A stretch of DNA of 64,000 nt from an uncultured archaeon (GCA_000965745.1 CP009479.1:224001-288000); one strand, 5' to 3'; shown: positions 1 through 64,000, counted from the stretch's first letter. Notes: generated by a model from the sequence alone, not told the origin. Numbers and translations: made by a program.

Positions 1-122
1 GCCTACTTATGGAAAGAGTGCGGAAGTTAAAGCCTCAATGGCTAAAGGAAATCCATGCTCTTGTAAGGGAAGTTCCTGATTTCGAAGGCATCATTTCAAC
101 TTTGCAGGAATATTTCACCTGA
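1..122 (+). CDS. 3' end of an AbiEii-family nucleotidyltransferase paralog (truncated by window start)
   Basis: Frame 3 reads LLMERVRKLKPQWLKEIHALVREVPDFEGIISTLQEYFT*, which aligns with the restored C-terminus of the AbiEii at 1822-2573 (ALMKRVGTLRSQWVKEIPALVKEVPDFDATVSVLREYFV*). Confidence 0.8.
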   Translation, partial: LLMERVRKLKPQWLKEIHALVREVPDFEGIISTLQEYFT

Positions 123-271
123 TATAATTTTGTTTTTGGTGAGACTTGCATCGACAATCACCATTAAGATCGCGTCGAGATGGTTGAATAGAATTTACCT
201 TGAGAACACGTTAAATTGATCTACCTGAAAATGACATAGGAAAATGGCTTGCTAAAAGAGGAAAACAATGA

Positions 272-343
272 TGGGACCACTGGGGTTTGGACCCAGATCT
301 GCTTGTTACTCCAGGATTCATAATTCTACTTGACACATCGCCA
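272..343 (-). repeat. Degenerate direct-repeat copy of the tRNA-Trp 3' end (att-like scar)
   Basis: 272-300 matches 3755-3783 at 26/29 nt; weaker similarity continues into the intron (ttcataattcta vs ttcatagttcca). Confidence 0.8.
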
Positions 344-489
344 TAATGCGTACAGGTTGTCACCATCAGCAGTTCTTGCACATGACCGATACTATTCTAT
401 TCATCATGATATTTTTATATTTGTGTTCCTGCTTGATATATTATGCCCACCTCAGACTAATACAAGTCACTGGTGTCAAGATCAACTGA

Positions 490-745
490 AATTTTTGACA
501 CAGAAGAATTTCAGGTAGGGAAGGATTCTACACTATAGCTGCATTCAGTCTGCACCAGTCACTCGAACTGTTACTGAAGGCCAATCTGTTTTCACCTGTG
601 GCAAAGGAGCTAAGCAACTCATACCCCATGGAGTATGCGTTGCTGGAAGAGACTACCTAACCGCAAAGTGCTACTCACGTGACTTCTCAGGCGAGGAGGT
701 GTCCAGGCTTGTGGAAGCAGTCAGAGAGAGTGAAAAGAATTGGAG
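490..745 (+). pseudogene. HEPN-domain (COG2250-like) remnant
   Basis: Fragments EGFYTIAAFSLHQSLELLLKA, then after a frameshift DYLTAKCYSRDFSGEEVSRLVEAVRE; lies directly upstream of an MNT gene. Boundaries approximate. Confidence 0.6.
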
Positions 746-1054
746 AAACTTGCTGACCGTATAAAAAGGAGAAGAGATACATTCGAAAATCTTGAGGCCG
801 GACTGGGCCTCATAAAAAAGGCAGCAGTTGATCTCGACCCCCATGCAGAGGTTTATCTTTTTGGTTCAACAGCATCAACAGGGAGTAAAATTGCAGGAGA
901 CATTGACGTTCTCATAGTAACAGAGATGAAACCAGATGTGGTAATAACCCACTTCTGGAAAATGGGATTTTCTGACCCGTTTGAATTCCACGTCAGAACG
1001 GCGGATCAGGCAGCACCATATTTCAGGAGAGACAATCCCAGGAGAATACAATAA
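740..1054 (+). CDS. Minimal nucleotidyltransferase (MNT)
   Basis: VYLFGS...GDIDVLIV motif, 104 aa. Confidence 0.85.
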   Translation: MEKLADRIKRRRDTFENLEAGLGLIKKAAVDLDPHAEVYLFGSTASTGSKIAGDIDVLIVTEMKPDVVITHFWKMGFSDPFEFHVRTADQAAPYFRRDNPRRIQ

Positions 1055-1158
1055 AATGTGATTATTATTTTATTTAACACAACAATAGCTACCCATACAT
1101 TTGTACGTAATCATCCATATTATAGTATGGTTTATAACGTACAGATGTGTATTTCATT

Positions 1159-1832
1159 GTGAAGAGGGAAGACTTCGTGGATTACCTTATCTCAAACAGA
1201 ATACGGGTGTCCATGTTCATGAAGCCGCCAGGATCTTCGGAAAACCGGAAAAATATGTTTCCATGAGACTTTCACAGATGCCAAGGATCAAGCGGGCTAC
1301 GCGCGGAATATATTATCTACAGGACACGGACATTGGTGAGATAGCCACCAGCATTGCTTCACCGTCCTATATAAGTCTTCTATCCGCATTCGCATTGCTT
1401 GTGGCAACTACACAGATTCCCCTGGAAATACAGGTAATCAGTCCTGTGCAGCGTGATTCGCTTTATTTGGAGGGCTACAGAATCAAATTCATAAAACTAG
1501 GCAGGGATCGGATCTTCGGGTACGCCAGAATTAACTCGACCATGATTGCAACACTCGAGAAGGCAATAATCGACTAGCTCTATCTTAACATGTACACGGA
1601 TGAAGCCCTGGAGGTTGCGGTTGAGAACATATCCGGAATCGATGCTGACAAACTCATGGAATACGGCATAAGGATGAAATCCCGGGCTGCTTTGAACAGA
1701 CTAGGCTTCCTTATGGAAAAAGCCGGGATGAATGCAGAAAAGATCATGCCCCTGAAGTCCGAAAGATACGTTAAGTTTGGCCACGAGGGAGATAAAAGGG
1801 ACAGAAAGTGGAGAGTAATACATGCTTACTAG
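1159..1832 (+). pseudogene. AbiEi-family antitoxin/regulator, disrupted
   Basis: GTG start (VKREDFVDYLISNRIRV), frameshift near 1210 into HVHEAARIFG, PSYISLLSAF and ATLEKAIID motifs, in-frame TAG at 1575-1577, then the frame continues (LYLNMYTDEAL...RLGFLME) to 1832. Confidence 0.8.
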
Positions 1833-2573
1833 AGAAGAGCTGGCAGAGACGCCCGTTGATTTTAACCTGTACCAGAAGGAAAAGGACTACCTCCAGCATA
1901 TCGTTCTCTCCAGAATATACTCATGGGCTGGCACAGGATTCACTTTCAAAGGTGGTACATCCCTGCAGAAATGCTACGGACTGGACCGGTTTTCAGAAGA
2001 TCTTGACTTTACAGCAGCTGGGGAGTTCAAAAAGGAATCAATTGAAAAGTCCCTGGAGGAAGTCAGAAGATACTACCCGGCTACAATAGAGCAGAAGGAT
2101 AACCCATTTTCAGTCAGCTACAGACTCAAGATTGAGGGTCCTTTGTACCATGGACCCCTCTCACTTCAGACCATAAGGGTGGAGATAAGCATGAGGGAAA
2201 ACGTTTTGCTGGAGACAATAAACCGCACTGTTACACCACTCTACGGCGATCTGAGGCCCTACACAGTTCTGTTCATGAACCCTAGGGAGATACTGGCAGA
2301 AAAGATAATGGCGCTGATGACGCGCACCAAGACAAGGGATCTTTACGACGTAAATTTCCTGATCCGGAAGAAAGTGGAACTCGATGTTTCACTGGTAGAA
2401 AAAAAGCTTGACTATTATTCCATGAAATATGATGAAGAAGCGCTGATGAAGAAGCGCTGATGAAGAGAGTCGGAACTTTGAGATCACAATGGGTGAAGGA
2501 GATTCCCGCCCTTGTGAAAGAGGTACCGGATTTTGACGCCACTGTATCAGTGCTGCGGGAATATTTTGTATGA
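1822..2573 (+). pseudogene. AbiEii-family nucleotidyltransferase toxin, frameshifted near the C-terminus by a 14-bp duplication
   Basis: FKGGTSL, RFSEDLDF, EILAEKI and RDLYD motifs; removing one GATGAAGAAGCGCT unit restores the frame to TGA at 2571-2573. Confidence 0.85.
2431..2466 (+). repeat. Tandem 14-bp duplication GATGAAGAAGCGCT x2 plus a partial third unit
   Basis: Read directly at 2431-2444, 2445-2458 and 2459-2466. Confidence 0.95.
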
Positions 2574-2753
2574 TCTGCATTATGATGCCATCGATAACGC
2601 CATAAGATCAGAAAAGTAATAGTTTCGGAGTTGCATTGTAGTGATTTTGTATGAAAACTGCAAATAAGTCTTCCTTGTTAAAAATAAAAACAATGGTTGG
2701 AGAACTGTGATCTTAACCTTAATTCAAAGGATTGTTATGATTCTGGGAGAGAC

Positions 2754-3191
2754 TCATGAACCTTCCTTGAGGAAGTGCCTGATATGTTCATTGAAAACAC
2801 TGAAGTCATCAAGTCCTTCGTTTAAGAGGTTGTAAGCTACAATGTCGTCTATTTTTCCATATCTGTGTACTACAATATTTCGGAATTTTCTCATAGACAG
2901 GATCTTCAAGGAAAGGCTTGCGTGAAGTATTCCTTTATTCCTCAGGTTTTCAATTACGTCTTCTTCACTCGAAGGAATTCCAAGGGAAAGATCTGCATTA
3001 ATTATATGGCATATATCAAACACGTTTTCTATTGCGAATTCTGCCCGCTTGTATATCCCGTCCTTGATAATGCCAAGTCTGGAGAAATCATCAACATTGG
3101 CAGGGAGGTTCTCCTTTATGATCTCAACACTCTCCTCTATTTCTGTAATCTTTGTATAGATCAGGGTGTCCCTTATTCCGTCTGCCCTCAA
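2754..3191 (-). CDS. HepT-like HEPN RNase toxin (DUF86)
   Basis: RNIVVHRY = RX4HXY motif; overlaps the upstream MNT by 4 nt. Confidence 0.9.
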   Translation of the reverse strand: MRADGIRDTLIYTKITEIEESVEIIKENLPANVDDFSRLGIIKDGIYKRAEFAIENVFDICHIINADLSLGIPSSEEDVIENLRNKGILHASLSLKILSMRKFRNIVVHRYGKIDDIVAYNLLNEGLDDFSVFNEHIRHFLKEGS

Positions 3192-3583
3192 TGAATCGCC
3201 TCTTTCCCTATGTAATCGAAGAACCTTGGCCTGAATTCATCGTAGTCCTCGATTGTTTCGTATGCCACGAGGTAAACCTGCTGCATATCCCTTGAATAAA
3301 GTAGCTTGCCCTTGAAAACTTCTATCTTTATGTAAAGAGGCAGCTGCCTGAATAACTTGATATCGAACAGATCGCTGCTGATCACTGACATAGCCTGCAA
3401 AACAAAATCGAAGGCTTCCTTATCGGTGCCTTTGATCCTTATGCAGAGATCGATATCCGAACCTTTGTGTGCTTTGTCAATAGCTACGGACCCGTAAAGG
3501 AATATGAATTCTATATTTTCGCTTTCATCAAGGGCGAGGATTTTATCCACCGCATCCTTTATCGTTTCCTCTCTGGTCTGCAT
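3188..3583 (-). CDS. MntA-like nucleotidyltransferase antitoxin
   Basis: LYGS...SDIDL motif; paired with HEPN. Confidence 0.9.
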   Translation of the reverse strand: MQTREETIKDAVDKILALDESENIEFIFLYGSVAIDKAHKGSDIDLCIRIKGTDKEAFDFVLQAMSVISSDLFDIKLFRQLPLYIKIEVFKGKLLYSRDMQQVYLVAYETIEDYDEFRPRFFDYIGKEAIH

Positions 3584-3754
3584 CTTGTATCAACCTGGGT
3601 TGCAGTGTTTACCTGCTTTATTCTAATAATCGGATTCGATAAAAATATATTGCAGGAACAATGGTGCGAGTGTTGACAGGAAAGAATTGAACCTGGCACG
3701 ACATTTGTGCTCAATTGAAGATTTATGAAAAACTGGTACATGACCTACAATATG

Positions 3755-3896
3755 TGGGAGCACTGGGATTTGAACCCAGATCTACGGGTCTCTTCCCGGT
3801 TCATAGTTCCAGTCACTCATCATCAAGATCAGTTGACCCATAGCTAATCATACCCTGACTGGAGCCCGCTAGGATGCCTGACTACCCCATGCTCCC
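3755..3896 (-). tRNA. tRNA-Trp(CCA) with a ~69-nt intron at 37/38 (3790-3858)
   Basis: GGGAGCA acceptor, GCGGG-CTCCAG|A-CCCGT anticodon arm, CTGGG-TTCAAAT-CCCAG T arm; CCA not encoded. Confidence 0.95.
3790..3858 (-). ncRNA. Intron-encoded box C/D guide RNA for tRNA-Trp C34 and C39
   Basis: C (AUGAUUA), D' (CUGA), C' (AUGAUGA), D (AUGA). Guides AUGGGUC and UGACUGGA pair with the exon-intron junctions, and the N+5 rule lands on C39 and C34. Confidence 0.85.
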
Positions 3897-3897
3897 A

Positions 3898-4005
3898 TTA
3901 GGTCTTGTTTGCTCTACGCTGCCTTTTCAGTCTTCTTATTTTCTTCTTTCTCCACTTCCATCGCATTTTTCCGCGCTTTTTCCAGTCGCGTGAGCTTCTT
4001 TTCAA
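3898..4005 (-). CDS. rpl41e: Ribosomal protein eL41 (eS32), 35 aa
   Basis: TTG start with GAGGTG Shine-Dalgarno; [35 protein letters not shown] contains the [14 protein letters not shown] signature. Below the ORF-track size cutoff. Confidence 0.9.
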
Positions 4006-4254
4006 CGTTTCACCTCAGTTTTGTAATTCAATTAATATTCAGGGAGAGATATTATTATCTCGTGCTTTTTGTAATCCCTTCTTATTATTTAATCATACTT
4101 CGTATTTCAGCGTCAGGAACAACTTTTGCATTGCTAAGCTGTTAATGCCCATCTCGAAGGTATGCAGTTCTGGGAAATAATCAGCACACTCTTAAGGTTT
4201 GCTCAACCGGAAGTGGTTCAAGAAAATTTATCTACCAGGTGCCATTGTTGATTC

Positions 4255-4596
4255 GTGGAAGACGAGATCAGCCAGTATCTGAAGAACATCTTCAAGACCA
4301 TGCCGTCTGAGGAGCTTTATTTTGAGGCGCTCAGAGACATAATGAAAGATCTGGTTAAGGAGTATCTGAGAAAGAAGATAAATGAAAATCCTGAACTCAA
4401 GAAATCCATTGCCGAAGTTCTCCAGGAATACATGGAAGGAAAGCTCAAGGAATACGATTCAATGGCCAAGATGGCAAAGATCACCGCCAAAATTGGAGTC
4501 CTGACAACACCTCAATCAATCAGGGATGAAGCAATAGGAGATTTCATGAACGTCTTCCAGAAGGAAATTGAGGAAATAATCAGGAAAACCTTCTGA
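4255..4596 (+). CDS. Hypothetical alpha-helical protein
   Basis: Clean 113-aa ORF with native-looking composition, filling the gap to the convergent DP1 gene. Confidence 0.75.
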   Translation: MEDEISQYLKNIFKTMPSEELYFEALRDIMKDLVKEYLRKKINENPELKKSIAEVLQEYMEGKLKEYDSMAKMAKITAKIGVLTTPQSIRDEAIGDFMNVFQKEIEEIIRKTF

Positions 4597-6003
4597 TCAG
4601 TCCCTTGCGAATTTTTTCATTACTGATGTCTGGGAGTTCAGGTCAAACACAGTCATGATAGACGGGTTCGGGCTGAAGTTCATCATCTTCTGGTAATCTG
4701 TCTGGGACTGCCATGTTGATGAGTTCACGTATCTCACTCCCCTGTAGTTTCCGATGTAATGCGAGTGAATGTGCCCCGTGATGAAAATGTCAGGGACTTC
4801 CTCAATCACGTGGTAGTCGTTGGGTGATGGTATCAGAGGGGTCTTCCCGCCGTATTTGGGGGCAAGATGCCTTCTCCTGAGAATCTCTTCCACCGCCTTG
4901 CCGATTGATTCATAATTTGCACCGGGAACAAGCTCCACCATATCGTTCAGGGACATCCCATGATACAGCAGAACCCTCTTCTTCTCCAGGGTGAGTGTGT
5001 ATGGGTTTGGCAACAGTGTGACGTTCCTGTTGAAAGCATTCCTGATCTTCTCGGGGAATGCAGGCTGGGGTTCCGCCAGCCTTACACTGTCGTGATTTCC
5101 GGGCATGACAAAGACGTTGATATCTTCCGGAACTTCAGCAAGGTATTCGCCCAGCTTTTCGTACTGCTCCAGGGGATTGAGTATCTCAAGGTCCTCTTCC
5201 TGTCCCGGATACACGCCTATTCCATCCACAACGTCGCCACTGAGGATGAGGTGCTTGAGGTCAGCAGCCTCCCCTTCCGACCTTTTGAGCCAGTTGATCA
5301 TGCTCTTGAATTCAGCTTCCCTGAAGGTCTTGCTCCCGACATGAATGTCGGATATCGACCCGACATAAACGGGCGGCTTCTTCTGGTCATCAATAACCTT
5401 GTATGGTATATCCGGCCTCACAATCTCATTTGCGAATATGACAGGGTCGCCTGTACCATTGCTTACATTTCCCACAATGCCGATAACCTCGTCCTGCAGG
5501 ATCAGTTCATCGGCAAGGCCCTTGCTCTTCATCAGGATTGCCTGTATCGAGTCCTCGAGGTCTTCTATTACTACCCGCTTGTGGCCATTCCTTGTGGTGG
5601 ATATGTCGGAGACCATCCCGACGACTTTTATTTCGCCGCCCGCCTTTCTGGCGTTCCTGATGTCCTGGGTCCCGCGCATTGTTCCGGACGCGGATATGAT
5701 CTTTGATAACTTCCTGTACCTGGATACAAACATCTGGCGGAAGTCCTCTACTGAACTGTTGACCTTTATGTCGGGGAGATAGACTTCAAAATCCTGGGAT
5801 TCCTGCTTCATCTGCCCCCTTAGAATTGATTTTACAGTTTTCTCGTCAATGTAACCGGCATCACTTATATCGTCTGATACGAGCCTGTGAATCATTGGCC
5901 CCATGCTCCTGTCAAGTATGTAGTTGAGAGCATCGGGCGAAACCAGGAGCCCGTGCTGATGAAAGTATTCGAGTATTGAAACACGATCTTCAAAAAGAGA
6001 CAT
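4597..6003 (-). CDS. DNA polymerase II (PolD) small subunit DP1
   Basis: OB fold plus phosphoesterase motifs SDIHVGS, GDVVDG, PGNHD, YHG, GHIH; ATG at 6003 preferred. Confidence 0.95.
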   Translation of the reverse strand: MSLFEDRVSILEYFHQHGLLVSPDALNYILDRSMGPMIHRLVSDDISDAGYIDEKTVKSILRGQMKQESQDFEVYLPDIKVNSSVEDFRQMFVSRYRKLSKIISASGTMRGTQDIRNARKAGGEIKVVGMVSDISTTRNGHKRVVIEDLEDSIQAILMKSKGLADELILQDEVIGIVGNVSNGTGDPVIFANEIVRPDIPYKVIDDQKKPPVYVGSISDIHVGSKTFREAEFKSMINWLKRSEGEAADLKHLILSGDVVDGIGVYPGQEEDLEILNPLEQYEKLGEYLAEVPEDINVFVMPGNHDSVRLAEPQPAFPEKIRNAFNRNVTLLPNPYTLTLEKKRVLLYHGMSLNDMVELVPGANYESIGKAVEEILRRRHLAPKYGGKTPLIPSPNDYHVIEEVPDIFITGHIHSHYIGNYRGVRYVNSSTWQSQTDYQKMMNFSPNPSIMTVFDLNSQTSVMKKFARD

Positions 6004-6221
6004 ACCGATTGTTTGAAAGATGTGCAAAAAATAAAGAGTTGTCGGTTGGCGGCAAACTACAAGATGTTTATCACGGATTTATCCTCATCAGGCATGATGT
6101 TTAATTAAGAGGGCCGGTGTCCTTTAAATCATCTGAGCCAGAAAGAAATTATGTTGCCAAAGTCCTTATTTTTCTTGGTTTCACGACAACAAATCTTTAT
6201 GACCGGGTTGTATGACCGTGC

Positions 6222-7091
6222 GTGGTGGATTCAAGGGATGTTGCTGCCTTCCTCTCAATGGCCTCATTCTGGGCGTTGAACTACCCACTTGTGAAGTTTG
6301 CCCTCATCTACGAGCCGCCACTCTTCATACTGGTATTCAGGGTGCTTTTCGCGGCAATATTCTCGGTGATCTTCCTTTCAAGAAATTTCAGCATCCCTAA
6401 GGACCTTAAGACCCATCTTTCAATCGCCGTTGTCGGTCTCCTGAACGTTGTCATGTTCATGGGCTTCTGGTTCACAGGAGAGTTGACGGAACCCTCATCC
6501 ATAAGCTCCATAATAGTATACACATACCCCATTTTTGCAATGGCGTTCTCCACTGCATTCCTGGGGGAGAGGCCAAGCAGGTACAAGATCGCCGGAACAG
6601 TGGTCGGTTTTGCCGGCATAGTTTTTGTTTTTGCCGACCAGTTATATATAAAACCCGGGATAGGCCTCGTCTTCCTCATATCGGGAGCGATAAGCTGGGC
6701 CGTCGGGACCATCTACTTCAAGAGGCACCTTTCCTCAGCCAACGTGCTCTCGGTGAATGCCCTCCAGTTTGTGTATGCCTTGCCGATAATCCTGGTATGG
6801 GCATTCATGATGCAGCCCTTCCGCATCAGCGGCTTCACCCCCCAGTTCTTTGTGATCACACTCTTCATGGGATCGCTCGGGTCGGCTGTTGCCTATTACA
6901 TCTACTTCCATCTCTTCAGGAAATATGATGTGTCCTCAATATCGTCCTTTTTTTTCATTGTTCCTGCCCTCTCCATTGTATTCGCATACCTCATACTCGG
7001 AGAAACAAACACTATATTCACCTACATCGGCTTCGCACTTATTTCCCTGGGAATTTACCTCACGTCAAGAAGCTCCAGGCGGTCAGGATGA
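6222..7091 (+). CDS. EamA/DMT family transporter
   Basis: About ten hydrophobic segments in two repeats, each ending in LGE. Confidence 0.9.
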   Translation: MVDSRDVAAFLSMASFWALNYPLVKFALIYEPPLFILVFRVLFAAIFSVIFLSRNFSIPKDLKTHLSIAVVGLLNVVMFMGFWFTGELTEPSSISSIIVYTYPIFAMAFSTAFLGERPSRYKIAGTVVGFAGIVFVFADQLYIKPGIGLVFLISGAISWAVGTIYFKRHLSSANVLSVNALQFVYALPIILVWAFMMQPFRISGFTPQFFVITLFMGSLGSAVAYYIYFHLFRKYDVSSISSFFFIVPALSIVFAYLILGETNTIFTYIGFALISLGIYLTSRSSRRSG

Positions 7092-7133
7092 CCTTTTCAC
7101 AAAGTAATTTATAGACAGAGATACTTTTCAAAT

Positions 7134-7754
7134 TTGCCGATGGATCCCCTTTTGAACCTCTGTACTGATATAAAGAACTGCAAGAAATGTGATCTGCAGT
7201 ACTCTAGGAAAAACCCGGTCTGCGGTTTCGGGCGCCCTTCGCCTAAGATGATGCTGGTAGGTGAGGCTCCGGGATCAAAAGAGGATGATGCGGGAAAGCC
7301 CTTCGTGGGGAGAAGTGGCAAGGTTCTTACACTTGCCCTTGAAAAAGCAGGCGTGAAGAGCCATGAGGTGTACCTTACAAATTCCGTAAGGTGCAGGCCA
7401 AAGGTCGGGAGGACTCCCAAGGTATCCGAGATCAAGACCTGTTCAAGCTTTCTCCGGCTGGAGCTTGAGACGATAAGGCCAAGGCTGGTGGTGCCGATGG
7501 GGAATTCGGCAATACAGTCCATTTCCACCATCCTGAACCGGAAACTGGGGCGCATTTCTGAGGTCAACGACAAGGTTTTCCACTGCGGCAAATACTACAT
7601 AATTCCGCAGTACCACCCTTCAGCGATACTCAGAAACCCTAAGAAAATGGAGATGTTCAAGGACAGCTTTGCCAGAATAGCAGCGTTTCTTGAAGATCTT
7701 GAGACTAAAAAAATGGAGTATATTTTTAATAAATATCTTGTTCAGTCGATCTAG
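7134..7754 (+). CDS. Family 4 uracil-DNA glycosylase
   Basis: CKKC Fe-S ligands, GEAPG, PFVGRSG, HPSA. Confidence 0.93.
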   Translation: MPMDPLLNLCTDIKNCKKCDLQYSRKNPVCGFGRPSPKMMLVGEAPGSKEDDAGKPFVGRSGKVLTLALEKAGVKSHEVYLTNSVRCRPKVGRTPKVSEIKTCSSFLRLELETIRPRLVVPMGNSAIQSISTILNRKLGRISEVNDKVFHCGKYYIIPQYHPSAILRNPKKMEMFKDSFARIAAFLEDLETKKMEYIFNKYLVQSI

Positions 7755-8614
7755 TTGCGCTTTCTCCTCGCGGAAACCGCAACACCGAGTCCGACAGCAA
7801 TTATTACTACAACAACCGCGTAGTAGAGATATGGTGTAAGGCTGTTGCCTGGCGGATTCTCATAGGTCAGGGTGTTTGCACCGGCGGTTGCATATCCCGG
7901 CGTAACGATCGAGTACGACGGGTCAGACTTCACCGTTACGTTGAGGTATGTCCCCAGCACCGTAAGGTTGCCCGTGTAGTTCAGCGTGTATCCTGCATCC
8001 GTCGTGAACGTCGTGGTGTTTGACGCCTGGTTGTAGTCTCTCGTCCAGTTGCTCAGGGGCTTTGAGAAAGCCGTGAAGTTGAGTGAGTTGTAGTAGCCTA
8101 CGGTCTGGTTGTTAACCTGGAAATGGTTGTAGTTGACCTGGTTTATCACCACTGACTTATTGTCCGAGAACGCCCTCCAAGCTAGATCCAGTGTGCCGTT
8201 GTGATATATGTTCGTGACGTTCATGACGATCTTCATCGTGTGGTTCACCATGAGCTCCTGTGAACTGACCTTTGCAGAGGTTCTGTTTGCTTCAATGTTG
8301 AGGTAGTTTATCTTTGCGGATGTTGAATTGGCGTGTATTGCGTCCTGCATGTCCACGAATATCGGGTCACTTGAATTCAGTGTTATTGAAGTGTTCCTGT
8401 CCGTAAGATTGGCCAGAATGCTCGCAAAAGATATCAGGCCAGTATCGTTCGAGGTTATCGTTGCGGTAGTGTTCACGTATGCAGTCACATTGGCACTGTC
8501 CGTGCCCGGACTGACAACTGTCGTAATGTTTGAAGCGCTTGCCATCGGCACGGCTGCAGTGAGGGTCATCAGCGCGGCCATGAGGACAACAATGCCTCCT
8601 TTCTTTGACAACAT
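7751..8614 (-). CDS. Membrane-anchored secreted/surface glycoprotein
   Basis: Signal peptide, many N-x-S/T sequons, C-terminal TM helix followed by RRKRN. Confidence 0.75.
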   Translation of the reverse strand: MLSKKGGIVVLMAALMTLTAAVPMASASNITTVVSPGTDSANVTAYVNTTATITSNDTGLISFASILANLTDRNTSITLNSSDPIFVDMQDAIHANSTSAKINYLNIEANRTSAKVSSQELMVNHTMKIVMNVTNIYHNGTLDLAWRAFSDNKSVVINQVNYNHFQVNNQTVGYYNSLNFTAFSKPLSNWTRDYNQASNTTTFTTDAGYTLNYTGNLTVLGTYLNVTVKSDPSYSIVTPGYATAGANTLTYENPPGNSLTPYLYYAVVVVIIAVGLGVAVSARRKRN

Positions 8615-8679
8615 TGGGTCAAAATCAGGTTGAGGTATAAGAATGAAGTGGTACAATAGTTATAAAATGAGTATCAGGA

Positions 8680-10140
8680 TCAAACCTGATATATCTGGTA
8701 ATTCGGGGGCTCGGTGATTACTTTTATGTCGTGGGGGTGGCTCTCCCTAAGCCCGCTCGCGGTTATCCTGACAAATCTTGCGTTCTTCCTTAGCTCATCG
8801 ATGTTGGCTGCACCGACGTATCCCATTCCCGATTTCAAGCCGCCAAGCATCTGGAAGAGAACTTCGGATACCTTTCCCCTGTATGGGACTGCTCCTTCCA
8901 CACCCTCTGCGACAAACTTTCCTGATCCTGTTTCACCATATCTGTCGGAAATGCCTGTCTGAATGGCGCCGATTGAGCCCATCCCCCTGTATGCCTTGTA
9001 TTTCCTTCCGCTTATGATCATTTCGACTCCCGGGCTCTCCTCTGTTCCTGCAAGCATGGAACCGAGCATGACCGAATTTGCCCCTGCCGCCAGTGCCTTC
9101 ACAATATCTCCTGAGTACCTGATTCCTCCGTCTGCGATGACGGGAATGCCATGCTTCTCGGCAACCTCTGCAGTCTCAGTGATGGCTGTAACCTGAGGAA
9201 CTCCGACACCTGCAACTATCCTTGTTGTGCAGATCGACCCCGGGCCTATGCCGACTCTCAGGCCGTCAACCTCAAGTGCGATCATGTCCTCGGCGGCCTC
9301 GGCTGTTGCTATATTTCCAACTACAAGGTCCACGGAGAGGGCTTTCCTCATCTTCCTTATGGATTCCATTGCTTTGATGTTATGTGCGTGTGCGGTGTCC
9401 ACCACGATCGCGTCCGCGCCTTCCTTTTCAAGGTTTACTGCCCTGTCTATGTCGAACGGCCCCACTGCGGCACCGACAACTAGCTGCCCTTCCTCGTCCC
9501 TTGTGGCATTGGGGAACCTCTGCCTTGTGTAGATATCCTTGGCAGTGATGAGGCCGACAACCCTTCCTGAATCGTCTACGAGCGGAAGTTTCTCGATCCT
9601 GTTCTTGAAAAGTATCTCCTTTGCCTCATCGAGGCTGATGTTGTCCTTTGCGTAAATCACGTCCCTGACCATGACATCTTTCACTTTCAGGCCCTTCTTG
9701 CCGGGAACAAGTTCGAGGTCCCTCCTTGTGATTATCCCGACAAGCTTTTCGCCATGGACAACGGGAAGGCCGCCTATGTTCTTGGTCTTCATTATTGTCC
9801 TTACAACTTCAATGGGGGTGTCTGTGTCCACGGTGTGAACGTTCCTGATAATTATGGATTCTTCCCTCTTCACTTTCCTGATAATCTGCATCTGCTCGTT
9901 TGCGGATATATTCCGGTGGACGATTCCGATTCCGCCGTTCCTTGCCATGGAAACGGCCATTTCCCCTTCCGTGACTGTGTCCATCGGGGAGCTCACAATT
10001 GGGATCTTCAGTTTTATGTTTCTCGTAAAATAAGTCTCTATACCCACATTCTTCGGGTCCACTGCAGTCTTGGCCGGAGACAGGAGGATATCGTCATAGG
10101 TGAACCCTTCCCTGATCTCGAGCAACTTATCCTTAAACAT
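8680..10140 (-). CDS. guaB: IMP dehydrogenase
   Basis: [12 protein letters not shown] pair, [16 protein letters not shown]. Confidence 0.97.
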
Positions 10141-10190
10141 GTTGTCGTTAGTAAAAACCACTACATAAAAATTGCCTGAGTGGTGATTTT

Positions 10191-10916
10191 TCAACTCCTC
10201 CCCAGGTGTTTCCTTACGAATTCCACCGTTCTGTCCAGGTGGGGAGGATAATCATACCTTATGAATGAATAGTATCTCCTCATCAGGCCCGGGTCCAGGC
10301 CAAGCTTTTCCGATGCCTCCCCGACAGAGGACTCAATGTCCTCTCTGGATGGGTGGACTGCTTCATTTACGGCTTCCATGTCATCGGGCTCACTCACTCC
10401 CTTGTACGCCAGTGCCGCATACAACGGCTGGAGATGGTACAACCTTGAAAATTCATAACCCGTGTCGAAGAGTATCCTCAGGCCTGAGCCGTAGACCCTG
10501 AGGGCTTCATCGCCTATCACGAGTGCATAGTCTGCGATCGAGAGTAGATCTTCCGCATACGTCTCATCGGCGTGTATCATTTTATAATTTATGCCGAGCC
10601 CTTTCAGCACCATCTCAGTGTAGAGTTCGGTAGTCCGGGTATGGGACGTCACCGCTATCTCCATGTCCTTACCCATCTGCTTCCCCCTTGAGACAAGGAT
10701 CGTGGACATTGTTGTGGAGATTGAGTGTATATTTGCACCCCTGGAGAGGTTAAGGCCGTTCTCGATCAGTGATACGAGGGAGACCATGCCTCCGTCCAAC
10801 TCATCGTCCAGTATCATCCCGAGAATCTTTGCAGGGGATTCCCTTACAATGATGTCCTTCCTCCTGATTGCAGAATAGAGTGGGTCGCTGTGAGTGAAGT
10901 TGATGATCCCGATCAT
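10191..10916 (-). CDS. mqnA: MqnA-like chorismate dehydratase (futalosine pathway)
   Basis: IGIINFTHSDPLY N-terminus and LVIGDEAL motif; near mqnE and mqnC. Confidence 0.8.
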   Translation of the reverse strand: MIGIINFTHSDPLYSAIRRKDIIVRESPAKILGMILDDELDGGMVSLVSLIENGLNLSRGANIHSISTTMSTILVSRGKQMGKDMEIAVTSHTRTTELYTEMVLKGLGINYKMIHADETYAEDLLSIADYALVIGDEALRVYGSGLRILFDTGYEFSRLYHLQPLYAALAYKGVSEPDDMEAVNEAVHPSREDIESSVGEASEKLGLDPGLMRRYYSFIRYDYPPHLDRTVEFVRKHLGRS

Positions 10917-11012
10917 CAGACCGAGATGAGGAGAACGCTAAATATATTATGTCCGAATAAAAACTAAAAAATGGTGCTAATAGATGCCTGTTGAATGAAT
11001 CTTGCCTGGAAG

Positions 11013-11633
11013 TCACTTAACCGGCAGCCGTATTATCGTCCTGTATTTCTCAGGCGGAGTCCTGGAAGGGTCTGAAAGGTAGATTTCGTGGAATAGACCG
11101 TTTATCTCCAGCCCCTCTTCACTGATGAACTTCATCAGTTTCCCGTATGTTTCTCCCTCCTTTTCATAGGGGCCTACGTGGAGGATCTGTGCACACTTCC
11201 CCTCGGACATCCTTTCGTGTTCCACAAGTTGAAGAGCAGGCATGCCTTTCTTTTCCATGGACTTATTCCTCGCCTTCTGCACTTCATCCGGAGATACGTA
11301 GTCCGGGACCCTTATCATGACCTTCCAGGTCCACTCCTCCGGCGGCGCCTCTTCCGTTATTTTCCCGGATTTTGCCCACCAGAGTGCCTCAAGGCTGGAC
11401 ATTGAAAAATCATGGCCCATGGCCTTGTATGCATTCTTCAGTTGGTACGCGAGAGTAAACAACACGTTGATGTGGCTCTGGAACAATTCACCCCCGGGCT
11501 CTCCCTTCCCTTCCAGCGTTATGTATGATGCTTCCCCGAACTCAAGTATTTCAGGATCCTTTTCTGCAGTGTAATACTTCCTGTCCTCTTTCTTCAGCAC
11601 AATCTTCCCGTCCTGCATTGCTGTCACAGTCAT
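11013..11633 (-). CDS. GyrI-like small-molecule binding protein
   Basis: LEALWW, QILHVGPY, HEIYLSDP, RTIIRLPV. Confidence 0.88.
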   Translation of the reverse strand: MTVTAMQDGKIVLKKEDRKYYTAEKDPEILEFGEASYITLEGKGEPGGELFQSHINVLFTLAYQLKNAYKAMGHDFSMSSLEALWWAKSGKITEEAPPEEWTWKVMIRVPDYVSPDEVQKARNKSMEKKGMPALQLVEHERMSEGKCAQILHVGPYEKEGETYGKLMKFISEEGLEINGLFHEIYLSDPSRTPPEKYRTIIRLPVK

Positions 11634-11681
11634 TACTACGGCGGGATGATATTACTACATTACTTGTTACATATAACAGGA

Positions 11682-12653
11682 TCAGATCTTTCTCAGCAGG
11701 ATCTCGGTTGCCCTGTGGTGCGGACCCTTCCTGAGAATCAGGTCGGCGTGGTACTTGCTGGGCTCGATATTTTCCCTGAGGTTCACCGCGTTGATCTCCT
11801 CCCATATACCGTCAGCCCTGTCTACCGCTTCCTCTTCGCTGAGGTATGAGAACTTGTGGAAGTATGATCTCTCATTCCTGAAGGCGGTCTCCTTCAGCAT
11901 GAGAAACCTCTCGAGGTACCACCTCTTTATGTTTATCTCCTCGGCATCAACGTATAATGAGAAGTCAAAGAAATCAGATACAGAAAGGCCTGGGAATTTG
12001 TCTGAGACGTACCTTCCGCTGGTCTGAAGGACATTAAGCCCCTCGACTATGACAACGTCCGGGCTCACGAGCACGTTCTTCTCACCGGGAATGATGTCGT
12101 ATTCCAGGTGCGAGTAAACTGGCATAGAGACATCCTGCACACCGGACTTGAGCATCAGGAGGAAGTTCAGCAGGCTCTTCACGTCGAAACTCTCCGGGAA
12201 GCCTTTCTTGTTCAGAAGGTTCTTCTCCTCCAGAATCCTGTTGGGGAAGAGGAAACCGTCCGTGGGAACGAGGCTCACCCTGGGCTTTTCGTCCCACTTG
12301 GACACCAGGGACTGCAGTATTCTTGCGGTCGTGCTTTTGCCCACTGCAACACTCCCGGCAATGCCGATGATGTATGGCACCTTCACCCCGGTTTTGCCGA
12401 AGAATCTGTTCCTTGCCCCGTAGAGGCCGAGCGATGCGGTGAAGTGCAGGCTGAGAAGCCTGGAAAGGGGAAGGTATACCTCTTCCACTTCATCGAGGGC
12501 AATTTTCTCATTCAGCCCGAGAAGTTTCTGGAAGTCCTGCTCGGTAAGCGTCATTGGAGTAGAGTTCCTGAGGTCCGCCCATGCTTCCCTGTCGATCGAT
12601 ATGTAGGGGGTAAGATCCACCGGATTCCTTGCTTCCTGAGGCATAACAGTCAC
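11682..12653 (-). CDS. coaA: Type I (bacterial CoaA-type) pantothenate kinase
   Basis: YLPLSRLL, IAGSVAVGKSTTAR, KGFPES, YSHLEYD, EGLNVLQ, SDFFDFS. Confidence 0.95.
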   Translation of the reverse strand: MTVMPQEARNPVDLTPYISIDREAWADLRNSTPMTLTEQDFQKLLGLNEKIALDEVEEVYLPLSRLLSLHFTASLGLYGARNRFFGKTGVKVPYIIGIAGSVAVGKSTTARILQSLVSKWDEKPRVSLVPTDGFLFPNRILEEKNLLNKKGFPESFDVKSLLNFLLMLKSGVQDVSMPVYSHLEYDIIPGEKNVLVSPDVVIVEGLNVLQTSGRYVSDKFPGLSVSDFFDFSLYVDAEEINIKRWYLERFLMLKETAFRNERSYFHKFSYLSEEEAVDRADGIWEEINAVNLRENIEPSKYHADLILRKGPHHRATEILLRKI

Positions 12654-12772
12654 TTCACCGGAACAGCACTACTGGAAAATAGGATGTTCCACCCTGGTTC
12701 ATTGCAGCATAGATTATGAATTTTGATTTTGAGAATAATGGCAAAATGGGGAAGAAATGCAAAGCTGCCCGC

Positions 12773-13882
12773 TCAGTACGACTTTATGTTGTAGAATGTG
12801 TCTCTTTGGGCTGGTATTTTACCGATCTGCGACACAAGGTTGTTCAGTTCCTCGATGGTTGCCCCTTCTGTCCTGTCGGTTGCCCCGAAGACCTCCTCGC
12901 TGAAGGCTGTCCCTACAAGGTCGCTGCCTCCGCTGTTCAGTGCAACCTGTGCAGTGAGTTTTCCAAGCGCAACCCAGTAAACACTGACGTTCCTGATCTC
13001 CTTCCCTGCCAGAATCCTTCCCAGGGCTATGACCTTAAGGTCCTTCTCTGCCGATCCCGGCCCTGAGACCTTCTTCATCTTCATCAGGGGAGTGTTCTCG
13101 GGGCTGAACTTCAGTGGTATGAAAGACAGGAATCCGGGAACTTCGATCTGGTTGTCCCTCAGCCTGACTATGTGGTCTACGATGTGGCTCCATTTCTCAA
13201 CGTGCCCGTAGGTCATTGTTGAGTTTCCGGGTATGCCCAGGGAATGGATTATCCTGGCATCTTCCAGCCATTTCTCGCCGCTGATCTTCTGTGGGGTGGT
13301 GATCTGCTTCCTGACTTCCTGGTCGAATATCTCGGCCCCTCCGCCGGTGTGCGCATCCATTCCTGCCGCATGGAACCTCTTCACAACTTCCTGGATCGAG
13401 TTGCCGGTTGTTCTTGCTATGAAGTCTATTTCAGGTATGGTGAGAGTCTTGAGTGTTATGTCGGGCATGTATTTCTTCACGGTGCTGAAAAGTTCCTCAT
13501 AGTATTCCAGGGGAAGATCAGAGTTGAAGCCCCCGACAATGTGGACTTCAGTGACGTTGAGCGCTTTCGCCTTTGCGATTTCATTCCTGGCGTCCTCGAT
13601 CGACAGTTCGTATCCGCGGTCGCTCTTCCCCTTGAGTGACATAGGCACGTAGAAGGCGCAAATTGGGCAGCTGGCTGTGCAGTAATTCGAATAATTCAGG
13701 TTGTAAGATACAGCATACGTAACGGTATCTCCCACCTGCTCTGAAGTCAGGGAATTGGCCAATGACAGTAAAGAATGCGTGTCCAGGTCATCAAGCATGG
13801 CCGTTCCTTCCTTGAAGGAAATGGGCTTGTCGGCCCTTGCCCTTTCAGACCAGTAACTGAGATCATATGTTCCCGTTTGCAT
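12773..13882 (-). CDS. mqnE: Radical SAM aminofutalosine synthase (MqnE-like, CofH family)
   Basis: CTASCPICAF, GGGAEIF, FIPLKF, SVYWV. Confidence 0.8.
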   Translation of the reverse strand: MQTGTYDLSYWSERARADKPISFKEGTAMLDDLDTHSLLSLANSLTSEQVGDTVTYAVSYNLNYSNYCTASCPICAFYVPMSLKGKSDRGYELSIEDARNEIAKAKALNVTEVHIVGGFNSDLPLEYYEELFSTVKKYMPDITLKTLTIPEIDFIARTTGNSIQEVVKRFHAAGMDAHTGGGAEIFDQEVRKQITTPQKISGEKWLEDARIIHSLGIPGNSTMTYGHVEKWSHIVDHIVRLRDNQIEVPGFLSFIPLKFSPENTPLMKMKKVSGPGSAEKDLKVIALGRILAGKEIRNVSVYWVALGKLTAQVALNSGGSDLVGTAFSEEVFGATDRTEGATIEELNNLVSQIGKIPAQRDTFYNIKSY

Positions 13883-14049
13883 TGATTCTGAAATGGATGT
13901 TCAGTTATAACCGTTATGATTTCTATTTTAGGCGCAGATTGCGTTCATTTTTGCTTGAATTCCGAGTTTCGGCGTATTTTAAATATACATACCATAGCGG
14001 TAGAAGTGAAAGAGGAATCATGGCAGGACCTAAGCGCTTCGGGGGACGC

Positions 14050-14618
14050 TGAGAAATGTTCATGTATTCCATGAATGTAACTTTTCATTGGCTTGAAGAG
14101 ATCAAGAAGGTTCCTGATCACTATCGGAGTCAATTTCCTTTTTCTGATACCCGTGATAGCTCTCCCTCATCTGATTAACGCCGGAATCATCAACCTTGCG
14201 GAAGGGTTCCTGACAGTCGAGCTGATAGTATTTTCATTAACATGCCTGCTGGTAAGCTGGTTGCCCCCTATATCGATCTCCTCATCGCCATGCCAATCCT
14301 GAAGGACGTGCTTCCATCCCTTAGTTTGGTATTCCCTGGCGTTGCAATTGCATCGTTTGTTCTGTTCTTGAGCCTTCCCTTCCATATGCTTTCCCTCTTT
14401 TCCCGTGCGGCTATCAGGGCGGATAGGAGCGCGGTTAGGTATTTGGCAACTCTGAAGACCTCATGAACCTGATAAGGAAAACATCTGATCTTCCCCTCCC
14501 TCCATCCACATTTTCTGGACGCCAGTCAGAAAGGTATAACAGAAGAAAGCGCAGAATCATGGATAGGAGAATATATGCCATAGAGAAGGTGGGAAATGGA
14601 GAAGGCATGCTTTCCTGA
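14050..14618 (+). pseudogene. Fragmented membrane protein, possibly an M48-like peptidase remnant
   Basis: Hydrophobic fragments in shifting frames, IRADRSAVRY segment, then NLIRKTSDLP...RRIYAIEK; no HExxH recovered. Confidence 0.35.
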
Positions 14619-14889
14619 GTTTATCGCGGCCTGCCGACAATAAAGCAGAAACTGCCCAGCTCTCCTATCTGTAAAGTACATTCTCGGTTAAGATGTCAAT
14701 TTCCCTGTGCCGAACCGGACAGGCAATTTCTCGACCCCCTGACATTTTCTCAAGATGGGAGGCAGCAATTACAACGCGTAACATGCAATGCTCTTCGTAG
14801 TAAGCGGTGTCTGGAACCCTGAAATGCCTGCCCGCAGAGCAGTCCCCAAATATTAAGTCTATCCAGTTTTAAGGGGGCCGATCTTTTAA

Positions 14890-16560
14890 ATGTTAATGGA
14901 TCCGGAAAAGAAGAGGAAGAAGCAGGTTGAGCTCAAAAGAGAACTTACGCTTACCCAGCTGGTTGTAATAGGAGTTTCTGGAGCTCTCGGGAATGGAGCG
15001 CTCTTTGGTGCGGTCGGCATGGTTACGACTGCAGGCTCCGGGGCAATAATAGCATTCATTTTTGGCGGTGTTATCTACATCAGCATCGCCCTCACGTACA
15101 TGGAGCTCTCCAGGGTGCATCCGGAAGCGGGTGCCCCATCGAGGTTCACACTGTACTCACACGGGCGTACAACAAGCCTCATAAACGCATTCGCCGATAT
15201 GGTTTGGTATATCTTCATACCGCCACTGGAAGCACTGTCCATCGTGGCAGGGCTGAACTACATAATACCGGGGTCACCGCTGATCATAGCATCGACCGGA
15301 TACCCGACAATCCAGGGTGTGCTTGTCGGTGTCGGGCTTGTTCTCGCATTTACCCCCTTCAACTACTTCGGTGTGGGCATGTTCGGGAAGAGCACCCTTT
15401 ACATTGGTGCAGTCAAACTGTTTTTCTACGTTTCCATGGGACTTGGGCTTATTTTCTTCGTGCACAACTTTGGGAACTTTGCCAACCCTGACTACGGCGG
15501 ATTCCTTCCATATGGAATCTCCGCAATACTGCTGATTATGCCCCTAACAATGTATGACTTCGGAGGTATACGCGTCATACCTGACCTGGCAGGCGAAACC
15601 AAGCTTAGCGAAGTAGAGAAAAAAGATGCCATTGTGAAGGCCGTTGCCTATACTGTCCTGTTTGAAACGCTTATTTACATCTCGATAGCTGTGGCAATTC
15701 TTGCCAGCATAAACTGGAGTGCACTCGGCATAGCACCGGGCGATTTCAGTTCACTGAAAGGGGCTATGGGCGGAAACAACCCATTCTTCATACTGGCAAA
15801 TTCGAACAACCTTGGCATCATATTTGCTTTTGCAGTTGTTGCAGGAATCATGGCGCCTTTCGTGACAGGTTATATATACACAGGCGCCGGGGCGAGAATC
15901 TTCTTCTCAAGCGCCAGATCAGGTTTCCTTGGAGGTGCGTTCAAGGAGCTTCATGCGAGGTATGCTGTCCCGTTCTGGGCACTGATCACCTTCGCTATTG
16001 TTGGCGCCATAACGGTCATGATTTCGGCCCCCGCACCAACTGTTTACAGCGTTATAGTTGATGCGACGGTGGCGGGATACCTCGGTTTCTCCACTCACCC
16101 TGTCGCCATGATCGTTCAGCGCAGGCAGGGAATTACCACAAAGGCTCAGAAATTCAGGGGTGCGTATATCTTCGGCCCGATCGCAATGGGGGTGTCCTCA
16201 CTCGTAGTTTACTGGAGCGGCTGGCCGTCTGATCCATACGCTATGCTCCTGATCCTGTTTGGAATCCTCATTTTCGGCATCCCCATGCGGGCGTTTGAGC
16301 AGATCAGGAACTCGCTCTGGTACATGTTCTACTTCGTGTTCCTGCTGCTCATAGTTGTGTTCTCCCATACAGTTGGTCCGGAACAGCTTTTTGGAATACA
16401 GGTTGGGTACATTCCGTTCGTGTGGGGTACGCTGATCGTGTTCCTGACCACAACCCTGGTGTTCTTTCCGTGGGGAGTACTTTCGGGGCTCAAGGAAGAG
16501 TACTACCATGAAGAATACACAGCACCTTACAGGGCACCGGTAAAGAGAGACCAGGAATGA
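14890..16560 (+). CDS. APC-family amino acid permease
   Basis: LKRELTL N-terminus, ELSRVHPEAG, many TM segments. Confidence 0.9.
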   Translation: MLMDPEKKRKKQVELKRELTLTQLVVIGVSGALGNGALFGAVGMVTTAGSGAIIAFIFGGVIYISIALTYMELSRVHPEAGAPSRFTLYSHGRTTSLINAFADMVWYIFIPPLEALSIVAGLNYIIPGSPLIIASTGYPTIQGVLVGVGLVLAFTPFNYFGVGMFGKSTLYIGAVKLFFYVSMGLGLIFFVHNFGNFANPDYGGFLPYGISAILLIMPLTMYDFGGIRVIPDLAGETKLSEVEKKDAIVKAVAYTVLFETLIYISIAVAILASINWSALGIAPGDFSSLKGAMGGNNPFFILANSNNLGIIFAFAVVAGIMAPFVTGYIYTGAGARIFFSSARSGFLGGAFKELHARYAVPFWALITFAIVGAITVMISAPAPTVYSVIVDATVAGYLGFSTHPVAMIVQRRQGITTKAQKFRGAYIFGPIAMGVSSLVVYWSGWPSDPYAMLLILFGILIFGIPMRAFEQIRNSLWYMFYFVFLLLIVVFSHTVGPEQLFGIQVGYIPFVWGTLIVFLTTTLVFFPWGVLSGLKEEYYHEEYTAPYRAPVKRDQE

Positions 16561-16778
16561 TTGACCGCCCTTTTGAAGGGAGACAGGGCGCAGGACTCCC
16601 CCGCCCCACCCAACAATTTTTTTATCCTCCATTTCAGTGTGAATCCCCAATTCCTGTATTTGCCCGGGGCCATACTGTTTGCAGCCCCTGACATCCATTG
16701 AAGTTCTCCCGGGAAGAATGTGCCTTTTATGCAAATTTTGATAGAATATCTTATTATATTTTTTCAAGATTAGGAACT

Positions 16779-17882
16779 ATGCTGGGACTTGCAGATCCCC
16801 TTGAGGATCTCTTCCAGAAGATGAATTCGGGTGAGGACCTGGACGAAGACGATATAGTCTACATGTACGACATGGCAGACCTTATGTCGTTAGGCCGCAT
16901 GGCAAGATCTCTTACTGACAGGATCACCGGAAGATATACTTCATTCGTATCAAACATGATTCTGAACTACACCAATATCTGTAATGTCAGATGCAATTTT
17001 TGCGCCTTTTACAGAACCGGCAAGGAAGATGACTCATATTTGCTGTCCGGGGAACAGGTGCTCGAAAAGATCAGGTACCACTACGAGAATTTCGGGATAA
17101 GGCAGCTGCTTATACAGGGTGGAGTGAACCCGTCACTTGGCCTTGATTACTACACAGGCATGTTTTCCGCCATAAGGGATGAGTTTCCTGAGATCGGCAT
17201 ACATGGCCTTTCGACCTCTGAGATCTCCTTCATTTCAAAGAAGGAGAAACTTAGTTTTTACGACACTATCTCGGCACTTGCCGAGAGCGGACTGGAGTCC
17301 ATACCCGGTGCCGGAGGTGAAATACTGTCCTCCGATGTCAGGGTGAAGCTCGGAAGGCCCGCAAACAGCGGCGATGAATGGCTCAAGGTCATGGAGGATG
17401 CACACAGGCAGGGTGTAAGAAGCAGTGCCACCATGATGTTCGGCCACATTGAGCAGAGCAGGGACAAGGCCAGGCACCTGCTTTCGATCCTTGAGCTTCA
17501 GAGAAAGTACAAGGGCTTCATGTCATTCACAGCGTGGAATTTTGAGCCCGGAAGGACAAAGCTTGAGGAAACCGGACAGGTGAAGTACAGGGCCGGCGGT
17601 GCGGATGTTCTCAGAAACATCGCCATTGCGAGGATCGTGTTCAACAAGGACCTTCCCGTCATCCAGAGCTCATGGCTCACAAACGGCCTCGAGATGGGGC
17701 AGCTCGCAGTCCTCTTCGGCGCCAATGACTGGGGTGGAACAATATACGACGAGAAGGTCATTCCTGCAACCGGAAAGCAGGTCGGCAACCTCAGGAAGGA
17801 CTTCATTATAAACAACCTGAAGCAGATCGGCATGTCACCGGTCGAGAGGGACAACCTCTACAGAGTGGTGAAATATTACTGA
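16779..17882 (+). CDS. mqnC: Cyclic dehypoxanthine futalosine synthase (MqnC-like)
   Basis: NYTNICNVRCNFCAFYR, LIQGG, ATMMFGH, IQSSW, GANDWG. Confidence 0.85.
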   Translation: MLGLADPLEDLFQKMNSGEDLDEDDIVYMYDMADLMSLGRMARSLTDRITGRYTSFVSNMILNYTNICNVRCNFCAFYRTGKEDDSYLLSGEQVLEKIRYHYENFGIRQLLIQGGVNPSLGLDYYTGMFSAIRDEFPEIGIHGLSTSEISFISKKEKLSFYDTISALAESGLESIPGAGGEILSSDVRVKLGRPANSGDEWLKVMEDAHRQGVRSSATMMFGHIEQSRDKARHLLSILELQRKYKGFMSFTAWNFEPGRTKLEETGQVKYRAGGADVLRNIAIARIVFNKDLPVIQSSWLTNGLEMGQLAVLFGANDWGGTIYDEKVIPATGKQVGNLRKDFIINNLKQIGMSPVERDNLYRVVKYY

Positions 17883-17884
17883 AG

Positions 17885-19129
17885 ATGTCAGACCCTTCAG
17901 AGTTATCCGTCGGTATAGATGGGCGGATTTCTTCAGTGCCGGGATTCCCGGGGAGCATCAAGGATGAGATATCAGATTTTATAGTCGAGGAGATCCCGGA
18001 CCCTTCCATAACAAGGTCGGAGGATGGAAAATACGGGTACCTCATGATAAAACTGACAGACTGGGATACGAACAAGTTTCTTTCCAGGCTGGCAAAGGAG
18101 CTTCATATCAGCAGGAAAAGAATAACCTACGCCGGGACAAAGGACAAGCGGGGAATAACTGTACAGTACTTCTGCGTGAATTCCCGGTTTTCTCCGGATG
18201 AAATAAGAATAAGTGATGCAGAGGTTCTCGAATATTTCCGTTCAGATCACTTCCTTAAGCTCGGTGATCTGGTGGGGAACAGATTCACCATCAGGATATC
18301 ATCGGAAGGGGAGAGGGAGAACGATATCCGGGAAATTTATGCATCGATAATGCGGGCGGGCGGTTTTCCAAACTTCTTCGGGATGCAGAGGTTCGGGTCG
18401 ATGAGGAGAAACACGCACAAGATTGGAAAATACATAGTTCAGGGAGACTACAGGAAAGCCGTTGAAACATACATATACGATCCAGAATTCGACACGGAAG
18501 ATTTCAGGGTGAGGTTTGGAGAAACACATGACGCTGCGGAAGCGCTGAAGGACTTTCCCCTGAGGCTGACTTTTGAGCGCTCAATTCTCGGCTACATACA
18601 GGAGAGCGGAAACTTCGAGGGTGCGTTCAGCGCGTTCCCAAAGAACCTCGGGATGCTGTTTGTCCATGCTTACCAGTCTTACATCTTCAACCGCATCCTT
18701 TCGGAAAGGCACAAGGCCATGGGAGACCTCAACGAGGCGGTCCCGGGGGATATAGCCTACGCGGTTGACCAGTACTTCAACCCCGTGGACAGGGAAGAGA
18801 TAAAAGTAAACAGGTACAACACCGATAAAATAAACCGCCTGATTGGCGAGGACAGACTCAGGCTCACCATCCCGCTGATAGGGTATGAAAGCAGGATGAC
18901 GGATAATTTCCAGGGAGAAATAGAGAGAAAAATAATGGAGGAGGAGAAGGTACTCTTCCCGCAGTTCCGTATAGGCGGTTATCCGGAACTTTCTTCAAAA
19001 GGCGACCGCAGGATAATTTCCGCAAAGCCCCTGGACTTCGAATATACTGGTGACAATACGATGAAGTTCTCCCTTGGGAGAGGTATTTATGCAACCTCTT
19101 TCCTGAGGGAGTTTCTTAAGCAGGATTAG
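17885..19129 (+). CDS. truD: tRNA pseudouridine(13) synthase
   Basis: DFIVEE, AGTKDKR, PNFFGMQRFG, HAYQSYIFN, GIYAT. Confidence 0.95.
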   Translation: MSDPSELSVGIDGRISSVPGFPGSIKDEISDFIVEEIPDPSITRSEDGKYGYLMIKLTDWDTNKFLSRLAKELHISRKRITYAGTKDKRGITVQYFCVNSRFSPDEIRISDAEVLEYFRSDHFLKLGDLVGNRFTIRISSEGERENDIREIYASIMRAGGFPNFFGMQRFGSMRRNTHKIGKYIVQGDYRKAVETYIYDPEFDTEDFRVRFGETHDAAEALKDFPLRLTFERSILGYIQESGNFEGAFSAFPKNLGMLFVHAYQSYIFNRILSERHKAMGDLNEAVPGDIAYAVDQYFNPVDREEIKVNRYNTDKINRLIGEDRLRLTIPLIGYESRMTDNFQGEIERKIMEEEKVLFPQFRIGGYPELSSKGDRRIISAKPLDFEYTGDNTMKFSLGRGIYATSFLREFLKQD

Positions 19130-19686
19130 ATAAGCCCTACTTTCTGGAGTTCTTTCTTTACCTTTATAACTGCCTGCTCTATTTCGCTCTCTTCCTTGGC
19201 GCCCGTGCATACGACCTTTCCGCTTCCGAACAGAAGGAGTACAACCTTTGGTTCCTCCACCCTGTAAACAAGCCCCGGAAACTGCTCAGGCTCATATTCC
19301 ACATTCTCAAGGCCCAGAGACATTGCTATGTCCGTAAGATTGAGATCTGCCTCCAGATCGTACACAGCAACAATGTTCTGCACAACAATCTCCGGAGTAT
19401 CATAAACTTCTATTCCGGCCTTCTTCAGTTTCTGTATAATTGTCTCTATGGTAAGTTTAACATTTGCCAGGTTCTTTGCCCCAGTACAGTTGACTTTCCC
19501 GCTCCTGAAAATAAGCACGGCAGTCTTTGGCTCCTGAAGCCTGTATATAAGGCCCGGGAACTGCTCAGGCTCGTACTCTGACCCATCAAGGGCGAGGGCA
19601 ATTCTGCTCAAATCTAGGTGCTCTGCAAGCGATGTCGAGGCAACTATGTTTTCAATGTTAATCTTTTCCCTTTCACTCATGAACAA
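19126..19686 (-). CDS. tbp: TATA-binding protein
   Basis: Two repeats of YEPEQFPGL.YR; start may be 19680. Confidence 0.98.
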   Translation of the reverse strand: MFMSEREKINIENIVASTSLAEHLDLSRIALALDGSEYEPEQFPGLIYRLQEPKTAVLIFRSGKVNCTGAKNLANVKLTIETIIQKLKKAGIEVYDTPEIVVQNIVAVYDLEADLNLTDIAMSLGLENVEYEPEQFPGLVYRVEEPKVVLLLFGSGKVVCTGAKEESEIEQAVIKVKKELQKVGLI

Positions 19687-20113
19687 CCCTTCTTGGCTTT
19701 ATAAGTAATGACTATTTAAAGATGTTTTTTGCAGGCATACCCTCCTGCCTGAGAAATGCCATTGAAATATGCCTGTTACATAGGCTACAGGCGTTGCGGA
19801 AAAGAGGGAGAGAAATATGGCACTGATGCATGAAGTTCAGCCCGCCTGTGCAGCCATTTCCTTTTAATCGCTTGCCCACGGACAATATGGTTATCCCGAA
19901 CATTGGCATCCCCTGGAATGCACGCCCTTCCTCTGGCATTCCCCGATAAGCCGGTCCAGTTCTGCCAGATAGGAATCCATTCCTGAAGCCATGAAAAACA
20001 TTAAGCGTCATGGTGGTAAAGGATTGCCTGCCCTCAATATATGCAGGAAACTGAACTTTCGGGTCGACTCTCCGGGAAGGGAGAAACCGGGCATAAAAAA
20101 TAGATTTGGTTTA

Positions 20114-20413
20114 TTACATCATGTTGAGTGCTTCTTTTGCCTCATCGCTCATCAATTCAGGGTTCCACGGAGGTTCCCAGACCAGCTCAACATCTGCTGC
20201 CTCAACTCCTTCCAGGTTCTCGACAACTCTCTGTGCCTCAGAAAGTATCCATGGAGTGACTGGACAGGTTGGAGCAGTCATGGTCATCTTGATGTAAACT
20301 CTGTCATTATCAATTTTAACTTCATAAACGAGGCCCAGGTTAACAACGTCCATACCGATCTCAGGATCGGAAACCTGTTTCATTTCCTCGAGAACTTCTT
20401 CTTCTGTAACCAT
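20114..20413 (-). CDS. Fe-S cluster assembly factor (DUF59/SufT/PaaD)
   Basis: DPEIGMDVVNLGLVY, TAPTCP, WEPPW. Confidence 0.92.
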   Translation of the reverse strand: MVTEEEVLEEMKQVSDPEIGMDVVNLGLVYEVKIDNDRVYIKMTMTAPTCPVTPWILSEAQRVVENLEGVEAADVELVWEPPWNPELMSDEAKEALNMM

Positions 20414-20538
20414 TTCTAGTCCCTCGTAAAAAAGTATTAACAAATACTTAACCGTTGTGTTAGCAAATTGAAAAACATAGGCACGTTTTTGACCGTAGGA
20501 ATTCATATACGAGTAATTGCTAGTTTAGGTGATGGCAA

Positions 20539-21192
20539 ATGTTCATGGACAGAAAGGAAGCAGGAGAAAGGCTTTCTGAGATCCTGAAGGGATTCAGGGG
20601 CAAGAAATGTGTGGTTTATGCACTCCCTAGAGGTGGACTGCCGGTAGCTTTTGAAGTTTCCAGAAACCTCTCACTCCCGCTGGATGTCCTTATTGTGAAG
20701 AAGATAGGAGCACCGTACCAGGAGGAGCTGGCCCTCGGGGCCGTCACAGAGGGAGACCCTCCCATCTTTTACTACAACAAGGATCTCATGTTCCGGATTG
20801 GTTACAGTGAGAAGGAAATTCAGCCGCTTGCCAGGAAAAAAGTAGAAGAGATAGGCCGGCTCAGGGAGTACTACCGGGAAGGTGAAGCCATGAAAATCGA
20901 CCCGGGCAGCATTGCAATAATAGTGGATGACGGAGTTGCAACTGGAGCAACTGTAAAGGCCGCTGTCAATTTCTTCAGGGAGAATGGCTACAGCAAGATC
21001 GTGGTGGCCGTGCCTGTAGCCCATGAAACAGTCCTTAGAGAGATAAAAAAGATGGCGGATGAGGTCTACTGCGTGGATGCAGTCCCGTACATGTCTGCTG
21101 TTGGAGAGTTCTACAGGGATTTCAGGGAAATATCCCATGAGCAGGCCCGCGAAATGCTGCTTGATGCACGCCGCATGATTAGCAGGGCCTGA
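20539..21192 (+). CDS. Phosphoribosyltransferase-family protein
   Basis: LPRGG, KKIGAP, IVDDGVATGAT. Confidence 0.9.
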   Translation: MFMDRKEAGERLSEILKGFRGKKCVVYALPRGGLPVAFEVSRNLSLPLDVLIVKKIGAPYQEELALGAVTEGDPPIFYYNKDLMFRIGYSEKEIQPLARKKVEEIGRLREYYREGEAMKIDPGSIAIIVDDGVATGATVKAAVNFFRENGYSKIVVAVPVAHETVLREIKKMADEVYCVDAVPYMSAVGEFYRDFREISHEQAREMLLDARRMISRA

Positions 21193-21202
21193 TCGGCCAC
21201 CT

Positions 21203-22168
21203 TCATGGGAGCAGAGGCTTCATCCTGGGGATCAGTGCGTTTCTTATTGATTCTGCAATCAGGTCAGATCTCAGTACCCTCTCATCCGACAGGAAACCTA
21301 CGAGACCTTCCCTGGCACCGATTCCCGCTGTGCCCTGGTGCTTCTCAAACGCTGAACTCAGGTCAAGCCCGCGCTTGACTTCCCTCACAAGGCTTTCTGG
21401 CACCTGGAAACCGCTGCTGAACCCTGTGGTAAGCTCGCCGTTCCTGTCGATCACAACCGCACAGTGGACGTCGTAGTAAGTGTCATTGAACCTGTTGCGG
21501 AAAAGCCCTGCCTCTATTCCCACGGAATAATCATAATCCTTCAGGCTGAAAATGGCCCTTTCGTATGCGAGTTCTATCACCTGGTCTCCCATGGGCTGGT
21601 TTTCTTCAGTGTTGAACTCACTGTTCTGTTCCACTGAAATGTTTGACATGAATGAAGAGAATACTGTTTTCACTGCCTCAACCTTCAGGCTGTTCCCTGT
21701 CGCGACGGCTATCCTGACGGGCTTTATCCTCCGGCCGTCTTCGTCTATTTCGCCTTCAATAATGCGTGTTGAGCTGATCGGAAACAGGTCCTCGGCAATG
21801 ACGTACGGGACGACCAATATCCTCATCGGCTCAAGCCCGTTCCTCTTCCTTGCCCCGTTTATCTTCTCCGCCCTGGAGTATGTCTCCCTCGATACAACAA
21901 TGCAGTCGTATTCCTTTCCGGTCATGGAGTTCCCCTCCCTTGAGGTGAGCGGGACAATTTCAAATTCTGCACCCAGGGATTCCAGGTATTCGGCTACCCT
22001 CCTTCTCCTCTCCTCGTAAGGGACTTTGCCGTACCTCTTGTTTTCCTCAAGGTATTCATCCGTAGTGAGGCCCACAACCACCCTGTTTCCGGTTTGCACC
22101 GCGGCCTTCAGAAGTTCCTTGTGCCCCGGATGCAGAAATGCAAATGTCCCTCCCAGGATGGTGATCAT
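21203..22168 (-). CDS. coaD: Phosphopantetheine adenylyltransferase fused to YjjX/DUF84 ITP/XTP NTPase
   Basis: GGTFAFLHPGH and ISSTRI in the N-half; TGNSLKVEAV, QP and VGIEAG in the C-half. Confidence 0.9.
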   Translation of the reverse strand: MITILGGTFAFLHPGHKELLKAAVQTGNRVVVGLTTDEYLEENKRYGKVPYEERRRRVAEYLESLGAEFEIVPLTSREGNSMTGKEYDCIVVSRETYSRAEKINGARKRNGLEPMRILVVPYVIAEDLFPISSTRIIEGEIDEDGRRIKPVRIAVATGNSLKVEAVKTVFSSFMSNISVEQNSEFNTEENQPMGDQVIELAYERAIFSLKDYDYSVGIEAGLFRNRFNDTYYDVHCAVVIDRNGELTTGFSSGFQVPESLVREVKRGLDLSSAFEKHQGTAGIGAREGLVGFLSDERVLRSDLIAESIRNALIPRMKPLLP

Positions 22169-22187
22169 GCTCTAGGAATCCCCTGGC

Positions 22188-23417
22188 TTATATTTTATTT
22201 TCAGCCTGGTTGCTGATCTTTGCCTCTTCTGCCTTCACCACTTCCGAAAGCCTCTTTATGCCTTCGATCAACTTTTCATTCTCCGGGAATGTGAAGTTCA
22301 GCCTCATCGACCTTGTGTGGCTGTTGTCGGCTGTGAACGCAGGGCCGCTAACATATATGACTCCTTTCCTGACCGCACTCATGAGCATCTTTGATGTGTT
22401 TATGTCTCCCTTCACGGTAGCCCATACAAACATGCCCCCTTCAGGCTTCGTCCAGGTTCCAACATCCGAAAAGTACTTCTCAAGGGAAGCCAGCATCACG
22501 TCCCTCTTATTCCTGTAGATCTCGATTGATTTCGGGACCTGCCGATCTATTATGTTCCTCTTGAGGTATTCGTAAGCTATGAACTGGGAGAGTGTGTTGG
22601 TCGAAAGGTCAAGTGCCTGCTTCAGAAGGTTGACCGTATTGGTAACCTCTTCCGAACTCACGATGTACCCCAGCCTCAGCCCTGGTGACATTATCTTTGA
22701 GAAGCTCCCCATGTAGATCACGTTCCCGTTCCTGTCGAGGCTCTTGATCGATGGTATCTTGCTGCCGGAATACCGGAGCTCGCCATAGGGGTTGTCTTCA
22801 ACGATCGGTATCTCGTGATTTTCTGAAATCTCAAGAAGATGCTTTCTCCTGTCCAGCGAGAGTGTCACACCAGTGGGATTCTGGAAATTTGGTATCACGT
22901 ATATGAACTTAGGCTTCCTTCCTTTCCCTTCAAGGTCCGTTATTCTCCGTTCGACCTCGTCTGTTACTATCCCGTTTTCATCCATCCTGATCTGGATCAT
23001 GTCCGCTGCATTGGCATTGAATGCAGAAACCGCCCCCACGTACGTCGGGGACTCTGTTATTATGGGATCGCCGGGGTCTGTGAAAATTCTTCCAATTGCA
23101 TAAAGTGCCTGCTGGGAGCCTGCTGTCACAATGATTTTGTCATCGTCGGTCTCTATGCCTTCCTTCCTGCTAACGAATTTCTTCAGCTCAGCCCTCAGGG
23201 TATCAAGGCCGGCGGTATTCCCGTATTGAAGCGCCTGGTCAGAGTTTTTCTCAATCACGTCATCGATAATCTCCCTGATTTCCTTTTTCGGAAATGTACT
23301 CGGGTCCGGCATGCCTCCGCCAAATGATACGATATCATTGCTGGTGGCGTATTTCAGGAGTTCTCGTATTTCGGAAGGCTTCATGTGTCCGACTATTTCT
23401 GATAACTTAAAATTCAT
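22188..23417 (-). CDS. PLP-dependent aminotransferase class I (LysN/ARO8-like)
   Basis: SEIRELL, FQNPTG, EDNPY, SFSKIMSPGLRLG. Confidence 0.92.
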   Translation of the reverse strand: MNFKLSEIVGHMKPSEIRELLKYATSNDIVSFGGGMPDPSTFPKKEIREIIDDVIEKNSDQALQYGNTAGLDTLRAELKKFVSRKEGIETDDDKIIVTAGSQQALYAIGRIFTDPGDPIITESPTYVGAVSAFNANAADMIQIRMDENGIVTDEVERRITDLEGKGRKPKFIYVIPNFQNPTGVTLSLDRRKHLLEISENHEIPIVEDNPYGELRYSGSKIPSIKSLDRNGNVIYMGSFSKIMSPGLRLGYIVSSEEVTNTVNLLKQALDLSTNTLSQFIAYEYLKRNIIDRQVPKSIEIYRNKRDVMLASLEKYFSDVGTWTKPEGGMFVWATVKGDINTSKMLMSAVRKGVIYVSGPAFTADNSHTRSMRLNFTFPENEKLIEGIKRLSEVVKAEEAKISNQAENKI

Positions 23418-23542
23418 ACAGCATCTCCCAATAAGTCAGGTCTACAGCATATAAAAATAATCCGCCAGTCATAGTATAGCACGCTTTTCTGATGAGCAGG
23501 GAATCCGTAAAATATAATATACAACTACAAATAACTCGGCGG

Positions 23543-24073
23543 ATGGATCAAGAAAGAGTAACCTGGAAGATTACGGTCCTTGGCCAGCCCGATGCGGGCA
23601 AATCATCACTCATATCCAGGATTGTGTATGATTCAGATTCAGGCGTTATAAAGCAGCGTGGGCTCATCAAGAAGAAGATGACCCTCGAGAAGGAAGGGCG
23701 GAAAGTCATAGCGGACCTCCTGTTCCTGGAGCTTAAGGACGAGGAAGGCGTGGAGAAGCTCCTCACCGGTTCAAACTGCGTTCTGGTGGCAGTCGACATC
23801 ACCAAGAATGAAGAGCTTGAGGTTGCCGCCGATATAGTGAGATACCTGTATAGCTTTGAGGAGAGCCCCCTGGTCATCCTCATTGGCACGAAATCCGACC
23901 TCAGGTATGAGGCAGTTGTGTGGGAAAAGGATTTTGACAGAGTCAGGCAGGACCTTGGAGTGGACTACTTCCTTGTCAGCGCGAAGACCGCAGACTCGAT
24001 CCCTGAACTTGTCGATCATATGGCAGAAAAACTCCTTGAAAGGTTCTATGCAAAGAGGAAAGCCAATGCATAG
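23543..24073 (+). CDS. Small Ras/Rab-like GTPase
   Basis: G1 GQPDAGKS, G4 TKSD, G5 SAK; no DxxG at the G3 position. Confidence 0.8.
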   Translation: MDQERVTWKITVLGQPDAGKSSLISRIVYDSDSGVIKQRGLIKKKMTLEKEGRKVIADLLFLELKDEEGVEKLLTGSNCVLVAVDITKNEELEVAADIVRYLYSFEESPLVILIGTKSDLRYEAVVWEKDFDRVRQDLGVDYFLVSAKTADSIPELVDHMAEKLLERFYAKRKANA

Positions 24074-25007
24074 GGCCATTTGCTCAAATATCCTTTTTTC
24101 AATAACCAATTCCAGGAGCCCTTCCTTTATCATGAACAGGTACAAGCTGGGCCGCCTTGTTGAAGACACCCTTTATGTCACGCCCTTTGAGTCACTGTTC
24201 CTGTTCATTAAAGGGAGGATCAGGCCTGAAAACCCTTTTTACAGCAACAGCCTCACCCTGATGAAGGAGCTCCTGCCCGGGAGCTCAGATCTGATACTCT
24301 ACACAGTCTATGAGCAGATGAAATTGAAGGGGCTGTACGTAAAGAAGGAATCCGACTCCCTGTTTTTCAGGAAAAGCCCCAGAAATGAGTACGACGGGCC
24401 CATGAAAGTGATGAGGGAGAGCAGGGATATTTCTTTTCAGGAACTGGCGAGCCTGTCCGGCTCACTTGTCGCCACAGTGGATGATGAGAACGACACGACG
24501 TTCTTCAGGGTTTATGGCGTTGAGCCGGAAGGGTCTGCAGACCTGGGGCTTCCGGGAGGCATCAGCACAGACAGGATATCTGACAGGCACGTTGCACAAT
24601 CGGAAGGGATGCCCGATTGGATAGGAAACGACTTCAGAGGTGTGAGGTTCCTCACCGAGCTTGAAGAGTGCCTTGTGAAGGAAGGAAAGGAAGGCGGCGT
24701 CGAGTGCTCGGAAAATCCCCTTTTCCGGATATACTCCGATCTCATAGGAAGGCGCCTGATCGTCAAGACGGGATTCAAGTACGGGACAAATTTCAGGGCC
24801 TACACGAAAACAATGGAAGAGCACGCGGATTACCTTATACACTTTCTTTCAGGCAGGGATGAATGGTATAAGATCAGCAGGGCGGTACGTGTTTCCCAGG
24901 GTGTTCACAAAATTATGATTTTCGCGGGATTTCTTGATGAAGAAATAAAATATGTAGCTGTTGAAAGAATAAGAGACCCGTTTTATAAGGGCCAAAAAAA
25001 CGATTGA
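24066..25007 (+). CDS. endA: tRNA splicing endonuclease
   Basis: KTGFKYGTNFRAY...HADY catalytic unit preceded by a structural unit; ATG at 24066 overlaps the GTPase end. Confidence 0.93.
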   Translation: MHRAICSNILFSITNSRSPSFIMNRYKLGRLVEDTLYVTPFESLFLFIKGRIRPENPFYSNSLTLMKELLPGSSDLILYTVYEQMKLKGLYVKKESDSLFFRKSPRNEYDGPMKVMRESRDISFQELASLSGSLVATVDDENDTTFFRVYGVEPEGSADLGLPGGISTDRISDRHVAQSEGMPDWIGNDFRGVRFLTELEECLVKEGKEGGVECSENPLFRIYSDLIGRRLIVKTGFKYGTNFRAYTKTMEEHADYLIHFLSGRDEWYKISRAVRVSQGVHKIMIFAGFLDEEIKYVAVERIRDPFYKGQKND

Positions 25008-25010
25008 AGT

Positions 25011-25613
25011 TCAGAGCTGAACTTCGAAATCATCTATTGTAAAGCTGAACTCTTCGTATGAGGATATGCGTCCCCTGTTCTTGAGTATCTCACGGGCAAG
25101 AAGCCAGTATATTACTGCCAGAGACCTTCTTCCCTTGTTGTTCGTTGGAATGACAAGATCAACGTAGTCGGTCTTGTTGTTTGCATCACAGAGTGCAATT
25201 ATCGGGACTCCCGTCTTCTTTGCCTCCTTCATGACCTGAGTATCTGCAAGCGGGTCTGTTACAACTATTGCCTTTGCCTCCCTGTAGCTGTCAAGCTGTG
25301 GGTTTGTCAGGGTTCCGGGTATGAATCTCCCGACTATTGAATTGGCTCCTACTACTTCGGAAAACTTGTTGACAGGCCTGAATGCGTACTGCCTCTGGGC
25401 GACCACGAGTATGTCGGAAGGCTCTATGCGCGAAAGTGTTCTGCCAGCTGTTACAAGCGCATCGTTTGTCTTTCGCACATCGAGTATGTAAAGACCGTCG
25501 TTTCTTATTTTGAAAATGTAATTCAGCATATCCTTTGATTTCATCTGTGTTCCAATATGAACACCGGATTTCTGATACTCTTCTTCTGTGATTAATAGCT
25601 CCTCATTGGTCAT
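25011..25613 (-). CDS. rps2: 30S ribosomal protein uS2
   Basis: GVHIGT, GRFIPGTLTNP, IPTNNKG. Confidence 0.98.
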   Translation of the reverse strand: MTNEELLITEEEYQKSGVHIGTQMKSKDMLNYIFKIRNDGLYILDVRKTNDALVTAGRTLSRIEPSDILVVAQRQYAFRPVNKFSEVVGANSIVGRFIPGTLTNPQLDSYREAKAIVVTDPLADTQVMKEAKKTGVPIIALCDANNKTDYVDLVIPTNNKGRRSLAVIYWLLAREILKNRGRISSYEEFSFTIDDFEVQL

Positions 25614-25844
25614 CAGATCACTCTTTTCTGGGATAATGTTTCCAGATATCCCGTTCTAATATATTTAATATTTTCTTTTGCTTTTTTAAATATAATTACA
25701 GGAATTATTAAAGACCGGCTTATATTGCAGGTCCCAGCAATGTTGAAATGCAATCTCCCACGGGGTGGGGAATATTCCGGGAACCACTGTGCAATGCTAA
25801 TATATGAGGATTCCTCTCTTTATAAACGCAAAGAATAAATTATC

Positions 25845-26135
25845 ATGAATGAGGAAGAGCTCAGGAGAAAGGCGGAGAAAATTGCAAAGGACAAGGTTGG
25901 GTTCCAGGTTCACCTTGGAATATACATTGCAGTCAACGTGTTCCTCATAGCCATCTGGTATTTCACAAGCCTCCCGCATGGGTCCTTCTTCCCATGGTTC
26001 ATATTCCCGCTGTTCGGTTGGGGAATAGGCATAGTTGGCCATTTCCTTGGCGCATACCGCGGAGAAGGGTACATAAGCCAGAAGGCGGAAAAGGAGTACC
26101 AGAGACTGAAGAAGCAGAAAGATATGAAATATTGA
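25845..26135 (+). CDS. 2TM-domain small membrane protein
   Basis: FQVHLGIY...N and WFIFPLFGWGIG pattern. Confidence 0.85.
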   Translation: MNEEELRRKAEKIAKDKVGFQVHLGIYIAVNVFLIAIWYFTSLPHGSFFPWFIFPLFGWGIGIVGHFLGAYRGEGYISQKAEKEYQRLKKQKDMKY

Positions 26136-26153
26136 GTGTTTTTTTTTCAGTAT

Positions 26154-27095
26154 TTATTCCCACTCAATTGTGCCGGGGGGCTTGTTGGTGACGTCGTAGA
26201 CCACCCTGTTGATCTCCCCGAATTCATTGGTGATTCGCGTTGATATTCTTTCCAGAAGGCCCCACGGCATTTTTGTAAAGGTTCCGCTCATCGCGTCAGA
26301 TGTGTCTATTGACCGTATGGCCACTGTCAGCCCATAGGAACGCTTGTCTCCATGAATTCCGGTAGTCTTGACCGGAAGGAGGACAGCGAAGAACTGCCAC
26401 GGCTTTTCTGCTTCGGATTCATAATGCTTCTGGATCTCCGTCTCCACGATATCCGTGACCCCTCTGAGAAGGTCAAGTTTTTCCCTTGTAACCTCGCCGA
26501 TAATTCTTACCGACAGCCCTGGCCCCGGGAACGGCTGAATGTTTGATGGCAGTTCAAGAAATTCTGACACTTCCCTTATCTCGTCCTTGTAGAGATCTCT
26601 CAAAGGCTCCAGGAGCTTCAGCTTCATGTTTTCCGGAAGGCCTCCCACGTTGTGGTGGCTCTTTATTGTGTCCCTTACTCCCCCTCCACTTTCGATCCAG
26701 TCAGGCGCGATTGTCCCCTGCAGCAGGTACTCTGCCCCGAATTCGTCTGCAACATCGGAAAAAACATCAATGAAAGTCCTTCCAATAATCTTCCTTTTCT
26801 CCTCCGGATCTGCCACCCCCTTGAGGTTTCCTATGAACCTGTCGGATTCGTCAAGTATCATGTAGTTGAGTCTGTATCCCCTGAAGATTTCCTCGACCCT
26901 TTCCTTCTCTCCCTTTCTCAGCAGCCCTGTGTCTATGAAAACTGTCAGGACGGAATCTCCGGCAGCCTCGTTTGAGAGGACAGCAAGCAGGGTGCTGTCC
27001 TGCCCGCCGGAGCATGCGAGGATCCCCTTTGAGGAGCCCAGTGTTCTCGAAATCGCGTCTTTTGCTTCTTTAACAAACTCGGAGGAGTCGAACAT
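26154..27095 (-). CDS. guaA: GMP synthase subunit B (ATP pyrophosphatase)
   Basis: [31 protein letters not shown]; no glutaminase domain. Confidence 0.95.
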
Positions 27096-27226
27096 CTGGC
27101 ACTTAATTTATCTAATGAATAATAACTTATCATTTGTCCCTGGTTTCCCGTACAATAAGGAAATCCCCTGTGTTCGCGATTATTGAAGCTCCGAGCATTT
27201 CAGCTGAAGTGGATATATTTTAATAC

Positions 27227-27249
27227 TTGTTATAGTTAAAGTATATCAA
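27227..27249. promoter_or_regulatory. Imperfect palindrome, likely GntR/YtrA operator
   Basis: TTGTTATAGTTAAAGTATATCAA (TTG.TATA...TATA.CAA) abutting the GntR start codon. Confidence 0.6.
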
Positions 27250-27633
27250 TTGATGCTGATCACAATACAACCTGATTCCCCGGAACCGCTTTACCTGCAG
27301 ATATACAGCTCTGTCATCGAAGCAATTGCCGAAGGGACCATTTCGCCGGGTTCAGCCCTTCCTTCAACGAGAGAACTGGCAAGAGATCTGGGAATAAACT
27401 ACCACACAGTAAACAAGGCATACAACCTGCTCGAAATAGAAGGTTTCGTGCGGGTCAGGAAGAAAAAGGTTGAGGTTGTTGAGGCAAGCGATGAAAATAT
27501 TGAGGAATTCATCAAAAAATGGAGGTACATGATAATGGGGCTGATAAGAGAGGCAAGGGCCATGGGAATTAAAGAGGAAAGGCTATCGGAACAGTTCAGT
27601 GAACTTCTTTCTTCAGGCGCGGAGGCTGATTGA
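27250..27633 (+). CDS. GntR-family regulator (YtrA subfamily)
   Basis: PLYLQI, LPSTRELA, TVNKAY; short C-terminus. Confidence 0.92.
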   Translation: MMLITIQPDSPEPLYLQIYSSVIEAIAEGTISPGSALPSTRELARDLGINYHTVNKAYNLLEIEGFVRVRKKKVEVVEASDENIEEFIKKWRYMIMGLIREARAMGIKEERLSEQFSELLSSGAEAD

Positions 27634-27634
27634 A

Positions 27635-28744
27635 ATGGACATCCTGCTTCTGACTTCACTGTTCATTTTTTTCCTGATCTCGGGACTGTACTGGTTCCTC
27701 CCCTACATAACCCCGAAGAGTGTGCAGTTTGGTGTAAGGATGCCCAGGTCAAGGGAGGCCGATCCTGCAATTCATGCAGTAAGGAGGCGCTTTCACATGC
27801 TGCTGCTGGCAGTGTCGGTTCCAACATTTGTGCTGCTGATCATCCTGCCGGCAGTATTGAAGCTATACTGGATCACCATGCTCTCCATGGCTGCCGATAT
27901 GGTGCTCACCTATCTGGCATATTTCAGCTCGTTCAGGAAGCTCAGGGCCCTCAAGGAATCCGGGGAATGGTACAGGGATGTCCGGGAAAGCATTGGCGCA
28001 GCCTACCCCGAAGAAGCAGGAGAGGGCAGTAAGGTTCTGACCATCCTGACAATGGTTCCTGCCATAGCGATTGTGGCCCTGACGTTCTACATTGGAATCG
28101 GTGTGTATCCAAACCTCCCCAGTGTTTTTGCCACCCATTTCGGTGCAAACGGCCAGCCAAACGGATACTCGGCCAAGAGCATAGGTACTGTATTCATGGT
28201 CCCGTTCATACAGGCCGGAATAACAGCAATGATGTTTCTGATAGGCTACGCGATCTCAAGAACAAGGCAGGAAATTGATGTTTCCAGGCCAATCACTACC
28301 GCTGACCAGCAGGAAAGGTTCAAGGTTTATGTCAGGGACAGCCTTTTTCTGTTTACGGCACTGATAGACCTGACAATGATGATGACTTCCCTGGCTGTCT
28401 GGGGGATACTTCCTCCGGATAGCGTTCTTGTCCTGACCCTGCTCCCCGTACTGGTTGGAGCCATCGTGCTTTCCGCGGTCCTGATGTCATTCGGGCAGAT
28501 GGGCTCAAGGCTTGATGTTCCGGAGTTGAAGGGGGAAAACACGGGAAAGGTCAACAGGAATGATGACAGGTACTGGAAGGGGGGCGCACTGTACTACACC
28601 CCAAAGGACCCCGCCATACTCGTCGGGAAAAGATTTGGAGTGGGCTGGACATTCAACTTCGGGCACCGTGTAACTTGGGCGGTCTTTGCTGCGATAATAC
28701 TCGTGCCAGTTCTGATCGCCCTGTTCAGCACGCATCTGATTTGA
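27635..28744 (+). CDS. DUF1648/DUF5808 membrane protein (SdpI-like)
   Basis: FGVR, YPNLPSVFATHF...G, W...LYY.P.DP...KRFGVGWTFNF. Confidence 0.85.
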   Translation: MDILLLTSLFIFFLISGLYWFLPYITPKSVQFGVRMPRSREADPAIHAVRRRFHMLLLAVSVPTFVLLIILPAVLKLYWITMLSMAADMVLTYLAYFSSFRKLRALKESGEWYRDVRESIGAAYPEEAGEGSKVLTILTMVPAIAIVALTFYIGIGVYPNLPSVFATHFGANGQPNGYSAKSIGTVFMVPFIQAGITAMMFLIGYAISRTRQEIDVSRPITTADQQERFKVYVRDSLFLFTALIDLTMMMTSLAVWGILPPDSVLVLTLLPVLVGAIVLSAVLMSFGQMGSRLDVPELKGENTGKVNRNDDRYWKGGALYYTPKDPAILVGKRFGVGWTFNFGHRVTWAVFAAIILVPVLIALFSTHLI

Positions 28745-28855
28745 AAGACTGTAACGGGCTTCATCGGGACATAAGAATAACATTAAACTTGCTCCGTGCA
28801 AAAAATTGAATGGCGGGGGCAAAGGCCTTTCAAATGAAAGCCGGAAAGGGTATGA

Positions 28856-30184
28856 TTATCGCCTGCGCAGCCTAAAATAGGCAACAGAAGCCGCAACCGA
28901 CGATCCGGTTATGATGGACATTATTGCTATGATGCCATACAAGCTTGAAAGACCGGGGCCATTCCGGTAATTATTAGCTGGCGTTTCTGTGACGTTGAAG
29001 TACAGGTTCACTACAGTGTTGCTCCCATTCACCGTAAATGTGCTGTTTTGATTTTCTAGTGTCGATTTTACAGTATAAATGCTGCCATTTATGGTTGTCT
29101 CATAATCCGAGAGACCGGTTACATTGAATGAGAAGGTTCCGTTCGGGACCGAGAACGTCTCAGCACTGGCTCCCACAATATAGGGTGAGCTCATTCCATA
29201 TGCAGTAGGGAACCCGCCGACTTTCCAATACTCTGCATTTGATCCGGTCAGGTTATGTTCGACAAATGTAACATGGTAAACCTTGTGGAATGTCTCAGTC
29301 AGGTTCAAGAGCTTCCCGTTTAGTCTGAAGTCCAGAGGAGTAGAATAATAGCCGTTGGAAACCGGGTGTATTGAGTACGTGGCATTTGGCAGGTACAGGG
29401 TGATGGGGCCAGTTGAGTTGGGATAAAATCCACTTCTGCTGAATTGGGTTCCATTGCTGTACGTGCCTGAATAGCTGTACGGGAAACCCCAATCAGTGGA
29501 ATTGCCCGGGAGCCCTTCTTCTGTGATGTTCACCTTATAAAATCTTACAGTCTTGTGCACTGGCCCGTCCGTAACAGTTATGTTGCCTGTGTCACCCATA
29601 ATGGAAACACCATTGACCGGATTTGATCCCAACTGCAGCCTGTAAGTTCCTGAAGAAACGTACATCCACTGGGTTGTCCTGAAGGGCGGACCTGATACAC
29701 CACCATTATTGTTGGAGTTGTTCACGTCGGTCAGGTATAGTTCCCAGTTGTACCCATGGGGCACACCCACCTCAGATACGCTCACGTTGTATTGCTCCAC
29801 GAAGTATATATTCACAGTGACCGGTTTGTCCACAACCGTGGCATAGATGTTCAATTCAGTCGGCATATAAGGACCGCTTGCTCCAGTAGAAAAGGAGTAA
29901 TTCCCGGGCGCTTCCTGAAATTCTATAACAGGTGTAGTGCTTCTTTGCGGTGTTTGCGAATAGTACTGCTGGCTTTGTGGCCCTATATAGGCATACCACA
30001 ACATGCCTGCAGGCAAATTGTGCTCGACAAGGTAGATGGGATATAAACCGCCTCCCTGGGAACTTGCAATATTGCCAATTCCCTGTTTCGCAGAATGATG
30101 GGGGACACTTGCCTCTGTGGCCAGGAAAGATAGCGTAATGATAATTATGATGAAGCAACCCAAAACAACGCTGACCCTTCTCAT
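28856..30184 (-). CDS. Surface protein with thermopsin-associated-type beta repeats
   Basis: Signal peptide, repeated E.GLP...W units, sequon-rich, C-terminal TM plus RLRRR. Confidence 0.75.
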   Translation of the reverse strand: MRRVSVVLGCFIIIIITLSFLATEASVPHHSAKQGIGNIASSQGGGLYPIYLVEHNLPAGMLWYAYIGPQSQQYYSQTPQRSTTPVIEFQEAPGNYSFSTGASGPYMPTELNIYATVVDKPVTVNIYFVEQYNVSVSEVGVPHGYNWELYLTDVNNSNNNGGVSGPPFRTTQWMYVSSGTYRLQLGSNPVNGVSIMGDTGNITVTDGPVHKTVRFYKVNITEEGLPGNSTDWGFPYSYSGTYSNGTQFSRSGFYPNSTGPITLYLPNATYSIHPVSNGYYSTPLDFRLNGKLLNLTETFHKVYHVTFVEHNLTGSNAEYWKVGGFPTAYGMSSPYIVGASAETFSVPNGTFSFNVTGLSDYETTINGSIYTVKSTLENQNSTFTVNGSNTVVNLYFNVTETPANNYRNGPGLSSLYGIIAIMSIITGSSVAASVAYFRLRRR

Positions 30185-30460
30185 TCTCGAGGTATCCTAG
30201 TCGTCAAAGATACTTTAACTTACCTGTGGAAGGCCGTTTGGGAGTAGAAGCCGCGACTCCTTCTTAAATGGTCAACAAACTGGGTATTGGCCATTTTTGA
30301 AACGTTGCTTTCAATTAGGCACAACTCCCAAATTCCCGTGAAAATAAAAATTGAAGAAACTATCTGGCTGACCTGGAAGAAAAATTGAGATCGGATACAA
30401 GAAACATTGATTTTTGATAATTTGCTTATAAATTATGGAAAATAAAAGGTAAGAACCTTT

Positions 30461-30769
30461 CTATGTTTTCATTATGGCGCCAAGGAATACAAGCAGGCCT
30501 ATGGCGGCCCCGATGATTGCTGCAATCACATAGTATATGGTTGCTACAACAACATTCTGGACAAATCCAGCGTGCCAGTAATATTCCGACCCTAGCACGG
30601 TAACTAAGCCAACGACTATTCCAACAATCAGAAGCACAATTCCAACTGCCCTGCTTTTGCCGCTACCGAAATACGAAGTAAGTATTCCCAGTATAATCAA
30701 AGAGAGTGCGAGCAATGCAAGAACTACCAGTAAAAAAATTTCCCAATTCCACGGATTCCAAGGAGTCAA
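30461..30769 (-). CDS. Small conserved membrane protein
   Basis: Three TM helices, YFGSGKSR loop; GGTGA SD-like site upstream. Confidence 0.75.
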   Translation of the reverse strand: MTPWNPWNWEIFLLVVLALLALSLIILGILTSYFGSGKSRAVGIVLLIVGIVVGLVTVLGSEYYWHAGFVQNVVVATIYYVIAAIIGAAIGLLVFLGAIMKT

Positions 30770-30778
30770 TTATTCACC

Positions 30779-31012
30779 TCACAATTTAATGCCAGTCAGT
30801 GTTTTAGTGTCTATTACGCCTTCTATGGTTCGTATCTGCTCGACGACTGTTTTGCCGAGTTCGCTGTAGTCCTTAGCGTCTATTTTCACGATAAGGTCGT
30901 ATTCTCCAAACAACGGGTGTATCTCAACCACGTAGTTGACTTTTGAGATTTTGTTGTAGACCTCGTGTTCCTTTCCAGGTACTGTGCTAACTAATACAAA
31001 CGCTATGGACAC
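30779..31012 (-). CDS. Stand-alone Lrp/AsnC ligand-binding (RAM) domain
   Basis: 77 aa, AFVLV...FGEYDLIVKI...GVIDTKT. Confidence 0.9.
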   Translation of the reverse strand: MSIAFVLVSTVPGKEHEVYNKISKVNYVVEIHPLFGEYDLIVKIDAKDYSELGKTVVEQIRTIEGVIDTKTLTGIKL

Positions 31013-31140
31013 TTTTGATCACTACTACTTTAAGCTGTAGATTGTTAATAAATATTTCTCAATGTGGTATTTCATTGAATTTTTACGGGGTAGAGGTCAC
31101 TCGCCTTTTACTCATGGCATGCTCGGCAGCCGGCCTGAAA

Positions 31141-32436
31141 TCATTGTGGCGATTCCTTTTCGAGGGAGTCAAGAAATTCTTCCCGGTAAAGGGTTTTCTG
31201 CTCCCCTGTGGTCAGGTCCCTCACAGTCACGGTACCAGATTTTGCCTCCTTGTCGCCTATGATCAGCGCATAAGTGCACCCTGTCGATGCCGCAGCCTTC
31301 ATCTGTGACGAGAGCCCCCTTTCAGAAACCTCCACGACAGCCTTCCTGAACCTCCGGATGGAATTTGCAGTTTCAAAGGCATACGCTTTGTCTCCTCTCA
31401 GCAGGCTTGCAACATAATAGGAGTCTCCATAGGATTCAGGATGCCATTTTCCTGCCCTCTTCATGAGCAGCTCAATCACGACGTCGCCCATTCCAAACCC
31501 TACTGCCGGGATGTCCTGGTCCGAAAGGAGGGCGGCGAGGTTGTTGTACCTTCCCCCTCCCAGAATGGACCTGAATTCCCCCATTATGTCAAAGGCCTCG
31601 AAAACGATGCCCGTGTAGTATGAAAGGCCCCGCACTATTGAAAAGTCATATTTTACGCTGGATTCCGTGTATGTTCCGATCAGCTTTCCCGTGTACATCA
31701 TCCTTTCCATGATATCCTGCCCGATGTCCTCTTCGGGTATGCTGCCCGTAATTTTCTTCTTCAGTTCCCCGACACCGAATGGCTTCGATATCATTTCATG
31801 GAGCTTTTGCGCCTGCTCCCTTGAAGCCCCGGTTTCCATTATTCCTGAAACAAAGGATTCTTCATCTGTCTTCCGGAACCTGTCTATAACAGCAAAGGCC
31901 GCCTGTATATCCGTAATACCCAGGGATTTCAGCAGCTTCTCCGTGATCTCCCGGTTGCTTATCCTTATCTCATACTCCCCGTTCAGTTCAAGTGAGTCCA
32001 GGATGGATGCTGCGAGCCCGATCACTTCAGCATCAGCTTCTGCAGTGTCTGGGCCAAATATGTCGGCATTGAACTGTATGTGCTCCCTGAGCCTTCCTGC
32101 CTGCGGCTCCTCGTATCTCCATAGCTTGGGCGTGCCGTACCACCTTACCGGCCTTGATATGTCCTTTCTTGAGGTGAGCATTCTAACTACAGAAGGTGTG
32201 AATTCCGGGATCATCGTCACTTCCCGCCCTCCTTTGTCAACAAAGGAGTAGGTCTGCGAGACGAGTTCCTCACCAGACTTTATCCTGTAAAGGTCAAGGG
32301 ATTCCAGGCTCGGAACATCAACCTTCAGGAAGCCGAAAATCTCAGCCTGCCTTTCAGCTACACCAAGCAGCCTCTTCCTGGGGCCCATGTCCTCCGGGAA
32401 CTGGTCCCTGAAACCCTTGATCTTTTCAATCTTCAT
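31141..32436 (-). CDS. hisS: Histidyl-tRNA synthetase
   Basis: KGFRD, WRYEEPQAGRLREH, RGLSYYTG, GGGRY. Confidence 0.97.
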   Translation of the reverse strand: MKIEKIKGFRDQFPEDMGPRKRLLGVAERQAEIFGFLKVDVPSLESLDLYRIKSGEELVSQTYSFVDKGGREVTMIPEFTPSVVRMLTSRKDISRPVRWYGTPKLWRYEEPQAGRLREHIQFNADIFGPDTAEADAEVIGLAASILDSLELNGEYEIRISNREITEKLLKSLGITDIQAAFAVIDRFRKTDEESFVSGIMETGASREQAQKLHEMISKPFGVGELKKKITGSIPEEDIGQDIMERMMYTGKLIGTYTESSVKYDFSIVRGLSYYTGIVFEAFDIMGEFRSILGGGRYNNLAALLSDQDIPAVGFGMGDVVIELLMKRAGKWHPESYGDSYYVASLLRGDKAYAFETANSIRRFRKAVVEVSERGLSSQMKAAASTGCTYALIIGDKEAKSGTVTVRDLTTGEQKTLYREEFLDSLEKESPQ

Positions 32437-32568
32437 TCCTGACAGAAATTGCACACCCCCATATTTATTTTCATGATCCTGCCGGAATTCGTGTAAATAA
32501 TATGGCTGTTTAATCTATATTCCAGGCTTACAATAATTATATATATGCACTTGTGTATATAATATGCA

Positions 32569-32904
32569 ATGGACAGGGACAGGGCAAATGAGGTCTATGA
32601 TCTGCTGCGTAACGCAGGATACAGCAGGAACAAGGCCAAGATTCTCGCTCTCCTTGAACAGGTTAAAGGGGCAAGGCTTGAAAGCATGGTTAAGCTCCTC
32701 GGCATAAATTCTTCCAGAGCAAACCAGACCCTGAATTTTCTGCTCTCCCAGGGGTTTGTACAGAGAATGGAAAAGAAGGACACCCCCGGAGTCGGAAGAT
32801 CCTACCACATATACAGGCTCAGGGTCCCGATACAGGAAGTCATAAGGGCAGGAAAGAACAAGATCAAGGTTTACATTTCAGACGACTTTGATATTGACTA
32901 CTGA
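32569..32904 (+). CDS. Winged-HTH transcriptional regulator
   Basis: HTH followed by GFVQR...GVGRSYHIY wing. Confidence 0.7.
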   Translation: MDRDRANEVYDLLRNAGYSRNKAKILALLEQVKGARLESMVKLLGINSSRANQTLNFLLSQGFVQRMEKKDTPGVGRSYHIYRLRVPIQEVIRAGKNKIKVYISDDFDIDY

Positions 32905-32917
32905 CTCCATGGCCATG

Positions 32918-34063
32918 TCATTCCTTGTAGTTTCTATAGGATACGAAGAGCAGTATGTCATAAAGTATTTTTATCCCGCCGCCAAGGAAAAATACTGAAG
33001 AAGCTGCTGTCTCAATAAGCAAGCCGGCTATACCAGGCCCGGGCACCTGCGATCCGTTCCTCACCACGAGGAAGTTTGAATTGCTCCTGATCCTGTGCTC
33101 CGGCGGAATTATGGTATTTATGAAACTGTCCCTGCCCGGGACATCCATCTGGCTTGTGGTCTGCCTGAGGTACAGCATGATCTGGCTCAGCAGCAGGGTG
33201 TGGAAAACAGGGACCATGATCAGGAAGAAATTGCTCACTATGTGGGAATAAACCATTGTGCGTATCAGGCCAAGCCTGTCGGCCAGCATTGAGGCGATTA
33301 TTATTGAAACTGCAGTGACGACATTTATGATGACAAACATCAGTCCTGCCTGGGACAGCGATATGTTGTACACGGCCTTGAACCAGAGTGCAATCACCGA
33401 AGTCACCACCAGGCCTCCCCCGAATGCATCCATCGCGAAGAGGTAGGAGAGTTTCCTGACAGTCTTCAGAGTAGGTTCATCGAATTTTTTCGGGGACTCC
33501 CGCTCAATTTTTTCAGGGAATTTGATCGCAAGGTATGGTATGAATTGCAGGGCCGCAAGAACAAGGTCAATGAGGAAATAAAACTGGAAATTGCCCGAGC
33601 CGTATATGAAAAGTATCAGTGAGGCCAGGGACCCGGCACCGTAGGAAGAGAAATTATAGACGGAGAATGCGTAGTTCTTGCTCCTCTGGGATGGCTCATA
33701 GGTGCTGATTGAGAATTTCTCTATCGTCTCGTTTGCAGTCATGTCACGCCCGGAGAGTGTGATGCCACCAATGATGAGCGCTACAATGAAGAGATAGAAC
33801 CCGCTGGAAAAGAGGAGAATTGCCATTGAAGCAGTAAAGAGGGATGCAAGCAGTAGCATCCTGTTCCTCAGGTTCACCTTCAGGTAGGCGAATGTGTACA
33901 CAAAGACGGTAGAAATAACGACTGCCAGCACAATGACTGCACCAATCCCGAGTGCGGACAATCCCAGCCCTGAGAGGTAAAAAGGCGTGATGACCGCAAT
34001 CATCGTAAGGACGAAGGATCTCACAAATTTTGAGAAGGAAAGGAGGACGCTCTGAAGCTTCAT
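32918..34063 (-). CDS. MFS transporter
   Basis: About twelve TM segments, LADRLG, SQMDVP.R. Confidence 0.9.
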   Translation of the reverse strand: MKLQSVLLSFSKFVRSFVLTMIAVITPFYLSGLGLSALGIGAVIVLAVVISTVFVYTFAYLKVNLRNRMLLLASLFTASMAILLFSSGFYLFIVALIIGGITLSGRDMTANETIEKFSISTYEPSQRSKNYAFSVYNFSSYGAGSLASLILFIYGSGNFQFYFLIDLVLAALQFIPYLAIKFPEKIERESPKKFDEPTLKTVRKLSYLFAMDAFGGGLVVTSVIALWFKAVYNISLSQAGLMFVIINVVTAVSIIIASMLADRLGLIRTMVYSHIVSNFFLIMVPVFHTLLLSQIMLYLRQTTSQMDVPGRDSFINTIIPPEHRIRSNSNFLVVRNGSQVPGPGIAGLLIETAASSVFFLGGGIKILYDILLFVSYRNYKE

Positions 34064-34707
34064 TACAATTCGTGATTCCACGCATTCAATAAATATTTCT
34101 GGATCTGACTGCATGCGAATCGCCAGCCACTCTTGGATGTGGGAACCAGTAGATTAGAGGGTCAATCGTCTCGCACCAGGATATTTAGTTATCACAAATT
34201 ATTGAGGATTATATATATTCTTATACGTAAATGTGCATTAATCATTACATAATTTCTTCAAACGGGCATGGCAGGATCTCCTGTCTTCATTCTCGACAAA
34301 GTGGGATCAGAGGGGGGCAGGCTCATGAACCTGCGTGAACCGGGTGATGCGCCAGGAACTGAGTATTCTCCAGGATACGCTGCACTTGGAGCCACACGTG
34401 GAGAAATTCCGGGAATAGGGATAAACAGGTTGTGGTGAGCCAGCCTGGCAGCGATGCACGATTACCGGAGCCAAAATACAGGAAATGACACCGTCTCCAG
34501 TTATTCATGATGCCAGCATACAGTTGGTTCCTTGTCTGACCGACACGCGATAGGTTGACCGGCCAGATCAGCTTTCCCGGAGATTCTACCGGACCGCTGC
34601 AGGCTGGAAACAGGTGTTTTCCCCCTGGTGGAGGGAGCCCCCATGTAAAAAGGCACTCAATCTCAGGGTTGTCACAAGGATTAACTAATCATTAGGGATG
34701 TTGCAGC

Positions 34708-35853
34708 ATGAACAGACTCCTGATGCATGTGGGGCCGTCCATCGGCAACAGGGATGTCCTTCTTGCCGGTGCAAGAGACAACATCGGTTTTGCGACGAAG
34801 GATTTTGTGCAGGCCATGGGAGATTCCCTGGAAGGCCTGAGAATGGTGATGGGAGTGGGAGGAAAGTTCCAGCCATTCATACTGCCCGGGAGCGGGACCT
34901 CTGCCATGGAGAGTGTTGCTTCATTCCTGCATGAGGGTGACAGGGTGCTCATCATCACAAACGGAATCTTCGGCAACAGGTGGGAAGGCATCTTTTCAAG
35001 ATACAGGGTCAAGTGCGATGTTGTGGGAGCTGAGGCGGGAGAGTCTGTAACTCCGGATATGATCAGGGAGAAAACGGAAGGATCGCATTACAGAATGTCC
35101 TTCATGACCCACGTCGAGACCAGCACAGGTGTCAGGGCGCCTGTTGACAGCCTACTCAAGGAGCTTAAAAAAGTCTCGGACCTCATAACTGTTGATGGAG
35201 TGGCCAGCGCAGGGGGCGAACTTGTTGACGCAGAAAAGAGAGGTATCGATATCTGCCTGACCGCCAGCCAGAAGGCCATTGGTGCACCCCCCGGCGCGGG
35301 GCTGCTCGTCGCATCGGAGAAGGCTATGTCCCAGCTCGCTGACGATTCTCTTGCAGGGTATTCCCTGAACCTGAAAAACTGGCTCCCGATCATGAAAGGC
35401 ATGGAGGAGGGAAGGGGCGGATACTTTGCGACTCCCCCGATTAACACAGTCTTTTCGCTCCAGGAAGCGTTCAGGCTGATTGCCGAAGAGACCATGGCCG
35501 CCAGGCTGGAGCGTCACAAAATGGCTTCCGGGATGTTGAGAGCTGGAATAAGGGGCATGGGAATGGAAGTAGTTGCGGGTGAGGGGATCGAGAGCAATAC
35601 TGTTACAGGTCTGAGGCTCAAGAATTCGAAGCAGAAGGACGTGCTTGAGAAATCCATGAAACTCGGTGTGGAATTCGGCTCCGGAGTTCATCCCGGAGTG
35701 AAGCCTGATTATATCAGGATAGGCCACATGGGATGGGTCCAGGAACACCATGTCCTGAGGGCACTCTCTGTTCTGGAAAGGTCCCTTAAGGCCTCTGGGG
35801 AAAGCATAAAGGCGGCCGAAGGTGTCAAAGCCGCCCAGGAATTCATAACCTGA
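34708..35853 (+). CDS. Alanine-glyoxylate / serine-pyruvate aminotransferase (class V PLP)
   Basis: GSGTSAME, HVETSTG, TASQKA, RIGHMG. Confidence 0.93.
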   Translation: MNRLLMHVGPSIGNRDVLLAGARDNIGFATKDFVQAMGDSLEGLRMVMGVGGKFQPFILPGSGTSAMESVASFLHEGDRVLIITNGIFGNRWEGIFSRYRVKCDVVGAEAGESVTPDMIREKTEGSHYRMSFMTHVETSTGVRAPVDSLLKELKKVSDLITVDGVASAGGELVDAEKRGIDICLTASQKAIGAPPGAGLLVASEKAMSQLADDSLAGYSLNLKNWLPIMKGMEEGRGGYFATPPINTVFSLQEAFRLIAEETMAARLERHKMASGMLRAGIRGMGMEVVAGEGIESNTVTGLRLKNSKQKDVLEKSMKLGVEFGSGVHPGVKPDYIRIGHMGWVQEHHVLRALSVLERSLKASGESIKAAEGVKAAQEFIT

Positions 35854-35856
35854 TCT

Positions 35857-36453
35857 TCAGAAATAGAAGTTCATCGCGGCAAGATTTGCCATCACGAAGA
35901 TAAGCGCTATCTGGAAGAATGCCTGTGACCCTGAAAGCTTGAAATTTATCATGCCCAGCCGCGAGATCTTGCCAACATCGGGCTCCTCTTTCCTGAGTTC
36001 AAGAAATATCCTCAATTCGTTGGGCAGAAATATTCCCAGGCCCTGGATAAGCAGTATTATCACTATCACGCCGGCAGCTATTATCGCGTAATAGTGCAGG
36101 TTGAATATCCCCTCCCATATTGCAAGGTATATTCCCGCAGTTATTGTCACTGAAGAGAGGGAGGGCATGAGGAAGAGCATCATCGGCATCATCTTCTTGA
36201 TGAATTCAACTCTGGCCGGCACGTTCACCTTGGAAAGGACCCTTCCTATTACAATTCCCATGAAGAGGTCTATTCCAGTCCAGAGGGCCCCCATGAGCAC
36301 GTGGACATAATCGAGGTAAAGTTCTTTCCTGGAAACAAGCGCTGCAATAAGAGCGATGACGGGTACAAACAGATACAGAAACGAAGAGCCGCTTACAAGC
36401 TTGTCCTGATTGCTGATGGCAGGCCGGCCACCATCAACAGTGGTAGTTTCCAT
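35857..36453 (-). CDS. Hypothetical membrane protein
   Basis: About five TM segments, YVHV..GALWTG.D. Confidence 0.75.
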   Translation of the reverse strand: METTTVDGGRPAISNQDKLVSGSSFLYLFVPVIALIAALVSRKELYLDYVHVLMGALWTGIDLFMGIVIGRVLSKVNVPARVEFIKKMMPMMLFLMPSLSSVTITAGIYLAIWEGIFNLHYYAIIAAGVIVIILLIQGLGIFLPNELRIFLELRKEEPDVGKISRLGMINFKLSGSQAFFQIALIFVMANLAAMNFYF

Positions 36454-36509
36454 TGATCTGGTTAAAATGTTTCTGTATTAGATGTTTTCCCACACATCCT
36501 TCACACTTC

Positions 36510-37003
36510 ATGGGCCGTATGTTGCCTGCAGGCGTGGAAGAGCACATCAGCAAGGCTTCATGGCCGCTCGGGCCGCCGGTCATGAAATGCGTCCCTGATC
36601 CCGGGGATATGAGGACAGGCGACACAGACAGGAAAATAATCGATGCTCTGAGAAAAGATCCTGCAATGCCTGTCCCTGATCTTTCCCGTACTATCGTGTT
36701 GTCAGGCACTGTCGTTAGAAAAAGGCTGGAGCTGATGGAGAGGAACAGGATGACTTCAGTCATCGCAGAAGTCAACCTGACGAAGATTGACGCTGTTCTC
36801 TACTCAGTGATATCAGGGAATATCAACGATCTCCTGCCAGGGTCCACAGACCAGGTTATTTTCCTGATAACGGACCGGGATAACGGAATACTTGTCTCCC
36901 ATTCAGACAACATGAAGAGCGCCAGAGAACAGATCCTAGGATGAGAAAAACCGATCCGGAAGCATAAGTCATGGTGGTTTACGAGTACGGGTTCAGGAAG
37001 TGA
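36510..37003 (+). pseudogene. Truncated AsnC-like winged-HTH regulator
   Basis: TDRKIIDALRKD...VRKRLELME HTH; stops and frameshifts after 36944. Boundaries approximate. Confidence 0.5.
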
Positions 37004-37107
37004 CGGCGAGCCTTGATAAATTCCAGGGGCAGTCACGGGTCCGGGCAATAGCTTGCATTACAGCGTGACCTTTAATACCATGAGTAAATAATAGATCTGG
37101 AGTTGCA

Positions 37108-37692
37108 ATGACTTTTTTTGACGCCCTATCATTTGGCCACGACCCGGACATCCATTTCGGCAGAAACGTGGAAGACAGCAGGAAGCTTAAGGTCCCGGAA
37201 AGCAGCGGGGGCATGCAGAACCAGTCTCTCGACGTTGAACTCAACTACGACAGAATATTCAGCATTGTGAAGAAGAACGTGAAGAAGCACCTCGGAAAGG
37301 AGAGGTCCGGGCTGGGCCTTGCGCTCTCTGATCTTCCGGCCACACTGGGCGCCTTCTGGCAGGTGGGAGGAAACTACATAGTCATGAACGAGAACCTCGT
37401 AAATGCCATGATGAGAGTATCGTCATCAGTTACTGAATTCAATTCCTATGTTTATGTAATACTTACGCACGAATATCTCCATTCCCTCGGGTATATCGAT
37501 GAGTCAGAAGCCAGGAATGTAACGGAGGAAGTTGTCAGGGCATCCTTTGGTACAGACCATTACGCCTACAGGATGAGTGCAGGAGACATATGGAGGCTGT
37601 ACCCGATGCTGAAGTATGTGAGGGGCGGAAATGGCACAAGCTTCAGGATTGTCAGCACTTTCGACTCTTCATCTACATCCTACATAGGGTGA
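37108..37692 (+). CDS. HExxH zinc-metalloprotease-like hypothetical protein
   Basis: ILTHEYLHSLG...E motif. Confidence 0.75.
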   Translation: MTFFDALSFGHDPDIHFGRNVEDSRKLKVPESSGGMQNQSLDVELNYDRIFSIVKKNVKKHLGKERSGLGLALSDLPATLGAFWQVGGNYIVMNENLVNAMMRVSSSVTEFNSYVYVILTHEYLHSLGYIDESEARNVTEEVVRASFGTDHYAYRMSAGDIWRLYPMLKYVRGGNGTSFRIVSTFDSSSTSYIG

Positions 37693-38267
37693 AAACCTTC
37701 TTCCGGACACCTTCCACATTATAGCAGGTTATTTTGCAATGAATAAAGCAGAATTATCACCGCTGTTGATCCAATAATAGCGGCAGGACGGACAGGTGGG
37801 AATAGATAGCCACAACTCCTCCGTTATTTCATTTCCCGGTGGTTATATTTGCAATGAATATCACGCAGGAGGGTACTGCGAAAAGAGGTTGAGCTGTACC
37901 TGGCTCACGTACTTAGATATGGCTGCGGGAGCACTGAGTGAGAGCACTGTGGATGCGGATACCACAATTTTCCGGATGTCCTCGGGCCTCCCCACCCTAC
38001 CTGAAAGGTGCTGCTCATGATCGATCCTTGAAAAGTTCGGCTTCACCATCAGGAGAAATTCTGGAAGTGCCAAATTCCTCGAAGGCAAACTGCCCGGGCA
38101 GAACATAGACGTGTAGGACAACGAGCCGCCACAGCCTGAACAGGAATGATTATCGCCCGGTTTTCTTGCATGCTGTTGTGAAAAAGGGGGAGATGGAGTA
38201 AAATTCCCTTTTTCCCAAAAACAACCGAGGAAAAATAAATAAACACCTATAATTTAGCTGACACCAC

Positions 38268-39236
38268 ATGAAACCGGATGAAAGCCCTGCTCTAAAGGCT
38301 CTGAAGAATATTTCCTGTCTGATGAACTTTGAAATGCTGGTCTCAAGGCCGGGAATAAGCGAGCCCGATTCGGATTTCATCTGGGCGTCCACCTTCAAGG
38401 CCCCCATCGGGCTGAGTTTTGTCAGGGACGACATATTTTTCAACCTTTTCCTGCCGGAAGGCTCGGAGAGCGATGGAGACAAGAAACTTTTCCTGAAAAG
38501 GGTCGGTGCGAAATTTCAGGATGACCTCTGGCAGGTCAGGAGGAGCATGGACCAGATGAAGGGGCCTTACGGCCAGGGACTCAGGGTTGTCGTTGCAAAC
38601 TTCAGGACCCTCGTGATCGATTATGCCTACATCAAGAATGGCAGGATATATGTTCATTTCACATTCAATGAAGCGGAGCTGGATGATATATCATCGGTGC
38701 TTCTGTCTGTTTCAGGACAGCTTGAAGGCCTGCGTGTCGAGTACATGAAGAGGATCGATGGAGACATCACACTTTTCAAGGGAATAGACGAGATCGATGA
38801 TGTTTCCACTATCACCATTGAGGCAACTCCAACCGGTTCGAGCGCCTCGATGAGGACACGGTACGGCGAGATCTTCTTCGTACTGGGCAATATCAGGGAG
38901 AACGGTGTAAAGGCCATAGGAAGAAGCCCCGTAAACGCCATTCCGGATATAATCAGGCCAGAGGATGTCAACGACATGGGAGGCGGCCTCTTTTCATTCA
39001 GTTCGGGAAACAGACTAATCAACAAGCTTGCAGAGTCCATGGCATCAGACTACGTCGTTCTGTACGGCTTCTACGGCTCGACCGTGAATAGCACAATAAA
39101 CCTGGTGATAAACGTGCCGAGACAGCAGACTGCGGCTGTAATGAGGATCCTGAACAATGCAGTCAAGGATGAGGCAGACTGGAAAGTGAAGCTGAAAGAG
39201 ATCACTTTCTTCAAGGATCTCATTGCCGAAAGGTGA
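38268..39236 (+). CDS. Hypothetical protein
   Basis: 322-aa clean ORF, no recognisable motif. Confidence 0.7.
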   Translation: MKPDESPALKALKNISCLMNFEMLVSRPGISEPDSDFIWASTFKAPIGLSFVRDDIFFNLFLPEGSESDGDKKLFLKRVGAKFQDDLWQVRRSMDQMKGPYGQGLRVVVANFRTLVIDYAYIKNGRIYVHFTFNEAELDDISSVLLSVSGQLEGLRVEYMKRIDGDITLFKGIDEIDDVSTITIEATPTGSSASMRTRYGEIFFVLGNIRENGVKAIGRSPVNAIPDIIRPEDVNDMGGGLFSFSSGNRLINKLAESMASDYVVLYGFYGSTVNSTINLVINVPRQQTAAVMRILNNAVKDEADWKVKLKEITFFKDLIAER

Positions 39237-39253
39237 TTCTTATGCTATATGGC

Positions 39254-39505
39254 TCAACTGGCACTTGCCCTGCTGCGGTTTCCAGCTATTGCAACAGCAA
39301 GTCCGATGGCAGTTATCACAACACCGACTATAACCAGTATTCCGGATGGGCCATAGGATGATGGCGATGGCCCGTAAGCGGATGAGCCTGCAAAACCTGC
39401 AGATATTGCCTTGCTTACAGTGACATACCAGACCCCGGAATAAGCCCATAGGACAACACCCACAACCATAAGGCCGATGCCCAGTCCGACTCTTTTGTCA
39501 ACCAT
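39254..39505 (-). CDS. Small two-TM protein
   Basis: Two hydrophobic helices with a Ser/Gly/Pro loop; AT-rich promoter-like upstream region. Confidence 0.65.
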   Translation of the reverse strand: MVDKRVGLGIGLMVVGVVLWAYSGVWYVTVSKAISAGFAGSSAYGPSPSSYGPSGILVIVGVVITAIGLAVAIAGNRSRASAS

Positions 39506-39687
39506 ATATAATCAAATCAGAAAATAATATATTAATGTGTTGCCGAGTGCAGACATCAATTATTTATTTAATAATATTAACATTCACACAGTGCTGAAGC
39601 TATGATCTGCACTGCCACAGTATTATAACTTTCCTGGCAGATAATCGCGCGTGGAACATGGGAGGCGACTGTTTCTCAACGGGGGCG

Positions 39688-40263
39688 CTATGCCAGCCTC
39701 CCCGTGATCTCACCGTACCTGAAGCAGCGTGTTGTATGGTCATTGACCAGCCCGGTTGCCTGCATGAATGCGTAGCATATTGCTGAACCGGCAAACTTGA
39801 ATCCCCTCTTTTTGAGGTCCTTGCTGAGGACGTCCGACTCAGCCGTCTTCGAGGGGACCTGCGATATTTCTGCCCACCCTTTGTCTATTGGTTTTCCGCC
39901 TACAAATTTCCAGATATATGTGTCGAATGACCCGAATTCTTCCTGCACCTTCAGGAATGCTTCAGCGTTTTGAACAGCTGATGAAATTTTCAGCCTGTTT
40001 CTCACTATTCCCGGGTTGGACTGGAGCTCCTTTATCCTTGATTCGCTGTAAACTGCAACCTTTGAAGGATCGAAGTTTGAGAAGGCGTCTCTGTACCCGT
40101 CCCTCTTCTGTAGAATAGTCTTCCAGCTGAGTCCTGCCTGGGCCCCCTCAAGTACCAGGAACTCAAAGAATGTTTGGTCGTCGTGCACCGGGACGCCCCA
40201 TTCTCTGTCGTGGTATTCAACATAGAGGGGATCATCCGGAGGTACCCATTCACATCTTTTCAT
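39688..40263 (-). CDS. tag: DNA-3-methyladenine glycosylase I
   Basis: RC.W, YHDREWG, EGAQAGLSW, GLVNDH...C. Confidence 0.95.
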   Translation of the reverse strand: MKRCEWVPPDDPLYVEYHDREWGVPVHDDQTFFEFLVLEGAQAGLSWKTILQKRDGYRDAFSNFDPSKVAVYSESRIKELQSNPGIVRNRLKISSAVQNAEAFLKVQEEFGSFDTYIWKFVGGKPIDKGWAEISQVPSKTAESDVLSKDLKKRGFKFAGSAICYAFMQATGLVNDHTTRCFRYGEITGRLA

Positions 40264-40337
40264 CAGGCAGGTTAAAAGGTGAAGATGCTATTTAAATTGA
40301 GTTCTCCAGCCGGGTTTCATGACTCAGTACGGGTGGG

Positions 40338-42341
40338 CTACCATATCTCGATCCTCTTTCCAGCCAAGGGCTTGCCAGTGCTGCTGATATCCGAAAATGC
40401 CTTCTCGAAACCCGGGTGGCAGTAGACGGGAAGAGTTGCCCTGAACCTGTTGGGCGCGTGGGGATCTATTGTTGCGAGAAGCTTCACCATAGGTTCAAGT
40501 ATGTTCTGCCTCCAGATCTGCCCGTACGAGATGTAGAATCTCTGCTCGGGAGTGAATCCGTCTATGTCCTTCCTCAGCTCCGGCTCCTTTCTGAGTCGCC
40601 TCTGAAGCGCCTCATACGCTATGCTCACTCCCCCGAAATCGGCTATGTTTTCACCCAGTGTCAGCTCACCGTTCACATGCAGGCCGGGGAGAACTTCCAT
40701 GGAGCTGTACAGTTCTACAACATCCTCTGCCTTTGACATGAAGTTCTCTTCGTCTTCTGCCGTCCACCAGTCCTTTATATTCCCGTCTTCATCGTATCTT
40801 CTTCCCTGGTCGTCATAGCCATGGGTTATCTCGTGTGAAATGACTGCTCCAATGGCCCCGTAATTCACTGCAACGTCAACTGCTGTATCGAAGAAAGGAG
40901 GCTGCAGTATCCCCGCCGGGAACACGATCTCATTGTCAGGTGGAGAGAAGTATGCGTTCACGGTTGACGGGGTCATGAACCATTCGTCTTTTTCCACAGG
41001 GAGCCCTGCCCTCCTGATATGCCTCCGCACCTCAAAGGAAGCGGACCTGCAGACGTTCCCGAAGTAATCATCTTTCTTCACAACAACCGATGAGTAGTCC
41101 CTGAATTTGTCAGGGTGCCCAATCTTTGCCCTGAACTTCTCAAATTTTGCCATTGCACGCTGTTTTGTTTCATCGGTCATCCAGTCCAGGCCCTTCAGCC
41201 TGTCCACGAAGACTTCCTGAATATCCCTGACCATAAGGGACATCCTTTCTCTCGCCTCATTGTCGAAGTACTTGCGGACATAAAGTTCGCCCATGGCTTC
41301 ACCCACATGCTGATCGATAACCCTCACCGAACGCTTCCATCTCGGCTCCTGCTCCTTCTGCCCCATTATTGACTTCCCGAACATCTCGAAATGTTCTTCC
41401 TGCATGCCTGAGAACAGGTAGTCTGCTGATGCGTTGAGCACATTCCATTTCAGGTATGCTTTCAATTGTTCTATGGGAAGGCCGGGAAGGTATGATTCAA
41501 GAAACTCGAGAAACTCAGGCTGCCCTACAATTACGTAATCAAGCTCAGGAAGCTCCAGGGATTCGAAATACTTTTTCAGGCCGACTTTTGCAAACCTTTT
41601 CTCAAGTTCTGACACTGCCACCCTGTTGTAATTCTTCTCAGCGTCACGGAGTTCCGTCCTGTTCCTGCTCGCCTTTGCCAGGCTTGTTTCAATATCCATG
41701 ACTGAGGCTGCTGACCTGCCAGCATCTTCCTCACTCAAGCCGTAAATGGAAAACACCTTTTTCACGTGATCGGCATATTTCCTCCTTATATCCTCGAATT
41801 TCTCTGAGAGATAGTAGTCCCTGTCAGGAAGTGTGATACCACCCTGATCCAGGTAGAGGCCGTAGATGGAACTGTTCTTTTCGTCAGTTTTTGAGGATAT
41901 GTCAAAAAGCGGGAAAATGCCGTTCAAATGCAGGTTCACAACATTCTCCATGAATTCCCCGAAAGATCCAGTCCTGTCGAAGGAATCCATGAAATCCGAT
42001 ATTGGCCTGAACCGCAATTTTTCCAGAGTCTCGGTATCCATGGCGGAGGCGTAGAAGTCTCCCAGCATGGATTCCACCTTTCCCGTGGCATTTCCCCCGG
42101 ATTGAGTGCATGATTCAAGAATTTCCTTCAGTTTCTGGTTGTTTGATTCGTTCAATTCCGAAAACGAGTTCCAGCTTGACTTGTCCGGAGGAACCTGGTT
42201 CTCTCTTATCCATTTTCCTGAAGAATAAGTGAAGAAGTCCTGCATAGGATCCACCGAAAGGTCCATGTGTTTTATGGAAAACCCCTGGGATTCAATGCCT
42301 CCTCCACTCTGCTCTTTATCACTGCCGTCCGTTTTCTCCAT
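40338..42341 (-). CDS. M13-family metalloendopeptidase (PepO-like)
   Basis: VNAYF, HEITHGYD, GENIAD, DPHAP. Confidence 0.95.
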   Translation of the reverse strand: MEKTDGSDKEQSGGGIESQGFSIKHMDLSVDPMQDFFTYSSGKWIRENQVPPDKSSWNSFSELNESNNQKLKEILESCTQSGGNATGKVESMLGDFYASAMDTETLEKLRFRPISDFMDSFDRTGSFGEFMENVVNLHLNGIFPLFDISSKTDEKNSSIYGLYLDQGGITLPDRDYYLSEKFEDIRRKYADHVKKVFSIYGLSEEDAGRSAASVMDIETSLAKASRNRTELRDAEKNYNRVAVSELEKRFAKVGLKKYFESLELPELDYVIVGQPEFLEFLESYLPGLPIEQLKAYLKWNVLNASADYLFSGMQEEHFEMFGKSIMGQKEQEPRWKRSVRVIDQHVGEAMGELYVRKYFDNEARERMSLMVRDIQEVFVDRLKGLDWMTDETKQRAMAKFEKFRAKIGHPDKFRDYSSVVVKKDDYFGNVCRSASFEVRRHIRRAGLPVEKDEWFMTPSTVNAYFSPPDNEIVFPAGILQPPFFDTAVDVAVNYGAIGAVISHEITHGYDDQGRRYDEDGNIKDWWTAEDEENFMSKAEDVVELYSSMEVLPGLHVNGELTLGENIADFGGVSIAYEALQRRLRKEPELRKDIDGFTPEQRFYISYGQIWRQNILEPMVKLLATIDPHAPNRFRATLPVYCHPGFEKAFSDISSTGKPLAGKRIEIW

Positions 42342-43045
42342 TGAACTCACAACTCTGAATGTATGGACGGATGTTAGATAAAAGTTGGTTCCGGAATAAG
42401 CGGGTAAAGCTTCCGGTCGTTCCAATTGTAATTTGGCTCCAGATCTGGAGTGTAATACACAAGGATCCGATGCAGAGTAGCTAAACCTAAAATTAATAAC
42501 ATGTTTCTGCTGGCAAATAGAGCGTGCTTGAAATATAGAATCAGAGAAGCTTCAAAGGAAGAACTGCAGGAGGGAGTATCTCCGTCCTGCTTTCGTATTG
42601 TGCGATCATAAACTCAAGCAGGATTATTACTTCCTCAAGCGAAACATATCGACAGCCGTGAGGAGAAGAGGGGGGAGGCATGCCGTCCCCGCTTCCTGCA
42701 CCTTCATTCCCGCATTATGCGGCCTTTTCCTTCCTGGAATGGGTGGCGTGGGCCTCTTGCCTGCTGGAGTTGGTTCAGGATTCGATGGCATTTATCTCGC
42801 AACAAACTTGCTCTGGCCTGGAATGCCTGTCCTGTCTGTGCTGTTCCATGGATTTGCAGCGATCAGGGCAAACAGCCACTTCTGTCCGCAGTCCTCACTG
42901 GCAGGAAGGTGACAGGAGACTGGGTGGAAAAGTCAATGCCATATCTACCGGAAAGGAATTACAGAATATGACGGAAACCATCCATTTCCCTTCGTGTTAC
43001 ATTCGTTGTTGCGGTGCTTCATGAGACAGATTTTCCAGCCTTGAA

Positions 43046-44455
43046 TCACGAACTCCTGACAAGAGATGTGAAAACCCCAGCAAGGCTCAGTATTCCGGAA
43101 AGGAGCATCACGGTCCTGAGTCCGGTCATGAAGCCTGTAACGTCCACCGCCGACAGGTTTGAGTTTATTCCTGAGAAGAGTTCCAGAAGCATGGTTCTGG
43201 GCATGGCTTCCGCCAGCAGAGTGCTCATCACTGCCAGGCTCATCAGTTGACCTACGAACCTCATGGTGCCGAGAGTGCCTGAAGCTGTGCCTGAATATTT
43301 GCGATCCACCGAACCCATGACTGAATTGGTGTTTGGTGCTGAAAAAAGGCCGAAGCCTACACCTATTACGCCAAGTGGCCAGATCATCCCTGTAGGGGTG
43401 ATTCTACCTATGTCGAAGTATATCCCGAAAAATGCAGCGGAAATAATCAGCATCCCCATGGAGGACAGGGCCCGTGATCCAAAGCGGTCCGACAATCTTC
43501 CGCTTATTGGTGAAAAAATGACCATTAGAATGGGTTCCACGGTAAGTATGAGTCCCGATTCCGAAGGCGACAGGCCTGCTATAACCGAGAAATAAATTGA
43601 GAAAACAAAAACTATAGCAAATGTGCTTATGTAATTGAGGAAAGCCGTGAAGTTTGCTGCAGAGAACGTCCTGTTCCTTGTAAACAGCCTCATGTCAAGT
43701 ATCGGTTCCTCTTTCCTTCTTTCAAAGAGAACGAAAAGCACAAGTACAAGAAGGCCGAATCCCAGGAGATAAATCGTTGCTGTGAACCCGTAAACTTCGC
43801 TAAAACTCAGGTAAAGGACTATTGAAAGTATGGCTATAAGAAAAAGGGCGAAACCAAGGTAGTCTATGCTCCTAGCCGCAGTAGGAACATCAACTTTCCT
43901 GAGGAACGCATAAACCGGGATGAGTGAGAGAAAAGCAAAGGCTGCGACTACGTAGAAGAGGGATTGCCAGCCGAGAAACTCGACAAGAACCCCGGCGAGT
44001 ATTGGTCCGGTAGTGAGCCCGAGATATACTGACATGGCATTGATTCCCAGTGCACCTCCTCTTGCATCCGGAGGATACACTGAACTGACAATGGCAGTTC
44101 CGTTTACCGATAGAAGAGAGCCGCCAACGCCCATAACGAGTGTGGAAAATATGAGGAAATACACTGAGTTGGAAAATATTGACAATACTCCTCCTGCTCC
44201 AAAGACAAGGAAACCGAGCATGTAGAATCTTGGCCTGCCAAATATGTCTGAAAGCTTGCCGAAGAGTATCATGAGGGAAGGGAGTGCTATGAGGTACGCC
44301 ATTGGCACCCAGACCATAAGAGTGAATGAAGCCTTGAGAAAATGTCCGATCTCCGGAACAGAGAATGAAATAACACTACTGGTGAAAGGTGGTATGAAGG
44401 CACCAAGAGAAGTTGCAAATAGAACCTTGGGGTTCGAATACCTGCTCATCAGCAT
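43046..44455 (-). CDS. MFS drug:H+ antiporter (DHA2-like)
   Basis: About fourteen TM segments, GKLSDIFGR, GRLSDRFGSR. Confidence 0.9.
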   Translation of the reverse strand: MLMSRYSNPKVLFATSLGAFIPPFTSSVISFSVPEIGHFLKASFTLMVWVPMAYLIALPSLMILFGKLSDIFGRPRFYMLGFLVFGAGGVLSIFSNSVYFLIFSTLVMGVGGSLLSVNGTAIVSSVYPPDARGGALGINAMSVYLGLTTGPILAGVLVEFLGWQSLFYVVAAFAFLSLIPVYAFLRKVDVPTAARSIDYLGFALFLIAILSIVLYLSFSEVYGFTATIYLLGFGLLVLVLFVLFERRKEEPILDMRLFTRNRTFSAANFTAFLNYISTFAIVFVFSIYFSVIAGLSPSESGLILTVEPILMVIFSPISGRLSDRFGSRALSSMGMLIISAAFFGIYFDIGRITPTGMIWPLGVIGVGFGLFSAPNTNSVMGSVDRKYSGTASGTLGTMRFVGQLMSLAVMSTLLAEAMPRTMLLELFSGINSNLSAVDVTGFMTGLRTVMLLSGILSLAGVFTSLVRSS

Positions 44456-45142
44456 TTTTCCGTGATTTTACGGATCTGCTGTACAGATTATAACGTTTTT
44501 TATTACACCGAAACAAAAGGGCAACGCCCTTGATACATTTCCACTGACCAGCCTGTTCCCTTTAATCGATGCCTATTTTCCTCACGTTTTGGTCATAGAT
44601 ATGAAGAGATTTTCTATTATCGACATTTCTCTTGCGAATTGTATCCAGAAGATTCAATTGAAATACAAAAACTGTCGTGAAAAACACTCAACTTCTGAAG
44701 GTTTCTGGATTGTAAACTTCAAAAGAGTGCCGAATTCCAAGGCAATGACTCGCTTCACCATCATTTGTTCCTAAACAAGAGGCAAATGCTCAAAACCAAC
44801 AAAATAAAACCAGTAATGATGAGGGGTATCAGGATTTCATAAGTTGGATATACAGGGCATGCATACCATGTAGAAAGGTTTTATCGAGTGTAGGTCCATC
44901 CAAAATACACGCTGTTGGAGTATTAATTTCTGACCTCCTATTAAGGCTGACCCTATCGAAGCCAGGATGGTTCCAATATGTGTCCTTTGAAAGCTCATAA
45001 CAATATTTTCTTCTTTGTTATAACTAGACTGCCCATATTTTGTTCTATCTGCAGATTGAAGTGTCCGCTTCATAAGGAGCAAACTGGACGAATTCGCCGG
45101 AAGCAACGATGCACAATTGATAGTAGAGCCAAAAAAAAGCTA

Positions 45143-45233
45143 AGAGAGCCAATAGAGGGTTTTGAACCCCCGACCTGCTGATTACGAATTACATCAAATG
45201 CTTCCTTTGGCAAGTGCAAATAAGACTTGATGA
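45143..45233 (-). repeat. Unit A: tRNA-Thr 3' half plus shared non-tRNA flank
   Basis: 45143-45185 matches 49841-49883 at 38/43 nt, ending in the anticodon loop; followed by ATGCTTCCTTTGGCAAGTGCAAATAAGAC. Confidence 0.9.
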
Positions 45234-45464
45234 TGGGCGACCCCGCTACGCGGATGGAGGTAAGTACTCTGAAATGATGTGTCGACCTTTTTTCATTTGC
45301 ACCGATAGTGAACCAACCTAAATTGTTAGGCTGAAGATATAACTCGGTCAGCTTATTGATATAAATAGTGATTTCGCAAACCTTAGCTCAAGTCCCTATC
45401 GCGATCTCTTATCGGATCAAGGGATGCGATGCGCCTGGAAGGTTTGCAGAAAGGAGTGGTTAAA

Positions 45465-45851
45465 ATGCGGATTGCAAAGGAAGATGTTGACGTTAGGATG
45501 GAAATTCCCGGAGTTGTAGTAAGGCAGAAGAAAGAGTTTGGAGATGTTAGTGACTACCATAAGATCAGCGGTGAGTATTTCACTCTTGCAGCAGGAGTAG
45601 ATACTACTGAACTTTTTCAAGGGTTGGAAGGAAACCTTTGCCAAAGCCCTCATTGGGGATTTGTGTTACGCGGTAAAATTACTACTACAGACTCGTCCGG
45701 CGAAAAAGAGACAGTCCATGAGAATGACCTTTTTTACTGGCCTCCGGGACATAACGTAAAGGTCGATGATGATGCTGAGATAATCATGTTTAGTCCTCAG
45801 GATGAGCACAGCGAGGTCATAGAACACATGATCGCAAAGACCACACGTTAG
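45465..45851 (+). CDS. Cupin-domain protein
   Basis: CQSPHWGFVLRG and FYWPPGH motifs; GGAGTGG SD. Confidence 0.85.
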   Translation: MRIAKEDVDVRMEIPGVVVRQKKEFGDVSDYHKISGEYFTLAAGVDTTELFQGLEGNLCQSPHWGFVLRGKITTTDSSGEKETVHENDLFYWPPGHNVKVDDDAEIIMFSPQDEHSEVIEHMIAKTTR

Positions 45852-46115
45852 GTCTCTGTGTAAATTATCAAAATAAGAGTTATGATCTTCCCATCCATTC
45901 AGGGCATGGCCTGAGAAATTGAAGTGTGTCAGGACTATCCTCTGGTATGGGTGGATGAAATTCCATTCAATGTTCCATATTGCTGAGCTTATGCACTGTT
46001 ACTAATACATCGGTGGGCAGAAGTCGACTCGTCATGTTTATGAAAAGCACTTGAAATTCTGCAACATCCAAGAAGTTTACTTCGGAAACAGTTCATAAGT
46101 CCAATATGCCCAAAA

Positions 46116-46204
46116 AGAGGCCACTGTAGGGGTTTGAACCACAACATGCCTATTACCAGCTAAATCTGGATGCTTCATTTGACAAGTGTAATTGCAGACG
46201 ATGA
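46116..46204 (-). repeat. Unit B: more degenerate tRNA-Thr 3' half plus the same flank
   Basis: GCCACTGTAGGGGTTTGAACC...ATTAC, then ATGCTTCATTTGACAAGTGTAATTGCAGAC, colinear with unit A. Confidence 0.8.
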
Positions 46205-46291
46205 GATGCATAATTTCCCGTAAGATTATGTTAGATATTCACACCTGATTATACTCATTAGTTCTGTTGCCACTCCACAACAAGCAGGATG

Positions 46292-47097
46292 TCAAAAATT
46301 GTAAATTAACCGCACGCCAGTTTCAATTATTTTGTAACCAAGATTTTGACAAAGACTTATTGCAGCTTTATTTTCAGAGTCAACAAAAAGTGTAACAATT
46401 TTAGCATGGGATAGTGCAAGGTCGGTGAATTCCGAAACAATCTCTCTCGAATAGCCCCTTCTCCTATAATTGGGTAATGTTTCTACACCTGAAATGATCC
46501 AATTATGAGTTGCACGAGCATGAATTTGACCAACAGAGGCAAGTTCTCCATTATCTGCAAATATTCCGAATACAATTTCCTTTTCCAGGAAATCACCGGC
46601 TATTCTGATTTTCTCTGCTGTGACATTTCCATTTTCTTGATTTTGGAATGCTGCGTAGTCCAAAGCGTTCTTCCTGCTCAATCTCACTGCTCTTTTTGAA
46701 TTTGCTATACCTACTCGATTGTCAGAGAAGGCCATTATTAGTTCAGTTTCCACTTCGCACTTTTGAAGATACGATTTCAGAATGTCCGAATTCAATTAAT
46801 CGGTAGTTATAATTGAATGTTTCTTTGGAATCAGCTTTACATGAGATGGAATTGCAATTTTGTCGGAATGAGTATAGACCCAAAACAAGTTGTCTTCGAT
46901 TGCGTCAAACATAAAGAGGTATCCAATTACTTTCTCATCTTTATAAGAAACGTAGAGGTGTGCTCTCTCGTTGAAATCATCCTTGCAAAAATACAGCGTA
47001 TATGTACCTTTAACCGGGTCGTTCGTTATGATATAGCCTTCCAAGTCTTTTGACACATGTCTGACCTCCGTTGTAGTTACGCTGCATGCATCAACCA
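46292..47097 (-). pseudogene. GNAT acetyltransferase split by an in-frame TAA
   Basis: VETLPNYRRRGYS and NKAAI..C..LGY motifs; the two ORFs abut in one frame across TAA at 46796-46798. Confidence 0.75.
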
Positions 47098-47344
47098 TAC
47101 ATTCACGATCAATGAAAGCATTCAAGATGGAAATATCTTCTTGCAATGAGAAGGCGATAATTCTATGAGATCTATGCAAAGCACCATTCATGCCCCTTAA
47201 GCCATGATTTCTCATCTTCTCCACCACCTTTCTTGGCAGTGTTATTAGAAAAGAAGTTCCCCTTTTTGAAACGTGAGAAACGTCAATAAGTTCCTTTTCT
47301 GATATAGTTGGTAATATTACAATAAAATAAAGAAGTTTCAGGAA

Positions 47345-48133
47345 TTAGTAGGCTTGTACAAGCGAAAGGCTTGAGAGGGATTTGACAACCAAGCTTCTGT
47401 CATTATCACCATTATTATTTGAAGACTCATTTTCTCTGTATTCTCCATATAGTGCTATGAATTTTTCATCACATGTATAGAAATTTATCTCTGAATACAT
47501 GTCTTCTTTGGAGCCCAGAGCCAATATCACTATGAGCTCTGAGAGTATCTCTTTGTCTTTTCCGTGTCCATTCTCGTTAAAAAATTTTGAAATTGAACCA
47601 CCCTCAATCGCTTTTCTCAGCTTAGTTGAATCTTCAAGCTTTGCCTTAGAATCAATAGTGGGAAATAGAGCAGTTATCCTAATCATTATGCTGTGATTAT
47701 TGTCGCTAGCTAGATGTAATAAGTCCTCCTGAATTTCATCGAAGGACATACCCATAAGTGTGTTGCTAATGCTGTTAAAAGCAGACAAAACAAACTCTAC
47801 TCTATTTTTCTTTATGATTTCTCTGTCTTCTGCTAGCATTTTCTCGATATCTACCAATGCCTTGGCCTTTCCTCTGATATCAAGTGCGTCCCAACCTCTA
47901 TTAGATCTTTCAAGATGCTTAAGATGGTCTCTTACCTTTGCTGATAAAAGTGCAAATGCTTCAGCGAGAATCTCTTCGATTTCTACCAACACTCTGCGAC
48001 TCAACTTGATTTGTCGACTCTTAAAATCAGAAATGAACTCCAAAGCTTTCTTGTGTCTCTTCCTGTTCAGATAAACTGCGTCAAATGCTATGTTTGTATC
48101 TATGAATTTTCCGTCTGTTATTAGGACCCCCCC
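47345..48133 (-). CDS. PIN-domain protein with a long helical insertion (start unresolved)
   Basis: The open frame upstream of the tracked start gives KFIDTNIAF; also VLVEIEE, DKEILSE and FYTCDEKF, i.e. four candidate PIN acidic positions. Confidence 0.7.
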   Translation of the reverse strand, partial: GGVLITDGKFIDTNIAFDAVYLNRKRHKKALEFISDFKSRQIKLSRRVLVEIEEILAEAFALLSAKVRDHLKHLERSNRGWDALDIRGKAKALVDIEKMLAEDREIIKKNRVEFVLSAFNSISNTLMGMSFDEIQEDLLHLASDNNHSIMIRITALFPTIDSKAKLEDSTKLRKAIEGGSISKFFNENGHGKDKEILSELIVILALGSKEDMYSEINFYTCDEKFIALYGEYRENESSNNNGDNDRSLVVKSLSSLSLVQAY

Positions 48134-48847
48134 TCAATCAGGTATTGGCGGAATCTCTTTCAACCTTTCAACAAACTCTTTTCTTCCTTTAGAAAATTTC
48201 TCGGTTTCCCCTAATGACATTAATCTTAGCTCTGCAAACCGTCTTATCATAATTAGTTCATCCAGCTCATCCTTAACATAGGCGTAGATGATTACCTGAT
48301 AAATGAAAGATGCAAAAGAAAGAATTACTTTTTCTTCGACGCTCAGTTTGTTTGTTTTTGACAGAGCAAATGCTATGCTTCTCAAAAGATTTGTATACAG
48401 ATCGTAGTATGAAAGGAATAGTGCATCGTTAGTGTTCCAGGTTTCCTTCTCTTTAATATCTTTTAGGACCTCCGGTCTAAGCTTTTCGAGATTGGAAATT
48501 GATTCAATCACATAGTCTCTCCAAAGTTCGTTCTTTTCCTTTTCCGACATATCCTGCAGAAACTGATCCACATAATCGAATCTGTCATCTAATTCTTTTA
48601 TCTTCTCTTCATAATCATCAAGAATGGATTCGTTAGGTTCCTCAAATGATACTTCTGTTCTCATCAATTCAAGCATTATGCCAGCCAAGTTTTCATAGAC
48701 TGTTGTGCTCTTTTTAACGTAGTCTCTAATCAAGTCTTTGACGACTTTCCTCGCAATGTGGTCCCTCTTCATTTTCCTTTCAATTGAGTTTAGAGGCTTT
48801 GGGACTATTAAGCTTCTAAAATACTCATTATTACTAAGGACGGACAT
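48134..48847 (-). CDS. Hypothetical helical protein, partner of the PIN gene
   Basis: Charged helical ORF, likely ATG at 48847; its stop codon abuts the PIN frame. Confidence 0.7.
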   Translation of the reverse strand: MSVLSNNEYFRSLIVPKPLNSIERKMKRDHIARKVVKDLIRDYVKKSTTVYENLAGIMLELMRTEVSFEEPNESILDDYEEKIKELDDRFDYVDQFLQDMSEKEKNELWRDYVIESISNLEKLRPEVLKDIKEKETWNTNDALFLSYYDLYTNLLRSIAFALSKTNKLSVEEKVILSFASFIYQVIIYAYVKDELDELIMIRRFAELRLMSLGETEKFSKGRKEFVERLKEIPPIPD

Positions 48848-48905
48848 TCCTACTACATGCATATTAATCGATCTATTTACTTTAACCTTTTCACATAATG
48901 TTATC

Positions 48906-49599
48906 ATGCGAAACCTAAGAACTCCTTTGTGGCAATACAAGATAACCATTTTCTTCGTCTTAACTTATTGGGTCCTTGACCCTATTTTATACCTTCATTT
49001 TGGGAATGCTGACATATCCGGGGCTTCAAATGAGAACAAACGGCTTGTATTCTTTGCTGGGCCCTTCAGTTTCTCATAGGATTTTAATGCAGGAACTCCT
49101 TTTTTCGAGGCTCTAAAGGATGCTATTCTAAGTGGCAATTTCTGGATACCTTTGGCAGTTATACTCGCCGCTGAATTGATAGTACCTCATGGTTTCAAAA
49201 TTGGTTACCTAAAGTTTTCAATGGGAACTTCATATTTGTACGCCGTCATTTCGTCTTACCTTGTGTCTGCTTCCTACTGGCATTATTATTATAAGCATAC
49301 ACCTTCTCCCGGGACTTCCATCATAGCGTTTTCATTGGTTATTGTGTACTGGTTTTTTTCCATGTTACTGTTTACAACAAGGATCAGAACTGGTAGAACA
49401 CTGCAAGAATTCTTGAAAATTCTTAGGAGGTGTATTGTTATCTTTTTCAGGAATTTATATTGCATTCTTTGGATATATTTCTGGTAACGGAGCCGCCGTG
49501 CTTCATCTTCTTGGTTTTCTTTTCTTTGTTGTAATTACAGCATTTGCATCCCAGCTCTTAAAAATAAGAGGCCCAGATTTAGCAAAAAGGAAAAACTGA
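48906..49599 (+). pseudogene. Rhomboid-like membrane protein, disrupted
   Basis: In-frame TAG at 49077-49079 and a frameshift near 49420; PGTSII and HLLG segments at TM starts. Confidence 0.5.
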
Positions 49600-49844
49600 C
49601 ACGTTAAACGCATAATTGATTGTATCAAACTGCGAGATGCCCTTCTGAGTTCATAAGAAGCGATCCTATGCCATCTGGACACCTGAGTTGGTAGTTTGCC
49701 ATGTGGATTATCCAGAAGTGAGATGAGGGGAAAACTGACATCAAATTGTTTTTCAAAGCTACAAAAAGGTGAGAAGCTCCTGATTCCTCTTCTGTATTTA
49801 AATGACCACAGATATGATCCAATTAATTACATGAGTTAATAGAG

Positions 49845-49917
49845 AGCCACTGGAGGGTTTCGATCCCCCGGCCTGCTGATTACAAGTCAGCTGCTCTGCC
49901 AGCTGAGCTACAGTGGC
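49845..49917 (-). tRNA. tRNA-Thr(UGU)
   Basis: GCCACTG/CAGTGGC acceptor, GCTGA-CTTGTAA-TCAGC anticodon arm, U73; T loop ATCGAAA. Confidence 0.95.
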
Positions 49918-50007
49918 TGGTTGCCCTGTGGGCAAATAGGGTTAATCCCCTACTCAATTAAAATTTTCCCATAGTCACCGATTTTTTAAAGAAAGAGATG
50001 AGGGGCG

Positions 50008-51996
50008 TCATTTCCCCTTGAATTCAGGATCCCTCTTTTCCAGGAACGCTGAAATACCTTCCTTCAGATCGTCTGTGCCATAGAGCAGGCCCATGGCAAT
50101 TGATTCCATCTCAAGGCCGTTGTCCATGGAAATCTCACTCCCCTTGTTTATAAGCCTCTTTGCCAGTGCTGCGGCAGGAGGCGAGACCCTCCTGGCAAGG
50201 TCTGACGCAAACCTGATCGTTTCTTCGTCAACCGATTCCTTGGGAAACAGCCTGGACACAAGGCCAATCTCATTCGCTTCCCTGCCGGTCATGTACTCAG
50301 TTGTCAGAATATAATATAGAGCTCTGGACATGCCGACCAGTTTACTGAGCCTCTGTGACCCTCCCCACCCGGGGAGAAGCCCGCGTTTCAGTTCCGGAAA
50401 GCCAATCTGCGCTTCATCCGTTGATACACGGATATCGCATCCGAGTGCCAGTTCAAACCCGCCGCCAAGGGCGTAGCCCTTTATCTCGGCGATCGTGATC
50501 TTCGGGATTTCAGAAAGCATCCTGAAAACACGCTCACCCCTCCTCGAGCTCTCGGTGAAGTCCAGGCCGCCTGCTATGAACTCCGACAGCTGTGCACCGG
50601 CAGAGAACCTTTCACCCTTGCCTGTCACGATTATCACGTTTACCTCCCTGTCATTCCACAGTTCCTTAATCGCCGCTTCAAGTTCGGAAATGACCTGAGA
50701 GCTGATCAGGTTATTCCTTGTGTTGTCAATGAGTATCCTCCTGACTTTCTCATCAACCTTCTCGATTTTCACCAGCTCTCCCGATACTGTTTCCTCAACG
50801 GGCTGGGTTTTAGCAGACTTAGCTTCTTCCTTTGCCACGTTTCCCTTTGTGATTATCTCCTTGAGCTTTCCTTCCTTTATGGACTGCGCGGGAGCAAAAA
50901 CATCCACGTTGAACTTCTTCTGGAGCTCCTCGAGCTTCCTTTTTATCTCCGCATTCGTAAGTCCCTTTGCAACGGTGATAGGGCCGAACGGCCTGTTCAT
51001 GCCAAGCCTGTACCCGGTTTCCACCTCTTCCGGGGTACTAATGCCTTCTTCAAGTACCTTGACTGCCTCGTTCACCTCAAGTGCCAGAACGTCCATCAGC
51101 TGCACCTTGTCGGTAGGGTCGGCCTTTGGCATCGCCGCCTTTCCTGAGCTCCAGTCGTAGAACCCCTTTCCGGTCTTGGCCCCCAAAAGGCCTTTTTCAA
51201 CCATTTCACCGTATATCCTGCACTTTCCGTAGTCGGGCGAAAGCTCCTTTGCGTAATATTCGAGGGAGTGCACTACGGTGTCGATTCCAACATAATCCAT
51301 CAGCTCGTATGGCCCCATCGGAAGCCCCTGCCCCTTTGCGAATGCGTCAACTTCCTCCGGCTTAGCCATTCTGTTGTCGAGCACAAGGCAGAACATCAGT
51401 CCCTCCGGAGCGCTTATCCTGTTCACCACGAATCCTGCGGTATCCTTGAGCACTCTGACGGGGGTTTTGCCCACCCTCTTCACGATTTCCAGCGCGGTAT
51501 TGAATGTGTCATCTGAAGTATCCCGGCTCTTGATTACCTCCACCAGATTCATCAGCACGGGAGGGTTGAAGAAATGCAGGCCCACAACCTTGTCGGGCCT
51601 CGACGTAGCCCTGGCAATATCTGTTATCCTTATGTTTGAAGTGTTGGAGGCGAGTATAGTTCCCTTCCTGCAGAATTTGTCCAGATCGGAGAACACCTTT
51701 GTCTTAAGATCCAGTTTTTCCGGAACAGCCTCAATTACAAGGTCTGCGGAAGAGACCATGCTCTCCATATCTGATCCGAAGGACATGTTCCCGAGTGATG
51801 CCCTCATCTTTTCCCCGTCCAGCTTCCCGGACTTGACCAGCCTTTCCATGCTTTTCCTGATCTGTTCCTCTCCCTTCTTGAGGGCTTCCTCGAAAGAGTC
51901 GAGCAGATTTACCCTGTACCCTGAAAGTGCCAGTACCTCCGCGATGCCATGTCCCATGACACCGGCGCCGACTACGGTGATCTCCTTTACCTCCAC
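50008..51996 (-). CDS. 3-hydroxyacyl-CoA dehydrogenase / enoyl-CoA hydratase fusion
   Basis: GAGVMG, EAVPE, HFFNP; C-terminal GGGFELAL and FPE crotonase motifs. Confidence 0.95.
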   Translation of the reverse strand: MEVKEITVVGAGVMGHGIAEVLALSGYRVNLLDSFEEALKKGEEQIRKSMERLVKSGKLDGEKMRASLGNMSFGSDMESMVSSADLVIEAVPEKLDLKTKVFSDLDKFCRKGTILASNTSNIRITDIARATSRPDKVVGLHFFNPPVLMNLVEVIKSRDTSDDTFNTALEIVKRVGKTPVRVLKDTAGFVVNRISAPEGLMFCLVLDNRMAKPEEVDAFAKGQGLPMGPYELMDYVGIDTVVHSLEYYAKELSPDYGKCRIYGEMVEKGLLGAKTGKGFYDWSSGKAAMPKADPTDKVQLMDVLALEVNEAVKVLEEGISTPEEVETGYRLGMNRPFGPITVAKGLTNAEIKRKLEELQKKFNVDVFAPAQSIKEGKLKEIITKGNVAKEEAKSAKTQPVEETVSGELVKIEKVDEKVRRILIDNTRNNLISSQVISELEAAIKELWNDREVNVIIVTGKGERFSAGAQLSEFIAGGLDFTESSRRGERVFRMLSEIPKITIAEIKGYALGGGFELALGCDIRVSTDEAQIGFPELKRGLLPGWGGSQRLSKLVGMSRALYYILTTEYMTGREANEIGLVSRLFPKESVDEETIRFASDLARRVSPPAAALAKRLINKGSEISMDNGLEMESIAMGLLYGTDDLKEGISAFLEKRDPEFKGK

Positions 51997-52000
51997 AGGA

Positions 52001-52336
52001 TCACTTCCTGGCCTTGTTTATGATGCTTGTGAGTTTCTGCGCGCTGAATACATCCCCTGATACTTTCAGCTTCCCGCTCATGAAAGCCTGGACGGGGTTG
52101 AGGTTACCCGAGAAAAGTTCGGAGAGGACTGAACCCGTTGCACTTATTGTGGCAGCTGCCGAAGATGATTTCCCGTCTTCCAGCGAAACTTTGCCCTTGT
52201 CTATTGAGACGTAGTATGGAGATTCGTCGGAAACATCAAACTGAAACGTCTTGGACCAGGAGGTGAGTTCCTTCAAAACCTCCGGTGAGCTATTTGCTTT
52301 TTCAACTATTGCTGCCAGGTCTTCCTTAGATGTCAT
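52001..52336 (-). CDS. SCP2 lipid/sterol-binding domain protein
   Basis: LNPVQAFMSGKLKVSGD. Confidence 0.92.
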   Translation of the reverse strand: MTSKEDLAAIVEKANSSPEVLKELTSWSKTFQFDVSDESPYYVSIDKGKVSLEDGKSSSAAATISATGSVLSELFSGNLNPVQAFMSGKLKVSGDVFSAQKLTSIINKARK

Positions 52337-52535
52337 TGTACTCTAAAATGAATGGACAGTTATATATTTTGCAGATAATATTCGTGCTGGTCTGTGCCAT
52401 GCTTCGTTAAGCCCGGAGATCTGAGAAAGGCGAAAGCAGGTTCATGACAAAATGCCGGAATACGGGACTCTCTTTTTTATAATTGTTTGAAAATATCTGG
52501 GAACATATAAGTATATCTTCAAGCTATGCCAATTT

Positions 52536-53840
52536 GTGCCAGTATATGGGCTTAACAGAAACCAGTGGGTTCAGATAATTTCGTCGTGGTCGGGTTGGCT
52601 GATGGACGGGTATGTGACTATCGCGTATGCCCTGGTAGTTGTAACGATGCAGCCCATCTTCTTCCCCGGAAATGTAGGGCTTATCGGCGGATTCCTCGGG
52701 CTGGCCTTTGGTGCTATCGCAAGGTCGGTCGGATCGCTCTTCCTAGGGAACTTCCTCGGTGACAGGATAGGAAGAAAGCGCATGCTCACCCTGACAATTC
52801 TTCTATTTTCAATATTCAGCGCACTCATAGGCGTCCTTCCGACGTACAGCAGCGTCGGTATAGCAGCCCCGATCCTCCTTTACGTTCTCCTCTTTGCAGT
52901 CGGGCTCTTTGCCGGTGCTGAATACGGCGGGGGTGCCGCACTCTCATCGGAGAGCGTTCCCGCAGAGAAAAGGGGTTTTGTCGGCGCTTTTGTCCAGAGC
53001 GGATTCGGGACCGGGTATTTCATCGCCGGTTTCATGCTGTCTGCCCTCGGGCTGATATTCTCGGGGCCTGAGTTCTCTGCAATAGGATGGAGGGTCCTGT
53101 TCTTCACGACTCTTGTGCCTGGAGCACTCACCCTGCTCATAAGGGCCGTGACTCCGGAATCGGAAGTTTTCAAGCAGATGGTGGGTGAAAAGAGGGTCGA
53201 AAGGATTCCTGTAGCCGGAATGCTGAAGGAAGCCGGCGGCCCAATGGTCCTCGCCATATTGATAACGACCGGCCTTCTTTACATAAACACAGGAACATTC
53301 GCCTTCTATCCGTCGGTTCTTCAGGCACACCTCATGGACAACAATGTTGTTTCCGTGGGGTTCGTGCTTGCGCTCATAAACCTCATCTCACTCTTCGGCG
53401 TCTGGTTCGGCGGGGCGATTTCAAACCTCGTCGGTGGGAGGAAGGTGTCCATGGTAATCTACACTGTTCTTTTCGTTATATCCGCATACCCGCTTATCCT
53501 CCTGGGATACTCCGCCAACATATACAGCGAGATAATCGGATTCGGCCTTCAGGCATTCATTGAAGCAATGATATTCTCGACCCTGCCGGCTTTCCTTTCC
53601 GAAACCTTCAGCAAGAAGTACAGAACAACGGCCGTTGGCTTCACATACAATGCGGGAGGAATTGTTGGAGGATTCGCCGCAGTCTTCATAACGCTGAGTG
53701 CGGGATTCATGGAGTTCAGAACAGCATGGGTGCTCAACCTCGGGATAGCCGGGCTGGTCATGATCCTTGCAATTGCAGCGTCTAGAGAAACATGGAGCGC
53801 GAGAGCAAAGGGCGAAAAGAAAGATCTCATTCATGAATAG
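52536..53840 (+). CDS. MFS transporter (MHS-like)
   Basis: GDRIGRK, GAEYGG, E..PAEKRG, GWR. Confidence 0.9.
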   Translation: MPVYGLNRNQWVQIISSWSGWLMDGYVTIAYALVVVTMQPIFFPGNVGLIGGFLGLAFGAIARSVGSLFLGNFLGDRIGRKRMLTLTILLFSIFSALIGVLPTYSSVGIAAPILLYVLLFAVGLFAGAEYGGGAALSSESVPAEKRGFVGAFVQSGFGTGYFIAGFMLSALGLIFSGPEFSAIGWRVLFFTTLVPGALTLLIRAVTPESEVFKQMVGEKRVERIPVAGMLKEAGGPMVLAILITTGLLYINTGTFAFYPSVLQAHLMDNNVVSVGFVLALINLISLFGVWFGGAISNLVGGRKVSMVIYTVLFVISAYPLILLGYSANIYSEIIGFGLQAFIEAMIFSTLPAFLSETFSKKYRTTAVGFTYNAGGIVGGFAAVFITLSAGFMEFRTAWVLNLGIAGLVMILAIAASRETWSARAKGEKKDLIHE

Positions 53841-53885
53841 GCGGGAGCCTGTTCACCATATTCCATACCGTCAACAGTGCTGGTT

Positions 53886-54377
53886 TCAGTCCGTTCTGAC
53901 TGCTTCCCTCGGATCTTCCTTGAAAACGTTCATCACAAGAATTGTGCTGCTCCTCTCTATTGATTCGAGGTTCGAGATCCTGTCAACGATCCTTGAAATG
54001 TCCGCTCTGGACTTTCCGCGTATCAGGACAACGAAGTCGTTATCCCCCATTACGTAATATACCGCCCAGATTCCTTCGATCTGCCCGAGATCCCTTGCAA
54101 CAATCTCCGAGTAGGACGGCCCGTACCGCGCCCTTATGAGCGACACCGCAGTAACCTGCTCCGGCAACATTTCCTGGTTTACGAGCGGGTAGAATCCCTT
54201 GAGGAAATTGATGTCCCTCATTCTCTTGAGCCTGTTATGAACGGTGGATTTTGACACTCCGATCTCGTCGGAAATTTCCCTGAGCTTCACGTCTCCGATT
54301 TTCAGAAGGGATTTCAGTATCTTCCTGTCGGTCTCATCCAGAAAATCATCTGCTGGATTCGGTGCATGACCTTCCAT
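53886..54377 (-). CDS. Lrp/AsnC-family regulator
   Basis: LDETDRKIL...GVSKSTVHNRLKRM, MGDNDF. Confidence 0.92.
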   Translation of the reverse strand: MEGHAPNPADDFLDETDRKILKSLLKIGDVKLREISDEIGVSKSTVHNRLKRMRDINFLKGFYPLVNQEMLPEQVTAVSLIRARYGPSYSEIVARDLGQIEGIWAVYYVMGDNDFVVLIRGKSRADISRIVDRISNLESIERSSTILVMNVFKEDPREAVRTD

Positions 54378-54481
54378 AAAACATAGAATGCACCCTTGAA
54401 ATAAAACTTCTTTTTTATAAAAATCAATATACAAAAATGATTACTTACTCAAAAATGAAAAATGGGTTTATGTGAAAAATG

Positions 54482-55141
54482 TCAGAGTTGTGAATAAGCT
54501 TCCTGGACGTAGTCGGCGAACTGGTCGTCAGGGTAGGCGCCCACGAACTGCACATTCCCGTTGATCACTATGTGCGGAACGCTCGAAACTCCGGCCTCTT
54601 CAGCTTCATCGCTGAATTCCAGGGACTCTATCATCTCTCCGGTTATGTTCTTGTTGATGAGTGCGAACTTGTGTGCAGTCCCCACGGCTTTCGGGCAGTA
54701 TGGGCATGTTGGCGTAACATAGACCTGGATCTTAACGGGCTTGTCTATCTTTGAGATTACCTCCATTGCCTTTGAGGAGATCTCGGCCTCGCCCTTTGAC
54801 ACGTTCTTGAGGTCCTCCATGAGGGATCCGAACTCATATCCGGACGGCAGCCCGTAATACCTTATCCGGCCATCGGCCTCGCCGTGTTTTGACACGATTG
54901 TTGCGGGATATTTGTCGATCCCGAATTCCTCGGCCTTATCCTTGTCGTCTTCAAAAACGTAGGATACAAAGTTTATCTTGTCTGAAAGTTCAGCCACTTC
55001 CTCTGCAAGCTGCACCGATTCCTTGCAATACCTGCAGTCAGAATCGTTGGATGTAAAAACCACAAGGTCAACAGTTTCCTTCAGGTGCTTGCTGAATTCA
55101 TCTGTCAGATATTGTCTGTCTTCGTCTCTTATTAATGGCAT
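54482..55141 (-). CDS. Protein disulfide oxidoreductase (two thioredoxin folds)
   Basis: CRYC and CPYC, P.GYEF. Confidence 0.93.
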   Translation of the reverse strand: MPLIRDEDRQYLTDEFSKHLKETVDLVVFTSNDSDCRYCKESVQLAEEVAELSDKINFVSYVFEDDKDKAEEFGIDKYPATIVSKHGEADGRIRYYGLPSGYEFGSLMEDLKNVSKGEAEISSKAMEVISKIDKPVKIQVYVTPTCPYCPKAVGTAHKFALINKNITGEMIESLEFSDEAEEAGVSSVPHIVINGNVQFVGAYPDDQFADYVQEAYSQL

Positions 55142-55298
55142 AGGATACTAATTTTAACACATTACTTAAGCTTTGCTATACATAATTGTTTACCTTGCCT
55201 GCCGGCTAATGGGAAAAGAACAAAGCCCCAAATCTGCAACGGGCAGATCTGCAGCCATAGTTGGAAAGATTTTCATAATATAAAACTCATGTGCAGGT

Positions 55299-56036
55299 GT
55301 GACAGAGAAGCTTTACTGGAAGGACCAGAGAATGAGGGAGTTTTCCGCTGTTGTGCTGAAATCAGGTGAAGATGGGGTTGTTCTGGACAGAACTGCCTTT
55401 TACCCCAGGGGCGGAGGACAGCCTGCTGACACGGGCCTTCTGAAACAGAACGGCAGCACCTTTTCGGTCGAAAATGTTGAAAAGAAGGGGGACGAAGTTA
55501 TACACGTCCTATCAGACGGTGAGCTGCCCAACACGGGAGAGACAGTGCAGGGTGCAATAGACTGGGGCAGGAGGTACAGCCACATGAGGTACCACACCGC
55601 CATCCATATACTGGACGGAATAGTCACACAGAGGCACAATGATGAGGGCACCCTCACCGGAGGGCAGATATACCAGGACAGGGCTAGAATCGACTTCGAC
55701 ATGTCCGATCTTTCAAGGGAGAAAGTCCAGGAGCTGATAGATGAGGCCAATGAGGTCATAGGTTCAGGCCTGAAGGTCTATTCAAAGGAGATCAGCAGCG
55801 ATGAGGCCCTGAGCATTCCGAACATATCAAGGACCCTTCCCGGAAGGGAGCTTCTGGAAAAGCTCGAGAGCATACGCATTGTCGTTATTGAAGGGCTTGA
55901 CGAGCAGGCTGATGGCGGAACTCATGTGTCAAATACCACAGAAGTGGGAAAGATAGTTTTCAGTAAGCTTCAGAGCAAGGGCAAGAGGAACAAGAGGCTT
56001 GAATTTGTCCTTGAGGATGATAACCCACATGGATGA
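55299..56036 (+). CDS. alaXM: AlaX-M alanyl-tRNA editing protein
   Basis: FYPRGGGQPADTG, MRYHTAIH, ADGGTH. Confidence 0.92.
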   Translation: MTEKLYWKDQRMREFSAVVLKSGEDGVVLDRTAFYPRGGGQPADTGLLKQNGSTFSVENVEKKGDEVIHVLSDGELPNTGETVQGAIDWGRRYSHMRYHTAIHILDGIVTQRHNDEGTLTGGQIYQDRARIDFDMSDLSREKVQELIDEANEVIGSGLKVYSKEISSDEALSIPNISRTLPGRELLEKLESIRIVVIEGLDEQADGGTHVSNTTEVGKIVFSKLQSKGKRNKRLEFVLEDDNPHG

Positions 56037-56658
56037 CATTGAGATAGAAACCATAGTTGTTGGGCCTTTGATGACCAACTGCTACGTAATTTCAGAAGGC
56101 GGTGACTGCATAGTCATAGATGCGGGAGCAGAAGGCGAACGGATCGTGGAAGCGATAAGGAACAGGGGGCTCTCACTGACATATATCCTGGCAAGCCACG
56201 GCCACTTCGATCATGTTGCGGGAATTGAGCCATTGAGGGAAGCATTCGGGGCACCGTTCCACATCCATTCCTCAGACCTCGGGATGTTCAGGGGTGCCCA
56301 CGATATGGCAAAGAAATTTGCCGGAACAGATATTGAAGATCTCATGGATCCGGAGGGGTTTATTGGGGAAAACGGGTACACTTTGGGAAAAACGGAGCTT
56401 GTCCCAGTCCACACTCCCGGCCACACCGGGGGAAGCACGTCCTTCCTCATAGGGAAACACCTTTTCTCTGGAGACACTCTTTTCAGGGGGAGCATCGGGA
56501 GAATGGATTTTGGCGGGTCCGTGGAAGCTATGAAAAATACCATCGAACAGCTCAAGAAAATGGATGACGATATTTTAGTGCATCCAGGGCATGGCCCAGG
56601 TACCACAATAGGTGATGAAAAGAGGGAGAATCCTTTCCTCACGTACTACAAACTGTGA
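56029..56658 (+). CDS. MBL-fold metallohydrolase (glyoxalase II-like)
   Basis: SHGHFDH, TPGHT, SGDTLF, PGHG. Confidence 0.93.
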   Translation: MDDIEIETIVVGPLMTNCYVISEGGDCIVIDAGAEGERIVEAIRNRGLSLTYILASHGHFDHVAGIEPLREAFGAPFHIHSSDLGMFRGAHDMAKKFAGTDIEDLMDPEGFIGENGYTLGKTELVPVHTPGHTGGSTSFLIGKHLFSGDTLFRGSIGRMDFGGSVEAMKNTIEQLKKMDDDILVHPGHGPGTTIGDEKRENPFLTYYKL

Positions 56659-56693
56659 TTCAGACTGTTTCTGATATCTGTCAGGTGCTCAAA

Positions 56694-57122
56694 ATGACTG
56701 AAGACCTAGAAAGCATTGCGGAAAAAATACTCTCCAGCCTCGACATCAGGCCGTTTCCGGACGGATACATAGAAGATGGCGGGAAACTCGCAGAGTTTGA
56801 CCTTCCGAAGGGAGATGAGGTAATGATGTACAGGGAGCTTGAGGGCGTTTTCGTCATGTTCGGCTATGAGAGGATATTCTTCAAGGACCCCTACGAGGCA
56901 AAATACGTTTACTACTGTGCAAAGAGGGGCATGTCAAGGATCAGGATGCCGGAAACAAAACCGCTCAAGAGAATCATAAAGGAGTTCCAGGCTGATGTTG
57001 AGAACCTCAGGGCGCAGCTTGAGAAGGAAGCTGCCATGTTCAGCCTCAATGACGATGAAAGGTCCAGGCTCGTTGAGATATGTGCCGGAAAGCTGGGCTA
57101 TGACGGCATAATGGACATTTAG
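56694..57122 (+). CDS. Hypothetical protein
   Basis: Clean ORF co-oriented with alaXM and the MBL gene; EAKYVYY motif. Confidence 0.7.
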   Translation: MTEDLESIAEKILSSLDIRPFPDGYIEDGGKLAEFDLPKGDEVMMYRELEGVFVMFGYERIFFKDPYEAKYVYYCAKRGMSRIRMPETKPLKRIIKEFQADVENLRAQLEKEAAMFSLNDDERSRLVEICAGKLGYDGIMDI

Positions 57123-57817
57123 CCCGTACCCTGCTGTGCACCTGCCGGGCCTGGAATATTTTCGAGGATGGCGAGGAATTCCTCCCTGCCTATCATGGAG
57201 AATTCCGTGAACGTGGATGAAAATTCCCTGATCAAGGATTGCACAAGCTTGCCCCTTTTTATATCCACATAGCCCATCACCGACGGGTCCAGCCCGCATG
57301 GGCTAATCCTGCTGAACCCTTCCAGCGGTTCAGGCGAGATGTTTATTGCTATGCCGTGGTACGATACATGCTTGTCGATCGCCATTCCAACAGAAGCCAC
57401 TTTCCTGTTCCCTTCCACGGTCCATATGCCTGGCTCCTCCCTGCCGATGTATGCCTCCACGCCATTCTTTCCCAGTGCGGATATAACAGCGTTTTCCACC
57501 TTCCTGACAAAAGCCCTCACGTCAACCTTTCCGTTCTCGGAGAGTTCGATTACAGGGTAGACTACAAGCTGTCCCGGCGAGTGGTATGTAACATCACCGC
57601 CCCTGCCTGTCCTCACAGGGTCTATTCCGGGCCAGTTCCCGGGGTCGCTCTTCCTGCCTATTGTGTAAACGGGCGGGTCGTGCTCAAGAAACAGTATGAC
57701 GTTTCCTATGGAGTTTTCCTTCCTCATCCCCACCAGCCTAAGCTGGAGATCGAGACATTCCCCGTATGGTATAGTTCCCAGATCAACTGCGTGATTTGAA
57801 GTGTAGCGATTTGCCAT
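57119..57817 (-). CDS. lipB: Octanoyltransferase LipB
   Basis: LEH.PVYT.G, RGGDVTYHSPGQLVVYP, KVASVG, HG.A.N, PCG. Confidence 0.95.
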   Translation of the reverse strand: MANRYTSNHAVDLGTIPYGECLDLQLRLVGMRKENSIGNVILFLEHDPPVYTIGRKSDPGNWPGIDPVRTGRGGDVTYHSPGQLVVYPVIELSENGKVDVRAFVRKVENAVISALGKNGVEAYIGREEPGIWTVEGNRKVASVGMAIDKHVSYHGIAINISPEPLEGFSRISPCGLDPSVMGYVDIKRGKLVQSLIREFSSTFTEFSMIGREEFLAILENIPGPAGAQQGTG

Positions 57818-59102
57818 AAGAGGCCTCTGCAGACTCTTTTACACCCTCTGAAATGGTTGGATGCGGGTGTATGGTGAGCCCTATATCCATGGCGAGCAGC
57901 CCCGATTCTATTGCAAGCGTGATCTCTGAAATCAGCTCGGACGAATGTGGTGCCACTATTCCCGCGCCCTTCACGTAGCCCTTCTCATCATAATAGATGC
58001 TGAAGTTCCCGAGCGAGTTGTTCATTCCAAGGGACCTTCCGTTGGCAGCTGCCGGGAATCTTGTGTGCTCCCCTTCGAACTTTCCGGTGTACGCTATCTC
58101 AGGGTCTGAGTAAATTACGTATGGCATGGCCCTGTAGTCCACTACCGTATCCTCTCCGGAAATGTTGTCAGCCACCACATCGGCTTCATAGAATGCCTTG
58201 TGGGCAAGCATGGGCCCCCCCGAAACGTCACCGATCGCGTACACGTTCGGAATGTTCGTCTTCTTTCTCCTGTCCGTCTTTATGAAGCGCCCGTCCATCT
58301 CCAGCTGGAGGTTCTCGAGGCCCAGGCCCTTCGTGTTCGGTACCCTTCCGACTGTCAGAAGAACCTTCTCCGACTCAATGGCTGTGCCATCCTCAAGTGA
58401 AACAGTATAATTCCCGCCTTTCCGGACACCGCTCACCCTGGCCGATGTCCTGATCTCAACGTTGAGTTCCCTCAGCCTCCTCTGGACCGGCCTGACAAGC
58501 TCATGTTCAACTTCCGGGAGAATGGACTGCATCATCTCAATTATGGTAACCTTCGTGCCGAGTTTGGCAAAGGCAGTCCCGAGCTCGATCCCTATGTATC
58601 CGCCCCCTATGATCACAAGGCTTTCAGGTATTTTCTTGATATCCAGTATTTCACGGTTGAAATCAACGCCCTCAAAGCCATCAAGCCTTATTGGGCTGGA
58701 TCCCGTTGCGATGACGAGGTTCTCACCCTCGAATACCTCGTCTCCGGCCTTCACATGCCTTGAGTCTGCAACGTAAGCCTCTCCCCTCACTACCTCAACG
58801 CCGTAGGATTTGCAGAGAGTCTCCACACCGGATGTCAGCTTGTTTATCATGGACCATTTCCAGTCCTGCCATGTGTTCATGTCAAGTGAGTAATTCAGAT
58901 CAACCCCGGGCATGTCCTTCAGGTAGCCTATGGAGTTTCCAAGCTCAATGAATGCCTTTGACGGGATGCACCCGTAATTCAGGCACTCACCCCCTATCTT
59001 GTCCTTCTCAATGAGCAGCACTTTCTTCCCTTTCTGGCCAAGCCTTATTGCTGTGGAATAACCACCCGGCCCGGCCCCGATTATTATTGCATCGTAAGAC
59101 AT
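57783..59102 (-). CDS. lpdA: Dihydrolipoamide dehydrogenase (E3)
   Basis: GGECLNYGCIPSK, HPHPTISE. Confidence 0.96.
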   Translation of the reverse strand: MSYDAIIIGAGPGGYSTAIRLGQKGKKVLLIEKDKIGGECLNYGCIPSKAFIELGNSIGYLKDMPGVDLNYSLDMNTWQDWKWSMINKLTSGVETLCKSYGVEVVRGEAYVADSRHVKAGDEVFEGENLVIATGSSPIRLDGFEGVDFNREILDIKKIPESLVIIGGGYIGIELGTAFAKLGTKVTIIEMMQSILPEVEHELVRPVQRRLRELNVEIRTSARVSGVRKGGNYTVSLEDGTAIESEKVLLTVGRVPNTKGLGLENLQLEMDGRFIKTDRRKKTNIPNVYAIGDVSGGPMLAHKAFYEADVVADNISGEDTVVDYRAMPYVIYSDPEIAYTGKFEGEHTRFPAAANGRSLGMNNSLGNFSIYYDEKGYVKGAGIVAPHSSELISEITLAIESGLLAMDIGLTIHPHPTISEGVKESAEASYGKSLHFKSRS

Positions 59103-59115
59103 CGGTTAACACATC

Positions 59116-60426
59116 CTATTGGGAGAGTATCAGGATAGGCTCCTCGAGCAGGCCCTTCAACCTCTTTATGAACCTCGCCGCCACTGCACCGTCCACGAGC
59201 CTGTGGTCGCAGGATAGCGAGAGGTACATCTTCTCCTTCTCGACACCGTCCTTCCCGATCTCGGTCAGAGTCCTGTGCACTCCGAGGATTGCAACTTCAG
59301 GGTAGTTGATTATCGGAGTTGACATTATTCCGGCGATTGAGCCCACGTTCGTCACTGTGAAGGTTGAGCCCTGGACCTCATCCAGCTTCAGCTTGTTCTC
59401 CCTTGCCCTCCCGGCAAGATCCGAAATTTCTGATGAAAGGGCTACCAGGCTCTTCCTGCCAACGCCCTTGGCGACAGCAACAGTAAGCCCGTCGGGAGTG
59501 TCTATTGCAACTCCGATGTTGTAGTATTTCTTCAGGATGTACCTGCGGTTCTCCTCATCGTAGGTTGCGTTCAGATAGGGAAAATCCTTCAGTGCCAGTG
59601 CGGCAGCCTTGACAAAGAACGGCGTGAACGTGACGGTAATGCCGTCGCGCTTCAGCTTTTCCACGTTTTCCCTGATGGGCCCGACGTTGATTTCCTCGAA
59701 TATTGTGAAGTGGGGTATGATCTGCTTTGATTTTGTCATTTTCTCGAAGATCAGCCTTCTGAGGCCTTTGGGCACCAGGATCTCCTCGTTTTCCGAAAGA
59801 GCTTCGGTTTCTGCGGGCTTACGGGCGGGAGCCTCCGGTTCGCTGACCGGGATTTTCTCTTCGGCCTTTGGCGCCTCTGCAGCTGCCGGCTCCTCCCTCG
59901 GCTGTTCCCGGGCGGCAGGCGGTGCGGGCGCTTCACCTTCAAGATCCTCGAGTGTGACGCGGCCGTTCGGCCCCGATCCTCTCATATCAGAGAGCCTTAT
60001 TCCCCTCTCCCTGGCGATTCTTCTCACAGCGGGTGATGCCAGGGGTATTCCGCCTGGTGACTCTTCCGGCTCCTCCACGGCTTCTGCCACTTGCGGGGGC
60101 GCGGGCTTCTCTTCCTCCTGCACTGGTGCCTGCTGCTCTTCTGCAGGGGCAGGCTCTTCAGGCTGCGGCTCCTCCGGCTCACCTTCAACCCGGATGTCGA
60201 GCAGGACCTTTCCAACTTCGACGATAGAGCCCTCTTCGTAGTATAACTTGCCGACAGTGCCGTCGACGGGCGAAGGTATATTCACCGTGACCTTGTCTGT
60301 CATTACCTCGACCATGTCCTGGTCCCTGCTTATGTGCTCACCGGACTGGACGTGCCACTTGACTATCTCCCCCTCGCTCACACCTTCTCCTATATCGGGT
60401 AGTTTAAAACTGTACAACATAATCAC
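59116..60426 (-). CDS. 2-oxoacid dehydrogenase E2
   Basis: One lipoyl domain (TDKV), PAVRR PSBD, Pro/Ala/Glu linkers, DHRLVDG. Confidence 0.96.
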   Translation of the reverse strand: MIMLYSFKLPDIGEGVSEGEIVKWHVQSGEHISRDQDMVEVMTDKVTVNIPSPVDGTVGKLYYEEGSIVEVGKVLLDIRVEGEPEEPQPEEPAPAEEQQAPVQEEEKPAPPQVAEAVEEPEESPGGIPLASPAVRRIARERGIRLSDMRGSGPNGRVTLEDLEGEAPAPPAAREQPREEPAAAEAPKAEEKIPVSEPEAPARKPAETEALSENEEILVPKGLRRLIFEKMTKSKQIIPHFTIFEEINVGPIRENVEKLKRDGITVTFTPFFVKAAALALKDFPYLNATYDEENRRYILKKYYNIGVAIDTPDGLTVAVAKGVGRKSLVALSSEISDLAGRARENKLKLDEVQGSTFTVTNVGSIAGIMSTPIINYPEVAILGVHRTLTEIGKDGVEKEKMYLSLSCDHRLVDGAVAARFIKRLKGLLEEPILILSQ

Positions 60427-61397
60427 CTGAATTCCAGCACTTTCTGCACTGCAGCCATAATCCTCTTCTCATTGGGAACATAGTACTCCTCCAGCCTGTA
60501 CGGGAATGGCGTGTCCGGCCCCGTAACTCTCAGAATCGGGGCATAAAGGTATTCAATCATCCTTTCCGAAATCAGCGCCGAGATCTCTGCTCCCATGCCG
60601 AGTGTCCTTGGCGCCTCATGGACGACAACAACCCTTCCGGTCTTCCTGACAGATTCCGTAATGGCATTGATATCAAGCGGCACGAGTGTGCGCAGGTCGA
60701 TTACATCTGCACTCACGCTGTTGTTGCTCACCGCCCTGGACACCAGGGGGACCATGGATCCGTATGTGATGATGGTGACATCATCGCCTTCGTGAACAAG
60801 ACTGGCCTTGCCCACCGGGATCTTGTAATCCTCCTCGGGAACCTCTGCCTTTGACGCCCTGTAGAGTTTTTTTGGCTCAAGGAAGATCACGGGGTCCGGA
60901 GAGTCGATAGCGGATGAGAGCATTCCCTTTGCGTCATATGGGTTTGAGGGTGTCATGACAACAAGCCCTGCCGTGTGCGCAAAGTATGTCTCACCGCTCT
61001 GTGAGTGGTAAAGCCCGCCCCTGATTCCTCCGCCGTAAGGCGTCCTCAGTACGAGGGGCGCGGTGATCAGGCCCGCTGTCCTGTACCTCAGCTTGGCCAT
61101 CTGGTTGATGATCTGGTCCATTGCCGTATAGATGAAATCCTGGAACTGTATCTCTGCTATCGGCTTGAGGCCGGATGATGCCATCCCAATTGCCATTCCC
61201 ACTATGCCGAGCTCCACGAGGGGAGTGTCAACCACCCTCTCCTCCCCGTATTTATCCAGTAGCCCGTCTGTTACTCTGAATACTCCTCCATCCTTTCCGA
61301 TATCTTCGCCGAGGAGTATGATTGAGTCGTCCTGTGACATCCTGAGGTCCATTGTGGAATTCAGGGACTGGACCATGTTCATTACCTTGGAACTCAT
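60423..61397 (-). CDS. 2-oxoacid dehydrogenase E1 beta
   Basis: GEDIG, DTPLVE, EIQF, HSQS. Confidence 0.96.
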   Translation of the reverse strand: MSSKVMNMVQSLNSTMDLRMSQDDSIILLGEDIGKDGGVFRVTDGLLDKYGEERVVDTPLVELGIVGMAIGMASSGLKPIAEIQFQDFIYTAMDQIINQMAKLRYRTAGLITAPLVLRTPYGGGIRGGLYHSQSGETYFAHTAGLVVMTPSNPYDAKGMLSSAIDSPDPVIFLEPKKLYRASKAEVPEEDYKIPVGKASLVHEGDDVTIITYGSMVPLVSRAVSNNSVSADVIDLRTLVPLDINAITESVRKTGRVVVVHEAPRTLGMGAEISALISERMIEYLYAPILRVTGPDTPFPYRLEEYYVPNEKRIMAAVQKVLEFR

Positions 61398-62407
61398 AGA
61401 ATCTCCCTCATCTGTTCCTCAAGATTCCACGTAAGCTCCGCGAGAACATCGTGGAACATCGTCTCAGGGTCCGGGGCAGGAATCTTCTCCCTCTCGTCGA
61501 ATTTCTGTTCAACTATCCTGACCGATTCCTCTTTTATCCTGCTGACAACGTTGTCGTTGATGAAGCCCATCTCCTTCAGGGTGTTTGCCGCAACCTCGAT
61601 GGGGTCCTTCTCTGATCCTTCCTGAACTTCGTCCGTCCTGTACTTGCTCGTGTCGTCGGATGTGGAGTGCGGGCCCATCCTGTAGCTCACAGCTTCGATA
61701 AGTGTCGGGCCGTTTCCTGCCCTTGCCTGCTCAACAGCTTCTGCCGTAACCTTGTATGTCTCTATGAAATCGTTCCCGTCCACCTTGACCCCACGCATTC
61801 CGTATGCGTCGGCCTTCTTCCATATCTCGGTTTTTGTCTGCTTTTCAACGGGGGTCGAAATGGCCCAGCCGTTGTTCTCGCACATAAAAACAATTGGGAG
61901 GTTGAAAACTGCAGCCATGTTCATGGCCGCGTGGAAATCAGGTGTCGATGAAGATCCTTCACCGAAGGTGGCAAAAACAATGTTTCCCTTCTTCCTGTAT
62001 TTAATTGCATAGGCGGCGCCAACCGCCAGTGGCAAATTGGTCGCAACCGGGCTCTGGATGGACATGAAGTTGTAATTCCTGGCGACAAAATGGCTTGGCA
62101 TCTGCCTTCCCTTCGCCAGATCGCTGCTGTTCCCGAAAACCTGGTCCAGCATTACCTCTATAGGCACCCCACGGTGTATCATCAGGGCAACATCGCGATA
62201 GTACTCGTATATGATGTCCTCCTTTGACAGAGCCATCGAGGCCCCTACCTGTGTAGCTTCCTGGCCTGTAGAAGGTGTGTAGAACCCTACACGTCCCTGC
62301 CTCTGCGCAGTTATCAACTTTCTGTCCAGGGTTCTGGAAAGAACCATTGCCCCGAAACCTCTTACATATTTCTCTCTTTGAGCCTGTTCATTAAGTTCCT
62401 CTACCAT
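61394..62407 (-). CDS. 2-oxoacid dehydrogenase E1 alpha (probably branched-chain)
   Basis: GQEA, GRQMP.H, GEG...NN TPP motif, HSTSDD; ATG at 62407 overlaps the lipA end. Confidence 0.95.
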   Translation of the reverse strand: MVEELNEQAQREKYVRGFGAMVLSRTLDRKLITAQRQGRVGFYTPSTGQEATQVGASMALSKEDIIYEYYRDVALMIHRGVPIEVMLDQVFGNSSDLAKGRQMPSHFVARNYNFMSIQSPVATNLPLAVGAAYAIKYRKKGNIVFATFGEGSSSTPDFHAAMNMAAVFNLPIVFMCENNGWAISTPVEKQTKTEIWKKADAYGMRGVKVDGNDFIETYKVTAEAVEQARAGNGPTLIEAVSYRMGPHSTSDDTSKYRTDEVQEGSEKDPIEVAANTLKEMGFINDNVVSRIKEESVRIVEQKFDEREKIPAPDPETMFHDVLAELTWNLEEQMREIL

Positions 62408-63257
62408 TGTACAACCTCCTTTGAGCCCACGCTTCCGCCGCTTTGTAGGATGTCCTGACAAGCGGCCCTGAAGCCACAAAAGCAAATCCGATTCTGTAAG
62501 CCTCTCTTTCGAGATCGCTGAATCTTTCTGAAGATGAGTATTCAACAACTTCCAGCTGTTTCCTGGAAGGTCTGAGGTACTGGCCTATGGTGACTATGTC
62601 CACCCCGGCGTCCCTCATGTCCTGGAATGTTTCCGAAACCTCCTCGTCGGATTCACCAAGACCAAGCATTATTGATGACTTTGTGATCTGGTCCGGGTTC
62701 TTCTCCTTGATGTATCTGAGAACATCAAGGGACTGCCCATAGCCGGCTCTAGGGTCTCTTACCCGTGAAGTGAGCCTCCTTACTGTTTCAACGTTGTGTG
62801 CAAATACAGCAGGCTGCTCGCCGATAATCCTGTCAATGTGTTCCTTCTTTCCCTGGAAGTCCGGAGTAAGGACTTCAATGAGTGCGCCAGATTCCTTTGC
62901 CTTCCTTATCACCCTGGCAAAGTGTGATGCCCCCTGGTCCGGGAGATCATCCCTGTCCACCGAAGTTATGACTGCATAAGCCAGCCCCATGGCGCGTATT
63001 GATTCAAGGACCTTTTCCGGCTCCATCGCATCAAGAGGCCCCATTCCCCCGTGTGTAACTGAACAGAACCTGCATCCCCTTGAGCAGTTCCCGCCCATGA
63101 TCATGAATGTCGCGGTCCCGCTTTCCCAGCATTCCGCTATGTTCGGGCACCTGGCTTCCTCGCATACTGTATGGAGCGATCTGGACCTGAGCGTATCCTT
63201 TATCCTGAGGTAGTTCTCCCCACCCGGTATTTTCACCTTTACGTACTCAGGCCTCAC
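62391..63257 (-). CDS. lipA: Lipoyl synthase
   Basis: CEEARCPNIAEC, CSRGCRFC, RTSY. Confidence 0.97.
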   Translation of the reverse strand: MRPEYVKVKIPGGENYLRIKDTLRSRSLHTVCEEARCPNIAECWESGTATFMIMGGNCSRGCRFCSVTHGGMGPLDAMEPEKVLESIRAMGLAYAVITSVDRDDLPDQGASHFARVIRKAKESGALIEVLTPDFQGKKEHIDRIIGEQPAVFAHNVETVRRLTSRVRDPRAGYGQSLDVLRYIKEKNPDQITKSSIMLGLGESDEEVSETFQDMRDAGVDIVTIGQYLRPSRKQLEVVEYSSSERFSDLEREAYRIGFAFVASGPLVRTSYKAAEAWAQRRLYNGRGT

Positions 63258-63464
63258 GAACTAAAATGTGCAATAGATATACTAAATTATCGTTAGGTAT
63301 TCGGAATTCGAAAATCGAAATTAAGTCAAATGCCGTATTGCTGGTCATTTGCACGCACCAATCAGTGCCATGATACAGTGTAACATTACGTTTTTCACAA
63401 TCCTCTGCATACCGCACTGTGGATCAACTCTTAAGTACTTCTGACGAAATACCATCTGATCTCT

Positions 63465-64000
63465 ATGGACGAGAACTCAAAGGTATGGTATAACGGGAAG
63501 ATCATTCCGTATGGTGAGGCCAAGGTTCCGGTTCTCACACATTCGTTACAGTACGGCACGGGAATTTTCGAAGGAATAAGGGCATATGAGACCAAGGATG
63601 GCGCTGCGATCTTCAGGCTCGAGGAGCACATGAAGAGATTCATGAGAACTGCGCATATTTACTCCTACGATCTTGGATACGACCTGAAGGAGCTAATGGA
63701 AGCAGTCAAGACCGTGGTCAGGGAGAATGGGCTGAAATCATGCTACATCAGGCCGTTCGCATTCGTCGACGATGACAGGATCAACCTTGTAACCCATGGG
63801 AAGAAGATAAGCACCTTCATAGCTGCGCTTCCATTCACGACACTGTTTGACAAGGCAGACAAGGGAATAAGCTGCAAAGTATCGTCCTGGAGAAGGATAA
63901 ACTCGGACATACTCCCGATACAGGCAAAGGCCAGCGGGAACTACATAAACTCAATAGCTGCAGACCTTGATGCACACGCATCAGGCTTCGATGAAGCGAT
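63465..64000 (+). CDS. ilvE: Branched-chain amino acid aminotransferase (runs off window)
   Basis: MDENSKVWYNGK...HSLQYGTGIFEGIRAY...YIRP...AKASGNY; absent from the ORF track because there is no stop in the window. Confidence 0.93.
   Translation, partial: MDENSKVWYNGKIIPYGEAKVPVLTHSLQYGTGIFEGIRAYETKDGAAIFRLEEHMKRFMRTAHIYSYDLGYDLKELMEAVKTVVRENGLKSCYIRPFAFVDDDRINLVTHGKKISTFIAALPFTTLFDKADKGISCKVSSWRRINSDILPIQAKASGNYINSIAADLDAHASGFDEA

Follow-up and report, generated by a model that had tools for sequence, protein, structure and literature searches.

The window analysed here, a 64,000-nucleotide stretch of DNA from an acid-loving Thermoplasmata archaeon, carries a foreign patch of 4.7 kb behind a tRNA-Thr gene, with some of the genes in it broken. 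The anchor of this patch, an attB-type site, is an intact tRNA-Thr(TGT) gene (49844-49917, minus strand; ARAGORN; Rfam RF00005, 66.4 bits) that is 100% and 98.6% identical to its counterparts in two genomes of the same genus, G003 and G001, respectively. A composition profile delimited a low-GC island running from an MFS transporter gene to the tRNA gene (44456-49843) and identified it as compositionally foreign (GC 0.36-0.43 versus about 0.49). On the upstream side of the tRNA lie a 3HCDH/ECH fusion gene and a 111-aa gene; these are conserved housekeeping genes and syntenic in relatives. The downstream side carried different cargo in each relative examined, in agreement with the variability at this tRNA that a first-pass annotation of the window had regarded as a mark of gene capture. 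A search for population variants returned a single other public contig with the cupin gene and unit A (both described below), which was 100% identical. An empty site was sought in another genome of the genus (G002), where the contig stops about 245 nt past the MFS gene.

The 3' half of tRNA-Thr is repeated twice within the island in direct orientation, each time followed by a common element arm. Unit A (45147-45251, minus strand), the outermost junction of the stack, comprises a tRNA-Thr 3' half with a CGT anticodon (45147-45191) and an arm (45192-45251), and scored 57 bits with a profile built without A and B. Its tRNA-like part (45143-45185) was 88% identical to the 3' half of the resident tRNA over 43 nt and, when compared to the genome's tRNA-Thr(CGT), identical at 34 of 35 positions, CGT anticodon included. 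Unit A is chimeric. It has five CGT-type positions, the anticodon among them, 5' of the T-loop; 3' of the T-loop it has a TGT-locus-type base and a CTCT trailer, the same trailer as the resident tRNA. This pattern points to an attP × attB junction, with the exchange in or after the T-loop.

Unit B (46119-46224, minus strand) is badly worn, comprising a tRNA-Thr-like 3' half (46119-46163) and an arm (46164-46224), and its tRNA-like part (46114-46156) was just 60% identical to unit A. The profile built without A and B nonetheless recovered it with 36 bits (E = 1.3e-8 genome-wide). Its arm contains both arm motifs, one of which, CTTACGGGAAATTAT, lies at 46206-46220. The flanks of A and B are homologous and sit at an equal offset from the tRNA half; their local alignment score of 31 was reached in 1 of 2000 shuffles (13.6 ± 2.4), which upholds the first-pass description of A and B as a tRNA-Thr 3' half plus a shared flank. 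An exact 19-nt flank motif occurred only twice in the 64-kb window, and no further significant copy of the unit A flank was found in the genome. Taken separately from the tRNA half, the flanks scored low with the leave-out profile: the arm of unit A was a weak family match, adding about 4 bits, and the flank of unit B alone gave 9 bits (E = 5 genome-wide). Judged by sequence, each of the two represents an attachment-site-type junction, an arm joined to a tRNA half, and both come from one family.

The first-pass annotation had also placed a third, very worn unit at 47193-47249. A search with nhmmer at E ≤ 10 found nothing there, and the best alignments of A and B to the island interior fell elsewhere and were matched by 178/200 and 122/200 shuffles. 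The spot itself takes in the beginning of a broken GNAT-family gene, namely its start codon and the edge upstream of it. With the third unit unsupported, the repeats delimit two blocks rather than three, of about 0.9-0.97 kb (cupin) and 3.7 kb, and no att site lies between the GNAT gene and the module once labelled 'PIN'. The parallel drawn with the intron-bearing tRNA-Trp gene (3754-3896, minus strand) was borne out by one 29-nt partial copy at 272-300.

The cargo of the island was either absent from relatives or bacterial-like, and none of it was found between units elsewhere. Block Y (45252-46118, about 0.9 kb) carries a single cupin gene (45429-45851, plus strand), whose true start is probably 45465, judging from a homolog length of 128 aa. 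Its score for Pfam Cupin_2 was under the cut-off. A very large family of proteins, each 128 aa long, shares 75-83% identity with it. The named homologs are all bacterial (Reyranella, Rhizobium, Gemmatimonadaceae and Sulfuritalea), and a search of 100 genomes of the archaeal family did not find the gene. The remaining cargo begins with a GNAT-family acetyltransferase gene (46292-47227, minus strand; Pfam Acetyltransf_1, FR47), broken by one in-frame TAA at 46796-46798 into two contiguous same-frame ORFs of 143 and 167 aa. Its sole non-identical homolog, of 268 aa, resembles the 143-aa ORF at the N-terminus (62% over 100 aa) and the GNAT part at the C-terminus.

Next to it lies a two-gene module (47345-48949, minus strand) encoding proteins of 271 aa (48134-48949) and about 262 aa (47345-48130). 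The start codon of the second gene is gone: after a run of G, the window reads GGG where the gene in genome G019 begins with GTG. In G019, a 70% identical copy of the module sits in a low-GC patch of 2 kb, distant from any tRNA, and there both genes are intact and adjacent. Only nine homologs of the module were present among 5.8 billion proteins, and it matched no family in Pfam, NCBIfam or PADLOC. The likeness of the 262-aa protein to PIN domains is at motif level only (IDTN close to the N-terminus and TCDEKF towards the C-terminus), and its AlphaFold model (pLDDT 54) was too poor for a structure search. Three ORFs of 113, 111 and 54 aa in different frames (48738-49599, plus strand) are fragments of one gene of about 260 aa, probably for a membrane protein; their only homologs, weak ones, lie in open frames of that length in G100 and G064, and neither Rhomboid nor any other Pfam family was matched. 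The labels 'PIN' and 'rhomboid-like' found no backing in Pfam, NCBIfam or PADLOC. The cupin gene is on the strand opposite to the GNAT gene and the two-gene module. Recombination and transfer genes were sought among all island ORFs (Pfam, NCBIfam, PADLOC, and tblastn using all seven of this genome's integrases as queries) and none was found. In the island the system is no longer alive, with unit B heavily worn and with breaks in the GNAT gene, the second module gene and the membrane gene. As both units and most cargo genes have decayed, the array at tRNA-Thr(TGT) is a fossil and not a working one.

Units of the same family as A and B, with an arm of about 62 nt (P) and a 45-nt tRNA-Thr half (O), are common among related genomes. 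Full-length units (model R1) occurred in 11 of 20 genera and no fewer than 21 of the 100 other genomes, mostly behind tRNA-Thr(CGT), and also on a metagenome contig. In these units, as in unit A, O spans tRNA positions about 31-73; the resident tRNA in the window is intact. The first-pass annotation had expected a profile scan of relatives to reveal the unit as the border of small cassettes of variable number or order, and this is what emerged, at loci other than the present one. The relatives' arrays consist of integrase-free cassettes of 0.7-2.5 kb, one operon each and mainly VapBC toxin-antitoxin pairs, separated by units and differing in number and order between genera. Three VapBC types, a DUF998 gene and a gene for a 601-aa protein (Pfam) recurred as cassettes in differing order or position. 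One cassette was 93% identical across two genera from O on, compared to about 70% for shared flanking genes. The distance from the vapC stop to the unit was a constant 54-56 nt in four genera, and vapBC3 was inverted relative to vapBC1 and vapBC2.

Behind the tRNA, and likewise behind internal units, lies a second conserved arm (P') with a length of about 190 nt, in which the P motif CAGGAAAGT reappears in inverted form, as would be expected of arm-type binding sites. The complete P-O-P' junctions, about 300 nt in length, were 70-90% conserved between cassettes and genomes; this comparison of arms rests on BLAST blocks, the semi-global identity tables being too noisy. A structured RNA was considered for either arm, and no conserved structure emerged: RNAalifold on 10 units returned only the tRNA T-arm and partial acceptor pairing, and the consensus energy of P' was 0 on both strands. 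Scans of metagenomes and species genomes added further arrays, without integrase, only in Thermoplasmata MAGs. Extra tRNA-Thr-half matches in MAGs proved mostly to be tRNA genes themselves; two exact-pattern scans of IMG/VR gave no match to the unit on viral contigs. P' was sought at the tRNA-Thr(TGT) locus and is absent. Being a worn example, this locus offers little that the better arrays behind tRNA-Thr(CGT) do not.

The description of the array as integrase-free was confirmed. The window contains no integrase of the PF00589 type; the nearest is about 56 kb past the end of the window and about 70 kb from the island, and tblastn with the genome's seven integrases detected no remnant in the island or left of unit A. 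Neither an integrase nor a fragment of one was found within 10 kb of the units at 14 loci, spread over 13 related genomes. An integrase elsewhere, adjoining the same flank, had also been anticipated; none was found in this genome, the relatives' loci, two metagenome contigs or IMG/VR, with the proviso that mobile elements are often missing from MAGs. Of the integrases that this genome does encode, several are of tRNA-targeting types. Among array-bearing relatives, G017 has only a Xer-like PF00589 match and G016 no mobile-element integrase except a fragment. A remnant reading antisense into the tRNA half was considered left of A, B and the tRNA and rejected: a 67-aa ORF ending in unit A showed no integrase similarity beyond the tRNA-half residues, frames through A, B and the tRNA half are antisense translation of the tRNA only, and arm micro-ORFs are interrupted by stops in several units. 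The genome's tRNA-Pro and tRNA-Met integrases do read antisense into a tRNA half. Nor did the arm correspond to the promoter and 5' end of an integrase gene of this genome, as no match was found in the 200 nt upstream of all seven.

Overall, we regard the island as probably the fossil of a stack in which two or more small inserts without an integrase were added by serial site-specific recombination into the 3' half of tRNA-Thr(TGT) in a CIME-like manner, and hold this reading with moderate confidence. The tRNA-distal end of each insert would be a junction of P and O, with the newest insert entering beside the tRNA and older inserts shifting outward. The arrays behind tRNA-Thr(CGT) have the layout tRNA, P'-cargo-P-O, P'-cargo-P-O, with VapBC as most of the cargo. 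The recombinase, which neither the cassettes nor the surroundings of the arrays encode, would be an integrase of the tyrosine type that some plasmid, virus or other element provides in trans; circular intermediates and this order of events are presumed. As no integrase was found next to an A- or B-type flank, serial capture in trans is something that we infer. One feature is not predicted by a simple newest-next-to-tRNA history: about 25 nt directly after the resident tRNA resemble the sequence following the outer partial copy in G001.

A and B might instead be the surviving outer ends (attR-type scars) of at least two ordinary integrase-carrying integrative elements, plasmids or viruses that entered in tandem and from which deletions later removed the integrase and most other genes. 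This alternative is kept alive by a conventional 4.4-kb element at the same tRNA in G001, whose 430-aa-type integrase gene is already broken by a stop codon. The integrase fragment and IS transposase behind tRNA-Thr(TGT) in G095, the visible decay of the island cargo and the tRNA-targeting types of integrase in this genome are also consistent with it. However, the G001 element has a short core (14-17 nt, at the extreme 3' end of the tRNA) and an arm unrelated to A and B. The lack of integrase remnants in the island, left of A and near the units of the 13 related genomes likewise argues against larger ancestors, as does the recurrence of cassettes as discrete O-to-O modules with identical ends. 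We consider such erosion unlikely.

Going beyond the fossil stack, these arrays could reflect a dedicated Thermoplasmata cassette-capture system, integron-like in action and built differently, with a tRNA-Thr dock, single-operon cassettes bearing P-O-P', a recombinase encoded elsewhere that would insert, excise and rearrange them, and bacterial genes, for instance the cupin, acquired too. We find this rather doubtful. The recombinase of such a system would possibly be a host enzyme, as some array-bearing genomes show a Xer-like gene only.

The length and conservation of P-O-P' also suggest that the junctions could serve as portable homology, with imported DNA allowing ordinary homologous recombination to add, remove and reorder cassettes, and without a dedicated site-specific recombinase active today. 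Arrays without a nearby integrase, and the near or complete lack of mobile-element integrases in G016 and G017, would be compatible with this. Yet the origin of the first tRNA-half duplication and of the arm is left unexplained, the switch from CGT to TGT type at the T-loop of unit A favours site-specific exchange, cassette homology begins within a few bases of O, and the arm motifs are inverted. This makes shuffling by homology alone improbable.

Integrons carry intI beside attI, and their promoterless cassettes share a common promoter and end in attC sites, imperfect palindromes that fold as single strands; the chromosomal superintegrons of Vibrio are rich in toxin-antitoxin cassettes. The arrays described here, those of relatives included, share with them single-operon cassettes in line, an anchor at one end, one distal recombination site per cassette, variable order and frequent toxin-antitoxin cargo. 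They differ in having a tRNA gene as anchor, no intI beside the array and no folded attC; integron cassettes are oriented to the common promoter, whereas here both orientations occur, judged by gene orientation alone. The integron-like array of the first-pass annotation therefore did not hold, and the relation is at most a functional analogy of layout, not membership. A true integron-like platform, in which the tRNA has an integrase and a promoter of its own beside it and promoterless cassettes are captured through folded attC-like sites, is scarcely credible, as no integrase lies beside the tRNA or in the window, the upstream genes are housekeeping genes, the arm has no conserved secondary structure, and the cargo comprises whole operons on both strands.

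The closest parallels are CIMEs and the site-specific accretion of integrative elements, for example in the streptococcal ICESt1/ICESt3 family (PMC5704250; ICEberg 2.0, PMC6323972). CIMEs are likewise att-bounded segments without their own integrase that sit in a row at a single attB, and the island has the corresponding direct att repeats (A and B, with A an attP/attB chimera). CIMEs presumably rely on the integrase of a related element acting in trans. The present cassettes are far smaller (0.7-2.5 kb, one operon), archaeal and located at tRNA-Thr; their P and P' arms are conserved in many genera, and the searches revealed no autonomous parent element. Arrays in which proviruses and plasmids have integrated in tandem at tRNA genes of archaea and bacteria (PMC6563490), and the tRNA-anchored islands of Prochlorococcus, built by tycheposons and with partial tRNAs scattered through them (bioRxiv 10.1101/2020.12.28.424599), also reuse one tRNA attB, displace older inserts outward, retain partial tRNA copies at old junctions and decay in content. 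They contain integrase-carrying elements or recognisable remnants, unlike the unit-bounded arrays examined here, which have neither inside them nor close by. Gene capture by 'suicidal' SSV-type integrases in archaeal chromosomes (PMC7253208) similarly concerns elements trapped after integration at tRNA genes, but there the element ends up between N- and C-terminal fragments of the integrase gene, whose ORF contains the att site; next to A, B or the tRNA of the window there is no integrase-like coding sequence.

For annotation purposes, the conserved arm together with a short copy of a tRNA half flags a cassette border and accounts for local patches of orphan or broken genes. To our knowledge, no tRNA-anchored stacks of integrase-less cassettes have been described in this lineage. 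If the cassettes move in trans, they would provide a compact route for the trade of single operons between acidophilic archaeal genera, with a cargo that includes toxin-antitoxin pairs and small enzymes, and even a gene whose product shares about 80% identity with bacterial proteins. If true, this would represent a functional counterpart of integron arrays in the Thermoplasmata lineage.

tRNA-Thr(TGT), on the minus strand at 49844-49917, was the sole canonical tRNA detected in the window by default scans. The window covers bases 224001-288000 of a complete archaeal genome (2.23 Mb, 46% GC) that contains tRNAs with introns and whose relatives are named Thermoplasmata or Thermoplasmataceae in public records. 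Behind the tRNA lies an island (~44.4-49.8 kb) with a GC content of 0.36-0.43, compared to ~0.49 on either side. Upstream, a 3HCDH/enoyl-CoA hydratase fusion and a 111-aa gene are kept in synteny in five relatives; downstream, the content is unlike in each of the five. No integrase was found in the island or in the whole 64-kb window.

Read in the tRNA sense (minus strand), unit B comes 3.7 kb downstream of the tRNA, and unit A another 0.97 kb beyond that. Both are worn copies of a unit comprising an element arm (P, ~62 nt) and a tRNA-Thr 3' half (O, 45 nt). The tRNA part of unit A showed 88% identity to the resident tRNA-Thr(TGT) half and matched the genome's other gene, tRNA-Thr(CGT), at 34/35 positions, CGT anticodon included. 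Unit B is far more worn (60% identity to unit A). The flanks 5' of the two halves were homologous at the same offset, with a local score of 31 versus 13.6 +/- 2.4 for dinucleotide shuffles, of which 1/2000 reached the observed value; the first-pass annotation of A and B as tRNA-Thr halves with a common flank stands. The possible third unit it placed at 47193-47249 failed every test, with no nhmmer match at E<=10 and local alignments to A and B not above shuffles, so the repeats bound two blocks rather than three. At this spot, a broken GNAT-family gene has its start codon and its upstream edge.

As far as the T-loop, five diagnostic positions of unit A are of the CGT type; beyond it the unit is TGT-locus-type, with A rather than T after TTCAAA and a CTCT trailer as in the resident gene. 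A CGT-type attP recombining with the TGT gene would produce such a pattern if the exchange point fell within the T-loop or beyond it. In relatives, too, tRNA-Thr(TGT) is an insertion hotspot. One of them (G048) has an island of 4.55 kb that is bordered by a 44-nt half, lacks an integrase and carries MFS, TrmB, metallo-beta-lactamase fold and PadR genes; in another (G095), an IS transposase and an integrase fragment were found. A relative of the same genus (G001) has a 4.4-kb element (L029:7428-11888, G001:C9) with a broken integrase, a 392-aa gene and a DUF3644 gene. Its integrase is of a 430-aa type, divided by a stop codon into 288 + 145 aa, and the element has a short 14-17-nt core copy and an arm unrelated to that of A and B. 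The ~25 nt past the resident tRNA (its trailer) resemble ~25 nt beyond the outer core copy in G001, reflecting either an old common flank or a common end of the type of P', the second arm behind O.

When the genome was queried with unit A, the search pointed to tRNA-Thr(CGT) at 1.09 Mb, behind which lie one full unit, one additional half and one worn unit, ~2.5 kb apart; relatives show the same arrangement behind tRNA-Thr(CGT). Within G000:C1:1093901-1094000 of the source genome (L002, L045), a tRNA half that lacks the arm but shares the CCCTATATGGTT trailer follows ~11 nt after the full unit, and is either a ~51-nt tandem duplication or an 'empty' cassette. Alignment of the units revealed two arm motifs: a proximal one with the consensus CTTGTCAAAAGAAGCAT, ~25 to 9 nt ahead of the tRNA half, and a distal one, ATCnGGAAAnTGA...ATTTT, ~62 to 45 nt ahead of it. 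The first-pass annotation had proposed a scan of relatives with a unit profile, and this was productive: a covariance model built on sequence only, without structure (R1), detected full-length units in at least 21/100 other family genomes (11/20 genera), as well as on a metagenome contig. The unit pattern was also matched exactly over 27 nt, along with a tRNA-Thr-half match, on a contig assigned by binning to 'uncultured Solibacteraceae bacterium' (L104, CAYWXL010000074.1), which is probably a misbinned Thermoplasmata contig. As a control, the profile was rebuilt without A and B. It still found B across its full length (36 bits, E 1.3e-8) and reached the proximal arm motif of A (57 bits versus 53 for a bare tRNA half), therefore supporting family membership of both, but the arms of A and B have clearly diverged.

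Behind O, the P' arm (~190 nt) is conserved in at least nine genomes, both after the tRNA gene and after internal units. Within it, ACTTTCCTG repeats the P motif CAGGAAAGT in inverted orientation, and these inverted motifs look like the arm-type protein-binding sites of an attP. No conserved secondary structure was found in either arm. The arrays read as the tRNA followed by successive P'-cargo-P-O cassettes, with cargo modules recurring in varying order. Recurring cargo included three VapBC pairs (PIN + antitoxin), a glyoxalase-like protein, a membrane protein with DUF998 and another protein of 601 aa. In G018, vapBC2 is the first cassette after the tRNA; it is the second in three other relatives (G013, G057, G101), and on the metagenome contig it is flanked by two units. 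The vapC1 stop lies 54-56 nt ahead of the unit in four genera. The first cassette of G017 and the third of G019 share 93% identity beginning at O, compared to ~70% for common core genes; in G013, G057, G101 and the metagenome contig, downstream homology begins no more than 7 bases past O, and the upstream neighbours are unlike. The order-shuffled cargo, the fixed vapC1 spacing and the onset of homology at O argue for cassettes as discrete O-to-O mobile modules.

In the window, the A-to-B segment (block Y, ~0.9 kb) holds one gene, a cupin (45429-45851), and no others. A contig identical to the source sequence occurs in sequencing run ERR476945. The cupin gene had no match among 100 genomes of the host's family and shares 75-83% identity with a huge family (thousands) of 128-aa proteins, the named members of which are bacterial (Reyranella, Rhizobium sullae, Gemmatimonadaceae, Sulfuritalea); from this distribution it looks like a recent bacterium-to-archaeon transfer. 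The B-to-tRNA segment (block X, 3.7 kb) holds three decaying items: the GNAT-family gene, a two-gene module and membrane-gene fragments. The GNAT-family gene has one in-frame TAA, and its two listed ORFs are contiguous, share a frame and match one 268-aa homolog. The module, whose function is not assigned by family, has an intact copy in G019 (L036:4500-6700 = G019:C1:382500-384700), in a 2-kb patch of 36-38% GC distant from any tRNA or unit. Beside that copy is a gene resembling a minimal nucleotidyltransferase (GS-x-GDSDIDLLV motif). In the window, GGG replaces the GTG start seen in G019, so the second module gene lacks a canonical start codon; between the two genes, at 48125-48136, there is a seven-G run on the minus strand. 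The three remaining ORF fragments, with weak homologs elsewhere, appear to derive from one ~260-aa membrane-protein gene. The earlier labels 'PIN' and 'rhomboid' found no support in Pfam, NCBIfam or PADLOC models, and the predicted structure of the 262-aa protein was too poor for use.

We searched for the recombinase using the seven PF00589 proteins of the source genome as queries. At 14 loci in 13 genomes, no homolog lay closer than 10 kb to a unit, contrary to the expectation of an integrase adjoining the same flank elsewhere, nor was any found on the further contigs inspected. The unit arm was absent upstream of all of the genome's own integrase genes. One relative (G017, 96% complete) gave a Xer-like match alone and another (G016) a Xer-like match plus a fragment; an exact copy of the site was absent from IMG/VR. 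The simplest inference is that a putative recombinase is supplied in trans, from a plasmid or virus left out of the genome bins.

As a general trait, the source genome carries small islands bounded by att sites. A 26/29 copy of the T-arm-to-3'-end of tRNA-Trp lies at 272-300, and the gene itself at 3754-3896 (minus strand, 69-nt intron); together they enclose 3.45 kb in which GC is 42-44%, the ORFs are small and an integrase is lacking, and the stretch 272-3896 looks like a second small tRNA-anchored island. Halves of tRNA-Lys(CTT) occur at 312926, 328612, 331269 and 1186719 of the genome, a tRNA-Leu(CAG) half lies 2.4 kb behind its own gene, and a tRNA-Leu(TAA) 5' piece 2.3 kb from its own.

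The first-pass observation was confirmed in part (units A and B, without the third), and its interpretation was likewise supported in part. The layout recalls that of integrons, but the three testable defining features of an integron, an adjacent integrase, a folded attC-like site and a common cargo orientation, are missing. The nearest known concept is accretion in tandem at an attB in a tRNA gene, involving cis-mobilizable segments that lack an integrase, known as CIMEs (PMC5704250). Arrays at tRNA genes have been noted for archaea (PMC6563490), and Prochlorococcus carries tRNA-anchored islands with partial tRNAs (bioRxiv 10.1101/2020.12.28.424599). In contrast to all of these, the cassettes here are very small and single-operon, their arms are kept across genera and no parent element was found. 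The locus is a decayed member of a real variant of tRNA-anchored accretion, one that has probably not been described so far.
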